Shown: positions 1 through 32,733 of the stretch, in pieces
Layout of the letters: each line of letters begins with the position of its first letter
Position numbering within the stretch: the first letter of the stretch is position 1
Virus record (IMG/VR): IMGVR_UViG_2654587685_000006
Direction: 5' to 3' (one strand)
Length of the DNA stretch: 32,733 nucleotides
Source of the DNA: a virus
Taxonomy: Duplodnaviria > Heunggongvirae > Uroviricota > Caudoviricetes
Position numbers and translations under genes: made by a program
Notes under the pieces: model-generated
The model's input: only the letters and a program-made list of their open reading frames with translations
What the model was told of the DNA's origin: nothing
The model's database searches: none

Positions 1-60
1 CCGGTTTTCCTGTGCCGTCTTTCAGTACACCTGAAATCTTTACTGCCATATTCACCCCAC

Positions 61-86
61 AAAAAAGCCCGCCTGAACCGGCGGGC
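61..86 (-). terminator. Rho-independent terminator downstream of lom
   Basis: Minus-strand hairpin GCCCGCC-ggttca-GGCGGGC (fwd 67-86) followed by T6 (fwd A-run 61-66), directly after lom stop. Confidence 0.5.
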
Positions 87-113
87 TGTCATAACACTGT
101 GTTACCTGGCTAA

Positions 114-713
114 TCAGAACTTATAACCGACACCCACGATGAAACCGTCAGTGCGCCAGTCGCCACTGCCGGAGCCTTCATAAGCAATATCAATGGCCAC
201 GGATTCGGTCGGGTTAAACTGCACGCCAGCTCCCCACGCCAGAGACGTGTTGCTGTGGCGACCGTCATCACTTCCGGTCAGTACATCGTGCGTTTTCCCC
301 TTGTTGTCAGTTACGCGAAGATAATCCCCGGAGAAAGTCGACACACGGCTGTAAGCCACACCCGCCATCGCATACGCGCTGAACCATTCATTCACGCGCA
401 CAGACGGCCCCGCCATCACGCTGAACCAGCGGTTACGCACGGAATCTTCATGCCAGCGGGTATCGCTGTAATGGGTCAGCTGGCGATTCTTGTCTCCTGC
501 ATAGCTGAATGACGTCACCATCCCCAGTGTGCCCGTAAACTCATAACGGTATTTCACGTTAATCCCGTTCAGATCATCGCTGCCGGGAACGTTGGTCCGG
601 GCATGAAGATACCCCGCGCTCAGCGTGGACTGATGTTCAGATGCCCATGCAGGCGCACCGGATACGGCCAGACAAATGGCTGCGGACAAAATGGCGGCAT
701 AAAGTTTACGCAT
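114..713 (-). CDS. lom: Lom/Ail family outer-membrane beta-barrel protein (lambda Lom homolog)
   Basis: 199-aa ORF with N-terminal signal peptide (AAICLAVSGAPAWA) and C-terminus ...DIAYEGSGSGDWRTDGFIVGVGYKF, as I recall for lambda Lom; GAGG Shine-Dalgarno upstream; sits immediately after J as in lambda. Confidence 0.85.
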   Translation of the reverse strand: MRKLYAAILSAAICLAVSGAPAWASEHQSTLSAGYLHARTNVPGSDDLNGINVKYRYEFTGTLGMVTSFSYAGDKNRQLTHYSDTRWHEDSVRNRWFSVMAGPSVRVNEWFSAYAMAGVAYSRVSTFSGDYLRVTDNKGKTHDVLTGSDDGRHSNTSLAWGAGVQFNPTESVAIDIAYEGSGSGDWRTDGFIVGVGYKF

Positions 714-736
714 AATTACCTCTCGCTTTTCTGCAA

Positions 737-760
737 TAAAAAAGGCACCATTTCTGGTGC
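737..760 (-). terminator. Hairpin plus T-run between J and lom (terminator/attenuator)
   Basis: Minus-strand stem GGCACCA-gaaa-TGGTGCC (fwd 743-760) followed by T6 (fwd 737-742). Confidence 0.4.
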
Positions 761-782
761 CCTTATATGGGTTATAACAATT

Positions 783-3700
783 TCAACGAATACTGATGCC
801 GGAAGCGGCTTTTTTGGTCACAATCACCGTACAGTCGGTGATATTACCTGCCCACTGATTGCCTTTATGGAAAACCTTAAACTCCAGAGTGACGCTTCCC
901 CTGCCACTCGGCATATCAATAACCGCACTGTAGCTACCGGGAATGGCCCCTTTAGTTTCTCTGGATGCGATTAATACACCGTTTTTGCGAACTTCAAAAC
1001 CATAACCCGTGTATCTTGTACCTCCCGGGTTATTACCACTTCCCGGATGGCTATACGCTATTCCGTTAAAGATAATGGGCGGAATAATGATTTGACGGTC
1101 AAAGTTATGATCATCGCTGATGGTGACTGTAACCGTCCCGTTTGGTGTTTCCGTGTTACCCCACGTACCAGCCTGTTTCGGAAATGATTTGGATACAGCT
1201 TTAACGAAGTCACCTCTGACCTGAGTCGCCTCCAGCATGCCCTTAATCGTACAGTTTTCATTTACCGTGACATTGTTGAGCGTCCCGGCGTTCGCATTCA
1301 CACTGCCACTGATATCCGCATTTTTAGCGGTCAGCTTTCCGTCCGGTGTCAGGGAAAATGCCGGCGGATTTCCACCGCTGGTAATGGTGGGAGCCGTCAG
1401 GCGTTTCAGGAACACGTCATTCATGAATATCTGATCACCCTGACCAACAAACATCGGTTTTGTGTTGCCATTTGCAGGATTAATCATCGCAATCCTGTCC
1501 GCCGCCAGCAGCACCTGACTCTGCATGCCGTCAGGGGTGTTCTCAATACCGGCACCGATACCCGCAATATAAAGGCGTCCGTCCTGCATCTGCTGCAGCT
1601 TCACTGCCCACATGCTGTTCAGGTTATTATTTGTATCAACCTGAACCTTCTGTATCTGCTGGATCGCTGCACTCTGGTCTTCCAGTTTCTTATTGACGGT
1701 CTGTGTTATTTCATTGCTGACATCCGTTATGGACGTCCTGATTTCAGTCAGGTCAGGCGCAAGCTGACCGTTATCAATCTGCGTCCACAGCTCCTGAGCC
1801 AGATGGGTTTTCCCTATCTCGCCTTTGAAAAAATCCAGATAGCCTGATGCATCATCACTCGGCTGACCGACAGCCTCCACGAATGCTGATTTGCCAACAG
1901 TGTTCACACTGCGAACGTAAAAATAATAATCATGGCCCGGCTTAATATTGATACTGGCAGCTATCCAGTACAGCGCCGTACCAAGATAGCGCGCTGTGGT
2001 TTCAACCTGCCTGATATCCGCAATCCGCTTTTCCGAGAACCAGAACTCAAACTGTACCGTCGGATCATAAACGGCAAGATGCGGCGTGGCGGTTATCTGA
2101 AAATAGCCCGGCGTCAGCTCAATCCGCGACGGTGCTGCCGGTGCGGCAATCCGGAACGATACCGATGCCGGATCGCCCTGCTGTCCCCACGCATTTACCG
2201 CCCGGACTGTCAGCCTGTAGTTCCCCAGCGCCAGCTGCCTGAAGCGGTATGTGGTTTCCGTCGTCCGGGCTGTGCTGACCAGCCGCTCCCTGCCATCGTC
2301 CGCTGCCACGGTCAGGCGAAGCAGGAAGCTCACGCCCTTCACCACTTTCGGCGTGTCCCATCGCGCCAGCACCTGATATTCCCCGCTGTCTGCGGTGACT
2401 TCGGCGGTCAGGTGCTGCACCGCTGGCGGCGTGACACCATTCACCGTGCCGCTCTGGTCGCCGTCAAAGTGCGCCCCGTTATCCACGATGGCCTCTTTCT
2501 CCGGCACATGCTGCACGGCGGTGATGGCATACGCGCCGTCGTCGTTCTCACGGATGCTCACGCAGCGGAACAGGCGCTGGCGCAGCGTCGGCAGCTTCAG
2601 CCCCCACACGCTGTATTCTGCAACGCCGTCAGGAACATGGCTCACTTTCACCTTCACGCCGTCGGTGACGGACTGAACCTCCACGCTGACCGGATTGCCA
2701 CTTCCGTCAACCAGGCTTATCAGCGTGGTACCGGAGGATGGCAGCATGATTTCACGGTCGAGCGTCAGCGTCCGGGTCTGGCTGTTCACCGCCAGCACGC
2801 GACCACCGGTGCTGATACCGGCATAGTCATCATCGCAGATTTCAATGACATCGCCCGGTACATGGCGAAGCCCTTCTGCGCCAACGCTGAAGTCCACGGT
2901 CTGCGTTTCCAGCAGTTCTGTTTTAATCAGCCACAGCCCGGCGCGGTGTGCCTGCCCCCGGCTGGTACAGCCAAAGGCATCCATCTTCGTGACGTTACGA
3001 CCGTAACGGGCAATGGCCTGCGTGTCCTCCACAAGCTCTGTTGCCGTCTCCCAGCCGTTGTCCGGGTCAATCCAGTTCATCTCAACGGCATTATGGCGGT
3101 CCTTCAGGGCGCTGAAGCTGTAGCGGAACGGCGCGCCATCATCCGGCATCACCACATTACTGCGGTTATAGGTCCACACCTTATCCGACGGCCGGTCCTG
3201 CACGAACGTCAGCGTCTGCCCGTTCCATACCGGCATACAGCGCATCGCCGAGCAAAAATCACTGAGAACATCCCACGCCTTACGCTGTGTGGTCAGGTAC
3301 GCATTACAGGTGATGCGCGGCTCCGTGCCGCCAAAGCCGTCCGGCACCGACTGGTCGCAGTACTGGCCGATGACATACAGCGCCCATTTATCCACATCCG
3401 CCGCACCAAGACGTTTTCCCATGCCGTAGCGCGGGTGGGTCAGCATATCCCACAGACACCAGGCCATGTTGTTGCTGTATGCCGGTTTTAACGTTCCGTC
3501 CCAGATACCACTGTATTGCCGCGTCTGCGGGTTATAGTTCGACGGCACCTGCAGAATACGCCCGCGCAGATGATAATTACGGCTCACCTGCTGGCTGCCG
3601 AACTGCTCCGAGTCCACCTGCACGCCGACCAGTGCCGTGTTCGGGTAGCACTGTTTCACATCGATGATTTCGGTGTATGACGACCAGAGCGTTTTGTTCT

Positions 3701-4280
3701 GCAGCTGGTCTGTGGTGCTGTCCGGCGTCATCCTGCGCATCCGGATACTGAACGGGCGCGGCGGCAGGTTATCCACCACCACCGAGGCCAGATACTGTGA
3801 GGTGGTTTTTCCCTTAATGGTGATGTCTTTTTCCGTCACCCAGCCACCGTTACGTTGTATCTGAACCAGCAGGCGGACTTCCGACGGATTCCGGTCCCCC
3901 TTTGAGGTGGTTTCCACCAGTGCCTGCACGCCGAAAGTAAAACGCAGACGGTCAATGTTTGCCGACGTAATGGTGCGGGTGATCGGCGTGTCGTACTTCA
4001 CTTCCGTACCCAGTACCGTCTCGGAGCCGGAGGATTCAAATCCCTCCGGCGGAGTCTGCTCCTGCTCACCGGCCCGGAACACCACCGTGACGCCGGATAT
4101 ATTGGTATTCCCCTCACTGTCCAGCACCGGCGTACTGTTCAGCAGCACGCTTTTTAATCCATCCACCGGACCTTCAATCGGCCCTTCGCTGATGGCATCA
4201 ATCACACTCAACAGCTGCGTGGATTTCAGGTTATCTTTCGCTTCGCGCGGGGTATGCCCCTTACTGCTGCCTTTACCCAT
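783..4280 (-). CDS. J: Tail tip / host-specificity protein J (central tail fibre)
   Basis: 1165-aa ORF; N-terminus [26 protein letters not shown]... and overall architecture match lambda J as recalled; position I then J then lom conserved. Confidence 0.9.
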
Positions 4281-4297
4281 TCGTCATGCTCCATAAA

Positions 4298-4321
4298 CGA
4301 CAAAACCGCCCGGAGGCGGTT
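4298..4321 (-). terminator. Weak hairpin between I and J
   Basis: Minus-strand stem AACCGCC-tccg-GGCGGTT followed by TTTTG; weak U-tract, may be an attenuator or stability element. Confidence 0.25.
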
Positions 4322-4340
4322 TCACATAAAACATTTTGCA

Positions 4341-4982
4341 TCAGCGACCAATCACCACAACCTGACCACCATCCCCTTCGTCTGCCGTGCTGATCTCCTG
4401 AGAAACCACGCGTGACCCCACGCGCATTTCACCGTACAGAACAGGCAGAACATTGCCCTGGGCAACCATGTTATCCAGTGAAGAGAAATAGGTGTTCTGT
4501 TTGCCGTTATCCGTTGTCTGTGTGCGGGGAGTTCTGGGTTTAGGGGCCAGCATCTGTGCAACACCGCCAAGCGTCATACTGGCACCGAGAGAAAACAGCA
4601 GATTACTCGCCATAATTCCCACCCCCGGCATCCATATAGCAACCGCCATAACAGCAGCGCCCAGCACAGCCTGAAACACGCCGCCACTTTTAGCCCCTGC
4701 CAGACGCGGCACGATGTGGATCACGGCCCCATTCGCCAGCGGTTCATTAAGACGGGCTGATAATTCTGTTTCACCTGTATCACGCCCAGCAATGCGTACC
4801 TGATACCAGCCGTCGCTCAGCTTCTGACGAAACGCCGGAAACTGCATAGCCAGCGCCCGGATGGCTTCGGCTCCCGTTTTCACTCGCAGATCGATGCGGC
4901 GGCCAAATCGTTGTAAATCCCCGTAAAGGCAGATGCGTGCCATGCCCGGTGACGCCAGAGGGAGTGTGTGCGTCGCTGCCAT
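4341..4982 (-). CDS. I: Tail assembly protein I
   Basis: 213-aa ORF; N-terminus MAATHTLPLASPGMARICLYGDLQRFGRRIDLRVKTGAEAIRAL and C-terminus ...NVLPVLYGEMRVGSRVVSQEISTADEGDGGQVVVIGR match lambda gpI as recalled. Confidence 0.9.
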   Translation of the reverse strand: MAATHTLPLASPGMARICLYGDLQRFGRRIDLRVKTGAEAIRALAMQFPAFRQKLSDGWYQVRIAGRDTGETELSARLNEPLANGAVIHIVPRLAGAKSGGVFQAVLGAAVMAVAIWMPGVGIMASNLLFSLGASMTLGGVAQMLAPKPRTPRTQTTDNGKQNTYFSSLDNMVAQGNVLPVLYGEMRVGSRVVSQEISTADEGDGGQVVVIGR

Positions 4983-5632
4983 TTGTCGGTATACCTCTCT
5001 CGTTTGCTCAGTTGTTCAGGAATATGGTGCAGCAGCTCGCCGTCACCACAGTAAATGGCGGCATGATTCGGCACCGATGAACCAAAGCAGCACAGCAGCA
5101 CGTCGCCAGGCTGCGCCTCTGTCAGTGCGACACGGTAAAAACCAGTCGTCTCCATATTGTCAAGATAGAGATTCTGACCGTTACGCCACCAGTCATCCCC
5201 GCGATGAAAATCCGGCATCTCAATTCCCACCAGATGGTAAGCGTCCCGGAACAGCGTGTAACAGTCCGTTACCCCGTGCTCAAAGCGCCGCCCGGTGAGA
5301 TGCGGCACACAGCGGAATTTATGAATCGCCCCCCGGCAGACCAGCCACCACGGCAAATCACTCTGTACCTGCAGCCGCCGGTCGGCCTCACTCAGCCAGG
5401 GCAGACCACCGGGGTGGCTGTGGACCAGCGCCACAATCTCACCCTGCATCTCTGCCTGCAGCCAGTCTTCCGGCGACATACGGAAATACGCCTCCGGCTC
5501 ACCGGAGATATTCACGCAGGGAAAATATCTTTCCCCTTCCGGCGCTCTCACCACGAAGCCGCACGACTCCGCTGGCGCACATCGCCGGGCGTGCGCCAGA
5601 ATCGCTGATTCTGTCTCTGTCATGGGATTCAC
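4880..5632 (-). CDS. K: Tail tip assembly protein K (JAB/MPN plus NlpC/P60-like domains)
   Basis: N-terminus MNPMTETESAILAHARRCAPAESCGFVV as recalled for lambda K; HSHPGG metalloprotease-like motif and a downstream Cys/His region; 3' end overlaps I by about 100 nt in another frame. Confidence 0.85.
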   Translation of the reverse strand: MNPMTETESAILAHARRCAPAESCGFVVRAPEGERYFPCVNISGEPEAYFRMSPEDWLQAEMQGEIVALVHSHPGGLPWLSEADRRLQVQSDLPWWLVCRGAIHKFRCVPHLTGRRFEHGVTDCYTLFRDAYHLVGIEMPDFHRGDDWWRNGQNLYLDNMETTGFYRVALTEAQPGDVLLCCFGSSVPNHAAIYCGDGELLHHIPEQLSKRERYTDKWQRRTHSLWRHRAWHASAFTGIYNDLAAASICE

Positions 5633-6327
5633 TGCGAAAGTTTGTTAATGGAAAGGAAGCCGCCAAAGTTGCCGACGTTATTGCGGAACTTACAACCGCT
5701 CAGGCATTTGCTGCATTTATCCTTCGTGATGTCGGACGTTGGCTGGTCATATTCATCCGCGACCGCCGGACCGTGATAACCGCACTCATCGCCGCGATAG
5801 GTCCAGGTGCAGGTGTTGGCCAGCATAATACGTCCCGGAAAAACGGCACCATCCGTTTCCGTCGGTGTGGACAACACAAAGGAGGCACTGACCGCACTCA
5901 GTTCGCTGCACTGCTCGATGCGCCAGCGGCTGATCACCTCCTGCTCCGGATCGGCGTCGCTGTTTCCGTTGACGAAGTTCACCGCATCCAGAAAACGGGC
6001 GTAAACCTTACGCCTGACCACCGTTCCGCCGACCAGACTCTGCAGGTCTTCCGCCATCCCGGTGACCATGCCGTGCAGGTTAGAAACCGTCAGTGTCGGA
6101 CGGGCAGCACTGCCCTTGCCGTTCAGTTCAAATCCCGTCCCCTGAATGGGGTATGCCTGATACTGCCGCCCCTGCCAGGTAACCGGCTCACCTTTTTCGT
6201 TCTGCTCATTACAGAAAAAATAACGTTCACCACCGACCTCTGTCAGATCGATTTCCCAGAGCACCACCTGGGCTGACTGAGTGAGGCGTGTCGTCTCATG
6301 ATGTGTTTCCTGTGGAATATCCTGCAT
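5629..6327 (-). CDS. L: Minor tail protein L
   Basis: 232-aa ORF, same length and position as lambda gpL; Cys-rich C-terminal region (CSKCLSGCKF); overlaps K start by 4 nt. Confidence 0.9.
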   Translation of the reverse strand: MQDIPQETHHETTRLTQSAQVVLWEIDLTEVGGERYFFCNEQNEKGEPVTWQGRQYQAYPIQGTGFELNGKGSAARPTLTVSNLHGMVTGMAEDLQSLVGGTVVRRKVYARFLDAVNFVNGNSDADPEQEVISRWRIEQCSELSAVSASFVLSTPTETDGAVFPGRIMLANTCTWTYRGDECGYHGPAVADEYDQPTSDITKDKCSKCLSGCKFRNNVGNFGGFLSINKLSQ

Positions 6328-6336
6328 CAGAGCCTC

Positions 6337-6666
6337 CTATGCCACGACCTGTTCAAAATCTGCCGTTATGGTTACCCACAGCGCCCCTACGCTCGCCGAC
6401 CATTTACGACAAACCACCCTGATCGGCTTCCAGTCATAAGGTGGCGTCCACTGAAATGCGCGGACGCCACCGTGCCGTTCCAGAAAGGCTTTTAAAGATG
6501 GGTGTTCACATTTACGAACACGTATCGTCACGCTGTAAGTCGATAACTGGTTATTCAGTCCCGCCGCACGACGCTGTTCATAACCATCGCCCAGCTTCAC
6601 TGTCACCACTTTCGGCTCTGATACCACATTCATATCCGGGCGCACTTTCCAGTGAAACGTCTCCAT
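6337..6666 (-). CDS. M: Minor tail protein M
   Basis: 109-aa ORF METFHWKVRPDMNVVSEPKVV...; same size and position as lambda gpM. Confidence 0.9.
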   Translation of the reverse strand: METFHWKVRPDMNVVSEPKVVTVKLGDGYEQRRAAGLNNQLSTYSVTIRVRKCEHPSLKAFLERHGGVRAFQWTPPYDWKPIRVVCRKWSASVGALWVTITADFEQVVA

Positions 6667-9600
6667 TACCGATATGCTCCACTTAACCGACCACCATCAC
6701 GGGACTGCTGTTGCATAAAGTCCGCTGCTGCTTTTTTCCCGAGGTCATAAACCACCTTCAGGGCAGCCGGACCTATCTGCCCGTTCGTGCCATCGTTATT
6801 GATCTCGATGTTGTACTGCGGGGCAAACATCGCCATACCTGAACCACCAATCTCCGCCACAACCCCCAGCTTACCGTCAGCACCACGACGCAGAGGCAGA
6901 ATGGCTTCAGGCCCAGCTTCCCCCATCACACCCGCGCCTTTTGCAAAAGCAAAAAACGTCGGACGGTTAACTACCGTGCCACTGTAGCGACTCAAATCAG
7001 CAGACTGATAAACACCTCCATCCGCATTGGGCGTCACACTGGCAGCTGCTGCCCTCCCCCAGCCAAACGCCGAACCAATCCCCTTCACTGCCTGCATCAT
7101 AACCATCTGCGACATGATTTTTGCCAGATCAGAAAGGAGCGAGGCGGTAAAAGATTTGAAGTTCAGTTTTCCGGTGGTGCAGAACGTCGCCAGTGCATTA
7201 CCTGCGCTGTTAAATGCCGCTGTAAACATCTGCTCAGCGGTACCTGCCGCGTTATCCGCACTCTCTGTAAAATTCTGAAACGCCCGCATGGCACCGTTTT
7301 TCCAGTTACCCTGAGCAATTTCAAGCTGTTGCCAGTAACGGCGATTCTCATTCAGTTGCCTGTTCAGGCTCTCCGTCAGCGCCTGCTCGGCCTTTCTGTA
7401 GTCATCCGTGTTATATGTCCCTTTCTGCTCACTATCCCGCCTCAACTGCTCCAGCTGTTGCTGGTATTTCTGGCGAAGACTCAGTTGTACCTGATATCGC
7501 TGCCGCTGCTGATCACCCATACCCACCGTGGCGATATCCAGGTCATGTTGCTGACGCTGAGCGCGCTCTTCTTCAGCCAGTTGACTGGTCAGCTGAATTG
7601 TTTTTTTCTTCAGCTCGTTGAGTGCCGTCTGTTTCTGAAGCTCCTGCTGTTTTAAATCCAGCAGCGTCAGTGCCTGAATCAGTTCATCTTTACGGGCCAG
7701 CACACTCTTTTCATCTGCCGTCAGTTTTTTCCCGTCCAGGTCGCTGATGCGCTGCTGCAGAGCCAGAAGCTGTTTATGCGCTTCTGTCATCTTTTTAGTG
7801 GCAATACCTGCTGACTGTCTTGCAGCAGCAACCTGCCCTTCCACCTGTGCCTGTTGCTGACTGTACTGCAGCAATAACCGGGTGGCCTCATCATTACGTG
7901 TTTTTTTCTTATCGGATGCCAGGGCTTTCTTGTAACGTTCATTTTCACGTTGTATCGCCGCATCCCTGACAGCCTGATCGGCGTACTGCATGGCATTAAT
8001 ACGCGCAATTTCACGCTTATGCCGTGCTGCTTTCGTTTCATTCATCCGGTTCAGTGCAGCATTTTCAGCATTACGGCGTTTCTGTTGCTCCTGATAATTC
8101 CGCTCTGCCTGCTCTTTTGCATCCTGCAAATCCTTCTGGCGTTTTTTCTCCTGAAGATCGTTAAGACGCCGCTGATCGTATTCAACCTGCAAAGATAATT
8201 CCGTCCATGGGAGTCTTTTCGCCCGCGACACTTTCTCCTGTAAAGCGGCAATCTGCGCATCCAGCGAATCTTCACGACCAATATTTATGGCCGCATCCCA
8301 GAAACGACTCCACAAATCAGACAGATACTTCAGCGTACTGCCCAGCGCATTGAGGTTATTATCAATATCCGCAGTACGCCGACCGGTTTCCTCTGCCAGT
8401 GCAGACATGGCTATCCGTGCAGCATCACTGGACCGCCCCTGATCTCCAAGGACGCGTATCTGCTCAAGCTGAGTGGCAGTAAGAAAATGCAGCTCATTGT
8501 CCAGAGCCTTCGCGGCATTTACAGGATCATCCTTCAGCCGCTTAAACTGATTTATGGTATCGCTGACCGACTGGCCAACCGATCGCTCCATCTGTGCGGC
8601 AGCTCTCGCCACCATACCGATATCGTTTCCACGAAATGCACCACTCCCCACCACCTGAGCCAGCGCACCGGCTGCAGCATGTTGCGTGATACCATTCCCG
8701 GAAATAGCACGACTGAGCACCCACAGCTGCCCGGCAGTGACTCCGGCATAATGTCCCGTCAGCGACAGCTGGCGGTTAAATTCTTCCCCCTCCTTCTGAC
8801 CGTCATACCAGGCTTTACCCAGACCATAGACGGCCGCGGCAATACCGCCAATAACCCCGCCAAGCATCATGCCTTTCGGTGACATCAGTGTGTCTATCCA
8901 TCCGGCACGGTTAGCCAGCGTTATCCCGGATCCCCTCAGCGCCCCTAAATTGCCGCGGGCCAGTTCACCTATCAGAACGCCTATCTCCTGGCGGGCTGCT
9001 GCACTTTTCAGACCCAGCGAATGCGTGGCTTTTCCTGCCCGCTCCATTTTGCGGATATACACTTCTGCAGCACCGCTTACCCCCAGCTGGGCTGCCCTGG
9101 CGCGAAGCAACTCAGAAGATGAAAGATTCTGGCGGGTTGCCTGCTCTTTAAGCTGACGGATAAACGCCACTTTCTGTCGGGTAGCCTCTTCCTCAGCCTG
9201 TGTAAGAACACGGGTTTTCGCAGCAACCTCAGAAATCAGCGCCAGATAATCCTGCTGACCAATCCCGCCACTGTTTCTGGCCTGTCGGATCTGCTGCTGA
9301 ATACGCTGTAATTCCTGCAGCCCCGCACTGGCCTGTTTCACACTGTCAATCTGACGATAAAACGCAGCAGCCGCTTTATCCTGAGCCTCCGCCAGAGCCA
9401 TGGCCTGCGCCTGTTCCTCGCGCATTTTCTGGCTCAGTGCCTCCATGCGCTGGCGGGTTTTCTCCACCTCACGGGCCATGCGTTCATGGGCCTGTGCGTT
9501 CTTCTCCACCGTCTGCGCATGGACGGATGCGGCTGTTGCAGCCGAAGAAGCCGCCTGCGTTGTCTGCCGGGCGGCCTGAGTCTGACGCTCCATAAAACGC

Positions 9601-9731
9601 TGCATACGGGCAGAAGACCGTTCTGCATCGCTGGCTGCACCATTCAGAAGGTTTTTGATACGGGGAATTTCATTTTTAAACTCTGCCGCATCAATCCCCA
9701 AATCAATGACCAGGTTGGCTATCTGGTCCAT
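6666..9731 (-). CDS. H: Tail tape measure protein H
   Basis: Roughly 1020-aa, Ala/Gln/Arg/Glu-rich coiled-coil ORF with a Gly-rich C-terminal region, downstream of G-T. ORF track begins at a TTG at 9761; the ATG at 9731 (MDQIANLVIDLG) has a GGAGGT SD 7 nt upstream and is preferred. Confidence 0.85.
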   Translation of the reverse strand: MDQIANLVIDLGIDAAEFKNEIPRIKNLLNGAASDAERSSARMQRFMERQTQAARQTTQAASSAATAASVHAQTVEKNAQAHERMAREVEKTRQRMEALSQKMREEQAQAMALAEAQDKAAAAFYRQIDSVKQASAGLQELQRIQQQIRQARNSGGIGQQDYLALISEVAAKTRVLTQAEEEATRQKVAFIRQLKEQATRQNLSSSELLRARAAQLGVSGAAEVYIRKMERAGKATHSLGLKSAAARQEIGVLIGELARGNLGALRGSGITLANRAGWIDTLMSPKGMMLGGVIGGIAAAVYGLGKAWYDGQKEGEEFNRQLSLTGHYAGVTAGQLWVLSRAISGNGITQHAAAGALAQVVGSGAFRGNDIGMVARAAAQMERSVGQSVSDTINQFKRLKDDPVNAAKALDNELHFLTATQLEQIRVLGDQGRSSDAARIAMSALAEETGRRTADIDNNLNALGSTLKYLSDLWSRFWDAAINIGREDSLDAQIAALQEKVSRAKRLPWTELSLQVEYDQRRLNDLQEKKRQKDLQDAKEQAERNYQEQQKRRNAENAALNRMNETKAARHKREIARINAMQYADQAVRDAAIQRENERYKKALASDKKKTRNDEATRLLLQYSQQQAQVEGQVAAARQSAGIATKKMTEAHKQLLALQQRISDLDGKKLTADEKSVLARKDELIQALTLLDLKQQELQKQTALNELKKKTIQLTSQLAEEERAQRQQHDLDIATVGMGDQQRQRYQVQLSLRQKYQQQLEQLRRDSEQKGTYNTDDYRKAEQALTESLNRQLNENRRYWQQLEIAQGNWKNGAMRAFQNFTESADNAAGTAEQMFTAAFNSAGNALATFCTTGKLNFKSFTASLLSDLAKIMSQMVMMQAVKGIGSAFGWGRAAAASVTPNADGGVYQSADLSRYSGTVVNRPTFFAFAKGAGVMGEAGPEAILPLRRGADGKLGVVAEIGGSGMAMFAPQYNIEINNDGTNGQIGPAALKVVYDLGKKAAADFMQQQSRDGGRLSGAYR

Positions 9732-10430
9732 AACGCACACCTCCGGAAATACCTTCCCCAAGATGCATCAGTTCTTCGTCCGTTCGCTCCGGTATCCCGT
9801 TCTCTTCCGGTAAAAGGCTGAAATCAGCCACCACAGCATCACTGCTGCCGGACACCATTCTCACGATCAATGCCTTCAGCGAGGCAAACTGCGCATCCAT
9901 CCACACATCACTGAAGCTCTGCATCCGGAAATAATCGCCCCACTCACCAAGCTCAGTGGCCGACATTTCCGACAGCATCCGCCGCCAGTCTGCCCGCCGG
10001 AACTCCCGGGCAAGCCGCATGACAAACTGCATTTCCCGCGTCAGGACTTTTCCGGCGTCAGCACCTCATGCTCCAAATCCCCGGCATTCTCAATGGCTCC
10101 CATACCGCTCAGCGACAGAACCATCTCTGCCCCCGCCCCCAGGGCATCATACGACCATGTTGTAATAACGGATGCGTAAAGCGTCTCAACATCCTGAGAC
10201 TGTTCCGCATTCCACAGTGAGCGGGAAACCAGCCAGGCATTGATATCCATCCCCATCCGCAGAAAAGCAATCTGTCGTTCAGCCCCCGGCAGCTCTCCCT
10301 CCCCGGCATCAAACTTTGCCGTTCGCTGCTGAACAAACGTCAGATATTCAATTCTCTGCAGCCCGGACAGCTCACTGAGCACCACGGACTGTTTTTCATA
10401 ATTAAACGTGTCCTGTTTCAGAAACATCAT
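9703..10430 (-). CDS. T: Tail assembly chaperone G-T fusion (programmed -1 frameshift product; T-frame portion about 9703-10057)
   Basis: T-frame ORF (MQFVMRLAREF...) lies in the -1 frame relative to G and overlaps the end of G; the only window open in both frames is GAGGTGCTGACGCCGGAAAAGTCCTGA just before the G stop. Arrangement as in lambda G/GT. Confidence 0.6.
10041..10430 (-). CDS. G: Tail assembly chaperone G
   Basis: ORF ending ...GDLEHEVLTPEKS; preferred start MMFLKQDTFNYEKQ with AGGT SD 8 nt upstream; between V and H. Confidence 0.85.
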   Translation of the reverse strand: MMFLKQDTFNYEKQSVVLSELSGLQRIEYLTFVQQRTAKFDAGEGELPGAERQIAFLRMGMDINAWLVSRSLWNAEQSQDVETLYASVITTWSYDALGAGAEMVLSLSGMGAIENAGDLEHEVLTPEKS

Positions 10431-10443
10431 GTTCTCTACCTGC

Positions 10444-10467
10444 AAAAAAGCCCCGGATAACCGGGGC
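10444..10467 (-). terminator. Hairpin plus T6 between V and G (putative attenuator)
   Basis: Minus-strand stem GCCCCGG-ttat-CCGGGGC followed by TTTTTT, between V stop (10488) and G start (10430). Confidence 0.4.
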
Positions 10468-10487
10468 AAATGATGAGTATCGTCCTG

Positions 10488-11231
10488 TTAACCTGCGGCG
10501 CTGACAGCCACCGTAGCCACTGCCACAAAATCGCCGTCAGAAGTCATGCCCACAATACTGACACTGCCCTGCTTCACGCCTTTCACCGTGGCCACAAGCC
10601 CGTTCAGGGTCACCGTGGCAGTCTGTGGATCTGTCGAATGCACACTGATCGCTTTGTCACTGGCTTCGTCAGGTTTTACTGTAAAGGTCAGCGTGGTGGT
10701 TGCTCCCACTCTTACACTGGCAGATGCCGGTGCTACTGTCAGCCCGGTAACGCTCACGGTTTCAGTGCCTTCCTCTGCCAGATACGGACGCCCCACACCG
10801 CTGATTTTCACAGTGCGGGTCATCACGTCTTTTGAGGCAATGGTTTTACCCAGTGAGCTCAGCCAGCCACGGAAAACATCAACAGTGCCGTTGGGATATT
10901 TGATACGAAACGCGCAGACTTCACCGGAGTCGAACAACTGAACCAGTTTTTTCTGCCCGCTGTCCCCCGGACGCCAGGCCAGCGTCGCCGAAGTATCACC
11001 AACGGATTTCTGCCCCTGGGTTGTCGTTTTCCAGTCTGCATCTTCATCATCGAGATAAGTGTCATCTTCTGCATCAGCGGTCATTTCACCAGGCTGCAGA
11101 TCCTTCACCATCGCAAGACGCAGCCAGTCAGTGTCCGATAAAGGGTTCGCAAACGCATCGCCCTTGCCGGTGTACATCCAGAACGTCGTTCCCGCACCTT
11201 TCGTTTTTGCCAGTGGATTTGGTGTGGTCAT
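10488..11231 (-). CDS. V: Major tail tube protein V with C-terminal Ig-like domain
   Basis: MTTPNPLAKTKGAGTTFWMYTGKGDAFANPLSDTDWLRL...YLDDEDADW...PNGTVDVFRGW matches lambda gpV as recalled; start taken at the internal Met of the 272-aa ORF. Confidence 0.9.
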   Translation of the reverse strand: MTTPNPLAKTKGAGTTFWMYTGKGDAFANPLSDTDWLRLAMVKDLQPGEMTADAEDDTYLDDEDADWKTTTQGQKSVGDTSATLAWRPGDSGQKKLVQLFDSGEVCAFRIKYPNGTVDVFRGWLSSLGKTIASKDVMTRTVKISGVGRPYLAEEGTETVSVTGLTVAPASASVRVGATTTLTFTVKPDEASDKAISVHSTDPQTATVTLNGLVATVKGVKQGSVSIVGMTSDGDFVAVATVAVSAAG

Positions 11232-11241
11232 TGCCACCTCC

Positions 11242-11643
11242 TTAATTCGTGTACGTGATCTGGTACGTGATTTCCGCCATCGCCCAGGTGGCCATCTCAT
11301 TATCACGTTGATAGTTAAAACCGAGTGGGATCAGGGTGTCGATGAGTCCGGAAAGTGCCGGTACATCATTCAGGGCCGGGAAAATGGTGCTCTCTATCCA
11401 CATATCCAGCTCTGAATCCGGTGCCTGTGCCCGGATGAAGACGGCAACATGCAGAACAGCCTGCCAGTCATCTTCATCCGTCATTTTTCCGGTGTACTGA
11501 GCATCACTCAGCCACACCGCCACGGCAGGCAGTTCCTGCGCATCAATAAATGCCGGAAGCCCGTCAAAAAACGTGGCGCTGTCTCCACACTGTTCCCGGA
11601 GGCGTGCCAGTACGGCCTGGCGGATTTTTGTATGTCTGTTCAT
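11242..11643 (-). CDS. U: Tail terminator protein U
   Basis: 133-aa ORF with ...ATFFDGLPA..PAVAVWLSDAQYTG...PDSELDMW... resembling lambda gpU; position between Z and V. Confidence 0.9.
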   Translation of the reverse strand: MNRHTKIRQAVLARLREQCGDSATFFDGLPAFIDAQELPAVAVWLSDAQYTGKMTDEDDWQAVLHVAVFIRAQAPDSELDMWIESTIFPALNDVPALSGLIDTLIPLGFNYQRDNEMATWAMAEITYQITYTN

Positions 11644-12230
11644 CGGGTCAGAAATAACCTCAGTTGCTGCTTCAGTGCATACCCCAGCTGTTTCGGCATT
11701 TCCGCAGCAATGATGCGGTCGCGGGCATCTTCAAATGCCTGTGTCAGCGGTCCGGACAGCGGGATTTTCACTACCTCCACAGGAAGGCGATTTTTTCTTG
11801 GTCTGCCCTGATGGTCATGCCCTGTTGCAAAACGCGCTTCAGGAAGACGCCTCAGAACATGCCAGCGGCCATTCGCCAGTTGCTGAACAAATGCCCCCCG
11901 GAAAAAGTATTTTCCCACTCTCAGTCCTTCACCAGCACGCCGCCGTGTTGTGTTCAGTTTGATGGCGGGCAGATTGCCCCGGTTAACGCGGATCCTGGCC
12001 GTCATTTTTCCTGACGGACTGGCTTTAAACACCCGGACACGCTGACGTACCAGTTTCAGGGGGATCCCTTTCACCTGGTTATCTCCCGCAACGGTATTCC
12101 CGGCAACCTGCCGGGTAGCTACCGAGACCGCTTTCTGTGCCACACGGTTTATCGCCCATGCACTGGCCTGCGGTACCATACGAGTATCAAGGCTGTTCAG
12201 ATTGCGGATGGCGTTTTCAAGGCCTTTCAT
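11640..12230 (-). CDS. Z: Tail completion protein Z
   Basis: MKGLENAIRNLNSL...NGRWHVLRRL...VVKIPLSGPLTQAF...LGYALKQQLRLFLTR resembles lambda gpZ; start placed at the internal Met matching the lambda N-terminus. Confidence 0.85.
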   Translation of the reverse strand: MKGLENAIRNLNSLDTRMVPQASAWAINRVAQKAVSVATRQVAGNTVAGDNQVKGIPLKLVRQRVRVFKASPSGKMTARIRVNRGNLPAIKLNTTRRRAGEGLRVGKYFFRGAFVQQLANGRWHVLRRLPEARFATGHDHQGRPRKNRLPVEVVKIPLSGPLTQAFEDARDRIIAAEMPKQLGYALKQQLRLFLTR

Positions 12231-12591
12231 AATATCGTCCTGTACTGATATCACCCCGGGAACTGTCACACCGTTGCAGGCGGATATAACAGCATCCCCC
12301 GTCGTCCGGAGTAATGCGATCCACCCGAAAAAGATCCCCGCCAACCTCCAGCGTATCCAGACGGCGTAGCCCCGTAATATCTGCTGTTTTCACAAACAAA
12401 GACGGTGAAGAATCTTCAAACCGTACTCCTCCGGCAACGAACGAAATTTTTTCAGGATCATCAAAAACACCCCTGAGTGTTTTTCCTTCAGGCTGACCGG
12501 ACGTAATTACCGCCGTAATCCCCATATGACAAAGAATGACCTCGTCAGCCATGGTGACGGCGGTATCAAACGGATTATCGAAATCTGCCAC
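12217..12591 (-). CDS. FII: Head-tail joining protein FII
   Basis: MADFDNPFDTAV...RGVFDDPEKISF...SSPSLFVKT...ITPDDGG resembles lambda gpFII. Confidence 0.85.
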   Translation of the reverse strand: MADFDNPFDTAVTMADEVILCHMGITAVITSGQPEGKTLRGVFDDPEKISFVAGGVRFEDSSPSLFVKTADITGLRRLDTLEVGGDLFRVDRITPDDGGCCYIRLQRCDSSRGDISTGRYYERP

Positions 12592-12604
12592 CTTTCCCCC
12601 ACAT

Positions 12605-12985
12605 TCAACACATTTTCACGAGGCCACTTTCTGCCATGCTGGCTGCCACCACGGCAGATACACGAAACACTTCTCCCGGACGTACAAATGCCACGGGGTT
12701 ATCCCGTGTGGCGTGGAGTGCATTGACATGTAACATCACTACAGCTTTGACCATGACCATATCCACCGAATTTCGGTTCTCACTCTCCCCACGTTCGGAT
12801 CGTGTTTCGTTTTTTTGTTGTGGTTCTTCATCATCCTTATACAGGCCGTCTGAACCATCACTTAATTCTTCTTCCCACTCCGCCAGGCGTTGTTCAAGAT
12901 CAGCTTTAGAGCCTGAAATATCGGCATCGCGCCCGAGTGCTGCCGCCAGCTCCTGAAGACGCGCTGTTATTTCTTCTTTTGTCAT
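12605..12985 (-). CDS. FI: DNA packaging / head completion protein FI
   Basis: MTKEEITARLQELAAAL...; C-terminus ...LHVNALHATRDNPVAFVRPGEVFRVSAVVAASMAESGLVKMC resembles lambda gpFI. Start at internal Met; coordinate from frame arithmetic, may be off by 1 nt. Confidence 0.8.
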   Translation of the reverse strand: MTKEEITARLQELAAALGRDADISGSKADLEQRLAEWEEELSDGSDGLYKDDEEPQQKNETRSERGESENRNSVDMVMVKAVVMLHVNALHATRDNPVAFVRPGEVFRVSAVVAASMAESGLVKMC

Positions 12986-13035
12986 CACATCTCTCCTGTG
13001 CGATAAAGAAAAAGGCGGGAATATCCCGCCTGACC

Positions 13036-14064
13036 TTATTTCACCTGAACCACCACAAACGCGTCCGGATCCGGCAACACCATCAACGGCGCAGACTGCG
13101 TCATGGTATATTCGCACCCCGGGTCCCCCACCTCTAACCAGTGTTTCGGATAACGAATTGCAGAGGTGATCCCTTCACTCAGCGCCTGGTTATCCTGGAT
13201 TGCGCCATAACAACGGACACCCTCCACCTGAGTGTTTCCAAGAATCAGTGTGCCTTCCGGCAGATAACGCTGCTCATCGCCGTTTTCATCAACATACGTT
13301 GTTTTCGCCACCATGATGGCCAGATCACCGTAATAACCTTTAAAAGAAACCACGGCCCCCAGATCTTTCAGCGCGGTTTCCAGTTCAGATTTTGAGCCAC
13401 GGCGGGTATCCAGTTTTTCACGAAACACTTTAAAACCGTTCAGCATACGCCAGACAGTACCGTCCATAATCGCAATATTGATGGTACCGGAAGCGAAATC
13501 GCAGTACGCATCCAGATCATGCGTTGGATCAAAGGAGTCAGCATTCTGCTGTGACCATTCGCGTCCGCCAGCCTGCGTAATGTTATTGGCGGCAGAACGC
13601 CCAAAATCCACTTCCACCGTCTCAAACTGTTCACCGCTCATGGTGTACTTACCCTGCAGAACAGCGCTGACCGCCTGCATTTCTTCCACCTGCACAATCG
13701 CCTGTTCTTCCTGCTTCAGGTTGTCAGTCAGAATACGCAGGCGACGGTAGGCCGGGTCATTAAGACGGGCCGGATCCTCCCCCGGAAGACGCTCCACCGC
13801 CTGCTGATAATCCAGCCGGTGTTTTGGTTTAACATAGCCGGGGCGTAACACGCGGGTTTCACCACCACGACTGCGCAGTACCTTACCTGACACAACCGGA
13901 GACACATATGCCGCAACCGGTGTTTTTCCGGTGATTTTATCCAGCATCACTTCCTGAGTATGGAAAGTGACCGTACGACGAAAAAACAGCTCCAGAAACA
14001 GCGCACGGAATTTCACTTTCTGCTCGGTGTAGCCGAGCAACTGACGCGTGGTAAATAACCCCAT
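13036..14064 (-). CDS. E: Major capsid protein E
   Basis: ...LFFRRTVTF...YVSPVVSGKVLRSRGG...PGYVKPKH...VEEMQAVSAVLQGKYTM...KLDTRRGSKSELETALKDLG...TMTQSAPLMVLPDPDAFVVVQ matches lambda gpE as recalled. Confidence 0.9.
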   Translation of the reverse strand: MGLFTTRQLLGYTEQKVKFRALFLELFFRRTVTFHTQEVMLDKITGKTPVAAYVSPVVSGKVLRSRGGETRVLRPGYVKPKHRLDYQQAVERLPGEDPARLNDPAYRRLRILTDNLKQEEQAIVQVEEMQAVSAVLQGKYTMSGEQFETVEVDFGRSAANNITQAGGREWSQQNADSFDPTHDLDAYCDFASGTINIAIMDGTVWRMLNGFKVFREKLDTRRGSKSELETALKDLGAVVSFKGYYGDLAIMVAKTTYVDENGDEQRYLPEGTLILGNTQVEGVRCYGAIQDNQALSEGITSAIRYPKHWLEVGDPGCEYTMTQSAPLMVLPDPDAFVVVQVK

Positions 14065-14132
14065 AATTGACTTTCCTTTAAAAACACAAACGGGCCGCAT
14101 CGCGACCCGTTTTTCAGTTAATCACTTCACCA

Positions 14133-14468
14133 TCAGGCGTGGCTGATGGCACTTCCCACAAATGCGTTGGCTTTTTTCACCGCATCCACAGAGTCAGGCC
14201 AGACCAGCGACTCAGTGGCAAACGTACCGCTTTTGTAGTACGTCAGTGCGAGCTCGGTCCCGGCCAGCGCCAGTGCCAGCACCCCCACAGCCGTTCCGGC
14301 TTTCTGACCATCCCATGCCACCAGTTTTCCGCTGGCGTCATCCAGCATCAGTGGCGTCAGTGAAGGCGTGGCAACACTGATACCGCTGGTACCTGTTGCG
14401 GTATACACCGGATCGCTTCCGGCAAAAATGCGCCTGTCTGCGCGCTTTTCTGTGGTGGTTTTAATCAT
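14133..14468 (-). CDS. D: Head decoration protein D
   Basis: 111-aa ORF with ...TPLMLDDASGKLVAWDG...YKSGTF...AFVGSAISHA resembling lambda gpD. Confidence 0.85.
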   Translation of the reverse strand: MIKTTTEKRADRRIFAGSDPVYTATGTSGISVATPSLTPLMLDDASGKLVAWDGQKAGTAVGVLALALAGTELALTYYKSGTFATESLVWPDSVDAVKKANAFVGSAISHA

Positions 14469-14505
14469 TTTCAGTCTCCTGATTTATCTGAATCACGGAT
14501 AACGC

Positions 14506-16122
14506 TTACGGCATACTCATCAGCAGATCTTCTTCTCCGTGCCCGGCAGTTCCGCCTCCGGAAACCGCACTGGCAGCATGCTGTGCCATAAAGCGATCAA
14601 AAAGTGCTTCCTGTGACGGTTGCGATGCCGCCGGTGCGGCTGCCAGCAACGTTTTCGCCTGCGCCACCGTCATTCCCGGTTGTTCTGCCAGTGCCTGTGC
14701 AAGTTGCTTGCGCCCTTTCGCCTCCGGCAGCGCCATAATCTGATCGCCGACACTTGCAGAACCGGCAACCGGTGCCGCCGCCAGTAACGTTTTTGCCTGG
14801 TCAACGGTCATTCCCGGCTGTTCAGCCAGCGCCTGCGCGAGTTGTTCACGCCCTTTAGCTTCCGGCAACGCCATAATCTGATCGCCTGTGCCTGCAGCAC
14901 TGGCAGCAGGGGCTGCCGCCAGAAACGCTTTCGCCTGCTCCACCGTCATCCCAGGTTGACCTGCCAGCATCTGTGCCAGTTGCTCACGCCCCTTTGCTTC
15001 CGGCAGCGCCATAATCTGATCACCCGTGCTGTCAGTACCGGCAACCGGCGCAGCTGCAAGCAACGTTTTCGCCTGCTCAACCGTCATTCCAGGCTGACCT
15101 GCCAGCATTTGCGCCAGTTGCTCGCGCCCTTTCGCCTCCTGACAATTCAGGATCCCCATCACGCGCTGATTTTCCTGGGCCACCGCTTCAGCAACGGTGA
15201 GATTTTTAACAGTCATTGCATTCTCCTTCGTAACAGAGTCATTCAGTGCAGAAACCATCACTTCAACGGCATCTGCAGCATTAATCAGTTGATCAGCCAG
15301 GCCTGCATCAATGCCTGCCTGACCGTCATAAACGGCAGCCTCGGTATTCATCACCGCCTCTGAACTCAGCCCCGTATAAAGCGCCACCTTGTCGACAAAC
15401 ATCCGGCGGGCCTCATCAATACGGCGCTGAAAATCTGCACGCACACCTGCCGGCAATGCCTGAATACTGTTGCCGTCAACCTTGTGCTGCCCGGAGTAAA
15501 TCAGCGTGATGTCCACCCCTTCCTGCGCCAGTTGTTTCTCGTAACTGGTGTGCGCCATCATCACACCAATCGAACCAATTTTTGCCGTCTGCGTGACCAG
15601 CCGACGCGTACAGGCTGCCGCCAGCAACATGGCGGCTGAACAGGCCATATCATTACACAGCGCCCACACGGGCTTCTGTTCCCGCAGACGGTAAATCATG
15701 TCAGCACAGTCAAACGCCCCGGCAGCCTGACCGCCCGGACTGTCGATATCCAGTAAAATGCCGCGTACATCCGGATCATTCACCGCTGACTTAAGACGGG
15801 CCGTCAGGCCGTCATAACCGGTCATACCGGAATATGGCCGCAGGGCACCCATTTTATGTACCAGCGTGCCGCTCACCGGCAGAATGGCAATACCATTTTT
15901 CACCTGGTAACTCTTTACCGGACGCGGACCACCAGTCATATAATCGGTAACCGCCAGCTGCATACCATCGGCATCAAACTGAACGGCCTGCTGCGGAACG
16001 GCAAGGCTGCCCGCCCCCATCTCCTTACCCAGTGCGCAAAAGAAAACCCGCGCATAGGCGGGTTCCAGTAAAAGCGGCTCATTAAATGCCATGGCGGCAA
16101 TATGTGATAAATTACAGCGCAT
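14506..16122 (-). CDS. C: Head maturation protease C (S49/ClpP-like) with nested scaffold (Nu3-like) C-terminal region carrying 4 tandem repeats
   Basis: N-terminus ...HIAAMAFNEPLLLEPAYARVFFCAL...GILLDIDSPGG...PVWALCNDMACSAA...TGSIGVMMAH matches lambda gpC as recalled; C-terminal third is four 46-aa tandem repeats. Confidence 0.85.
   Translation of the reverse strand: MRCNLSHIAAMAFNEPLLLEPAYARVFFCALGKEMGAGSLAVPQQAVQFDADGMQLAVTDYMTGGPRPVKSYQVKNGIAILPVSGTLVHKMGALRPYSGMTGYDGLTARLKSAVNDPDVRGILLDIDSPGGQAAGAFDCADMIYRLREQKPVWALCNDMACSAAMLLAAACTRRLVTQTAKIGSIGVMMAHTSYEKQLAQEGVDITLIYSGQHKVDGNSIQALPAGVRADFQRRIDEARRMFVDKVALYTGLSSEAVMNTEAAVYDGQAGIDAGLADQLINAADAVEVMVSALNDSVTKENAMTVKNLTVAEAVAQENQRVMGILNCQEAKGREQLAQMLAGQPGMTVEQAKTLLAAAPVAGTDSTGDQIMALPEAKGREQLAQMLAGQPGMTVEQAKAFLAAAPAASAAGTGDQIMALPEAKGREQLAQALAEQPGMTVDQAKTLLAAAPVAGSASVGDQIMALPEAKGRKQLAQALAEQPGMTVAQAKTLLAAAPAASQPSQEALFDRFMAQHAASAVSGGGTAGHGEEDLLMSMP
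14623..15160 (-). repeat. 4x tandem repeat, about 138 bp unit, inside C/Nu3-like coding region
   Basis: Protein motif IMALPEAKGREQLAQ(M/A)LA(G/E)QPGMTV(E/D)QAK(T/A)(L/F)LAAAP... recurs at aa 329, 375, 421 and 467 (46-aa period); DNA repeats are near-identical. I recall a single copy of this motif in lambda gpC. Confidence 0.85.
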
Positions 16123-17683
16123 CGCCTTTTTCTCCCGTTGTCTGTCGGATCTGCTGTTGAAACGCGTCCTTTATCCAGACCGGACGCGGAAGACCGGCAG
16201 CCTGTCGCTCCTGAGTTTCCCGTAGCTGCTGGCGGAAAATCTCCTGATAGTCATCCCCCATCAGGGCCAGCTCTTTCTCGTATGTACTCAGGCCGCCTTC
16301 AATGCGCATCACCGCTTCCTGCACTTCCTTAAGACCATCAATCGCCATACGACCGGCACCAATCCACTCGGCACGGCACCACCCGGAACGGGCCTCCCAG
16401 AATGAGAAACGGGATTTCGGCGGACGGATCACACCACGAATAAGGGCCTCCTCCAACCAGCAGGCAAACATCTGTGACGCCAGGCGACTGGCCACAAATT
16501 TTCGTTTTCCCATAAAATGCCGCCACGACTCATTGGCGGATGCCCTGGCACTGGAATAACTGACCTGTGAATAATCCCGGGAAAGCTGCTCATACGACAC
16601 ACCCAGTCCGGCAGCAATGTAACGTAACAGCGCCTTTTCCAGTTCAGAAAAACCATTATCCGCATTCTGGGCTGTCTGCAGATTCAGTGAATCTCCCGGG
16701 TAAAGATGCGGAATACGGACCCCGCCCAGTTTTACCGTATTGGTGGCGTAATAACGCGCGTAGCCTTTCATGATGGTGTTCAGGGGATTTTTACCGCCAT
16801 CTCCCACCCCGGCGATATATTCAAACGCTTTTTCCGAATCCAGTGTGGATTCAATCGTCGCGGCATACATCGCCCGCACCACCGCCGACTGCAGTTGCGT
16901 GGCCTGCAGTGTGTCGAGCATCTTGAGACGCTCCATCACGGAATAAAACTGGTTGGCCCCGCGGGTCTGCCCGTCTTCCTGTGGCTGAAACACATGGATC
17001 ATTCCCGGTCGTCCGGAAGGCAGTGTTGCCGTAATTCGTGCCCATTTACTGACACCGTAGCCGGGCCAGTCATCATCCTGAACATGGTAGGCCAGCGCTT
17101 TTCCGTGTCGGTTTATTTCCACCCCGGCACGCATAAAACGATCGCCGGTACCATAACCGGGTGTACTGACACGCTTCGGGCTGATGGTTTTGAATTTCGT
17201 CCGGAATAATGACGTGGATTCCGCATCCCATACGGGCTGGACAAAAATTTCACCGTTAAACGTATGTACCCCCACCCCTTCACGAATGAATTCGGTAAAC
17301 GAACGACGCCCTTCCACATCCATCGCACCAAACACCGGATCGCAGTATTCCATCCACGCCGCCTCAACATCTTCAATAAAAGCATGTGAATCTGCTTCCG
17401 ACATCCCCAGCCAGCGCCAGTTGGGACGGTAACTCAGACGAAACATGTGCCCGACAATATGATCCTTATGAATTTCCACTGCATTCGATGCAATACCGTT
17501 GTTACGGACCAGATCATCCGCGCGGGCATTACCCAGATGAATGGAAGGTAAGAGCGCCACGTCGGCACTTTCCGGTGCAGGCAGCCATTCTGCCATTTGC
17601 CCACCGAACCCGGAACCACCACCAGAATATCCCATACTTTGCCGTAAAGGCTGCCCATGAATATCCACCAGTTCCCCGTTCAC
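16112..17683 (-). CDS. B: Portal protein B
   Basis: 523 aa; ...GGGSGFGGQ...LLP...GNARADDLVRNNG...FVQPVWD...RGANQFYSVMERLKMLDTLQATQLQSAVVRAMYAATIES...GRMAIDGLKEVQEAVMRIEGGLSTYEKE matches lambda gpB as recalled. Confidence 0.9.
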   Translation of the reverse strand: MNGELVDIHGQPLRQSMGYSGGGSGFGGQMAEWLPAPESADVALLPSIHLGNARADDLVRNNGIASNAVEIHKDHIVGHMFRLSYRPNWRWLGMSEADSHAFIEDVEAAWMEYCDPVFGAMDVEGRRSFTEFIREGVGVHTFNGEIFVQPVWDAESTSLFRTKFKTISPKRVSTPGYGTGDRFMRAGVEINRHGKALAYHVQDDDWPGYGVSKWARITATLPSGRPGMIHVFQPQEDGQTRGANQFYSVMERLKMLDTLQATQLQSAVVRAMYAATIESTLDSEKAFEYIAGVGDGGKNPLNTIMKGYARYYATNTVKLGGVRIPHLYPGDSLNLQTAQNADNGFSELEKALLRYIAAGLGVSYEQLSRDYSQVSYSSARASANESWRHFMGKRKFVASRLASQMFACWLEEALIRGVIRPPKSRFSFWEARSGWCRAEWIGAGRMAIDGLKEVQEAVMRIEGGLSTYEKELALMGDDYQEIFRQQLRETQERQAAGLPRPVWIKDAFQQQIRQTTGEKGDAL

Positions 17684-17892
17684 AGCCCCACTCCTGCCGG
17701 GCCACGACGCCGTCCGGATACACCCAGCGCACTTTCCAGCTCTTCAATATACTGACGCAGTTCACCAATTGTCGCCCGCGAATACTGAACCTGACGCCCG
17801 TCCTTACTGACGGAAACCACAGCACGTCCGATCATCAGTTCATGTAACGCCCGGCGGGCATCGCATAGCATTTCATGCGTATAAATCATCAC
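17680..17892 (-). CDS. W: Head-tail connector / head completion protein W
   Basis: 70-aa ORF ...ARRALHELMIGRAVVSVSKDGRQVQYSRATIGELRQYIEELE...RRRGPAG resembling lambda gpW; overlaps B start (ATGA). Confidence 0.8.
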   Translation of the reverse strand: MMIYTHEMLCDARRALHELMIGRAVVSVSKDGRQVQYSRATIGELRQYIEELESALGVSGRRRGPAGVGL

Positions 17893-19812
17893 TTATCCTC
17901 CACTCAGAGCAGCCGCGATTTCTTCAATAGTCATTTCATCGTCGTCCTGTTCATCTCTTCTGGCGCGGGCCAGTGCATCCAGATCCAGTTGCCACCGCTG
18001 AACGGAAATGCGCAGCGCTGCATAGGCATACACCAGACAGTCCAGGGCTTCATTACGCCGTTTTCTGGCATCCCACTGGAGTTTCACCCGCCCGTTCACA
18101 ACTTTTTCAACCAGCTCTTCTGCCACGAGTTGTTTAGCTTCAACATCAGAAAAAATGTCCGGGTTATCCGGAAAACGGAAGGTATACGGTGCTACTTCAC
18201 TGGCAGATACCACCGGCAGGGCAAAACGCGCATACAGCATTTCCTTGACGGTATCGGAACCCACCTCACACAAAAACACCCCACGCTGGTTTCGCTTTTT
18301 TGGCATGGTGATCACCGGCTTGCCGTACACCGACGCCCCTTTGATGGGGAGCACAAAAAAAGTGCCGTGTTTTCTGGATCGCTGATACACAATGTCCTGG
18401 TCAATACCACCGGTATCCCAGCAGACGCGGGAAATGGAAATTTCAGTGCCATCTGCATGACGGTATTTTTTCCGGATCACGGCATCAACGCGTTTAAGGG
18501 TGTCCTCATCTTCCGGTCTCCCCATGATGATCTGCTTGTCAATCAGAAAAGCTTCTTCGCCGGGAGCCCAGCCCCAGACATAAATCTCATAACGGTTTTT
18601 CTGAGAGTCGATCCCTGCGGTCAGGTAAACCACCCGCAGGGGAACCTGCGCATCATAGTGGCAGACTTTTTCCAGCAACAACTCAAAGCTCAGTTTTTCT
18701 GCCACAGCCTCTTCATAAGGCTCCCCCAGCGTGGTGTTAATGAACGTCTTGACGCCATTCGGATCCTTCAGTGCATCAAGCCAGTCATAAACAATCTGTA
18801 CCCAGGTGGTGAACGGGCTGTATGCCGTCCAGATGTGGTACGAGATTGAGCGCGGTGGCGGGATTTCCTCATCACCGGCGCTGTAAAATGTCAGACCGTC
18901 ACGCGTCCACATCCCGGTATTGTCACAAATCCACCGCCCGTCGGTCTGGTCAAGTTCCGACTGACGGATCACGCAGCCATTATGTTCACACAGGTAATAC
19001 ACCGTCTCCGGCTTGCCCTTCTCCCATTTCAGGCCAAAGGTTGTCGCATCATCGCCAAACTTCAGATACTGGGCCTCACCACAATGAGGGCATGGCACAT
19101 AAAACCGCATAAAATGAGCAGATTCGTTCGCGGCTTTTTCAATCTGGCAAAAACCTTTAATTTTGGGCGTTGAGCCGCGTATGGATTTAGGCCATACCGA
19201 ACCTTCGATACGCTTATCGCCAAGCAGGGTTGGTGAACCTTCTTTTTCCACATCCGGTTCAAACGAGGAGAGTTCGTCATAGCAGACCACATCCACAGAT
19301 TTTTCACGGTAGTTTTTGGCAGCAGCGCCGCCCAGACACCAGAATCCCACACCGGAGGAGAAACGTTTCAGGGTAAGCGTGTTGTCCCGATGTTTTCTGC
19401 CAAACCACGGAGCCAGCTCCAGTAATACAGGAACGTCTCTTATCGTTGGTTCGACATGGGATTTCATAAAATCTTCTGCCGCAGAATCTGTCGGCTGAAA
19501 AAGCAGGCTGTTACGGGATTTGTGTTCAATAAAATAAGCCTCCACACCCAACAGCATTTTGGTGTAACCAACACGCGCCGATTTAATCAGATTAACGGTG
19601 CGGATCCGGTCATTCCCCATGCTGTTCATGATGGCAACCTGAAACGGCAGTGTTTCCCATTGCCCGGGAGTATATGAAGACTCTTTTGGCAGATAATAAT
19701 ACTGATCAGCCCACTGAACTGTCGTCAGTGGTACCGGAATATTGAGAGATACAAGCCCTGTTGCTATCGCACCGGCTGCATTAGCTGCCTTCTGTGCGTC
19801 TGAAATCATCAA
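17893..19812 (-). CDS. A: Terminase large subunit A
   Basis: 639 aa; ...[35 protein letters not shown]...[14 protein letters not shown]...[27 protein letters not shown]...ICWDTGGID...[10 protein letters not shown]... matches lambda gpA as recalled. Confidence 0.9.
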
Positions 19813-20329
19813 TCCACCCGCCTACGTTCTCACCAGCTTTAGCTGCAACGTTGGAGGCTTTTGCGATTTCAGTTTTCACCACATCAAGGTGTGATGGTGA
19901 AATATCCGGATATTTACGCTGTAATGTCAGCGGCACACGTACAAGTATCCCCGAAATCTCCTGTGCCACACGTTGCAGAATGAAGGTAAACAATTCCGTT
20001 TCCAGTACCAGCCCTTCTTCGCGGGCATTCTTCAGTTCCTGTGCATCAGCCTGTGCTTTTGTGAGTCGGTAGCGTTCATAGTCAATGGTGCCGGGTTGTA
20101 AATCTGATTCCGCAGCCGCACGCAAATCCTCGGTCTCTTTGCGGAGTTTTTCGTTTTCAATATCGGCTTCGCGTTGCGCATACCACTGAATTGCCATGGA
20201 GGTATCAAATACAGATTCAACGCCCTTACCACCTCCGGAGACGCAAGGGAGTCCCTGAGACTGCCAGCGTTCAATCGTTCGCGGATCCACGTTGAAAATT
20301 TCGGCAAGTTTCTTTTTATTAACCTTCAT
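19781..20329 (-). CDS. nu1: Terminase small subunit Nu1
   Basis: [28 protein letters not shown]...[49 protein letters not shown] resembles lambda Nu1; overlaps A start. Confidence 0.9.
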
Positions 20330-20339
20330 GAAACAGTCT

Positions 20340-20520
20340 CACAACAAACACAGGGTCCGACATGAAAGTGCCCGAAAATGACTTTTTTAGGCGTTTTCAT
20401 GTCGGACCTTTTGCGGATTCGATATTAGAAAAAACAAATAGTTATGTTCGAGAAGTACCGACATGATTTTCCCCGAAAAATTTTCATAAATAGCGAAAAC
20501 CCGCGACGCTCCCGCCCCGT
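20340..20520 (-). other. cos site (cosB with repeated small-terminase binding motifs, plus cosN)
   Basis: Minus-strand GGGCGGGAGCGT-CGCGGGTTTTCGCTATTTATGAAAATTTT (fwd about 20476-20517) closely matches the lambda left end as recalled (GGGCGGCGACCT-CGCGGGTTTTCGCTATTTATGAAAATTTT). Three copies of a GTCCGACATGA-like motif lie between it and nu1 (about 20355-20367, 20387-20398 inverted, 20457-20467). Confidence 0.75.
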
Positions 20521-20913
20521 GGCAGGGCACCCCACCGGAAGGACCCGCACAAATGAGAGCGTTTGTCATTAACATTTACAGATAAGATGACGTACATCAT
20601 TGAAACGCCATTCAGCCATATACCGGCAGCATTCGTAGTTGCACTCCGTAACTCTGCGACTTAGGTTAAAAACATGGCCCTCTTTTGCCACCGGCAAATC
20701 TTCAATGGATTTCCCCTGCCGGTTTTTTATTTTCGTCGATGCATAACATTGCATTTACATCAATAGCGGCTATTGTCATTAGTATGTTGCATCAATGCAT
20801 GGGTGGTATTGGCGGTCTTCGCCGGCCGGTTCTGTGTAGCTGCTCCCTGTGACCGGTTTTTTATTTCTCACATTACAGCACCCCCTTAGAGTGAAGGGCT
20901 GCTGTAATGCCTG

Positions 20914-21312
20914 TTACTCACGAATCAGGCGAGCACTCTTACTATTCATTTCAATACGCGAATACTGCGGATTACCATCAATGATGTCTGTCATTACGAA
21001 CACCTCACCCGGCTGCAGTTCAACTGCACCTTCCGGTGATTTCATACCGGCAAATACCGGACAGCCCGGATGGCGATCATCTTCTGTTGCTTCCAGCATT
21101 GACTCACCAAACCACGCCGTTGTGGCACGACCATCAGCAGCCTTGTAGTGGATCAAGTACTGGTTTTCGCCATCCGCATACTGCGCGCGAGCTTTAACCT
21201 CACCCCATTCATCACTGATGCGCATCTCCACCAGTTGTGACAGTTCAAACTTAAACGGAACAGCCACAGCACCAATTGCAACCGGTTTGTTTTCTGTTTT
21301 TTCCATCATCAT
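20914..21312 (-). CDS. Hypothetical protein (132 aa, soluble), accessory gene between lysis cassette and cos
   Basis: Intact ORF; I do not recognise the family. Followed by a long hairpin at 20871-20909. Confidence 0.5.
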   Translation of the reverse strand: MMMEKTENKPVAIGAVAVPFKFELSQLVEMRISDEWGEVKARAQYADGENQYLIHYKAADGRATTAWFGESMLEATEDDRHPGCPVFAGMKSPEGAVELQPGEVFVMTDIIDGNPQYSRIEMNSKSARLIRE

Positions 21313-21368
21313 CTCCAGATATAAAAAAGCCCCGCATTTGCGGGGCTACAAACAGGCATCACAGCCAG

Positions 21369-21584
21369 TTAGCTAAGTCCGACAGACATAAAATCATCAC
21401 TACCTAAACGATGGGAACCATAACGAACTTCATACTCCCCATTCAATTCAGAGCGTTTAGACTTTGCGCCATCCTCCGTTGCATAAATGCCGACCAGATG
21501 CCAGGGTTTGTCACGTACTACAGCCCAACCAAGAACCCATCCCTGATTATCAGGCTCAGCCTTCAGGTTATTTTCTACAAACAT
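21369..21584 (-). CDS. Hypothetical small protein (about 71 aa)
   Basis: Preferred start MFVENNLKAEP with AAGGAGAA SD; family not recognised. Confidence 0.4.
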   Translation of the reverse strand: MFVENNLKAEPDNQGWVLGWAVVRDKPWHLVGIYATEDGAKSKRSELNGEYEVRYGSHRLGSDDFMSVGLS

Positions 21585-21624
21585 AGTGTTCTCCTTTTGG
21601 GTACCCAGAGACATTCTATGTCAT

Positions 21625-21849
21625 TCATGAAACAGGCAACAACGTGGCCGTTACAATCCCTGCCATATTTGCGTTCAGATCACATTCAACAGAAATTTCT
21701 TCATCCGTGGCATCCACTTCATATGTCCGGGAATAACACTCCGTGCATTTACCACTGAAGATATCCTTAACCAGAACACGTCCACGCTGCAAAACCCTAA
21801 ATGGAATCGTTCCGTTAAAGGGCTTTACGGTTACCAGTAATCTCTTCAT
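21625..21849 (-). CDS. Hypothetical small protein (about 74 aa)
   Basis: Preferred start MKRLLVTVKPF... with GGAGGGG SD; family not recognised. Confidence 0.4.
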   Translation of the reverse strand: MKRLLVTVKPFNGTIPFRVLQRGRVLVKDIFSGKCTECYSRTYEVDATDEEISVECDLNANMAGIVTATLLPVS

Positions 21850-22023
21850 ATCCCCTCCGGATAAAAATGCCCCTTGCCGCCCGGGCTGTTGTTCAAAGTT
21901 CATCCTGATTCGGGCAAGATTCAGAATGTATAAGACAAATTGGCACACACAGCAGAATTTCATGCTTTCTGGACGCTGGCGCATCCTTCATTTTTCAGCG
22001 AAATATTCTGCTCTTACGGGCGA

Positions 22024-22206
22024 TCAGCTCTGCAGACACTGTCGAACACCGTCGACAATTTCGCAGACCTGAGAAGCCGTATCGAAAAGCTGGCGCGCCT
22101 TATCCAGGCTGACGCACCCCCCCAATAAAAAAGGCACCAGTATCGCTACCAGTGCCCATTTCGCCGCCGTTCGCGGCATTCTGTGTGTCCAGTGTTTTCG
22201 CGTCAT
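22024..22206 (-). CDS. Small predicted lipoprotein (about 60 aa)
   Basis: MTRKHWTHRMPRTAAKWALVAILVPFLLGGC: positively charged n-region, hydrophobic core, L-G-G-C lipobox; short Cys-containing mature part. Not similar to lambda Bor or Rz1 as recalled. Confidence 0.5.
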   Translation of the reverse strand: MTRKHWTHRMPRTAAKWALVAILVPFLLGGCVSLDKARQLFDTASQVCEIVDGVRQCLQS

Positions 22207-22214
22207 ATCACCAC

Positions 22215-22331
22215 TCACGATTTCAGAGCAACAATCAATTTTGCCAGCCCATACAGTATCGGAGACACGGCGATGCCAACCGCCACCCACTTAATGGCAA
22301 AAGCCACCGCCCGAATAAAATCAGCACTCAT
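22215..22331 (-). CDS. Possible small single-TM peptide (38 aa)
   Basis: MSADFIRAVAFAIKWVAVGIAVSPILYGLAKLIVALKS; weak SD; immediately upstream of the lipoprotein gene. Confidence 0.25.
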   Translation of the reverse strand: MSADFIRAVAFAIKWVAVGIAVSPILYGLAKLIVALKS

Positions 22332-22560
22332 CTGTTTAAATAAATTGTTGTGTATGCAACCAGTGCGGTACAAATAATCCATGCAACTGGCGTTAGTATG
22401 CGTCTGATGCCCCGGCATACCGCGATGATTTTTGCGGCATCATCAGCCCCTCTGCGGGGTGGTTTCTGCTTTTATCATCAGATCATCTCCAAATTTATCT
22501 TTCGTCGTGTTAGGCTTTACTGGCATGAATGATCCCCATGCGCATTCACAAAATGAATCC

Positions 22561-22597
22561 ATAAACACAAAGCCCCGATTGCTCCAACAACCGGGGC
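22561..22597 (-). terminator. Rho-independent terminator just after the endolysin gene
   Basis: Minus-strand GCCCCGG-(loop)-CGGGGC followed by TTTGTGTTTAT, starting a few nt after the endolysin TAA stop. Confidence 0.5.
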
Positions 22598-22607
22598 TTT
22601 GCCTTAT

Positions 22608-22991
22608 TTATCGTTTCAGCTGAAAGTGAGCCCCGTCCTTTAACGACCGCCACTCACCGCCCCATTCGATGGCGGTTCCCAGCTCTGCGGCAGCCTGCTT
22701 AAATGCCTGCGCGATTTTCTCGTACAGAGGCCAGTCCCATGACACCTGGCTACCAACCCAGGCAACAACATCCACCGCATCACCGGTCAGGTGGCGGCTG
22801 TTCATGGTCTGGCTTTTCCCTTCCGCGACCAGCTGTTTCTGGCGCTCTTTCGTGCGCAGCCCTTCCGTAATACCGAAATCAACCTCCGTCAGCTCCAGCG
22901 CACGGCGAACGACAGCAACCAGCTGTAGTTTAACGCCCTCCAGATTTTTTTCACTGCGACGACTGAATCTGAATTTACCCGACATGCTCAC
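22608..22991 (-). CDS. Endolysin, peptidase M15-like (L-alanyl-D-glutamate peptidase type)
   Basis: 127 aa, no signal peptide; SRHLTGDAVDV gives an H-x6-D zinc-ligand spacing and there is a C-terminal GAHFQ His, consistent with the M15/VanY-like fold; follows two small membrane-protein genes with a 4-nt overlap. Confidence 0.7.
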   Translation of the reverse strand: MSMSGKFRFSRRSEKNLEGVKLQLVAVVRRALELTEVDFGITEGLRTKERQKQLVAEGKSQTMNSRHLTGDAVDVVAWVGSQVSWDWPLYEKIAQAFKQAAAELGTAIEWGGEWRSLKDGAHFQLKR

Positions 22992-23263
22992 CTCCTGAAT
23001 GAAAGGATTTTTGAAACGTTCCCGCGTGCACGTATCACCAGCACGCAGAACAGCAGATTAAGCCCCACCGCCAGCCAGTTCGCCGCTAACGGGCGACCAC
23101 ACAGATAGCTGAGGGGCGCAAAGGCATACAGCAGCATCAGCAGCCAGGCCAGCCATGACATCAGCGGCTTATGTCTGGAATCGCGACGACGATAAAAAAA
23201 GAGCGTCAGCACGATAACCGTGCATAACGCCACATTCAGCAATCCGGGAAGGTTACTTAACAT
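22988..23263 (-). CDS. Small 3-TM membrane protein (holin/antiholin-like)
   Basis: About 91 aa from MLSNLPGLLNVALCTVIVLTLFFY...; three hydrophobic segments; GGAGGTG SD 6 nt upstream. Confidence 0.5.
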   Translation of the reverse strand: MLSNLPGLLNVALCTVIVLTLFFYRRRDSRHKPLMSWLAWLLMLLYAFAPLSYLCGRPLAANWLAVGLNLLFCVLVIRARGNVSKILSFRR

Positions 23264-23645
23264 TGCCGCCACCTCCGCCCCGCAGGCGGGAGAACACACC
23301 GGACGCCAGCGATGCAATATCCTGCTGGTGGATGAACGACAGAATCTTCACCGACACCACCGATACCAGCACCGCACACAGCGCATCTGCCGATGTACCG
23401 TCATACCCTGTTTTTGATGCAATCCAGGCTGACAGCACGCGCGCCCCCAGCACGCCGACGATAAACGACACCAAAAAATGCGCCACCACACGCCAGACTG
23501 AAAGCGCCTGCGGCATCGTTGCCACAAATAACGCCCCGGCGAACGCACCAAACACAATCCCGAAATCCGTTCCGGTAAACAGCCCGAATACCGTCGCCCC
23601 ACCGAGCGCCGCAGCCGTGCCGGAACCAGATAAGGGTTCAGACAT
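23253..23645 (-). CDS. Putative holin (multi-TM, Gly/Ala-rich)
   Basis: MSEPLSGSGTAAALGGATVFGLFTGTDFGIVFGAFAGALFVA...; three to four TM segments; first gene of the lysis cassette; AGGAGA SD. Confidence 0.55.
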   Translation of the reverse strand: MSEPLSGSGTAAALGGATVFGLFTGTDFGIVFGAFAGALFVATMPQALSVWRVVAHFLVSFIVGVLGARVLSAWIASKTGYDGTSADALCAVLVSVVSVKILSFIHQQDIASLASGVFSRLRGGGGGNVK

Positions 23646-23660
23646 ACGTTTTTCTCCTGT

Positions 23661-23686
23661 AAATAAAAAAGGGCCACCAGCGGCCC
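23661..23686 (-). terminator. Hairpin plus T-run immediately upstream of holin RBS
   Basis: Minus-strand GGGCC-gctggt-GGCCC followed by TTTTTTATTT. Confidence 0.4.
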
Positions 23687-23807
23687 GTAAAAACACCCCG
23701 TCAAAGGCGCCCGCAGATGCCTTTTGCGCGGCGTTATTTGATGTGATATGCGCCGGGTGTGGCGAGGATATGAAAAAGGCCCGCCGTAGCGAGCCATGAA
23801 AAAAATG

Positions 23808-23834
23808 AATAAAAAAAACCGCCTGGTGCGGCGG
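23808..23834 (-). terminator. Rho-independent terminator downstream of tRNA cluster
   Basis: Minus-strand CCGCC-gcacca-GGCGG followed by T8. Confidence 0.5.
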
Positions 23835-24109
23835 TTAAGGATGTATTTCCAAGTTTTGCTTAGTACGCGATTAATCTCAACGTTATTCTGAGCGATGCTT
23901 ACAACATCAGAATGATGCATTACCGACCCTGCCAGGAAATACAAAATCTCCACCGATAATGCACCATTCTGCTGTCGTAAAAAAATCAGCACTGAGGCTA
24001 ACCTGGCCTCAAATCATAGCCAGAGAACAGAATGTCTCTTAAAACAACCTGCTCCCACGTAATAAAAAATACGCCAGTGCTGCAATACAATAAGGCTTAT
24101 TTCAAATGC

Positions 24110-24184
<75 letters not shown>

Positions 24185-24187
24185 ATA

Positions 24188-24263
<76 letters not shown>

Positions 24264-24265
24264 AC

Positions 24266-24342
24266 TGGCCCGCCACCGAGGACTCGAACCTCGCACCATC
24301 AACTTAGAAGGTTGATGCTCTATCCGGATGAGCTAGTAGCGG
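24266..24342 (-). tRNA. tRNA-Arg (anticodon UCU)
   Basis: CCGCTACTAGCTCATCCGGATAGAGCATCAACCTTCTAAGTTGATGGTGCGAGGTTCGAGTCCTCGGTGGCGGGCCA; anticodon loop CUUCUAA; reads AGA/AGG. Confidence 0.85.
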
Positions 24343-24343
24343 C

Positions 24344-24419
24344 TGGTGGCCCTTGCTGGATTTGAACCAGCGACCTGGCGATTATGAGTCGCTCGCTCTC
24401 ACCACTGAGCTAAAGGGCC
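24344..24419 (-). tRNA. tRNA-Ile2-like (anticodon CAU, probably lysidine-modified to read AUA; Met not excluded)
   Basis: GGCCCTTTAGCTCAGTGGTGAGAGCGAGCGACTCATAATCGCCAGGTCGCTGGTTCAAATCCAGCAAGGGCCACCA; body resembles E. coli ileX/ileY-type tRNA as recalled. Confidence 0.8.
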
Positions 24420-24468
24420 GGGAGCAGAATAATAATGGTGCGTAATTAATTCTGCAATCTCATCCGTT

Positions 24469-25518
24469 TCAAACGATTAAATCCTGAACTTCCCTGACTG
24501 TCTGTTCAAAACATCCTGTCTCCAGCTCAACACCAATCGCACAACGCCCCAGTGCCATCGCCGCTTTTACCGTTGAGCCTGAACCCATAAAAAAATCTGC
24601 AACCAGGTCTCCCGGACGACTGCTCGCGTTGATTATCTGCTGCAGCATTTCTGCCGGTTTTTCGCACGGATGTTTCCCTGGATAGTACTGCACCGGTTTA
24701 TGCGTCCAGACATCGGTGTACGGAACCTGCGCCGTCACACCGAAATACCGCCGCAAATTTTTATATTCACTCAGCAATTCCGTATACTGCCGGTTCAGCT
24801 CACTGTATGTGCTGACCAGCTGGTGGTGTGGTTTTTCCAGTTCCCCGCGCTGATGTTTTTCTGCCGCAACACGCGCAAACAACGCCTGCAATTTGTTGTA
24901 ATCACCCTCGTTCGGTAACTGCCACTGACTGGTACCAAACCAGTGCGAAGCCATGTTTTTCTTTCCGGTGGCTTCCGCTATCTGTTTTGACGTTATTCCC
25001 AGTGATTTACGCGCATCACGAAAGTAAGAAATCAGCGGGGCCATGACGTGCTGTTTTAGCTCGCGCCCCTGCTCCACATAGCCATCATCTTTCGGGCGAT
25101 ACGGTCCCTGATAATGTTCTGCAAACAGAATGCGCTCTGTTGCCGGAAAATACGCCCGCAGACTTTCCTTATTGCACCCGTTCCAGCGTCCGGACGGCTT
25201 CGCCCAGATAATGTGGTTCAGCACATTAAAGCGCTCACGCATCATGATTTCGGTGTCAGATGCCAGGCGATGACCACAGAACAGGTAAAGACTTCCGGCA
25301 GGCTTCAGTACCCGCCAGAACTGCGCCAGACACTGGTCCAGCCATTTCAGGTAATCATCGTCGCCCTCCCACTGGTTATCCCAGCCCTCGGGCTTCACTT
25401 TAAAGTATGGCGGGTCTGTGACTATCAGATCGACAGAATTTTCCGGTAATGTCTGGATAAATTCCAGGCAATCAGCGTTGATTAACTCACAACTGGATAT
25501 TTTTACAGTATTGGCCAT
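24469..25518 (-). CDS. Orphan DNA amino-methyltransferase (N6-adenine/N4-cytosine class)
   Basis: 349 aa; catalytic motif IV DPPY (LIVTDPPYF) near the N-terminus and AdoMet motif I FxGxG (DFFMGSGST) near the C-terminus; no adjacent restriction endonuclease gene. Confidence 0.85.
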   Translation of the reverse strand: MANTVKISSCELINADCLEFIQTLPENSVDLIVTDPPYFKVKPEGWDNQWEGDDDYLKWLDQCLAQFWRVLKPAGSLYLFCGHRLASDTEIMMRERFNVLNHIIWAKPSGRWNGCNKESLRAYFPATERILFAEHYQGPYRPKDDGYVEQGRELKQHVMAPLISYFRDARKSLGITSKQIAEATGKKNMASHWFGTSQWQLPNEGDYNKLQALFARVAAEKHQRGELEKPHHQLVSTYSELNRQYTELLSEYKNLRRYFGVTAQVPYTDVWTHKPVQYYPGKHPCEKPAEMLQQIINASSRPGDLVADFFMGSGSTVKAAMALGRCAIGVELETGCFEQTVREVQDLIV

Positions 25519-25668
25519 AGATCAATAAGCACTTCTCTGATAGGCTCATACCGCTTTTGCGCAAAGCAGATGGGCCTGAGGTTTGCTTGTGACCCCAACG
25601 CATGAGCAGATGGCTGGCGGGTGCCGCTAACACCCACCAGCCGCCCATTACCACAAATTAAAAAACCT

Positions 25669-25866
25669 TCACTGAGGAAGGCGTCTGTAACAACCGAACT
25701 GATAATCTGCCAGACCCGCCATAACAAGCTGAGTCAGTATTAACTGGCAGCGTTCGCGTGAAAGGTAAGTATTCTGCGCAATTTCCCCGACGGTCGCCGG
25801 TTCGGTGACGCTTAATTCATTAAACACCACTCTGGCGGTTTCGGTCATATCCTGCTGTTTTAGCAT
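25669..25866 (-). CDS. Small hypothetical protein, possible winged-helix DNA-binding fold
   Basis: MLKQQDMTETARVVFNELSVTEPATVGEIAQNTYLSRERCQLILTQLVMAGLADYQFG...; start uncertain, because the upstream ATG at 25989 lies within the T-tract of the terminator at 25988-26013. Confidence 0.35.
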   Translation of the reverse strand: MLKQQDMTETARVVFNELSVTEPATVGEIAQNTYLSRERCQLILTQLVMAGLADYQFGCYRRLPQ

Positions 25867-25987
25867 GCCTTTTTCCCTTTTCCGGTTAACGTGACATACC
25901 AATACCTCTTGTCGAAAAAGCCAGCAAGCTGAAAGACCAGTATTCACAACTACCAGCGCGTTTAATGTTCTGTGCCGTTTTTCAGAC

Positions 25988-26013
25988 ATAAAAAAACCCG
26001 CATAACGCGGGTT
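25988..26013 (-). terminator. Rho-independent terminator about 85 nt downstream of Q (candidate tR')
   Basis: Minus-strand ACCCGC-gttat-GCGGGT followed by TTTTTTTAT. Confidence 0.45.
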
Positions 26014-26097
26014 CTTTCAGGTGTCCATGTCTGCTATTCGCCTCGCGGTATAGCTTTGCGAAGCGTAGCTGGATTGAAACAGTTTATGCGTAAAAAA

Positions 26098-26652
26098 TCA
26101 AGACATTTTTTGAGCAAACGATTCTCGCATAGGGATGTATAGCGCATATTCAGCAACAGCCAACCAATTAGCAATTCGCTTTTCGCATGTACTAAAACAC
26201 CATTCCGGGTGCACCTCATTCAACAATTCAGCCATTTTGCGTTTACTCATCCCCCGCCCTTCGTACCTTTGCCGCAGGATATCAATCAATCCAGGATAAC
26301 GTGCAAGCGCTTTACTTATCACCCCATCAATGCGTAACGCCTCTGCATCAGAACAGTGAGACAACCAGCTCTTCTGTCTGCCAGCGATCATCTCTCGCAA
26401 GAATGCTTCCAGCTCTGGTTTATCAATCCCTGACTCCCTGATTCTACGCAGGGCTTCATTGATCGCGGTTTTTGTCAGTTTTTTGGATGTCAGCAACTGA
26501 TTGAACATATTTCCTGTTTTGCCACCACCTATATACGACCAACGCCCCCACATCCGTAATTTCCCCTGGATCCAGACGGCTTCCAGCGTTTTTAGACGTA
26601 AATGCTCGCCGCTTTTGCCTGTAATTTCCGGGTATATCATATTTACGATCAC
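26098..26652 (-). CDS. Late-gene antitermination protein Q-like
   Basis: 184-aa ORF in the Q position (after rusA, before late terminator and lysis genes); unrelated in sequence to lambda Q but resembles other lambdoid prophage antiterminators as recalled. Assignment by position plus recollection only. Confidence 0.55.
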   Translation of the reverse strand: MIVNMIYPEITGKSGEHLRLKTLEAVWIQGKLRMWGRWSYIGGGKTGNMFNQLLTSKKLTKTAINEALRRIRESGIDKPELEAFLREMIAGRQKSWLSHCSDAEALRIDGVISKALARYPGLIDILRQRYEGRGMSKRKMAELLNEVHPEWCFSTCEKRIANWLAVAEYALYIPMRESFAQKMS

Positions 26653-27017
26653 TCACTCTCAATTTTGTAAATCTTCACGCCCAGCCGCCCCCCCCCAGGA
26701 ACGCGCTGACCGCGCACAATATTGATTTCATCAAACTGCTCGTCGTCTATGAGAAGTCCGGCATGCGTCAGCGCATCCAGTGGTGCTTTCAGGATATTGT
26801 CCAGGTCACGACGACGTTTATCCGGTGGCTCTGCAATAATTTTTATTGCCAGCCTTCCGGACAGGTTTAATTTCAGTCGCTGCTGGCGAACAATGAGCGC
26901 CACATCACGGCGATAACGCTCACCGGCTTTTGATACAAAATATGTACTGCCACGACGTCGCCAGTAGGTGTTCACCGTCGGCGGGTAAGGCAAAACAAAT
27001 TCTATGCGTTCAGTCAT
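26649..27017 (-). CDS. rusA: Holliday junction resolvase RusA
   Basis: MTERIEFVLPYPPTVNTYWRRRG...DKRRRDLDNILKAPLDALTHAGLLIDDEQ...; conserved RRRDLDN and P-P-x-N-x-Y motifs of the RusA family. Confidence 0.85.
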   Translation of the reverse strand: MTERIEFVLPYPPTVNTYWRRRGSTYFVSKAGERYRRDVALIVRQQRLKLNLSGRLAIKIIAEPPDKRRRDLDNILKAPLDALTHAGLLIDDEQFDEINIVRGQRVPGGGRLGVKIYKIESE

Positions 27018-28073
27018 TCATGCTTTCCACTTCAGGACACCCGAATTTCTCGCGTGCATTAAAAAACGAATCAGCAACAACAGCTGGCTGCCGTGTTTTT
27101 CTTCAAAATCTTTTACCCCGGCGTGCAGTTCGTTATGACATTTACGGCACAGCGGAATAACAAACAAATCATCAGCCTTTGTTCCCATCCCTCCCAGTCC
27201 ATGACCAATGATGTGATGCGGATCATCTGCCTGATTACCGCACGTCATGCATTTCTGCGTTTTTACCCAGCGCGTGTATACAGGCATCTCTTCCCGTTGT
27301 GGTTTCTGGCGCTGGAGATACTGAGCCGGTGACTCCGGATCAACGGCAATGCTTACCACCGTCTTTTCCTGTGGCGGGTTTTGCTGGTGGGCGTGAGGCA
27401 GTGGCGCAATACTTTTTGTGCGCTGCTTCAGCATGCTGGTGGCGGTCTGCTCTCCCGGCACGATGTCGCTCTCGCGGTATACTGAGCGAATTTTTTCCGC
27501 GCGTAATCCCAGCGAACGACGTAACACCGTCTCCGGTAGTGCGTCCGCTACGTTATTTATGGTTGCCCACCAGGATAATTCAGCCAGCGATAATTCCCGC
27601 TCCTGCGTGCCATTCATTGCGTGGCGGATGACATCAATCATCCATGCTGACAGGTTTTGGTGAGCAAGTTGCTCGAGTGATTCGGATGTCTGGTCACGCA
27701 GCTGGTTGTCGCAGTGCCAGCACAACACCATTGCGCCGGTACCATAACGGTGAATGACGGTTTCGCTGTGATGATAATCGCCGTGTGGCCACTGGCAGGA
27801 TTTAATATGGCGCAACAGCCAGTCAGACAATGCACCAGCACCAGCAGCAGCACGAATCACCCGTGCGTTACTGAAAAACGGCAGCAATGTTTTGTCTTCC
27901 ACCAGCGGCTGGCGAACGGCAGGGACGACTCCGGATGGCAGGCCGCACATGCTTTTCGGTTCCGGCTCCACCAGCACTCGAGGATTGTGAAATACCTGCA
28001 TGGATTCACGACCTGGCTTAAGGACCACCAGCCCGAGTTCCGGTACCAGAACGGGTCGAAGTAATACCCGCAC
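27018..28073 (-). CDS. DUF968-like prophage protein with C-terminal Cys/His zinc-binding motif
   Basis: 351 aa; C-terminal ...KCMTCGNQADDPHHIIGHGLGGMGTKADDLFVIPLCRKCHNELHAG... (CxxC ... CxxCHxxxH); typical of nin-region prophage proteins as recalled. Confidence 0.5.
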   Translation of the reverse strand: MRVLLRPVLVPELGLVVLKPGRESMQVFHNPRVLVEPEPKSMCGLPSGVVPAVRQPLVEDKTLLPFFSNARVIRAAAGAGALSDWLLRHIKSCQWPHGDYHHSETVIHRYGTGAMVLCWHCDNQLRDQTSESLEQLAHQNLSAWMIDVIRHAMNGTQERELSLAELSWWATINNVADALPETVLRRSLGLRAEKIRSVYRESDIVPGEQTATSMLKQRTKSIAPLPHAHQQNPPQEKTVVSIAVDPESPAQYLQRQKPQREEMPVYTRWVKTQKCMTCGNQADDPHHIIGHGLGGMGTKADDLFVIPLCRKCHNELHAGVKDFEEKHGSQLLLLIRFLMHARNSGVLKWKA

Positions 28074-28074
28074 G

Positions 28075-28347
28075 TTACCTCCAGATCCGTTGCTGGAATG
28101 TGCGGGACGGACGCGGTGGGCGTTCGGAGTAAGGGAGCCTGACGTAGATTATCCAGTGACGATAATCGAGGCTGAGGGCTTTCTTAATCTCGTATCCGCG
28201 TCTGCGGTAGTTATGAATTAGCCATTCGGCCTGTTCTTCAGTACATGGTGGGTGTTGGTACCAGTCGGTTTTAAATGCGTGTGAACGCCGCCCATGCCGG
28301 ATGGCAAGGTCGGTATCAGAATTGTGAAATTTGGTTTTGTGCGCCAT
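28075..28347 (-). CDS. Hypothetical nin-region protein
   Basis: Preferred start MAHKTKFHNSDTDLAIRHGRR...; basic protein, family not recognised; start uncertain. Confidence 0.3.
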   Translation of the reverse strand: MAHKTKFHNSDTDLAIRHGRRSHAFKTDWYQHPPCTEEQAEWLIHNYRRRGYEIKKALSLDYRHWIIYVRLPYSERPPRPSRTFQQRIWR

Positions 28348-28417
28348 CGGTTGTCTCTGCTGGCGCAGCAGGTGCCAGTTGTTCAGGCTGGCGTGCGAAT
28401 TGTAAACCAGAATGCCA

Positions 28418-28448
28418 GGAAAAAACAAAACCCGCCGAAGCGGGTTTT
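28418..28448 (-). terminator. Hairpin terminator after the Doc toxin gene
   Basis: CCCGC-UUCG-GCGGG hairpin with U-tracts on both sides; the same hairpin sequence recurs at 29271-29291. Confidence 0.45.
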
Positions 28449-28462
28449 CATTGGAAGCACCT

Positions 28463-28957
28463 TTAGTTTTGCTGTTCTATTTTAAGCTTGATAGTTTCAT
28501 ACAAAACAATAGTTGCGCCTGTTTTACATAATTCCCGGCTGTCATACGCGCGAGACCAATAACACAACCAGTTCTCGAGATCTTCTCGAGTATAGGTTTT
28601 GCAGGCCAGTCCCTCTGCCATTTCCACGATTTCATCGCCTGGTGCTGTTAACTCATAGCCATTCAACAACAAGAAGACGTAACCAGCCATCATAGCTGTT
28701 CGTTTGTTCGCATTAGCAAACGGATGATTCTGAATCAGACTTTCAATCAATACCGATGCCAGTACAAACATGTCATTAGTCTGTTCATACCATCGAACCA
28801 TGCTGGGACGGGCCTGAGAAGAACTTAAGTTATCTGGACTCAGAACACCAACGGGCTCATCTGGCGTCTGTAATTCAATTAGGGAACGATTGATTTCAAC
28901 AAGATCATCAACCGTAAGGTAATGCACTCCTTCAACAATCTCAGCCATAGAGCACAA
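28463..28957 (-). CDS. Fic/Doc-family toxin (death-on-curing-like)
   Basis: 164 aa with HPFANANKRTAMMAGYVFLLLNGYEL, i.e. the Fic/Doc core motif HxFx(D/N)(A/G)NKR; preceded by a small ORF 10 nt upstream. Confidence 0.75.
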   Translation of the reverse strand: MCSMAEIVEGVHYLTVDDLVEINRSLIELQTPDEPVGVLSPDNLSSSQARPSMVRWYEQTNDMFVLASVLIESLIQNHPFANANKRTAMMAGYVFLLLNGYELTAPGDEIVEMAEGLACKTYTREDLENWLCYWSRAYDSRELCKTGATIVLYETIKLKIEQQN

Positions 28958-28966
28958 TACCCATCA

Positions 28967-29146
28967 TTACACTTTTGAAAGTTCTTCCATGGCTTTCTCA
29001 TAACGAGAAAAACCGAAATCAAAAGCATTTTTCACTTGTTCACGATGTGCGCAGTTTTCATCAATCGCTGGGCGAGGGACTGCCACAACGCTTTTATCGC
29101 GAGGCGGAATACTCAACCGCGTGTGTTTTTTGAGTGGGCAGCTCAT
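28967..29146 (-). CDS. Putative antitoxin partner of the Doc-like toxin
   Basis: About 59 aa (MSCPLKKHTRLSIPPRDKSVVAVPRPAIDEN...); sits immediately upstream of the Doc gene in typical type II TA arrangement; fold not determinable by eye; start uncertain. Confidence 0.45.
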   Translation of the reverse strand: MSCPLKKHTRLSIPPRDKSVVAVPRPAIDENCAHREQVKNAFDFGFSRYEKAMEELSKV

Positions 29147-29270
29147 ACTAATGAGTCCTTTTGTTTTCCGATTATTGGCAAAGCCATGCACCAAATTTGA
29201 TGCAAAATAGATCTGTTTGAGATCCTTAGGATAGTCTAATGGTAGCTAAAATTACAACCTCATTATGCGA

Positions 29271-29291
29271 CGAAAAACCCGCCGAAGCGGG
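29271..29291 (-). terminator. Hairpin terminator after hok
   Basis: Minus-strand CCCGC-UUCG-GCGGG followed by TTTTTCG. Confidence 0.45.
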
Positions 29292-29361
29292 TTAAGTGCG
29301 GGTGCGTTGAGGATGCCTGACACATCAGAGGTGGTGAGGGATTTCTCCCTCGCCTGGTCTC

Positions 29362-29517
29362 TTACTCCTCAGGTTCGTAAGCTGTGAAGACAGCGACCTC
29401 CGTCTGGCCGGTTCGGATTCGTACCTCGCAGAGGTCTTTCCTCGTTACCAGTGCCGTCACTATGACGGTTAAACAGATGACGATAAGGGCGATTAACATC
29501 GCCTTTTGCTGCTTCAT
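29362..29517 (-). CDS. hok: Hok/Gef family type I toxin
   Basis: MKQQKAMLIALIVICLTVIVTALVTRKDLCEVRIRTGQTEVAVFTAYEPEE: 51 aa, single TM helix, conserved Hok C-terminal motif; an in-frame upstream extension may correspond to a mok-like leader. Confidence 0.85.
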   Translation of the reverse strand: MKQQKAMLIALIVICLTVIVTALVTRKDLCEVRIRTGQTEVAVFTAYEPEE

Positions 29518-29808
29518 AGCCTGCTTCTCCTTGCCTTTCGGCACGTAAGAGGCTAACCTACATTTGTGAGACATAGATTGAGCCTCAGATTAATGTTAAG
29601 CGTCTTGCAGGACGCGTAATGTTAACTGGGGCTTTTCTCTATCTGCCTTTTGGTGTTCATGCCTGAGGCAGATAGCCTCAAGCACCCGCAGCAATTCTAC
29701 TTAACTCCCCTTTCACTGCAAACCGTTTTTATCCCCAGCGGCAAATCGAATACACAACAAGTGCTGCCGCCATTGCAATTCCTGTCGTTGTGAATGCCTC
29801 CGGCCAGG

Positions 29809-30231
29809 TCATCGTAAAACATCCTCCGCGCTTATCAGCCCATTCCGCTCCAGATACCCCATCGCCATATCCGGTAATTTGCAATCTGGTTTCGCTTTTT
29901 TCAACTGACTTACCAATTGTTTAACCAGCATTGTCAACTCTTCCTCATGTGAAAGTGATGCCGGTTGCGCAGCGTACAGGGGTTTTGGCGCAATGGCTGA
30001 GTGTTTTGCGTATGCCGCAACAGATTCAGCATTGAACAAAACCATATTGTGAGCACAGGACCATGCAACTGGCATTGCTTCAAGTGAGGCAAGCGCAATA
30101 CGGGCAAGCGCAAGATCCATTTCAATGGCAACTCTTGAAGTCTTAAACACGGTCTGTCGCGCAGCAAATTCCATGGATTTCACACTTTCATTAGCATGAG
30201 CAATCAATTGCTCTCTGGTAAATTTCGTCAT
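29809..30231 (-). CDS. Hypothetical protein (about 140 aa)
   Basis: Preferred start MTKFTREQLIAHANESVKSMEF...; family not recognised. Confidence 0.4.
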   Translation of the reverse strand: MTKFTREQLIAHANESVKSMEFAARQTVFKTSRVAIEMDLALARIALASLEAMPVAWSCAHNMVLFNAESVAAYAKHSAIAPKPLYAAQPASLSHEEELTMLVKQLVSQLKKAKPDCKLPDMAMGYLERNGLISAEDVLR

Positions 30232-30338
30232 ATTTTTCTCATCCAGTCCTGTCGCTATGCCTGCGCAACCATTACCCCACAATTACATCACAGGGGGTCA
30301 TGGTTGCAATTCAGTGGCCACCGCGAGATTCACATCAT

Positions 30339-30755
30339 TCACAATAAATCATAAAAATACACGCAATCACAGACCATAATAAAAGAACTGTTTCGGCCAC
30401 AATCACAAGACCTTCCCACATTTCTTTTTCCCACACCTCCTGAAACCAGAGAATCGGCATATCGCCCCCCCCTCTGAAAAACAACCACATGCCCTAGCTT
30501 CTCCGCCAGAGCCAGTTCCGCTTTAGCGCCTGCTGACCGCTGCCAGCCTTGCAGCATGTAAATCGCATCCACGCAACGAATCATCGCCATGCAGATATCC
30601 ATGTAGTGCGGCTGTGTCAGCCCGTCCGGAAGTACTGCCGGGTTTAAGACGGTATGCCCTTCCCGTTTCAGTTCCTCTTCCGCCTTGTGGAACGCCTCAC
30701 GGTTGAAATTTTTATACCCGGTCATTGGACCGGCGATATAGACTCTCACTCTCAC
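30339..30755 (-). CDS. DUF4406-like (nucleoside 2-deoxyribosyltransferase-like) protein, 3' end possibly frame-extended through a G8 tract
   Basis: GTG start with AGGAGG SD; N-terminus MRVRVYIAGPMTG...FHKAEEELKREGHTV...AKAELALAEKLGHVV; the last 40 aa after the G8 run are low-complexity and atypical. Confidence 0.5.
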   Translation of the reverse strand: MRVRVYIAGPMTGYKNFNREAFHKAEEELKREGHTVLNPAVLPDGLTQPHYMDICMAMIRCVDAIYMLQGWQRSAGAKAELALAEKLGHVVVFQRGGRYADSLVSGGVGKRNVGRSCDCGRNSSFIMVCDCVYFYDLL

Positions 30756-30855
30756 GCCATCACCTCCTGAAAATTACCCTGATAAAACGCCAGCACTCGC
30801 TGCATAACCTCGCTCTTCCTGTGTAAATACTTTTGCCATAAGCCCTCCCCAGGAA

Positions 30856-31620
30856 TCACTTTTCCGGCACAATACGACTGGAGGAATCGAAAATATGTCG
30901 AACAATATCCCGGTGCTTGTTCAGCTCCCGCAGCGCGGCGCAGACTCGCTCCCACTTCTGGACATGATTTTTCGCCCGACGCAGTTCGCGGTTTGCCAGA
31001 TGCAGCGATGGCAAAATCAAATCATCCGCCCGCGTTTCGGTAAACGATGGCAGCGACTGCACAATGTCCGCTACAGTATCCGCTTTAATTTCTTCCTGTG
31101 TTGCTGCTTCCTCCTGTACTGGTAACGCAACACCGGCTGGTTGAGGAAAGGCTTTACCATCAGTTTCCGCTACCGATGCTGCTTTCGGCTCTGCTGGTAA
31201 ATTATCGCCCGGCATGCAGTAACGAAATTTACCGTCCTGATTTGCACGAATCAGGCGTCCTTTGCTGATTGCCATTGCCAGCGTTGAAGCCACTTTGCGT
31301 GATGTGGTACCAAACAATGTAGCCAGCTCATCAGCCGTTTGTGGTCCGTGTTGTTCAATCGTCGCGGTTAAATCGCACTCTGAGATTTTCGCTACTGTCG
31401 CCGTGGAGGTTTCTTCCGGCAGTTCTGCCTGCGCTGGCTGTTCCTGCTGAACGTTGTTATCAGCCACACGCCAGGTGTACGCGCTTTTATCAACGAAACC
31501 AGCCTTTTTCAGTTCCCATAGTTCGTTCAGCACTTCTTCACGACTGATATCAAGTCGCGCAGCAAGTTCTATGGATGTGGCTTTTCCCATTGCTTTCAGT
31601 GCGTCAAAAACGGTTTCCAT
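30856..31620 (-). CDS. Prophage protein with N-terminal winged-helix-like domain (possibly DUF1627-like)
   Basis: [46 protein letters not shown]... followed by acidic/Ala-rich linker regions; family name from recollection only. Confidence 0.45.
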
Positions 31621-31641
31621 TAAAATTTCCTCCGGACAAAA

Positions 31642-32388
31642 TTACTTCACAACCCTCAGGTGCCTGACATTCGAACGCCAGCTCTCCCAGTTAAAATTCA
31701 CCCAGCGACCACCGTTCATGACCATGCGGTCCATTACACGCTCACCAAGAAGCGTACTCATCGCTACGTGGTTCAGGTTTGTCAGCATTCCGACACTACG
31801 CATCGAAGCCGTTCTGCGGTCGACTATCTGGTTCAGCGTGACCTGCTCGTTGCGCGTATCCCGCTGCATTCCGATTTCATCCAGGACAAGCAGGTCAACA
31901 TCACACAACCCCTGTAAAAATTTTTCGCCTGAGTTTTTGTTGTCGTAGCTGTTGTGTAACGCCAGCATCACATCAGCCACCGTTATCACAATCACGCTGC
32001 GACCTTTCGCCAGAAGATGATTACCAATGGCGGCTGCAAGGTGGTTCTTTCCGGTACCCGGCTTACCGCTGAACACAAAATTCGTGCACCCGGTCATCAG
32101 TTCGTCAGCGATGGATTTTGCCTGGCTCAGCGCGTGTTTTTGCCCGTCATTCTGCACCTGATAATTCGCAAACGAGCATTTGCTGTGCAGAGGCTGGATG
32201 CCCGAACGATTCAGGATTTTCTCCACCCGCAACTGGCGATTCTGGCGGTTGATCTCCTCGCTACGTTTTCGCCCTTCTGCCAGTTGCCACTCGCGCCACT
32301 CGTCCACTGTCCGGTACGGCGCGATTACATGCTGCGGGGCCAGCTTACGGATACGCTCAAGAACACCACCTGCCGCGATATTTTTCAT
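31642..32388 (-). CDS. DnaC-like replicative helicase loader (AAA+ ATPase)
   Basis: Walker A GKPGTGKNHLAAAIG and Walker B LLVLDEIG; 248 aa; downstream of replication-initiator gene. Confidence 0.85.
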   Translation of the reverse strand: MKNIAAGGVLERIRKLAPQHVIAPYRTVDEWREWQLAEGRKRSEEINRQNRQLRVEKILNRSGIQPLHSKCSFANYQVQNDGQKHALSQAKSIADELMTGCTNFVFSGKPGTGKNHLAAAIGNHLLAKGRSVIVITVADVMLALHNSYDNKNSGEKFLQGLCDVDLLVLDEIGMQRDTRNEQVTLNQIVDRRTASMRSVGMLTNLNHVAMSTLLGERVMDRMVMNGGRWVNFNWESWRSNVRHLRVVK

Positions 32389-32394
32389 GGCCCG

Positions 32395-32733
32395 TTACCC
32401 CCTGAACCCCGGCGGAATTTCGGTATCCGGCTCAGAAATATGATTCACACAACGCTGTACAGACGAACGCCCCAGGCGGATAACCAGTTCATCCCATTTT
32501 TCGCGAAGCTTTGACGGACTCATGATATTTTTTACCCAGAATGGATCCCGCTGCACCCGACCAAACATTTCACAAATTTGTCTGTGAGTTCTGCCATCCA
32601 GCATCCGCATTGTGCGCACGTCGTTGGCCCATGCGGTCCAGTTGGGTTCTTTCGGTCGCGAAATCTCGCCATCATCGCTGGCGGCCTGCTCGTAAAGACT
32701 CACGATTCGCCCCCAGATCCACTGCGCACACGC
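32395..32733 (-). CDS. Replication initiator (O-like/replisome organiser), C-terminal part; 5' end lies beyond the window
   Basis: Reading frame is open to the window edge (the GTG at 32703 is probably internal); immediately upstream of and adjacent to the DnaC-like gene. Confidence 0.45.
   Translation of the reverse strand, partial: ACAQWIWGRIVSLYEQAASDDGEISRPKEPNWTAWANDVRTMRMLDGRTHRQICEMFGRVQRDPFWVKNIMSPSKLREKWDELVIRLGRSSVQRCVNHISEPDTEIPPGFRG

Follow-up and report, generated by a model that had tools for sequence, protein, structure and literature searches.

Four copies of a probably protein-maintained module at the shared C-terminus of a lambda-type head protease and its predicted nested scaffold

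A head gene of a tailed phage carries, in its last third, a stretch of 46 codons repeated four times in tandem, and the locus raises the question of whether such an array is young and unstable, an error of sequence assembly or a part of the protein that selection has kept. The window analysed here is the whole 32,733-nucleotide stretch of a Caudoviricetes record (IMGVR_UViG_2654587685_000006), and the original prediction, made from its letters alone, was that near-identical copies had recently expanded within a homologue of lambda gene C. The array itself is real at the level of the sequence: Tandem Repeats Finder places it at 14631-15139 (period 138, 3.7 copies, score 591, 80% agreement with the consensus) and finds no other array with a score of 60 or more anywhere in the window, and translation agrees in giving four in-frame 46-aa units on the minus strand, in the C-terminal third of a 538-aa protein, as had been described (Table 1). 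The unit cores are 83-97% identical at the protein level, and a unit HMM made from the four units recovers each of them at E 1e-26 to 1e-28. The linkers are poorly conserved except for a D-Q/R just before the next unit; the final 10 residues of the fourth unit already belong to the C-terminal tail and form no linker.

Table 1. Features of the gpC-like gene and its repeat array, with positions in the window
Feature	Position	Strand	Sequence or basis
gpC-like head maturation protease/scaffold gene, 538 aa + stop	14506..16122	-	ORF list
Protease part, aa 1-300: SppA/ClpP-like S49 fold region + C-terminal helices	15223..16122	-	PDB sequence search, lambda alignment
Putative Shine-Dalgarno AAGGAG, 6 nt upstream of internal ATG	15223..15228	-	read from sequence
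Predicted nested in-frame scaffold gene (Nu3/phage 21 gp6 equivalent), M303-P538, 236 aa + stop	14506..15216	-	internal start
R1, aa 324-369	15016..15153	-	ILNCQEAKGREQLAQMLAGQPGMTVEQAKTLLAAAP + linker VAGTDSTGDQ
R2, aa 370-415	14878..15015	-	IMALPEAKGREQLAQMLAGQPGMTVEQAKAFLAAAP + linker AASAAGTGDQ
R3, aa 416-461	14740..14877	-	IMALPEAKGREQLAQALAEQPGMTVDQAKTLLAAAP + linker VAGSASVGDQ
R4, aa 462-507	14602..14739	-	IMALPEAKGRKQLAQALAEQPGMTVAQAKTLLAAAP, then tail start AASQPSQEAL
C-terminal tail, aa 508-538	14509..14601	-	FDRFMAQH...EEDLLMSMP; three-way alignment with phage 21 and lambda

That the gene carrying the array is a homologue of lambda C/Nu3, as had been proposed, is supported by its S49 domain, its place in the operon and the 62% identity of its protease domain to that of lambda gpC. 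In Pfam, PF01343 (Peptidase_S49) covers aa 146-290 with E 1.6e-33 and 116 bits, the cut-off being 24.9; the protein matches PHROG 53, head maturation protease, with E 1e-219, and a PDB sequence search with the whole protein returned SppA only (3rst and 4kwb; E 2e-16, query aa 76-290), leaving the repeat region unmatched. Among 40 homologues, S162, the putative nucleophile, and K214 are invariant, as are F508, M512 and P538 in the tail. S162 aligns with lambda S166, the role of which was reportedly the subject of Medina et al. in 2010. On the minus strand, the genes run in the order terminase large subunit, gpW-like, portal, gpC-like (sharing 11 nt with the end of the portal gene), gpD-like (111 aa), gpE-like (342 aa) and FI; the gene lies between the portal and the decoration and major capsid genes, the operon order of lambda (portal, C/Nu3, D, E), and PF05136, PF02924 and PF03864 are found in genes neighbouring the homologues of its relatives. 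A 100% identical gene, annotated as 'S49 family peptidase' (WP_052921090.1), sits between the portal and head decoration genes of E. coli TW10690, while the window as a whole is only about 98.5% identical to that strain, with one segment replaced.

In lambda (NC_001416), the S49 protease gpC (C, 4418..5737) and a nested in-frame scaffold, gpNu3 (nu3, 5132..5737), have a common C-terminus, and the statement that gpC carries the motif once proved correct: a unit HMM built from the units of the window matches it at aa 364-399 (E 3e-16), where exactly one unit reads ILNCEEAHGREEQARVLAETPGMTVKTARRILAAAP as quoted, and the tail behind the unit also aligns. The lambda Nu3 start, M239, lies 64 codons further upstream than the start proposed here and is replaced by Ile in the present gene, which also lacks the 30-aa insert that lambda has ahead of its unit. 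The internal ATG of the present gene (M303, 15216..15214) aligns with residue 302 of phage 21 gp5, where gp6 is annotated to begin. The equivalent start context reads AGAGGAGGCACTATG in phage 21 gp6, with an annotated ribosome-binding site, and CAGGAGGACAGGATG in a Cronobacter relative with three units (L006); in the homologue rows displayed, a Met is found at or within two alignment columns of M303, and in 20 of 40 rows it occupies the exact column. The conserved AAGGAG-N6-ATG at M303 predicts a separate scaffold of 236 aa, about 78% of it repeat, and since the predicted nested frame spans the array, the number of units would set the length of the scaffold, in line with the original prediction.

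A feature of this kind was recorded before, and the array is an ordinary variant of it in copy number, the three-unit form being annotated in gene 6 of phage 21. Genes 5 and 6 of that phage contain three units, named 'Tri1/Tri/Tri3 boxes' (GenBank M81255.1; also OL657228.1), and M81255.1 describes them as "Tri boxes, function unknown". The present gene and its phage 21 counterpart have the same position and the same S49 protease domain, are 73% identical in nucleotides over 64% of the gene, have aligned nested scaffold starts, and agree in the module that is repeated and in the C-terminal tail, which is common, more distantly, to lambda as well. The boxes of phage 21 sit at positions corresponding to the units here, and the present gene, with four, likewise has at least three tandem in-frame boxes. 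The phage 21 units are, however, more diverged, a manual count giving about 58% identity for cores 1 and 2 against the 83-97% here, and its gp6 is 200 aa long against the 236 aa predicted for our scaffold. The S49 peptidases of Gifsy-like Salmonella and other enterobacterial prophages (e.g. P0048 and P0052; about 500 aa) have the same architecture, with three position-specific units and without the fourth. The original phage 21 paper is said to be that of Smith and Feiss in Gene in 1993. Our literature search turned up no paper dealing with the Tri boxes or with repeats in scaffolds of Nu3 type, and no function seems to have been ascribed to the module, the phage 21 record still stating none.

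The claim of near-identical copies did not survive closer inspection of the DNA. Pairs of units share 65-78% of their nucleotides over the full 138 nt, or 74-82% when only the 108-nt core is compared, and the longest exact run is 18 nt in register and 23 nt anywhere in the gene. Any two units differ at 31-48 positions, 20-26 of them third codon positions; between the cores, dS is 0.66-1.42, a noisy estimate with only about 27 synonymous sites per unit pair, dN is 0.03-0.17 and dN/dS 0.03-0.25, while the linkers are much freer (dN/dS 0.4-1.1). In the protease domain, dS is 0.22 to a relative with five units, 0.63 to the Cronobacter relative and 1.17 to phage 21; the synonymous divergence between units of one gene is as large as that between the gene and phage 21. 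The excess of third-position differences, together with high core dS and low dN/dS, points to an old array selected at the protein level, neither recently expanded nor created in assembly, and the duplications in the present lineage are, as judged from these rates, apparently old. Units 2-4 have a mutual dN of 0.03-0.10 but a dN of 0.19-0.41 to any phage 21 box; being nearer to each other than to any of the boxes, they were duplicated or homogenised within the present lineage. The divergence from phage 21 is too high for a one-to-one pairing of the four units with the three boxes (nucleotide identity 0.56-0.69).

Close relatives likewise speak against a recent expansion. Of 5,426 complete E. 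coli genomes, 104 contain a collinear array of the same length, with identities of 85.5-100% and, in some, a 9-nt deletion in a linker; among the matches listed, every database protein of at least 89% identity has four units. These proteins represent well over 1,000 deposited sequences; most are 538 aa long, and two are 535 aa by a 3-aa deletion. What would mark a VNTR or contingency locus was not found: the units are not near-identical in DNA, and there is no polymorphism in their number across the 104 complete E. coli genomes or the listed proteins of at least 89% identity. An unstable, recently expanded minisatellite, with near-identical copies, ready changes in copy number and collapse in assembly, is thus largely refuted at this locus and in our judgement very unlikely, even though, as described below, the wider family is clearly capable of such events. 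With synonymous sites near saturation and the amino acids kept, little DNA homology is left between the units, so that their number is stable.

That one or fewer real copies were misassembled into four has next to no probability. Nothing speaks for it except that tandem repeats are in general hazardous to assemblers, whereas every copy differs by its own set of 31-48 substitutions, the reading frame is unbroken, an identical gene is contained in the complete genome NZ_CP127034.1, and, beyond the 104 complete genomes, the array is present in assemblies of five taxa (E. coli, E. marmotae, E. albertii, Salmonella and Citrobacter) from several sources. The expected hotspot of assembly collapse likewise failed to materialise in the complete genomes. 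It is also highly improbable that the periodicity is driven by a DNA- or RNA-level element or by an antisense gene. A long plus-strand ORF does exist (173 aa, 14842..15363), and for the region the newer record of phage 21 notes pattern matches to sites of CII binding, but GC-rich, Ala-rich coding repeats are expected to give antisense ORFs and Rfam has no match at the array; both the antisense and the DNA-level readings were rejected because of the codon-position pattern of the differences, the third positions of the minus frame taking most of them while the amino acids are kept.

In the wider family, the number of units does vary, and there the suggestion of recombinational change in copy number holds, although it fails for the lineage studied here. 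A unit profile searched against 1.84 billion representative proteins matched 371 representatives at E <= 1e-3, and per-protein unit counts cover the best 120-150 hits of at least 1,666 homologues; in E. coli genomes, matches to the gene number 7,697 places. A single unit was found in 132 of the 150 best profile matches and in 56 of 58 full-length proteins, always near the C-terminus and followed by a tail with a median of 49 aa (58 full-length representatives); one unit is the norm across the family, lambda included. Three units are present in 74 of the 120 best hits, mostly Gifsy-like Salmonella and other enterobacterial prophages at 57-69% identity. The comparison across related prophages that had been suggested gave three, four or five units, and from these sequences the unit appears to have multiplied in an enterobacterial lineage, with three in phage 21 and the Gifsy-like Salmonella prophages, four here and five in a close relative (P0001/L005). 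Two units of the latter are 100% identical in DNA, within an exact duplication of 142 nt, the Cronobacter relative contains an exact repeat of 152 nt, and hybrid or deleted forms of the unit exist in the family (P0097, P0100, P0120 and P0044). The units of L005 match those of the present gene by position (93-98% nucleotide identity), and R2 corresponds to the unit duplicated there, being 98% identical to both units 2 and 3 of L005. These patterns support the view that recombination alters unit number in the wider family and that some three- and five-unit forms come from recent duplications. Phages with three, four and five units are nevertheless 95-97% identical in the major capsid protein, 94-95% in the portal and 90-95% in the protease domain.

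We therefore consider it probable that the array is a fourfold, protein-maintained module of Nu3 type in the shared C-terminus of the S49 head protease and the predicted nested scaffold. AlphaFold2 models of the full-length protein (mean pLDDT 56.5) and of the scaffold only (67.7, locally better, pTM 0.26), both of low overall confidence, have the same periodic pattern of helices, pLDDT being about 66-82 for the units but under 50 for most of the linkers, and suggest helical modules on flexible linkers; the low pTM implies no fixed global arrangement of the units. Each modelled unit would have three helices, IMALPE (short), GREQLAQxL and VxQAKxLLAAA, with the turn QPGMT between the last two, and would be followed by a flexible Ala/Gly/Ser/Thr linker of 8-10 residues. 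Lambda gpNu3 has been characterised as intrinsically disordered; in that case, the helices might arise only upon binding. Foldseek found nothing in the PDB at E <= 0.001 (best E 2.7) with this low-pTM model, whose small modules are hard to match, and in BFVD only weak matches to other phage S49/prohead proteases. No Pfam or NCBIfam model covers the unit, and sub-threshold matches to the HU N-terminus, DUF732, YmfL and other families were judged to be noise from Ala-rich helices.

In the procapsid, the units are likely to let scaffold and protease dock multivalently. The modules would serve as interaction sites, docking the two proteins to the capsid protein, the portal and/or each other, and four of them on flexible linkers would make a longer and multivalent scaffold, which the protease would then degrade before DNA packaging in the manner of lambda. 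Small helical hairpins at the C-terminus dock the scaffolds of P22 (gp8), 80alpha and SPP1 to capsid protein. Those helix-turn-helix coat-binding domains are an analogy only, without a match in sequence or a detectable one in fold, and are single domains at the extreme C-terminus, as opposed to four units followed by a 31-aa tail. For lambda Nu3, interactions with B, C, E and with itself have been reported, and C is presumed to degrade it (PMC3224144).

Alternatively, the C-terminal tail could be the element that docks to the capsid, with the units as oligomerisation sites or spacers. In its strictest form, the tail alone docks, and the units are expendable spacers that set length, or else a sacrificial substrate with cleavage sites in the linkers, cut into scaffold pieces small enough to leave the shell. 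Such a role would fit the toleration of three, four or five units with a nearly identical capsid protein, the conservation of the tail from lambda to the present gene, the predicted disorder of the linkers and the similar lengths of lambda Nu3 (201 aa, with one unit, an upstream start and the 30-aa insert) and phage 21 gp6 (200 aa, with three units). The core dN/dS is, however, not expected of a mere spacer, the motif is still recognisable in an alphaproteobacterial-type S49 protein (P0138) and in that of cyanophage S-ESS1 (45% identity over 49 columns), and cleavage sites sit poorly with linkers of so little conservation; we regard this reading as unlikely. More tentatively, and with rather less than even chances, each unit may be able to dock or oligomerise by itself, with the number of units then setting the valency and reach of scaffold and protease alike. 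If this is true, the synonymous divergence with a kept protein would mean that all four are individually needed, although it could also mean that an array lasts only after its DNA homology has eroded, and the natural series of one, two, three, four and five units, three of them with capsid proteins 95-97% identical, would be a ready-made scaffold-valency experiment on the nucleation and fidelity of procapsids.

Overall, the finding is of modest importance. In the present lineage, the repeat is neither a problem for assembly nor a useful marker for typing, and for annotation, genes of this kind should be labelled as a protease with a nested scaffold, beyond 'S49 family peptidase'. The C-terminus of lambda-type scaffold/protease proteins is built from a repeatable module present in one, three, four or five copies, whose number varies between phages with almost the same capsid protein, and this variation offers a simple experimental handle on how scaffold and protease are recruited into lambda-like procapsids.

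The original prediction, four in-frame 46-aa units with a period of 138 nt in the gpC-like head protease/scaffold gene, was right about coordinates, unit length, copy number and the nature of the protein. Tandem Repeats Finder describes a single array (3.7 copies, 80% matches, score 591) and, across the 32.7-kb window, no second one with a score of at least 60. Each unit has a 36-aa core, I[LM]xxxEAKGRxQLAQxLAxQPGMTVxQAKxxLAAAP, and then a 10-aa Ala/Gly/Ser/Thr stretch that behind R4 is already the beginning of the C-terminal tail. The encoded protein carries a Peptidase_S49 domain (PF01343, aa 146-290, E 1.6e-33), matches PHROG 53 'head maturation protease' (E 1e-219) and, across aa 76-290, SppA structures, and is 62% identical to lambda gpC in its protease domain. 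On the minus strand it belongs to a lambda-type head operon running terminase large subunit, gpW-like, portal, array gene, gpD-like decoration protein, gpE-like major capsid protein and FI. WP_052921090.1 of E. coli TW10690 is 100% identical to it; the whole window is only ~98.5% identical to the TW10690 prophage and has one segment replaced, and thus comes from a close relative, a related mosaic prophage, and not from the TW10690 genome. The replaced segment has ~0.9 kb in its place in TW10690, the prophages being 97-99% identical elsewhere. The window also holds a cluster of four tRNA genes, Gly(TCC), Lys(TTT), Arg(TCT) and one with a CAT anticodon, read as Met by ARAGORN and as Ile by RefSeq in the TW10690 relative, and a full-length match to the sok antitoxin RNA (Rfam RF01794, 121.6 bits) adjoining the hokD gene as annotated in that relative, which also has an annotated Doc-type toxin gene close by.

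Repeat units, array gene and other features of the window
Feature	Coordinates	Strand	Description
Array gene ORF	14506..16122	-	538 aa; array inside ORF
R1	15016-15153	-	aa 324-369
R2	14878-15015	-	aa 370-415
R3	14740-14877	-	aa 416-461
R4	14602-14739	-	aa 462-507
Array (Tandem Repeats Finder)	14631-15139		period 138
Predicted scaffold start	15216..15214	-	ATG, M303
Antisense ORF	14842-15363	+	173 aa
Segment replaced in TW10690 prophage	20733-22603
tRNA cluster	24110-24419	-	four genes
sok RNA	29512-29687	-	RF01794

The units had been taken for near-identical DNA copies and a recent expansion, and neither view survives comparison of their sequences. Pairwise nucleotide identity among R1-R4 is 65-78% over the 138 nt and 74-82% over the core; any two units show 31-48 differences, 20-26 of them at third codon positions, and the longest exact run is 18 nt between units in register and 23 nt anywhere within the array gene. 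Between cores, Nei-Gojobori estimates give dS of 0.66-1.42, dN of 0.03-0.17 and dN/dS of 0.03-0.25, the dS values being rough, with ~27 synonymous sites per pair, but clear in direction; the linkers are far less constrained (dN/dS 0.4-1.1). What the units have retained is their amino-acid sequence. Set against the protease-domain dS of the array gene, 1.17 to phage 21, 0.63 to a Cronobacter relative and 0.22 to a five-unit E. coli relative, the unit values show the duplications to be old, dating back roughly to the divergence from phage 21-type genes.

The locus itself looks stable. The array region is collinear and of the same length in 104 of 5,426 complete E. coli genomes, at 85.5-100% identity, the sole length change among these being a 9-nt linker deletion in some. 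Among the best 120 database homologues, every protein with 89% or more identity to the query has four units (mostly 538 aa, two of 535 aa); they derive from E. coli, E. marmotae, E. albertii, Salmonella and Citrobacter, in clusters representing well over 1,000 sequences (e.g., 826 for P0011 and 470 for P0030). The suggestion of a hotspot of recent instability and assembly collapse is therefore unsupported here.

In the wider family, unit number does vary. Lambda gpC has one unit, at aa 364-399, exactly the single motif that the original prediction gave for it, and phage 21 gp5 has three, against four in the array gene. The 1990s GenBank entry for the phage 21 head operon, M81255.1, labels these 'Tri1 box', 'Tri box' and 'Tri3 box' with the note 'function unknown', so multiplication of the module is already on record, and the array gene belongs, with its four units, to an established type: lambda/phage 21 protease-scaffold genes bearing 'Tri box' repeats. 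The same 120 homologues comprise 74 proteins with three units (mainly from Salmonella prophages, other E. coli prophages, Edwardsiella and Trabulsiella), 41 with four, three with five, and one each with two and one. The one-unit P0059 (743 aa) and P0042 (610 aa; labelled 'phage baseplate assembly protein V', aligning to 82% of the query at 97% identity and ending inside unit 3) look like fusions or miscalled genes. The units of the five-unit protein P0001, also found as P0007 in a second assembly, match those of the window position by position at 93-98% nucleotide identity, and units 2 and 3 are identical in DNA (142-nt exact repeat, offset 129), which argues for a recent duplication of R2. 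In its gene (locus L005, 3001-4737, E. coli GCA_040149825.1) unit 2 is duplicated perfectly with a 129-nt period, and this extra copy, unlike those of the window, could be unstable or misassembled. The three-unit Cronobacter form contains an exact repeat of 152 nt, and a hybrid unit out of register occurs in P0097 and in P0100. P0120 is a two-unit protein whose first unit is a Tri1/Tri2 hybrid, and P0044 has a larger internal duplication. Across three-, four- and five-unit phages, the capsid protein is 95-97%, the portal 94-95% and the protease domain 90-95% identical, so unit number shifts without a change in head design.

A profile built from the four units, searched against 1.84 billion representative proteins, gave 371 matches at E <= 1e-3, and the best 150 of these divide into 132 one-unit, 13 two-unit and five three-unit proteins. 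Among full-length proteins (at least 380 aa), 56 of 58 have one unit; its place is always near the C-terminus, with a tail of median 49 aa behind it. Single copy is thus the ancestral and normal state, with multi-copy arrays limited to an enterobacterial clade. At great evolutionary distance the motif is still discernible, for example in P0138 and the S49 protein of cyanophage S-ESS1 (45% identity, 49 columns).

The lambda scaffold gene nu3 starts in frame at C codon 239, where the array gene has Ile; gene 6 of phage 21 has its start at gp5 codon 302, together with an annotated ribosome-binding site. The array gene has a start of the latter type, AAGGAG and 6 bases before M303, and the Cronobacter relative has CAGGAGG upstream of the equivalent start. 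In the homologue rows displayed, a Met lies at most two alignment columns from M303, and in the exact column in 20 of 40 rows. The nested scaffold predicted from M303 would have 236 aa, 184 of them (78%) in the four units. Scaffold length is nearly equal in lambda (Nu3, 201 aa, one unit) and phage 21 (gp6, 200 aa, three units), the lambda translation start lying 64 codons more upstream and lambda also having an insert of 30 aa; a constraint on the length of the scaffold could be behind this, or it may be coincidence. The antisense ORF crossing the repeat is most likely a by-product of its GC- and Ala-rich composition, given that the codon-position pattern of differences shows selection on the minus-strand frame.

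Two AlphaFold2 runs, full-length and scaffold-only, give the same periodic pattern in each unit: three helices of 6, 8 and 10 residues, with a short turn between the first two and a loop between the last two. With pLDDT ~66-82 within units, most linkers falling below 50, and a pTM of 0.26-0.32, the models suggest units without a defined mutual arrangement. Foldseek gave no match in the PDB, and its BFVD matches were all weak and to homologous phage proteases; Pfam and NCBIfam hold no model of the unit.

That every core is under strong purifying selection, that the linkers are free and that the motif is deeply conserved would favour a binding module over filler. The main rival, that the C-terminal tail docks and the units are a spacer or sacrificial substrate, would accommodate both the tolerance of three to five units and the equal length of Nu3 and gp6 despite differing unit numbers; we consider it improbable, however, since a spacer would not show such conservation. 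Reported partners of lambda Nu3 are portal B, protease C, capsid protein E and Nu3 itself, and its degradation is thought to be due to C (PMC3224144). As protease and scaffold have their C-terminal part in common, this part would be the natural candidate for directing both of them into the procapsid, and four modules on flexible linkers would make a longer, multivalent scaffold. The four-unit gene already sits unremarked in many RefSeq genomes under the name 'S49 family peptidase', and its overall interest is low to modest; the natural copy-number series does, nevertheless, provide an easy route to probing the role of the module.

Follow-up and report, generated by a model that had tools for sequence, protein, structure and literature searches.

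A prolipoprotein gene in the spanin position of a holin-holin-M15 endolysin cassette, followed by optional cargo genes, in a phage with a lambda-like cos

The block of small genes between the endolysin gene and cos in the analyzed phage DNA (IMG/VR record IMGVR_UViG_2654587685_000006; the whole stretch of 32,733 nt is called the window) appears on balance to be a composite, in which the tail of the lysis cassette (genes F, E and D) is followed by optional cargo (genes C, B and A). With moderate confidence, and jointly for both parts, we propose that the prolipoprotein encoded by D performs the outer-membrane step of lysis, or assists in it, in the absence of a canonical i-spanin, and that A, B and C are morons, a label given to them for their optional presence only. 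The proposed role of D in lysis is based on the position of the gene and on its either-or distribution with Rz/Rz1, as seen in sequence comparisons.

All phage genes in this region of the window lie on the minus strand, in line with the late-operon orientation given in the initial annotation. The lysis cassette proper (22608-23696) comprises two holin genes and an endolysin gene, each identified by Pfam and PHROG matches: Phage_holin_8 (23253-23696), Phage_holin_3_7 (22988-23317) and an M15 endolysin (22608-22991). The block is flanked by the endolysin gene on one side and by a lambda-like cos and Nu1 (19781-20329) on the other, and contains five intact small genes, E, D, C, B and A, and a sixth one, F, which is broken. 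A to E are not chance open reading frames, since RefSeq CDS calls exist for all of them in related prophages, each matches a PHROG across its length (the match of C to phrog_2571 is partial), and the pairwise dN/dS values of C (0.11), B (0.03), A (0.31) and D (0.20 for 70 alleles), all indicating purifying selection, can be set beside 0.10-0.32 for the adjacent endolysin, holin and Nu1 genes. Thus, the intact small ORFs with ribosome-binding sites described initially were corroborated, and the small lipoprotein gene and the 38-aa transmembrane peptide could be recognized as D and E. A crude consensus scan of the minus strand (20300-24000) revealed no sigma-70-like promoter in the block, and the suggestion that the block might be expressed in the lysogen from its own promoter found no support. 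Between B and A, a strong intrinsic-terminator-like hairpin (21328-21347, minus strand) of 8 bp, seven of them G-C, is followed by TTTTTT; this T-run abuts the ribosome-binding site of A.

D (22024-22206, minus strand) encodes a prolipoprotein of 60 aa and lies where the spanin genes of a lysis cassette are normally located. Its lipobox, read from the sequence, is LLGG/C with Cys31 as the residue predicted to be lipidated and Val at position +2, while other alleles mostly have LLVG/C or FLVG/C. The mature product is a 30-aa peptide, CVSLDKARQLFDTASQVCEIVDGVRQCLQS, which is predicted to be helical, has a net charge of -1 and a moderate amphipathicity (muH 0.33-0.42), and ends in ...VRQCLQS without a hydrophobic segment. 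The lipobox cysteine, Cys18 and Cys27 are near-invariant among the alleles. As residue +2 is Val and not Asp, D is predicted to reach the outer membrane. The only PHROG found for D is phrog_7528, which has no assigned function and matches the full length of the protein. In Pfam, nothing was detected at E <= 1, the colicin-lysis and entericidin families included, and neither the spanin families of Pfam nor those of PHROGs were matched, although mEp390 gp51, the positive control of the PHROG search, did match 'Rz-like spanin' PHROGs. Searches of NCBIfam and of PDB sequences with D and E, and of Pfam with E, gave no matches either. A second, hidden Rz1-like gene in the window was rejected because the lipobox scan of the 32.7 kb yielded D as the only credible lipobox ORF.

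D was found to be a near-constant fourth gene of the holin-holin-endolysin cassette. The three lysis genes precede D in all 80 D-anchored IMG/VR loci of a sample which, as the 80 closest loci per search, is skewed to close relatives of the window. This linkage is independent of the packaging genes, which in the 80 loci are of the lambda type (Nu1/A), of the P27 type (HNH and small terminase) or of other types. Starting from the second holin, in a sample with the same bias, D was present in 67 of the 76 anchored loci that have at least 1.5 kb downstream. The numbers of IMG/VR contigs are likewise close (288 with the second holin, 272 with D), and 314 of 5426 complete E. coli genomes (about 6%) contain D. 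In 29 loci, D follows directly after the M15 endolysin gene, without E or F; the distance between the endolysin stop and the D start is 18 nt and D has its own ribosome-binding site, AGGTGGGG, so that there is no room for an i-spanin gene between the two. On the other side, the shortest distance from D to the HNH gene is 45 nt. D travels with the lysis cassette rather than with A, B and C.

In one and the same context, D and lambda-type Rz/Rz1 take each other's place, a distribution which is drawn from closely related and not from independent prophages. In five of nine loci lacking D, a lambda-like Rz fills its slot, as in locus L138 with the gene order M15-Rz-C-...-Nu1. Locus L136 and phage PhiR12_1 share a pair of small membrane genes with 84% DNA identity, encoding a 60-aa E-like and a 44-aa peptide; behind this pair, L136 carries D and PhiR12_1 carries Rz/Rz1. 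The more distant phages mEp390 and HK639, which possess the same holin pair, have small annotated spanins immediately after the endolysin. Where Rz and D occur together, D is damaged: it contains three in-frame stops in GER2 and has lost its normal start in L165, though in the latter both Rz/Rz1 and a GTG-started D may be expressed. For Stx phages, Rz has been reported in 277 of 279 genomes and the metallopeptidase endolysin family in two of 279, without the two metallopeptidase-endolysin phages being equated with the two that lack Rz (PMC8136144). Some cassettes with the same holins, those of the LT-II phages and of loci L151, L163 and L169, harbor neither D nor a spanin, from which it follows that the outer-membrane function is possibly dispensable and that D is possibly an add-on.

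These cassettes would also suit a different reading, in which D is a late outer-membrane lipoprotein that acts in receptor masking, superinfection exclusion or serum resistance, on the model of T5 Llp, Cor and Bor, and in which these phages have no spanin function at all. Cargo genes (bor, LT-II genes) are known from the region behind the endolysin, D shows no spanin homology, and a spanin could not be identified in about 13% of the phage genomes surveyed for SpaninDB (Kongari et al. 2018, PMC6139136). Moreover, a peptide of 30 residues is too short to cross the periplasm and bridge the membranes, which counts against a lytic role of D. On the other hand, D is coupled to the endolysin gene by the 18-nt spacing with its own ribosome-binding site, and a promoter is not predicted. 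It is present whatever the tail and packaging modules are, which makes specificity for a single receptor unlikely, and it is exchanged for Rz/Rz1 in identical contexts and damaged beside Rz. We consider this alternative unlikely.

That D is a genuine o-spanin of a two-component system with an inner-membrane partner that has escaped recognition, be it an E-type peptide, an F-type peptide or a holin, is a further explanation, and in our view quite an improbable one. It is favored by the fact that D is always found with the same two holin genes, by the placement of E-type genes just ahead of D in many loci, where the stop and start codons adjoin or overlap, and by the existing entry for phiP27. 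In SpaninDB, the copy of D in this phage is already listed as an o-spanin, and phiP27 is assigned a two-component spanin of the separated type that has 32 + 30 residues in the periplasm (PMC6139136). The total of 62 residues, in which the doubtful i-spanin is counted, is the shortest of the survey (PMC6139136). The listed o-spanin of phiP27 (51 aa, positions 20706-20861 of the record) is indeed D, with 92% identity. By contrast, the proposed i-spanin (64 aa, record positions 20348-20542) has a TTG start and no PHROG match, overlaps, on the opposite strand, a 90-aa ORF with a full-length match to phrog_36812, and was detected as a segment in only a few loci; the window has no counterpart. The SpaninDB assignment of phiP27 is purely computational, and the i-spanin call looks spurious, which suggests that the shortest two-component spanin of the survey owes its place to this call. 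In the experimental literature on lysis by phiP27 or Stx2k phages and on orphan o-spanins, nothing relevant was found. Homology to lysis proteins such as spanins, named in the initial annotation as a finding that would contradict its cargo interpretation, is hence indicated in part for D, by the computational SpaninDB label, and was not found for A, B and C.

The peptides encoded upstream of D are not convincing partners either. E (22215-22331, minus strand) is a 38-aa membrane peptide which is essentially a single transmembrane helix. It is the short form of a family of 57-60 aa, whose members begin with a basic stretch of about 35 aa and end in a transmembrane helix, and its PHROG matches are to the C-terminal portions of phrog_1115, 3246 and 4493. 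Full-length E-type genes stand immediately before D in every cassette with a GH108-like lysozyme. Given the basic N-terminus and the C-terminal helix, the positive-inside rule would leave almost nothing of an E-type peptide in the periplasm. Peptides of this type are likewise encoded between R and Rz in lysis cassettes of the ordinary lambdoid kind, PhiR12_1 being one example. The E-type peptide was rejected as an i-spanin because its topology argues against this function and because it co-occurs with Rz/Rz1. F (approximately 22328-22526, minus strand) encodes a protein of 65 aa with a C-terminal transmembrane helix, which is intact in L002, L107 and L031. In the window allele alone, one extra nucleotide near 22451, in comparison with L002, causes a frameshift and leaves 27 aa. 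The stop codon of F overlaps the start codon of E (ATGA), and no match to F was found in PHROGs. The 29 loci in which D directly follows the endolysin lack both E and F, which further argues against a hidden partner of this kind.

We return to the reading in which D itself contributes to the outer-membrane step. D would share the Q-antiterminated late transcript with the two holin genes and the M15 endolysin gene. Following established lipoprotein biology, the prolipoprotein would be exported via Sec, lipidated at Cys31 and delivered by the Lol pathway to the outer membrane, where it would sit in the inner leaflet. A helical peptide of 30 residues, moderately amphipathic, heptad-patterned and with two conserved cysteines, would remain in the periplasm. 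There, D would supply the step which in lambda is carried out by Rz/Rz1, and it might do so by direct destabilization of the outer membrane, by formation of a short coiled coil or together with a host protein or a holin. We know of no established mechanism by which a lone outer-membrane lipopeptide acts in phage lysis. Tentatively, and with rather low confidence, D may be regarded as a third type of outer-membrane disruptor in phages, namely a lipopeptide of about 30 residues that is self-sufficient and needs no inner-membrane partner. Such a disruptor may function like a bacteriocin release protein or, within the inner leaflet, by forming a short coiled coil.

A comparison with known systems reveals both parallels and differences. 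Like lambda Rz/Rz1, D is the last gene of the lysis cassette, located after the endolysin gene, encodes a small lipoprotein with conserved periplasmic cysteines and can stand in place of Rz/Rz1 in the same genomic surroundings. Unlike this pair, it lacks a gene for an i-spanin partner, has a periplasmic part of only 30 residues, is predicted to be helical instead of proline-rich, and gave no match to the Rz1 and spanin families of Pfam and PHROGs. As in the o-spanin of a two-component system, the lipobox of D is free of an inner-membrane retention signal and its gene lies beside that of the endolysin. On the other hand, an i-spanin-type ORF was not found between the endolysin gene and cos in the window, and with 30 aa the periplasmic length falls short of the periplasm-spanning length required of two-component spanins. 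With the small Rz-like pairs of mEp390 and HK639, D shares the position right after the endolysin. D was excluded as a unimolecular spanin since it ends in ...VRQCLQS and, in contrast to T1 gp11, has no C-terminal transmembrane domain. Colicin lysis proteins and entericidins are very small lipoproteins with mature peptides of approximately 20-35 residues, and bacteriocin release proteins alone compromise the outer membrane. D resembles them in the size of its mature peptide and in its lipid anchor, which is an analogy and not a membership, because sequence similarity was not detectable (Pfam, E <= 1). To our knowledge, the disruptin is the only described alternative by which phages breach the outer membrane without a spanin. 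Disruptin (phiKT gp28) is a cationic protein resembling antimicrobial peptides and, like D, a single small protein in a cassette devoid of spanins with a proposed outer-membrane breach (bioRxiv 10.1101/515445). However, D is lipid-anchored and only moderately amphipathic, and its net charge of -1 rules out a cationic disruptin.

Downstream of D, the comparison with related prophages proposed in the initial annotation disclosed a variable slot: the stretch from D to the packaging genes exists in 53 distinct versions of 45-2221 nt with at least ten gene families, among them bor in six intervals. LT-II enterotoxin genes are situated directly after the endolysin gene of the same holin pair in the related phages Rac-SA53 and SerU-LTIIb. 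A, B and C are variably present among related loci and occur in differing contexts, as expected of morons. Like bor and the LT-II genes, they are optional, small and located in the slot between lysis genes and cos; they differ from these morons in that they have no predicted promoter of their own and no signal peptide and are oriented like the late operon. The cargo position assumed initially thus held for A, B and C but not for D and E, which belong to the lysis cassette. Among the 5426 complete E. coli genomes, A was present in 233 and the C-B pair in 44. The products would be independent small cytoplasmic proteins whose genes were inserted between the lysis module and cos and which are read through with the late genes. 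That they could not be assigned to a family was confirmed by searches of Pfam, NCBIfam, PADLOC and PDB sequences, in which only B gave a weak match to DUF7457; in PHROGs, all three match only groups without assigned function.

A (20914-21312, minus strand, ribosome-binding site GGAG) encodes 130-132 aa. The likelier start is the third ATG (21306), which results in 130 aa and corresponds to the PGAP call in a 100% identical prophage. The protein consists of an N-terminal SH3-like beta-barrel domain, with a widespread core of about 57 aa, and a separable C-terminal tail of 32 aa. A profile search recovered 701 relatives of the core domain, for which no Pfam family was found. Since A tends to adjoin small-terminase genes, it could play a role related to packaging instead of being a moron. 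B (21369-21584, minus strand, AAGGAG-6 nt-ATG) encodes a compact alpha/beta protein of 71 aa with the invariant motifs DPDNxGWVLGW and YGSHRLGSDDF; its structure model is confident, and a structural relative was not detectable. One Pseudomonas homologue is named DUF2188 in UniRef, but B did not match the DUF2188 model of Pfam, its sole weak match there being DUF7457 (E 0.19). B, which would be a mobile moron, occurs in prophages of several gammaproteobacteria, where it is found at other sites and in other orientations, including the tail modules of other genera. C (21625-21849, minus strand, ribosome-binding site GGAGG) encodes a beta-rich protein of 74 aa with invariant Cys35 and Cys56, and has homologues only in E. 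coli and Salmonella. That E, D, C, B and A form a single cargo unit with a function in lysogenic conversion, in exclusion or in anti-defence is very improbable, for although the genes are co-oriented and tightly packed and a few other genomes show the complete arrangement, D occurs without A, B and C in most loci and A without B or C, C follows Rz in L138, B sits in foreign tail modules, the genome prevalences are about sevenfold apart, and A to E gave no PADLOC matches at E <= 0.1.

A, B and C represent three further conserved protein families without an assigned function. The cassette itself represents a simple test case in E. coli, consisting of holins, an endolysin and one additional envelope-directed gene, D. 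It is found in prophages that include Stx2e and Stx2k phages (phiSTEC1575-Stx2k carries the cassette), and in phiP27 the Stx2e genes are located upstream of the holins. As the cassette adjoins toxin genes in several phages (Stx2e, LT-II), its mode of lysis bears on the release of these toxins.

The lambdoid prophage in the window carries every gene on the minus strand. A tRNA cluster (Gly-TCC, Lys-TTT, Arg-TCT, Met-CAT; 24110-24419) is situated just upstream of the holins, a site at which relatives possess different tRNA sets. Holin 1 (Phage_holin_8, 23253-23696), holin 2 (Phage_holin_3_7, 22988-23317) and the endolysin, an M15 peptidase (22608-22991), are followed by the small genes F (about 22328-22526, frameshifted), E (22215-22331, 38 aa), D (22024-22206, 60 aa), C (21625-21849, 74 aa), B (21369-21584, 71 aa) and A (20914-21312, 130-132 aa). 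A terminator-like hairpin with T-run was detected between B and A on the minus strand at 21328-21347. Immediately past the endolysin stop (about 22560-22600, minus strand), a 9-bp G+C-rich hairpin with TTTGTGTTT directly after it precedes F; this hairpin is missing from cassettes in which D directly follows the endolysin. The lambda-like cos region lies between A and Nu1, the small terminase gene (19781-20329), which is followed by the large terminase gene (17893-19812). Nucleotides 20506-20517 read ACGCTCCCGCCC, the reverse complement of GGGCGGGAGCGT, and agree at 9 of 12 positions with the lambda cosN cohesive-end sequence. Lambda-like cosB sequence comes after this match, and cos is thereby placed about 400 nt downstream of A.

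The initial annotation had described an uncharacterised block (20914-22331) between the lysis cassette and cos, which was confirmed, and its ORFs, coordinates and ribosome-binding sites were all correct. The ORFs are real genes, because they are CDS in near-identical RefSeq prophages (every one named 'hypothetical protein'), because each of A to E has a PHROG match, in every case of unknown function, and because their dN/dS values of 0.03-0.31 are comparable to those of the endolysin, holin and Nu1 genes nearby. A to E did not match Pfam, NCBIfam or PADLOC, nor did A, B and C match PDB sequences, so that the failure to assign the latter three to any family was borne out. The structure of B was predicted confidently (pLDDT 94), and a structural-neighbour search with this model gave no significant result. 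The prediction for A was poor (pLDDT 57); its core of approximately 57 aa, which in the model looks like an SH3-like barrel, is widespread (701 profile hits) and has no Pfam family. Homologues of C, with two invariant cysteines, were found in E. coli and Salmonella only. One C subfamily has an additional cysteine pair (KCR...PVC; columns of residues 62 and 74 in alignment A4) whose members co-occur or are both missing, which hints at a disulfide or metal site.

Is the block a single unit of cargo? An IMG/VR search anchored on D yielded 272 contigs, and reference proteins were mapped onto the best 80. In every one of these loci D was preceded by the same two holins and an endolysin, either M15 or a GH108-like lysozyme, while the packaging module after D varied (lambda-type Nu1/A, P27-type HNH plus small terminase, and others). 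A, B, C, E and F each occurred in only part of the best 80 loci; the block is not one unit. A second search used the second holin as anchor and retrieved 288 contigs; D was present in 67 of the 76 sampled loci with enough downstream sequence. The minimal cassette is holin-holin-endolysin-D and has no space for an i-spanin, since only 18 nt separate the endolysin stop from the D start in 29 loci, D having its own Shine-Dalgarno sequence, and the gap between D and the HNH gene is only 45 nt in some loci.

E-type genes precede D in every GH108-type cassette. Their full-length products (57-60 aa) combine a basic N-terminus with a C-terminal transmembrane helix, and the predicted topology would expose nearly nothing to the periplasm. 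Because ordinary lambdoid phages also have such genes between R and Rz, the products are probably accessory membrane proteins of lysis cassettes in general and not D-specific partners. The window encodes a short form of 38 aa, and the start codon of this E gene overlaps the F stop codon. F encodes 65 aa, including a C-terminal transmembrane helix; the gene is intact in three compared loci (L002, L107, L031) and inactivated in the window by a 1-nt insertion near 22451; PGAP left even intact alleles unannotated. The frameshift is shared by IMGVR_UViG_2645727676_000004 (L004 / L091), which shows 100% identity to the window in all segments compared (D, second holin, F region) and is probably the same prophage or the genome it came from. 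A pair of tiny membrane proteins (~60 aa, phrog_1115; ~44 aa, phrog_4906) is conserved in many lambdoid lysis cassettes between endolysin and spanin or D, for instance in PhiR12_1 (L178, 2855-3183), L136 (4987-5321) and L001 (5882-6177), the last of which encodes a third small membrane peptide (50 aa, phrog_12997).

The cargo interpretation was upheld in part. It does not apply to D and E, which are part of the lysis cassette, and it holds for A, B and C, which are optional candidate cargo genes in a variable slot. That relatives use this locus as a variable cargo slot was substantiated by 53 distinct versions of the D-to-packaging interval, which measure 45-2221 nt and contain ten or more gene families; bor is among these and, as in lambda, lies on the opposite strand. 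In complete E. coli genomes (n = 5426), D was found in 314, A in 233 and C-B in 44. Pseudomonas and Vreelandella prophages have B homologues in reverse orientation within their tail modules (L171, 4001-4246; L173, 4001-4222), near a J-like tip protein, a classic moron position; in Serratia, B lies between lysis and terminase genes. A homologues adjoin small-terminase genes in one Yersinia P2-like and one Salmonella prophage. The C-terminal 32 aa of A (20914-21009, minus strand) form a separate module, phrog_8025, which tblastn also detected on its own, lacking the N-terminal domain, 3' of D in about ten loci. Possible expression in the lysogen from an own promoter was not supported, as a scan for sigma-70-like promoters found none in the block.

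D and Rz/Rz1 are alternatives. In five of the nine D-less loci anchored on the second holin, a lambda-like Rz occupies the D position, and L138 (M15-Rz-C-...-Nu1) has the layout of the window with Rz instead of D. Between L136 and PhiR12_1, the gene pair for the 60-aa E-type protein and the 44-aa peptide shows 84% DNA identity, and the similarity stops exactly where D (L136) or Rz/Rz1 (PhiR12_1) comes next. The more distant phages mEp390 and HK639 share the holin pair, and in them a small spanin pair is annotated directly 3' of the endolysin. Rz and a D-like sequence occurred together in two cases, and in both D was damaged, by three in-frame stops (GER2) or loss of the normal start (L165). 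Neither D nor a spanin is present in some cassettes (two phages with LT-II toxin genes, three loci from IMG/VR), which argues against an essential role. In these two phages, Rac-SA53 (L087, 4416-5556) and SerU-LTIIb (L088, 4603-5752), the endolysin that goes with this holin pair is immediately followed by genes for type II heat-labile enterotoxin, with no annotated spanin or D and no room for either.

D is the only ORF with a credible lipobox in the whole window. Its signal peptide has an extended, basic N-terminal region (MTRKHWTHRMPRTAAKW), and Val-Ser comes after the lipobox Cys31. As the residue after this cysteine sets lipoprotein sorting (+2 rule), D should be sent on to the outer membrane. 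With a net charge of -1, the mature peptide, CVSLDKARQLFDTASQVCEIVDGVRQCLQS, is moderately amphipathic as a helix and shows a heptad-like pattern of hydrophobic residues; two cysteines, Cys18 and Cys27, hardly vary. D matched no Pfam family, and so none of the Rz1, colicin-lysis and entericidin families. A disruptin is cationic, whereas D is not, and D lacks the C-terminal transmembrane domain of a unimolecular spanin. In size and lipid anchor it presumably resembles bacteriocin release proteins.

A two-component spanin has been proposed for phage phiP27, which Kongari et al. (PMC6139136) catalogued as a separated pair whose periplasmic length (32 + 30 residues) was the shortest of all those surveyed. 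D corresponds to the o-spanin of this pair (92% identity). The i-spanin in SpaninDB, a 64-aa ORF (L003, 4780-4974, minus strand), seems to be a spurious call, since it starts with TTG, has no PHROG match, runs antisense to a 90-aa ORF (4718-4990, plus strand) matching phrog_36812 over its full length, and has no counterpart in the window. Hence, the published two-component call looks wrong, and the most fitting description of D is an orphan lipoprotein at the spanin position. No experimental study of D was found in the literature. D is the most interesting element of the block, a 30-residue lipopeptide that appears to replace Rz/Rz1 without an inner-membrane partner. Judging from genomic context only, in related and non-independent prophages, D more likely than not carries out or assists the outer-membrane step of lysis.

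Follow-up and report, generated by a model that had tools for sequence, protein, structure and literature searches.

The window analysed here, a 32,733-nt stretch of DNA, is best explained as coming from a lambdoid E. coli prophage and carrying its late operon, in which the lysis module is of the phiP27 type. The genes and elements of the module lie on the minus strand and are, in their order of transcription:

23671–23836, minus strand: three terminator-like hairpins upstream of holin 1
23253–23645, minus strand: holin-family protein 1, 130 aa with three hydrophobic segments (PF16931, Phage_holin_8)
22988–23263, minus strand: holin-family protein 2, 91 aa with three TM segments and a basic C-terminus (PF05449, Phage_holin_3_7)
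22608–22991, minus strand: M15C L-alanyl-D-glutamate endopeptidase endolysin, 127 aa from a GTG start, soluble
22567–22602, minus strand: terminator-like hairpin with a 16-bp stem, beginning 6 nt past the endolysin stop
22443–22526, minus strand: remnant (27 codons) of a 65-aa gene with a C-terminal TMD, cut off by a 1-nt insertion specific to the window
22215–22331, minus strand: 38-aa single-TM ORF, corresponding to the C-terminal half of small tail-anchored proteins of the phrog_1115 family
22024–22206, minus strand: 60-aa prolipoprotein with a lipobox, occupying the spanin slot as candidate factor for outer-membrane lysis

The initial annotation described a holin-like protein of about 130 aa with multiple TM segments followed by a 91-aa protein with three, and both now have family matches. 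Holin 1 matched Phage_holin_8 at 80.5 bits (E 1.4e-22; cut-off 26.4, the gathering score) and phrog_198 (E 4.5e-42), while holin 2 matched Phage_holin_3_7 at 76.4 bits (E 1.8e-21; cut-off 25.4, the gathering score) and phrog_217 (E 3.3e-37). Both proteins thus exceed the gathering cut-offs and, by hydropathy, have three hydrophobic segments each, which places them in these families as putative holins. The end of holin 1 and the start of holin 2 overlap by 11 nt, and from its sequence holin 2 could be a holin or an antiholin.

The third product had been read as an M15-type endolysin from its H-x6-D spacing, and this assignment held. The protein matched PF13539 (Peptidase_M15_4; E 4e-11) and phrog_465 (E 2e-71), the H-x6-D spacing is found in SRHLTGDAVD, and the distal His in DGAHFQL completes the zinc triad. 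The M15C L-Ala-D-Glu peptidases 8q2g, 5opz (ChiX) and 2mxz (T5 EndoT5) were matched in the PDB over the full length (E 1e-41 to 1e-21); the protein is a compact single M15C domain that aligns with ChiX and EndoT5 from end to end, leaving no extra tail. We found no signal or SAR domain in the endolysin, which has a net charge of +4, and an alternative ATG start at 22985, behind GGAGG, would give a 125-aa product.

A hairpin had also been reported directly after the endolysin stop. It is present, folding at -31.8 kcal/mol (z = -6.2; 0 of 200 shuffles fold as well), and its U-tract is imperfect (UGUGUUUAU). The three hairpins upstream of holin 1 fit control of the late operon by Q-dependent read-through, and a Q-like gene matching PF06576 and PF06530 lies at 26098–26652. 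The hairpin at 22567–22602 is no barrier, since transcription of the late operon relies on antitermination by Q. Nor can it isolate the lipoprotein gene from the rest of the cassette: the packaging and tail genes further downstream on the same strand (Nu1, gpA, portal, capsid, tail) need the same Q-antiterminated transcript. No sigma-70-like promoter was found between the endolysin and the lipoprotein on their strand.

Searches of the whole window agreed with the initial annotation that no Rz/Rz1 pair is present. When all ORFs of 20 aa or more, from any start codon and on both strands, were scanned for a lipobox, only one credible lipoprotein emerged, at 22024–22206, and tblastn with nine canonical i- and o-spanins gave nothing better than E 0.2. 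No ORF combining an N-terminal TMD, a periplasmic domain and an embedded lipoprotein gene was found in the 32.7-kb window, and the window encodes no type-II inner-membrane protein with an N-terminal TMD and an extended, typically coiled-coil periplasmic domain, which a two-component system would carry as its i-spanin beside or around the o-spanin gene. Three members of the lipoprotein family had no match to Rz (PF03245) or Rz1 (PF06085) at E up to 10, with the positive controls, the spanins of L094, scoring 3e-35 for Rz and 2e-20 for Rz1. The mature peptide has 30 residues and no partner domain, short of the length required to span the periplasm. Since the window has no Rz/Rz1, the outer-membrane step is unconventional, and this part of the initial annotation stood.

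The 183-bp lipoprotein gene encodes a signal peptide ending at the lipobox (MTRKHWTHRMPRTAAKWALVAILVPFLLGG/C) and a mature 30-aa peptide, CVSLDKARQLFDTASQVCEIVDGVRQCLQS. The lipobox reads LLGG/C in the window protein and LLVG/C in most relatives, and position +2 across the family is V, A, T, G, S or E, never D. A small protein with a lipobox and without the Lol-avoidance Asp at +2, it would by its sequence be of o-spanin type. It matched phrog_7528 (E 1e-36), and no family in Pfam or NCBIfam covers it. The cysteines of the mature part follow the pattern C-x16-C-x8/9-C (C-x16-C-x8-C in the window protein), with C31 and C48 invariant in the family and C57 at least 90% conserved. The mature peptide is helix-prone with a heptad-like hydrophobic face; it is moderately amphipathic only (muH 0.31, p 0.07) and not cationic (net charge -1), and AlphaFold2 modelled the lipoprotein as one helix at low confidence (pLDDT 67).

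This is a real gene under purifying selection. It is intact in 147 of 156 copies (72 DNA alleles), has a pN/pS of 0.25, or 0.20 in the mature part, and the family occurs in E. coli, in 314 of 5,426 complete genomes. An exhaustive profile search of 1.84 billion representatives returned only 24 matches, all of them short and without a C-terminal TMD; the credible ones are small lipoproteins that share the Cys pattern, and none connects the family to a larger one. We also considered whether the protein is a shortened Rz, given a by-eye likeness to the TMD (LL.GC.SL) and C-terminus (QV...IR.QCL), and rejected this when the scores proved shuffle-like: Smith-Waterman comparisons of the window lipoprotein with three Rz proteins gave p 0.11–0.93 against shuffles, and with the Stx2k orthologue one of three comparisons reached p 0.01.

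About 400 nt separate the endolysin stop from the lipoprotein start in the window. This spacer is a lineage-specific insert made up of the hairpin, the frameshifted 65-aa gene and the truncated phrog_1115 gene. A similar hairpin stands at the opening of the insert in other variants, for example L023. In the alignment with TUM1881, the frameshift site of the 65-aa gene reads CAGAGGGG versus CAG-GGGG, and the gene is intact in 4 of 98 loci. The 38-aa ORF covers positions 32–67 of the 67-position phrog_1115 profile (E 1.3e-18), ends 8 nt before the lipoprotein start, and has full-length 67-aa counterparts in Cronobacter and RM11911. In the window, then, a hairpin and degenerate small ORFs stand between the endolysin and the lipoprotein, in a region that often holds morons in lambdoid phages.

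The arrangement in relatives is more compact. At 61 related loci, 15 nt separate the stop of the M15 endolysin from the lipoprotein ATG, and in seven divergent cassettes the start falls between -4 and +15 nt of the endolysin stop. It overlaps the stop of a GH108 endolysin by 4 nt in Yersinia (L007) and in a Mu-like phage (L184), and lies 0–10 nt past the endolysin stop in L177, L178, L180 and L182. Such cassettes are found in lambdoid, P27-like and Mu-like phages, where the lipoprotein is accompanied by M15 or GH108 endolysins and by either holin_8 plus holin_3_7 or a single lambda-S-type holin_3_1.

The same slot can hold canonical spanins. In L094, Rz/Rz1 start 15 nt past the same endolysin; a small TM gene (ending ...RWW and a stop codon) is followed after 1 nt by Rz in GER2 and L061 and, also after 1 nt, by the lipoprotein in L023 and Stx2k; and distant holin_8 cassettes of Enterobacter and Leclercia carry canonical spanins in that position. 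Among the holin-anchored loci with enough downstream DNA (n=63), 55 had the lipoprotein without Rz/Rz1, four had the reverse and four had neither, counts that are not independent, as close relatives among E. coli prophages make up most of the loci; the argument is carried by some seven cassette contexts that are clearly distinct and by the mosaic junctions. The four loci with neither have a truncated endolysin (one), an IS element (one) or toxin genes directly after the endolysin (two). Rz/Rz1 were found in 0 of 66 lipoprotein-anchored loci, and an intact Rz/Rz1 pair was never seen together with the lipoprotein among the loci examined. In GER2, which has Rz/Rz1, the lipoprotein is a pseudogene with three in-frame stops. 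A genome-contig scan with holin 1 returned only five loci. Together this establishes the lipoprotein as the fourth cassette gene in relatives, alternating with Rz/Rz1 in one equivalent slot, and the earlier description of it as a separate gene beyond the terminator was not borne out.

Because in relatives it occupies the usual spanin gene site, the lipoprotein is probably the outer-membrane breaker. On balance we favor the reading that the 60-aa lipoprotein performs the outer-membrane lysis step with neither Rz/Rz1 nor a dedicated phage inner-membrane partner.

An inner-membrane partner could have escaped recognition, in which case the lipoprotein would be half of a true two-component spanin, its other subunit being a small TM neighbor, the phiP27 ORF described below, a holin-family protein or a host protein. 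The conserved lipoprotein cysteines are reminiscent of lambda, where Rz and Rz1 form intermolecular disulfides, and at 41 of 98 loci a small single-TM gene immediately precedes the lipoprotein. There is also a published pair: Kongari et al. 2018 list the phiP27 orthologue in SpaninDB as a 51-aa "o-spanin" that forms a 'separated' two-component spanin with a 64-aa i-spanin, an assignment based on membrane signals only and giving a periplasmic total of 62 aa, the shortest in their set. The 'o-spanin' of this Stx2e phage (record 20706–20861) is 94% identical to the window lipoprotein over the 51-aa form, and phiP27 shares with the window the lipobox, the 30-aa mature peptide and the holin_8 / holin_3_7 / M15 cassette. 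The entry differs in that it does not use the conserved 60-aa start, and in that it pairs the o-spanin with a 64-aa ORF of which the window has no counterpart.

The candidate partners fared poorly. The phiP27 'i-spanin' is a TTG-initiated ORF antisense to a 90-aa ORF that matches phrog_36812 (E 5e-20); it occurs at only two loci, has no PHROG match itself and is absent from the window, and our result corrects its database entry. The initial annotation had raised the prospect that the 60-aa lipoprotein and the 38-aa peptide are a known spanin; the lipoprotein does have its phiP27 precedent, while the 38-aa peptide is not the partner: it is truncated, lacks a periplasmic domain and comes from a family whose members also stand before true Rz genes. 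We rejected it as an i-spanin, along with the 65-aa ORF and the phrog_4493 proteins, since all of these are patchy in occurrence, lack a periplasmic domain and precede Rz as well. The phrog_1115 and phrog_4493 proteins lack a periplasmic domain because they end at the TMD, and most loci and all compact cassettes lack them. Neither holin can be the obligate partner, because the lipoprotein occurs with two unrelated holin types, including the S-type, and the same holins also occur with Rz/Rz1. Across 98 distinct related loci, no type-II ORF with an N-terminal TMD was common to more than 8, and no relevant report of an orphan or solo o-spanin turned up in the literature searched. We therefore consider a two-component spanin with a hidden inner-membrane subunit unlikely.

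The lipoprotein might instead be a moron with no part in lysis, acting in exclusion like Cor or Llp or in serum resistance like Bor, with the outer membrane ruptured by osmotic or shear forces and no gene devoted to that step. Some known exclusion factors are small, disulfide-containing phage lipoproteins, and since lysis in shaken culture still occurs when a phage is spanin-defective, a cassette that lacks an outer-membrane factor is viable. The position of the gene in the window, past a terminator-like hairpin and among small ORFs at the boundary of lysis and packaging genes, is a classic moron zone, and toxin genes surround the cassette in relatives. Phages without a spanin also make up about 13% (91/677) of those surveyed by Kongari et al. 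2018. A moron, however, would be expected to assort independently of spanins, yet the lipoprotein keeps apart from intact Rz/Rz1 and has decayed beside them in GER2. It is tightly coupled to the endolysin stop in most relatives, has no promoter-like site upstream on its own strand and, unlike Llp and Cor, is unlinked to receptor-binding genes. These points make a moron role improbable.

It is very improbable that the endolysin or the holins carry out the outer-membrane step, with the lipoprotein as an accessory: some endolysins have amphipathic, outer-membrane-active tails (discussed by Kongari et al. 2018) and the window endolysin is positively charged, but it is a single M15C domain without such a tail, and endolysins 91–94% identical to it are paired, along with the holins, with canonical Rz/Rz1 in L061, L066, L067 and L094, so that these proteins do not make a spanin dispensable and the M15 endolysin alone is evidently insufficient.

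For the favored reading, in which the lipoprotein acts without a phage partner, we propose the following sequence of events. The two holin-family proteins, probably a holin with an antiholin or co-holin, would open the inner membrane, and the soluble M15C endopeptidase would then cleave the L-Ala-D-Glu bond of the peptidoglycan. After export and lipidation at Cys31, the lipoprotein would be delivered to the inner leaflet of the outer membrane, a destination we infer because no family member has Asp at +2. Expressed late, it would accumulate and, after the endolysin has cleared away the peptidoglycan, destabilize the outer membrane. We speculate that it could do so through disulfide-linked self-association or by engaging a host envelope component, and the colicin-release lipoproteins of roughly 28 residues, which permeabilize the outer membrane, may serve as a loose analogy. 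The known spanin mechanism cannot apply, because a helix of 30 residues is about 4.5 nm long and cannot span the periplasm.

A bolder form of this hypothesis, which we put forward tentatively and hold as possible rather than probable, is that a triacylated, two-cysteine lipopeptide of about 30 residues suffices alone for the outer-membrane step. It would then represent a third class of disruptor beside spanins and disruptins, set apart by action from the inner leaflet of the outer membrane, by having no inner-membrane anchor and by natural interchange with Rz/Rz1. Kongari et al. [quoted passage not shown] The present cassette offers a tractable case, with a 183-bp candidate gene, Stx2e phage phiP27 among its carriers, and natural controls in which the same holins and endolysin are combined with Rz/Rz1. 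Were the lipoprotein to act on its own, fusion of membranes across the periplasm would not be the sole lipoprotein-based way to rupture the outer membrane, and a minimal outer-membrane-active lipopeptide would be gained. The question also bears on toxin release, as Stx2e and LT-II prophages have toxin genes flanking the cassette.

Compared with known systems, the lipoprotein resembles lambda Rz/Rz1 (PF03245 / PF06085) in its slot directly after the endolysin, in being a small, predicted outer-membrane lipoprotein and in its conserved periplasmic cysteines. Unlike that pair, it has no i-spanin and no similarity to Rz1, is predicted to be helical and not proline-rich, and falls far short of the length needed to bridge the periplasm. 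Unimolecular spanins of the T1 gp11 type are likewise single genes of a lysis cassette with an N-terminal lipoprotein signal. They differ in having a C-terminal TMD and roughly 100 periplasmic residues, as against 30 in the window lipoprotein, in which no hydrophobic segment follows the lipobox.

Colicin lysis or bacteriocin release lipoproteins (PF02402) have mature lipopeptides of about 28–32 residues that compromise the outer membrane without an inner-membrane partner. Their architecture is comparable to that of the window lipoprotein, although the likeness is a functional analogy only: the window protein had no Pfam match to PF02402 (Lysis_col) at E up to 10, and the release proteins, which are encoded on plasmids and regulated by SOS, have neither the two extra cysteines nor a place in holin-endolysin cassettes. 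The disruptin of phiKT, gp28, is another non-spanin solution to the outer membrane in a coliphage. It is a cationic, unlipidated, cytoplasmic peptide, whereas the window lipoprotein is predicted to be secreted and lipidated, its mature part is not the highly cationic amphipathic peptide of a disruptin, and it starts with a signal sequence. Finally, the Serratia ChiWXYZ (type 10 secretion) system and the window cassette are both holin plus M15 endopeptidase modules, and ChiX is a close homologue of the window endolysin (E 1.5e-39). ChiWXYZ carries Rz-like spanins and serves in secretion, while the window cassette lies in the late operon of a prophage, upstream of packaging and tail genes.

The window corresponds to the late region of a lambdoid prophage in E. 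coli. All its features read on the minus strand, in the following order:

26098-26652 (-): Q-like antiterminator, after DUF968 and RusA
24469-25518 (-): DNA methylase
24110-24419 (-): four tRNA genes (Gly-TCC, Lys-TTT, Arg-TCT and one with a CAT anticodon), placed after the methylase and before the lysis genes
23671-23836 (-): three terminator-like hairpins, between the tRNA and lysis genes
23253-23645 (-): holin-family protein 1, 130 aa, Phage_holin_8 match
22988-23263 (-): holin-family protein 2, 91 aa, three TM segments, Phage_holin_3_7 match
22608-22991 (-): endolysin, 127 aa, M15C L-Ala-D-Glu endopeptidase by H-x6-D motif and structure alignments
22443-22526 (-): 65-aa gene with a C-terminal TMD, truncated by a 1-nt insertion relative to E. 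coli TUM1881 (L003 4528-4725)
22215-22331 (-): 38-aa ORF
22024-22206 (-): 60-aa prolipoprotein
after the lysis genes, before Nu1 (-): small genes of unknown function
after the small genes (-): Nu1, gpA, lambda-type portal, capsid protein E and tail tip protein J

The initial annotation had described a holin-like protein, a second 3-TM protein, an M15-type endolysin followed directly by a hairpin, and no Rz/Rz1, with the lipoprotein gene separate beyond the terminator. As observation this was confirmed; its interpretation is supported only in part. The endolysin aligns end to end with solved structures (8q2g, ChiX and T5 EndoT5), and a 16-bp hairpin (-31.8 kcal/mol, z = -6.2) starts 6 nt past its stop. 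A lipobox scan of all ORFs across the window found one credible lipoprotein, at 22024-22206, and tblastn of nine canonical spanin subunits against the window returned only noise. The hairpin cannot insulate the lipoprotein gene, because the downstream packaging and structural genes need the same Q-antiterminated transcript and we found no promoter-like site on the coding strand between endolysin and lipoprotein.

The lipoprotein is a real, constrained gene. It is intact in 147 of 156 copies (72 DNA alleles). Its pN/pS is 0.25 across the whole gene and falls to 0.20 in the mature part; the value of 0.25 over codons 2-9 supports the 60-aa start. Of the three cysteines in its C-x16-C-x8-C pattern (x9 replaces x8 in a second subfamily), C31 and C48 never vary and C57 hardly does. 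Pfam and NCBIfam contain no entry for it, and the family is tiny (138 clusters at 90% identity; 24 profile hits in 1.84 billion representatives), with all named sources in Enterobacterales and copies in 314 of 5,426 complete E. coli genomes. The signal-peptide codons at 22132-22157 (-) (KWALVAILVPFL) form a terminator-like hairpin of 11 pairs followed by six T on the sense strand (-19 kcal/mol, z about -3). Across the 72 alleles, these codons show roughly half the synonymous divergence of the mature region (pS 0.13 vs 0.23), which hints at nucleotide-level constraint and possibly attenuation.

For comparison, two sets of 80 IMG/VR loci were fetched, one anchored on holin 1 and the other on the lipoprotein, and loci from other genera and divergent family members were added. 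The commonest layout (61 loci) is holin_8, holin_3_7, M15 endolysin, a 15-nt gap and the lipoprotein, with no gene between the last two. In Yersinia and one Mu-like phage, the ATG of the lipoprotein and the stop codon of a GH108 endolysin overlap, and in three divergent members, which have a single lambda-S-type holin_3_1, the lipoprotein starts 0-10 nt past an M15 or GH108 endolysin. Exchange between M15C endopeptidase and GH108 muramidase inside otherwise near-identical holin and lipoprotein cassettes is a clean case of module exchange within a lysis cassette. Downstream sequence was sufficient in 63 of the holin-anchored loci. Of these, 55 carry the lipoprotein without Rz/Rz1 and four carry Rz/Rz1 without the lipoprotein; the four lacking both comprise one with a truncated endolysin, one with an IS element and two in which LT-II-like toxin genes immediately follow the endolysin. 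Rz/Rz1 was absent from all 66 lipoprotein-anchored loci. At locus L094, Rz/Rz1 starts 15 nt past the same endolysin. One small tail-anchored protein, with the C-terminus ...RWW*, lies 1 nt ahead of Rz in GER2 and L061 and 1 nt ahead of the lipoprotein in L023 and phiSTEC1575-Stx2k. More distant holin_8 cassettes of Enterobacter and Leclercia have embedded or overlapped spanins in the lipoprotein's slot. GER2, with canonical Rz/Rz1, retains the lipoprotein only as a pseudogene (L006 2956-3150, 72% identity, three in-frame stops), downstream of its S-R-Rz/Rz1 cassette and of a gene for an ais-like phosphatase in the opposite orientation. Because of these complementary loci, L094, the shared junctions, the distant cassettes and the pseudogene, we conclude that the lipoprotein and spanins are alternative occupants of one position. 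That the gene is instead a moron without a role in lysis seems unlikely to us.

Among isolated phages, the Stx2e phage phiP27 comes nearest in the lysis region (~91% DNA identity); its orthologous ORF is 94% identical to the window lipoprotein. The spanin database SpaninDB lists this ORF as a "separated" o-spanin whose partner is a 64-aa i-spanin, and the pair has the shortest periplasmic total of that survey (Kongari et al. 2018), so a spanin-slot lipoprotein lacking an i-spanin was partly anticipated there. The i-spanin half is doubtful. We translated it as a TTG-initiated ORF (L001 5399-5593, phiP27 record 20348-20542, minus strand); it has no PHROG match, lies antisense to a 90-aa ORF matching phrog_36812 (L001 5337-5609, plus strand; E 5e-20) and occurs in just two collected loci, its region not being conserved in the window. 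The two-component assignment is therefore left with membrane signals as its sole basis, and the i-spanin is probably a mis-call. The GenBank annotation over the phiP27 lipoprotein gene, L32 (P27p32), is in the wrong frame.

The tRNA position holds ileZ, argO and stx2e in phiP27 and no toxin genes in the window. Toxin genes repeatedly adjoin cassettes of this type (L071 5797-6937, L011 2489-3217, L001 7204-8439): LT-II-like A and B subunits after the endolysin in L071, a pertussis-S1/scabin-like ADP-ribosyltransferase upstream of the holin in a Cronobacter prophage, and stx2e upstream of the holin in phiP27. PP818812.1 ('Actinobacillus phage vB_Apl-pPE4') is ~90% identical in DNA to the window's lysis region and has an unannotated lipoprotein copy; its recorded host, Actinobacillus pleuropneumoniae, looks worth checking.

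An unrecognized inner-membrane partner would restore a two-component system; however, no type-II membrane ORF was common to more than 8 of 98 distinct loci, and we consider such a partner improbable. The sole recurrent neighbor, the phrog_4493/1115 tail-anchored protein (41/98 loci), lacks a periplasmic domain and is found ahead of true Rz genes as well. The 38-aa ORF is its C-terminal half. Members of this tail-anchored family (phrog_4493, phrog_1115 and phrog_3246; 45-67 aa, basic N-terminus, C-terminal TMD ending ...RWW; L006 1606-1758, L061 5966-6103, L023 5611-5784, L005 2299-2472 and window 22215-22331) sit between the endolysin and the gene for the outer-membrane step, 1 nt upstream of Rz or the lipoprotein, and may be lysis regulators. 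The truncated 65-aa gene lies upstream of the 38-aa ORF and is intact in TUM1881 and three other loci; its insertion (CAGAGGGG vs CAG-GGGG) may reflect either a genuine frameshift or an error in sequencing.

The mature peptide is predicted as one helix (AlphaFold2, pLDDT 67), and Jpred gave 83% helix for the phiP27 lipoprotein (Kongari et al. 2018). It has a heptad-like hydrophobic stripe, moderate amphipathicity and a net charge of -1, and so is not a cationic disruptin. Neither spanin mechanism fits, because the peptide lacks a C-terminal TMD and its length does not suffice to bridge the periplasm. Action of the endolysin or holins themselves on the outer membrane is very improbable. With modest confidence, we favor a stand-alone outer-membrane lipopeptide, which would act on the outer membrane once the endolysin has removed the peptidoglycan. 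At 183 bp, the gene allows the "spanin-less" question to be tested directly in E. coli. The nearest functional analogy is to the colicin-release lipoproteins, with no homology claimed.

What the first reader, a model, noticed from the sequence alone, without database searches (positions are those of the whole stretch)
28463..29146. Doc/Fic-family toxin with upstream small partner gene in the nin-like region
A 164-aa protein carries the Fic/Doc core motif (HPFANANKRTA), and a roughly 59-aa ORF ends 10 nt upstream in the usual antitoxin-then-toxin order, followed by a terminator. A type II toxin-antitoxin pair in a prophage accessory region could stabilise the prophage or act in abortive infection. 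The antitoxin does not look like a canonical Phd by eye.
Basis: partly seen in the sequence, partly recalled or inferred. Interest (0 to 1): 0.5.

Follow-up and report, generated by a model that had tools for sequence, protein, structure and literature searches.

The report
Prophage Doc toxin with non-Phd partner
A lambdoid prophage carries an 847-bp two-gene cassette: an already-annotated Doc-family toxin, and upstream of it a conserved 59-residue protein of no described family that is most likely its antitoxin, so this is an ordinary kind of system with an uncharacterised partner.

Summary

- **Doc:** it is a secure family member. TIGR01550 gives E 1.5e-37, the Doc motif HPFANANKR is intact, and a subfamily profile hits solved Doc structures. 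RefSeq already annotates it as a death-on-curing toxin.
- **Partner:** it matches no Pfam, NCBIfam, PADLOC or PDB entry, only PHROG 2208 ("unknown function").
- **Linkage:** in the core family the two genes always travel together. 80/80 loci found through Doc and 14/14 found through the partner hold the other gene on the same strand, about 10-60 nt away. These loci lie in four unrelated genomic contexts.
- **Partner properties:** the ORF is under purifying selection (pN/pS 0.24). It is predicted as an unstructured basic N-terminus plus a confident C-terminal helix, with no DNA-binding fold.

Best reading: a type II toxin-antitoxin cassette whose antitoxin is a minimal, non-Phd protein that binds Doc through its C-terminal helix. 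Neutralisation, toxicity and biological role are inferred, not shown. The resemblance to the Phd C-terminal helix is not statistically supported. The Doc structure model failed, and a complex could not be predicted. I rate it a new variant of a known kind, of modest interest.

The parts
28463..28948 (-). Doc-family (death-on-curing) toxin gene. 161 aa from ATG 28948, stop codon 28463-28465. An alternative TTG start at 28957 gives 164 aa. The catalytic motif HPFANANKR is at residues 75-83.
   Evidence: TIGR01550 E 1.5e-37 and Pfam Fic E 6.6e-12. PHROG 577 'Doc-like toxin' E 1.8e-51. A subfamily profile hits PDB 9vzc Doc at 2.6e-19 and P1 Doc 3k33 at 2.4e-7. Motif check. RefSeq annotation.
28967..29146 (-). 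59-aa partner gene, the predicted antitoxin. It has a basic, proline-rich N-terminal part with a conserved RLxIPxRDK motif and a C-terminal helix (residues 34-58) that is nearly invariant in the family.
   Evidence: No Pfam, NCBIfam, PADLOC or PDB match. PHROG 2208, unknown function, E 6.9e-41. Always directly upstream of Doc in 94 related loci. pN/pS 0.24. AlphaFold gives helix 34-58 at pLDDT about 95.
28427..28448 (-). Intrinsic terminator hairpin behind Doc. It contains the left copy (28427-28446) of the 20-nt direct repeat AAAACCCGCCGAAGCGGGTT.
   Evidence: Terminator scan. Repeat finder, two exact copies 847 nt apart.
29274..29293 (-). Right copy of the same 20-nt hairpin. It is the terminator of the upstream hok gene and forms the upstream border of the cassette.
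   Evidence: In phage Evi the two flanks abut on a single copy of this hairpin and the cassette is absent.
29147..29273 (-). 127-nt leader and promoter region of the cassette. It holds a weak promoter candidate, TTGTAA (29257-29252), 18 nt, TATCCT (29233-29228). It also holds an 18-nt near-perfect palindrome, TGCATCAAATTTGGTGCA (29204-29187).
   Evidence: My own relaxed scan gave 8 of 12 matches. The standard scan found no promoter. The function of both elements is not shown.

Best explanation
This is a self-contained type II toxin-antitoxin-like cassette carried as accessory cargo by a lambdoid prophage. Its extent is 847 bp counted between the two copies of the border repeat, so it holds one hairpin copy, its own leader, two genes and a terminator.

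The second gene encodes a Doc-type Fic-fold kinase. By homology with P1, Salmonella and Enterococcus Doc, it would phosphorylate elongation factor Tu and stop translation. The first gene encodes a 59-residue protein made from the same transcript. I propose that it binds and neutralises Doc, mainly through its conserved C-terminal amphipathic helix. That is how the C-terminal helix of Phd neutralises Doc, but here the Phd/YefM DNA-binding domain is absent.

Shown here: family membership of the toxin, an intact catalytic motif, operon layout, strict co-occurrence, coding selection on the small ORF, and a predicted C-terminal helix. Inferred: toxicity, EF-Tu as the target, direct binding, which part of the partner binds, antitoxin lability, and the benefit to the prophage (retention of the element or exclusion of other phages).
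For: - **Toxin identity:** TIGR01550 128.5 bits (cut-off 38.65) over 121 of 122 profile positions, plus Pfam Fic. HPFANANKR fits the Doc motif HxFx(D/N)(A/G)NKR quoted in PMC13034048 and is kept in 30/30 subfamily members. A subfamily profile matches solved Doc chains.
- **Operon:** same strand, 18-nt gap, no terminator between the genes and a terminator after them.
- **Linkage:** 14/14 genome loci found through the partner have Doc 10-62 nt downstream. 80/80 viral loci found through Doc have the partner directly upstream. Three of the more distant partner homologues also sit in front of a Fic/Doc gene.
- **Mobility as a unit:** the pair occurs in the lambdoid nin region, beside the integrase of Pseudomonas phages, inside a tail gene cluster, and next to fliF in Yersinia pestis. 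An empty site exists in phage Evi.
- **The partner is a real protein:** pN/pS is 0.24 overall and 0.12 in the C-terminal helix. The helix 34-58 is predicted at pLDDT about 95.
- **Precedent:** a C-terminal Phd peptide alone neutralises Doc (PMC9207808). The 'Phd-C' element is portable between antitoxin scaffolds, and antitoxins consisting of a neutralisation domain alone exist (PMC10440598).
Against: - No experiment or complex model supports binding.
- Similarity of the partner helix to Phd-C is not significant. hhalign gives probability 1.2%. The C-terminus-anchored register ranks only 44th of 2255 ungapped registers against P1 Phd, and other registers score higher.
- The Doc structure model failed at pLDDT 49.
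- The partner has no recognisable DNA-binding fold, so the usual autoregulation of type II systems is unexplained.
- No consensus promoter was found in the window.
- Four marginal family members (E 5.7e-5 to 7.8e-4) have no Doc next to them, so the small-protein family may not be exclusively a Doc partner.
Confidence: 0.72

Rival explanations
1. The pair is primarily an anti-phage or superinfection-exclusion module. Doc is held inactive by the partner and released when another phage infects, shutting down translation (abortive infection). On this view it is not mainly a prophage-retention ('addiction') device. The molecular mechanism is the same as in the best explanation; only the selected role differs.
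For: The cassette sits in accessory-gene slots of several unrelated phages, and its lambdoid slot holds other cargo in other phages. It lies next to another toxin system, hok/sok. The literature reports toxin-antitoxin systems in phage defence (PMC10440598).
Against: There is no membership in any PADLOC defence model. Only weak Fic-domain hits were found, at E 0.002-0.02. No phage-challenge data exist. A copy in the Yersinia pestis chromosome lies outside any evident prophage.
Confidence: 0.3
2. The small protein is not an antitoxin. It is an accessory factor of Doc, such as a transcriptional or translational regulator, a chaperone or activator, or a specificity subunit. Doc activity would then be controlled in some other way.
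For: The partner has no similarity to any known antitoxin family. Its N-terminal half is basic (net charge +3) and carries a conserved motif of unknown role. Palindromes occur in the leaders of many loci. Some distant homologues occur without Doc.
Against: Gene order, size, tight spacing and obligatory linkage are those of antitoxin-toxin pairs. An unguarded Doc kinase would be expected to be lethal (established knowledge of Doc). The most conserved part of the partner is a long amphipathic helix, not a DNA-binding fold.
Confidence: 0.12
3. The Doc homologue has a different activity or target from P1 Doc, for example a different protein substrate or a nucleotidyl transfer. The cassette would then modify a host or phage factor rather than arrest translation through EF-Tu.
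For: Fic/Doc proteins are known to carry out different chemistries (PMC10440598). This subfamily is only distantly related to P1 Doc (E 5.6e-5 for the single sequence). It also has a conserved C-terminal extension, WLCxWSRxYDSRxLC and beyond, that lies outside the TIGR01550 model.
Against: The motif is the Doc (kinase) variant with Lys, HxFx(D/N)(A/G)NKR, not the adenylylating HxFx(D/E)GNGRxxR. The closest solved relative, E. faecalis Doc (9vzc), is reported to phosphorylate EF-Tu (PMC13034048).
Confidence: 0.1
4. The cassette is a decaying, non-functional remnant.
For: One related phage record, Salmonella phage SW-37, shows frameshifted copies of both genes. One metagenomic locus, L103, has a truncated Doc.
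Against: Both genes in the window are full length and 99-100% identical to a protein cluster with 354 member sequences. The module is intact in 95 complete E. coli genomes. Both genes are conserved across genera, and the partner ORF is under purifying selection.
Confidence: 0.03

Closest known systems
Phd-Doc of bacteriophage P1, and the chromosomal Phd-Doc of Salmonella Typhimurium
   Same: The toxin belongs to the same TIGR01550 Doc subfamily of Fic proteins and has the same kinase-type motif. The layout is antitoxin first and toxin second. The element is phage-borne. The partner ends in an amphipathic helix, as Phd does. In one possible register its F42, F46, Y49, M53 and L56 fall on the Salmonella Phd hot spots F56, M60, H63, L67 and L70, at the same distance from the C-terminus (sequence compared with PMC9207808).
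   Different: The partner has no Phd/YefM domain. It is 59 aa rather than 73 aa, and its N-terminus is an unstructured basic arm. The helix resemblance is not statistically supported. This Doc is about 35 residues longer than P1 Doc, with a conserved C-terminal extension.
Doc:PanA_Phd-C of Corynebacterium doosanense, and the 'Phd-C' modular neutralisation element (NetFlax study, PMC10440598)
   Same: It shows that a short helical Doc-neutralising element works on different scaffolds, and even fused to SUMO. The partner here could be that principle reduced to a near-minimal protein.
   Different: Here there is no Panacea domain or any other globular domain. Homology of the helix to Phd-C is not demonstrated. 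The accession numbers of this pair are not in the supplementary text held for that paper.
PaaA2-ParE2 (paaR2-paaA2-parE2) of E. coli O157:H7 cryptic prophage CP-933P
   Same: It is a prophage-borne type II system whose small antitoxin lacks a DNA-binding domain (PMC8630535 abstract; my own knowledge for the PaaA2 details).
   Different: The toxin family is different (ParE). That system has a separate regulator gene. No third gene is conserved next to the present pair.
Class I Fic toxin-antitoxin pairs (VbhT-VbhA, FicT-FicA)
   Same: A Fic-fold enzyme is controlled by a small helical partner encoded upstream.
   Different: The inhibitory motif [ST]xxxE[GN] is absent from the partner, and only 2 of 37 family members carry it. 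The toxin has the Doc kinase motif, not the adenylylation motif.

Membership tests
Fic/Doc superfamily (Pfam PF02661) | Significant match to the Fic domain model above the gathering score | tested here: met
   46.6 bits against a cut-off of 24, E 6.6e-12, covering all 93 profile positions.
Doc (death-on-curing) subfamily, TIGR01550 | Match above the curated cut-off over the full model | tested here: met
   128.5 bits against 38.65, E 1.5e-37, profile positions 2-122 of 122. PHROG 577 'Doc-like toxin' at 1.8e-51.
Doc (death-on-curing) subfamily, TIGR01550 | Kinase-type active-site motif HxFx(D/N)(A/G)NKR instead of HxFx(D/E)GNGRxxR | tested here: met
   HPFANANKR is at residues 75-83 and the canonical Fic motif is absent. 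30/30 subfamily members keep the Doc motif. The motif is as quoted in PMC13034048.
Doc (death-on-curing) subfamily, TIGR01550 | Doc/Fic three-dimensional fold | tested here: inconclusive
   The AlphaFold model had mean pLDDT 49, so the Foldseek hits are meaningless. Indirect support comes from profile matches to solved Doc chains: 9vzc at 2.6e-19 and 3k33 at 2.4e-7.
Doc (death-on-curing) subfamily, TIGR01550 | Phosphorylates EF-Tu and arrests growth | not testable with these tools
   Needs expression and kinase assays.
Phd/YefM antitoxins (Pfam PF02604), tested for the partner | Phd/YefM N-terminal DNA-binding domain | tested here: not met
   No Pfam or NCBIfam hit at E<=1. hhalign of the family alignment against P1 Phd gives probability 1.2%. 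The model shows no globular N-terminal domain.
Phd-C type neutralisation helix, tested for the partner | C-terminal helix with the hydrophobic hot-spot pattern that docks on Doc | tested here: inconclusive
   A helix at 34-58 is confidently predicted and is the most constrained part of the protein. The register against Phd is ambiguous and not significant. Docking could not be modelled.
Class I Fic antitoxins (VbhA/FicA type), tested for the partner | Inhibitory helix motif [ST]xxxE[GN] | tested here: not met
   The motif is absent from the partner and from 35 of 37 family members.
Type II toxin-antitoxin system (generic) | Two small adjacent co-oriented genes that are inherited together | tested here: met
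   The gap is 18 nt and a single terminator follows the pair. 94/94 core-family loci keep the pair. The pair is found in four unrelated contexts.
Type II toxin-antitoxin system (generic) | The antitoxin protein binds and neutralises the toxin, and the antitoxin is the less stable partner | not testable with these tools
Type II toxin-antitoxin system (generic) | Transcriptional autoregulation through an antitoxin DNA-binding domain | tested here: inconclusive
   No DNA-binding fold was found. Palindromes are present in the leaders but are not conserved between loci.
Known anti-phage defence systems (PADLOC-DB 2.0) | Significant match to a defence-system protein model | tested here: not met
   There are only weak Fic-region hits to the candidate families PDC-S23 and PDC-S05 (E 0.002-0.02), and nothing for the partner.

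The most novel reading that the evidence does not exclude
The 59-residue protein founds an undescribed class of Doc antitoxin that has no DNA-binding domain and is not derived from Phd. Its conserved basic N-terminal arm (RLxIPxRDK) would have a function of its own, such as blocking the substrate cleft of Doc, binding nucleic acid, or sensing an infecting phage. The cassette would then be a portable phage-exclusion module that prophages exchange through a shared terminator hairpin.
Probability: 0.2. Interest if true: 0.5.

Novelty: new variant of a known kind. Interest (0 to 1): 0.3.

Why it matters
Doc toxins are studied as models of translation arrest and persistence, and their control by Phd is the textbook case. 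A widespread Doc subfamily occurs in Enterobacterales and in Pseudomonas phages, and in 95 of 5426 complete E. coli genomes, including strains named as enterotoxigenic among the best matches. If it is guarded by a 59-residue protein with no Phd domain and no DNA-binding fold, that would give three things:

- a naturally minimal neutraliser, useful for peptide-inhibitor design;
- a case for asking how such a system is regulated without an antitoxin repressor domain;
- a name for a PHROG family and a RefSeq 'hypothetical protein' that are at present unannotated.

It does not change any concept. Partner swapping and domain-less antitoxins are already documented.

Tried and rejected
1. **Complex prediction.** There is therefore no model of the interface.
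2. **Doc structure.** The prediction from a 30-sequence alignment of 63-90% identity gave pLDDT 49, and the Foldseek search on it returned only noise. This is a failed test, not evidence against the fold.
3. **Homology of the partner to Phd.** hhalign found nothing. My ungapped scoring showed that the attractive C-terminus-anchored register is not the best one, and that a shift of one helical turn or a match to Phd residues 43-51 scores higher. I therefore dropped the claim that the helix is a Phd-C homologue and keep it only as an analogy.
4. **Partner against PDB, Pfam, NCBIfam and PADLOC.** No hits were found.
5. **Literature.** The RefSeq accessions of both proteins are in no paper of the library and not in the NetFlax supplements held. 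Keyword searches found no description of this pair. The library is incomplete, so this is not proof that the pair is undescribed.
6. **A common operator upstream of the partner.** Leaders differ between loci. The recurring AATGGTATTAAAT element in Salmonella/Citrobacter/Kluyvera-type loci looks like a promoter -10 region rather than an operator, and it is absent from the window.
7. **Rejected: the small ORF is a non-coding leader.** Protein-level conservation and pN/pS of 0.24 argue against it.
8. **Rejected: the + strand ORF 28294..28485 is part of the system.** Some records annotate it as hypothetical or 'mobile element protein'. It merely overlaps the terminator and the 3' end of Doc.

Full report
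**What is in the sequence**

All genes of this part of the window run on the minus strand. Reading that strand, the order is as follows.

1. The hok gene (29517..29362), with a sok/hok RNA match at 29687..29512 (Rfam RF01794, 121.6 bits).
2. A hairpin, AACCCGCTTCGGCGGGTT, followed by a T-run (29293..29274).
3. A 127-nt leader.
4. A 59-codon ORF (29146..28967) that ends in TAA TGA.
5. After 18 nt, in the same frame, a 161-codon ORF (28948..28463).
6. After 14 nt, the same hairpin again (28448..28427), this time scored as an intrinsic terminator.

The ATG at 28948 is the RefSeq start, and homologues begin MAExVEGV. Downstream lie a small hypothetical gene, then DUF968, RusA and, in the annotated reference strain, Q. 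Upstream lie replication genes. So 'nin-like region of a lambdoid prophage' is correct.

**The toxin**

- The 161-aa protein matches Pfam Fic (E 6.6e-12) and, far above the curated cut-off, NCBIfam TIGR01550 'death-on-curing family toxin' (128.5 bits against 38.65, E 1.5e-37, full model length). It also matches PHROG 577 'Doc-like toxin'.
- Its active-site stretch, HPFANANKR (residues 75-83), fits the Doc kinase motif HxFx(D/N)(A/G)NKR quoted in PMC13034048. It does not fit the adenylylating Fic motif, and all 30 aligned subfamily members keep the Doc motif.
- A profile of the subfamily finds the solved Doc chains 9vzc (E. faecalis, 2.6e-19) and 3k33/3dd7/3kh2 (P1, 2.4e-7 and weaker), with the motif aligned.
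- RefSeq already names the protein a death-on-curing toxin. The cluster has 354 member sequences, and related clusters occur across Enterobacterales.
- The structure prediction I ran failed (mean pLDDT 49) and the fold search on it is uninformative. The fold is therefore supported only through sequence-profile matches.
- Compared with P1 Doc, the subfamily has a conserved C-terminal extension.

**The partner**

- The 59-aa protein has no match in Pfam, NCBIfam, PADLOC or PDB sequences.
- It matches PHROG 2208, a phage protein family of unknown function (E 6.9e-41). Public records call it hypothetical.
- A full HMMER scan of 1.84 billion representative proteins with a family profile found only 38 clusters. 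Nearly all are proteins of 38-95 residues, none with a recognisable fused domain. The exceptions are one 121-aa protein and one repetitive 2917-aa protein that I left out as a probable chance match.
- The family consensus is MxxAxxKxxxLxIPxRDKxxVAxPxP...HxxQVxNAFxxxFxRYxKAxxxLSKV. The last 24 residues are almost invariant among close relatives.
- Over 43 distinct coding sequences, pN/pS is 0.24 overall, 0.12 in residues 34-59 and 0.35 in residues 1-33. This is a translated gene whose C-terminal part is the most constrained.
- AlphaFold on the family alignment gives one long helix, 34-58, at pLDDT about 95, and no regular structure for residues 1-33. The N-terminal half is basic, with net charge +3.

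**Do the two genes belong together?**

Yes, in the core family.

- Searching one genome per species with the partner gave 14 loci: Kluyvera, Serratia, Citrobacter, Hafnia, Rosenbergiella, Morganella, Yersinia pestis, Providencia, Xenorhabdus and Orbaceae. All 14 have a Doc homologue (58-74% identical) 10-62 nt downstream on the same strand.
- Searching viral contigs with Doc gave 80 loci, all with the partner directly upstream.
- Two Pseudomonas phages also carry the pair, with Doc about 60% identical.
- Of seven more distant partner representatives that I looked up, three sit in front of a Fic/Doc gene (P0029, P0033, P0037). Four, all marginal hits (E 5.7e-5 to 7.8e-4), do not. One of these stands alone after an asparagine synthase gene, and one precedes a YspA-type SLOG gene.
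- The strict pairing therefore holds for the core family. At its edge the small protein may be an orphan or may have other partners.

**The pair as a mobile cassette**

- In the window, the 847 bp between the two copies of the 20-nt hairpin sequence hold exactly the leader, the two genes and one hairpin.
- Phage Evi has the same flanks abutting on a single hairpin copy, which is an empty site.
- Phage vB_EcoM-606R7 has a different gene in the same slot. It encodes a 130-aa protein with a lipoprotein-like signal sequence.
- Elsewhere the pair lies next to the integrase at the end of Pseudomonas phages, one of them classified in Peduoviridae. It also lies between tape-measure and tail-L genes of another prophage group, and next to fliF in the Y. 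pestis chromosome.
- Among 5426 complete E. coli genomes, 95 hold the full module, while 4630 match at least part of the query, mainly its flanks.

**How it most likely works**

By homology, the 161-aa protein is a Doc kinase that phosphorylates EF-Tu and stops translation. This is established for P1, Salmonella and E. faecalis Doc. The upstream protein is made from the same transcript and is the obvious candidate to hold Doc inactive.

The best-supported way for it to do so is through its C-terminal helix. A 22-residue C-terminal Phd peptide alone binds Salmonella Doc with picomolar affinity and inhibits it (PMC9207808). The corresponding 'Phd-C' element works when moved onto other scaffolds, and antitoxins that consist of a neutralisation element only are known (PMC10440598).

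In one register, the partner's F42, F46, Y49, M53 and L56 coincide with the Phd hot spots F56, M60, H63, L67 and L70, including both 'gatekeeper' residues and the same distance to the C-terminus. I tested this and it is not statistically secure. hhalign gives 1.2% probability, and other registers score higher. An i, i+4, i+7 pattern is in any case what any amphipathic helix shows. I therefore treat it as an analogy, not as homology.

The role of the conserved N-terminal arm is unknown. How the operon is regulated without a DNA-binding antitoxin is also unknown. The window has only a weak promoter candidate and an 18-nt palindrome in the leader. Leaders of other loci differ.

**Comparison and verdict**

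- The toxin is a member of the Doc subfamily. Sequence criteria and the motif are met, the fold test failed technically, and activity cannot be tested here.
- The partner is not a Phd/YefM protein, not a class I Fic antitoxin (no [ST]xxxE[GN] motif), and not any other catalogued antitoxin.
- The pair is not a catalogued defence system.
- The system works like Phd-Doc but differs in the antitoxin. This makes it a new variant of a well-known kind.
- The toxin half is already annotated. The antitoxin assignment is new as far as the searched libraries show, but it is unproven.
- Interest is modest, about 0.3.

Noticed in passing
window 29362-29687 (-): A hok/sok type I toxin-antitoxin locus lies immediately upstream of the Doc cassette. 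The Hok-family ORF is MKQQKAMLIALIVICLTVIVTALVTRKDLCEVRIRTGQTEVAVFTAYEPEE, and Rfam sok RF01794 matches at 121.6 bits. Two unrelated toxin systems therefore sit in tandem in the same early-operon slot.
   Followed up: partly
window 28427-28446 and 29274-29293: The Doc cassette is bounded by two exact 20-nt copies of a terminator hairpin sequence, AAAACCCGCCGAAGCGGGTT, 847 nt apart. Phage Evi (L002 3113-3132) has one copy and no cassette. The hairpin also follows Doc in phages where the pair sits elsewhere. This suggests that cargo is exchanged by recombination at a shared terminator.
   Followed up: partly
L101 1774-2166 (Escherichia phage vB_EcoM-606R7): The same slot between hok and DUF968/YdfU holds a different gene. 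It encodes a 130-aa protein with a lipoprotein-type signal sequence (MKKLVLVAGVMIATVMLGGCAAK...), annotated as hypothetical. The slot is therefore a variable cargo site.
   Followed up: no
L020 versus window 29147-29146 region (partner 5' end and leader): Some E. coli prophages have a Doc protein 100% identical to the window's but a completely different leader. Their partner N-terminus also differs (MSYALKKHPRLT... against MSCPLKKHTRLS...). This implies a recombination breakpoint inside the partner gene. The C-terminal helix stays with Doc while the promoter and N-terminus are swapped.
   Followed up: partly
window 29187-29204: An 18-nt near-perfect palindrome, TGCATCAAATTTGGTGCA, lies about 40 nt upstream of the partner start codon. 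It could be an operator or an RNA hairpin in the leader. Nothing identifies what binds it.
   Followed up: partly
L107 1501-1689; L109 1501-1650; L106 1036-1194; L102 277-642: Marginal members of the partner family keep the IPxRDx and AFxxxFxRYxxAxxxLAK motifs but have no Doc gene next to them. One is solitary after an asparagine synthase gene. One is followed by a YspA/SLOG-family gene in a run of small phage genes. They may be orphan antitoxins or partners of other proteins.
   Followed up: partly
L075 (IMG/VR contig) 2194-2989; L012 (Yersinia pestis) 3001-3667: The same two-gene module is inserted inside a tail gene cluster, between the tape-measure/FtsK-gamma genes and minor tail protein L. 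In Y. pestis it lies in the chromosome next to the flagellar fliF gene, outside any evident prophage.
   Followed up: partly
window 24113-24419 (-): Four tRNA genes lie in a row downstream of the Q region. The closest annotated E. coli prophage (L100) has three at the corresponding place.
   Followed up: no
window 28294-28485 (+): A 63-aa ORF on the opposite strand overlaps the terminator and the 3' end of Doc. Public records annotate it as 'hypothetical protein' or 'mobile element protein'. It looks like an annotation artefact.
   Followed up: no
L100 24764-26268 (E. coli O6:H16 prophage), against window about 25998-26688: The reference prophage with the identical Doc cassette carries a Ser/Thr kinase and PP2C phosphatase pair downstream of Q. 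The window does not align with the reference over this stretch, so the prophages are mosaic around the cassette.
   Followed up: no
L005 2193-2991 (Salmonella phage SW-37): Both the partner and Doc appear frameshifted in this phage record. The cause is either sequencing errors or a decaying copy.
   Followed up: no
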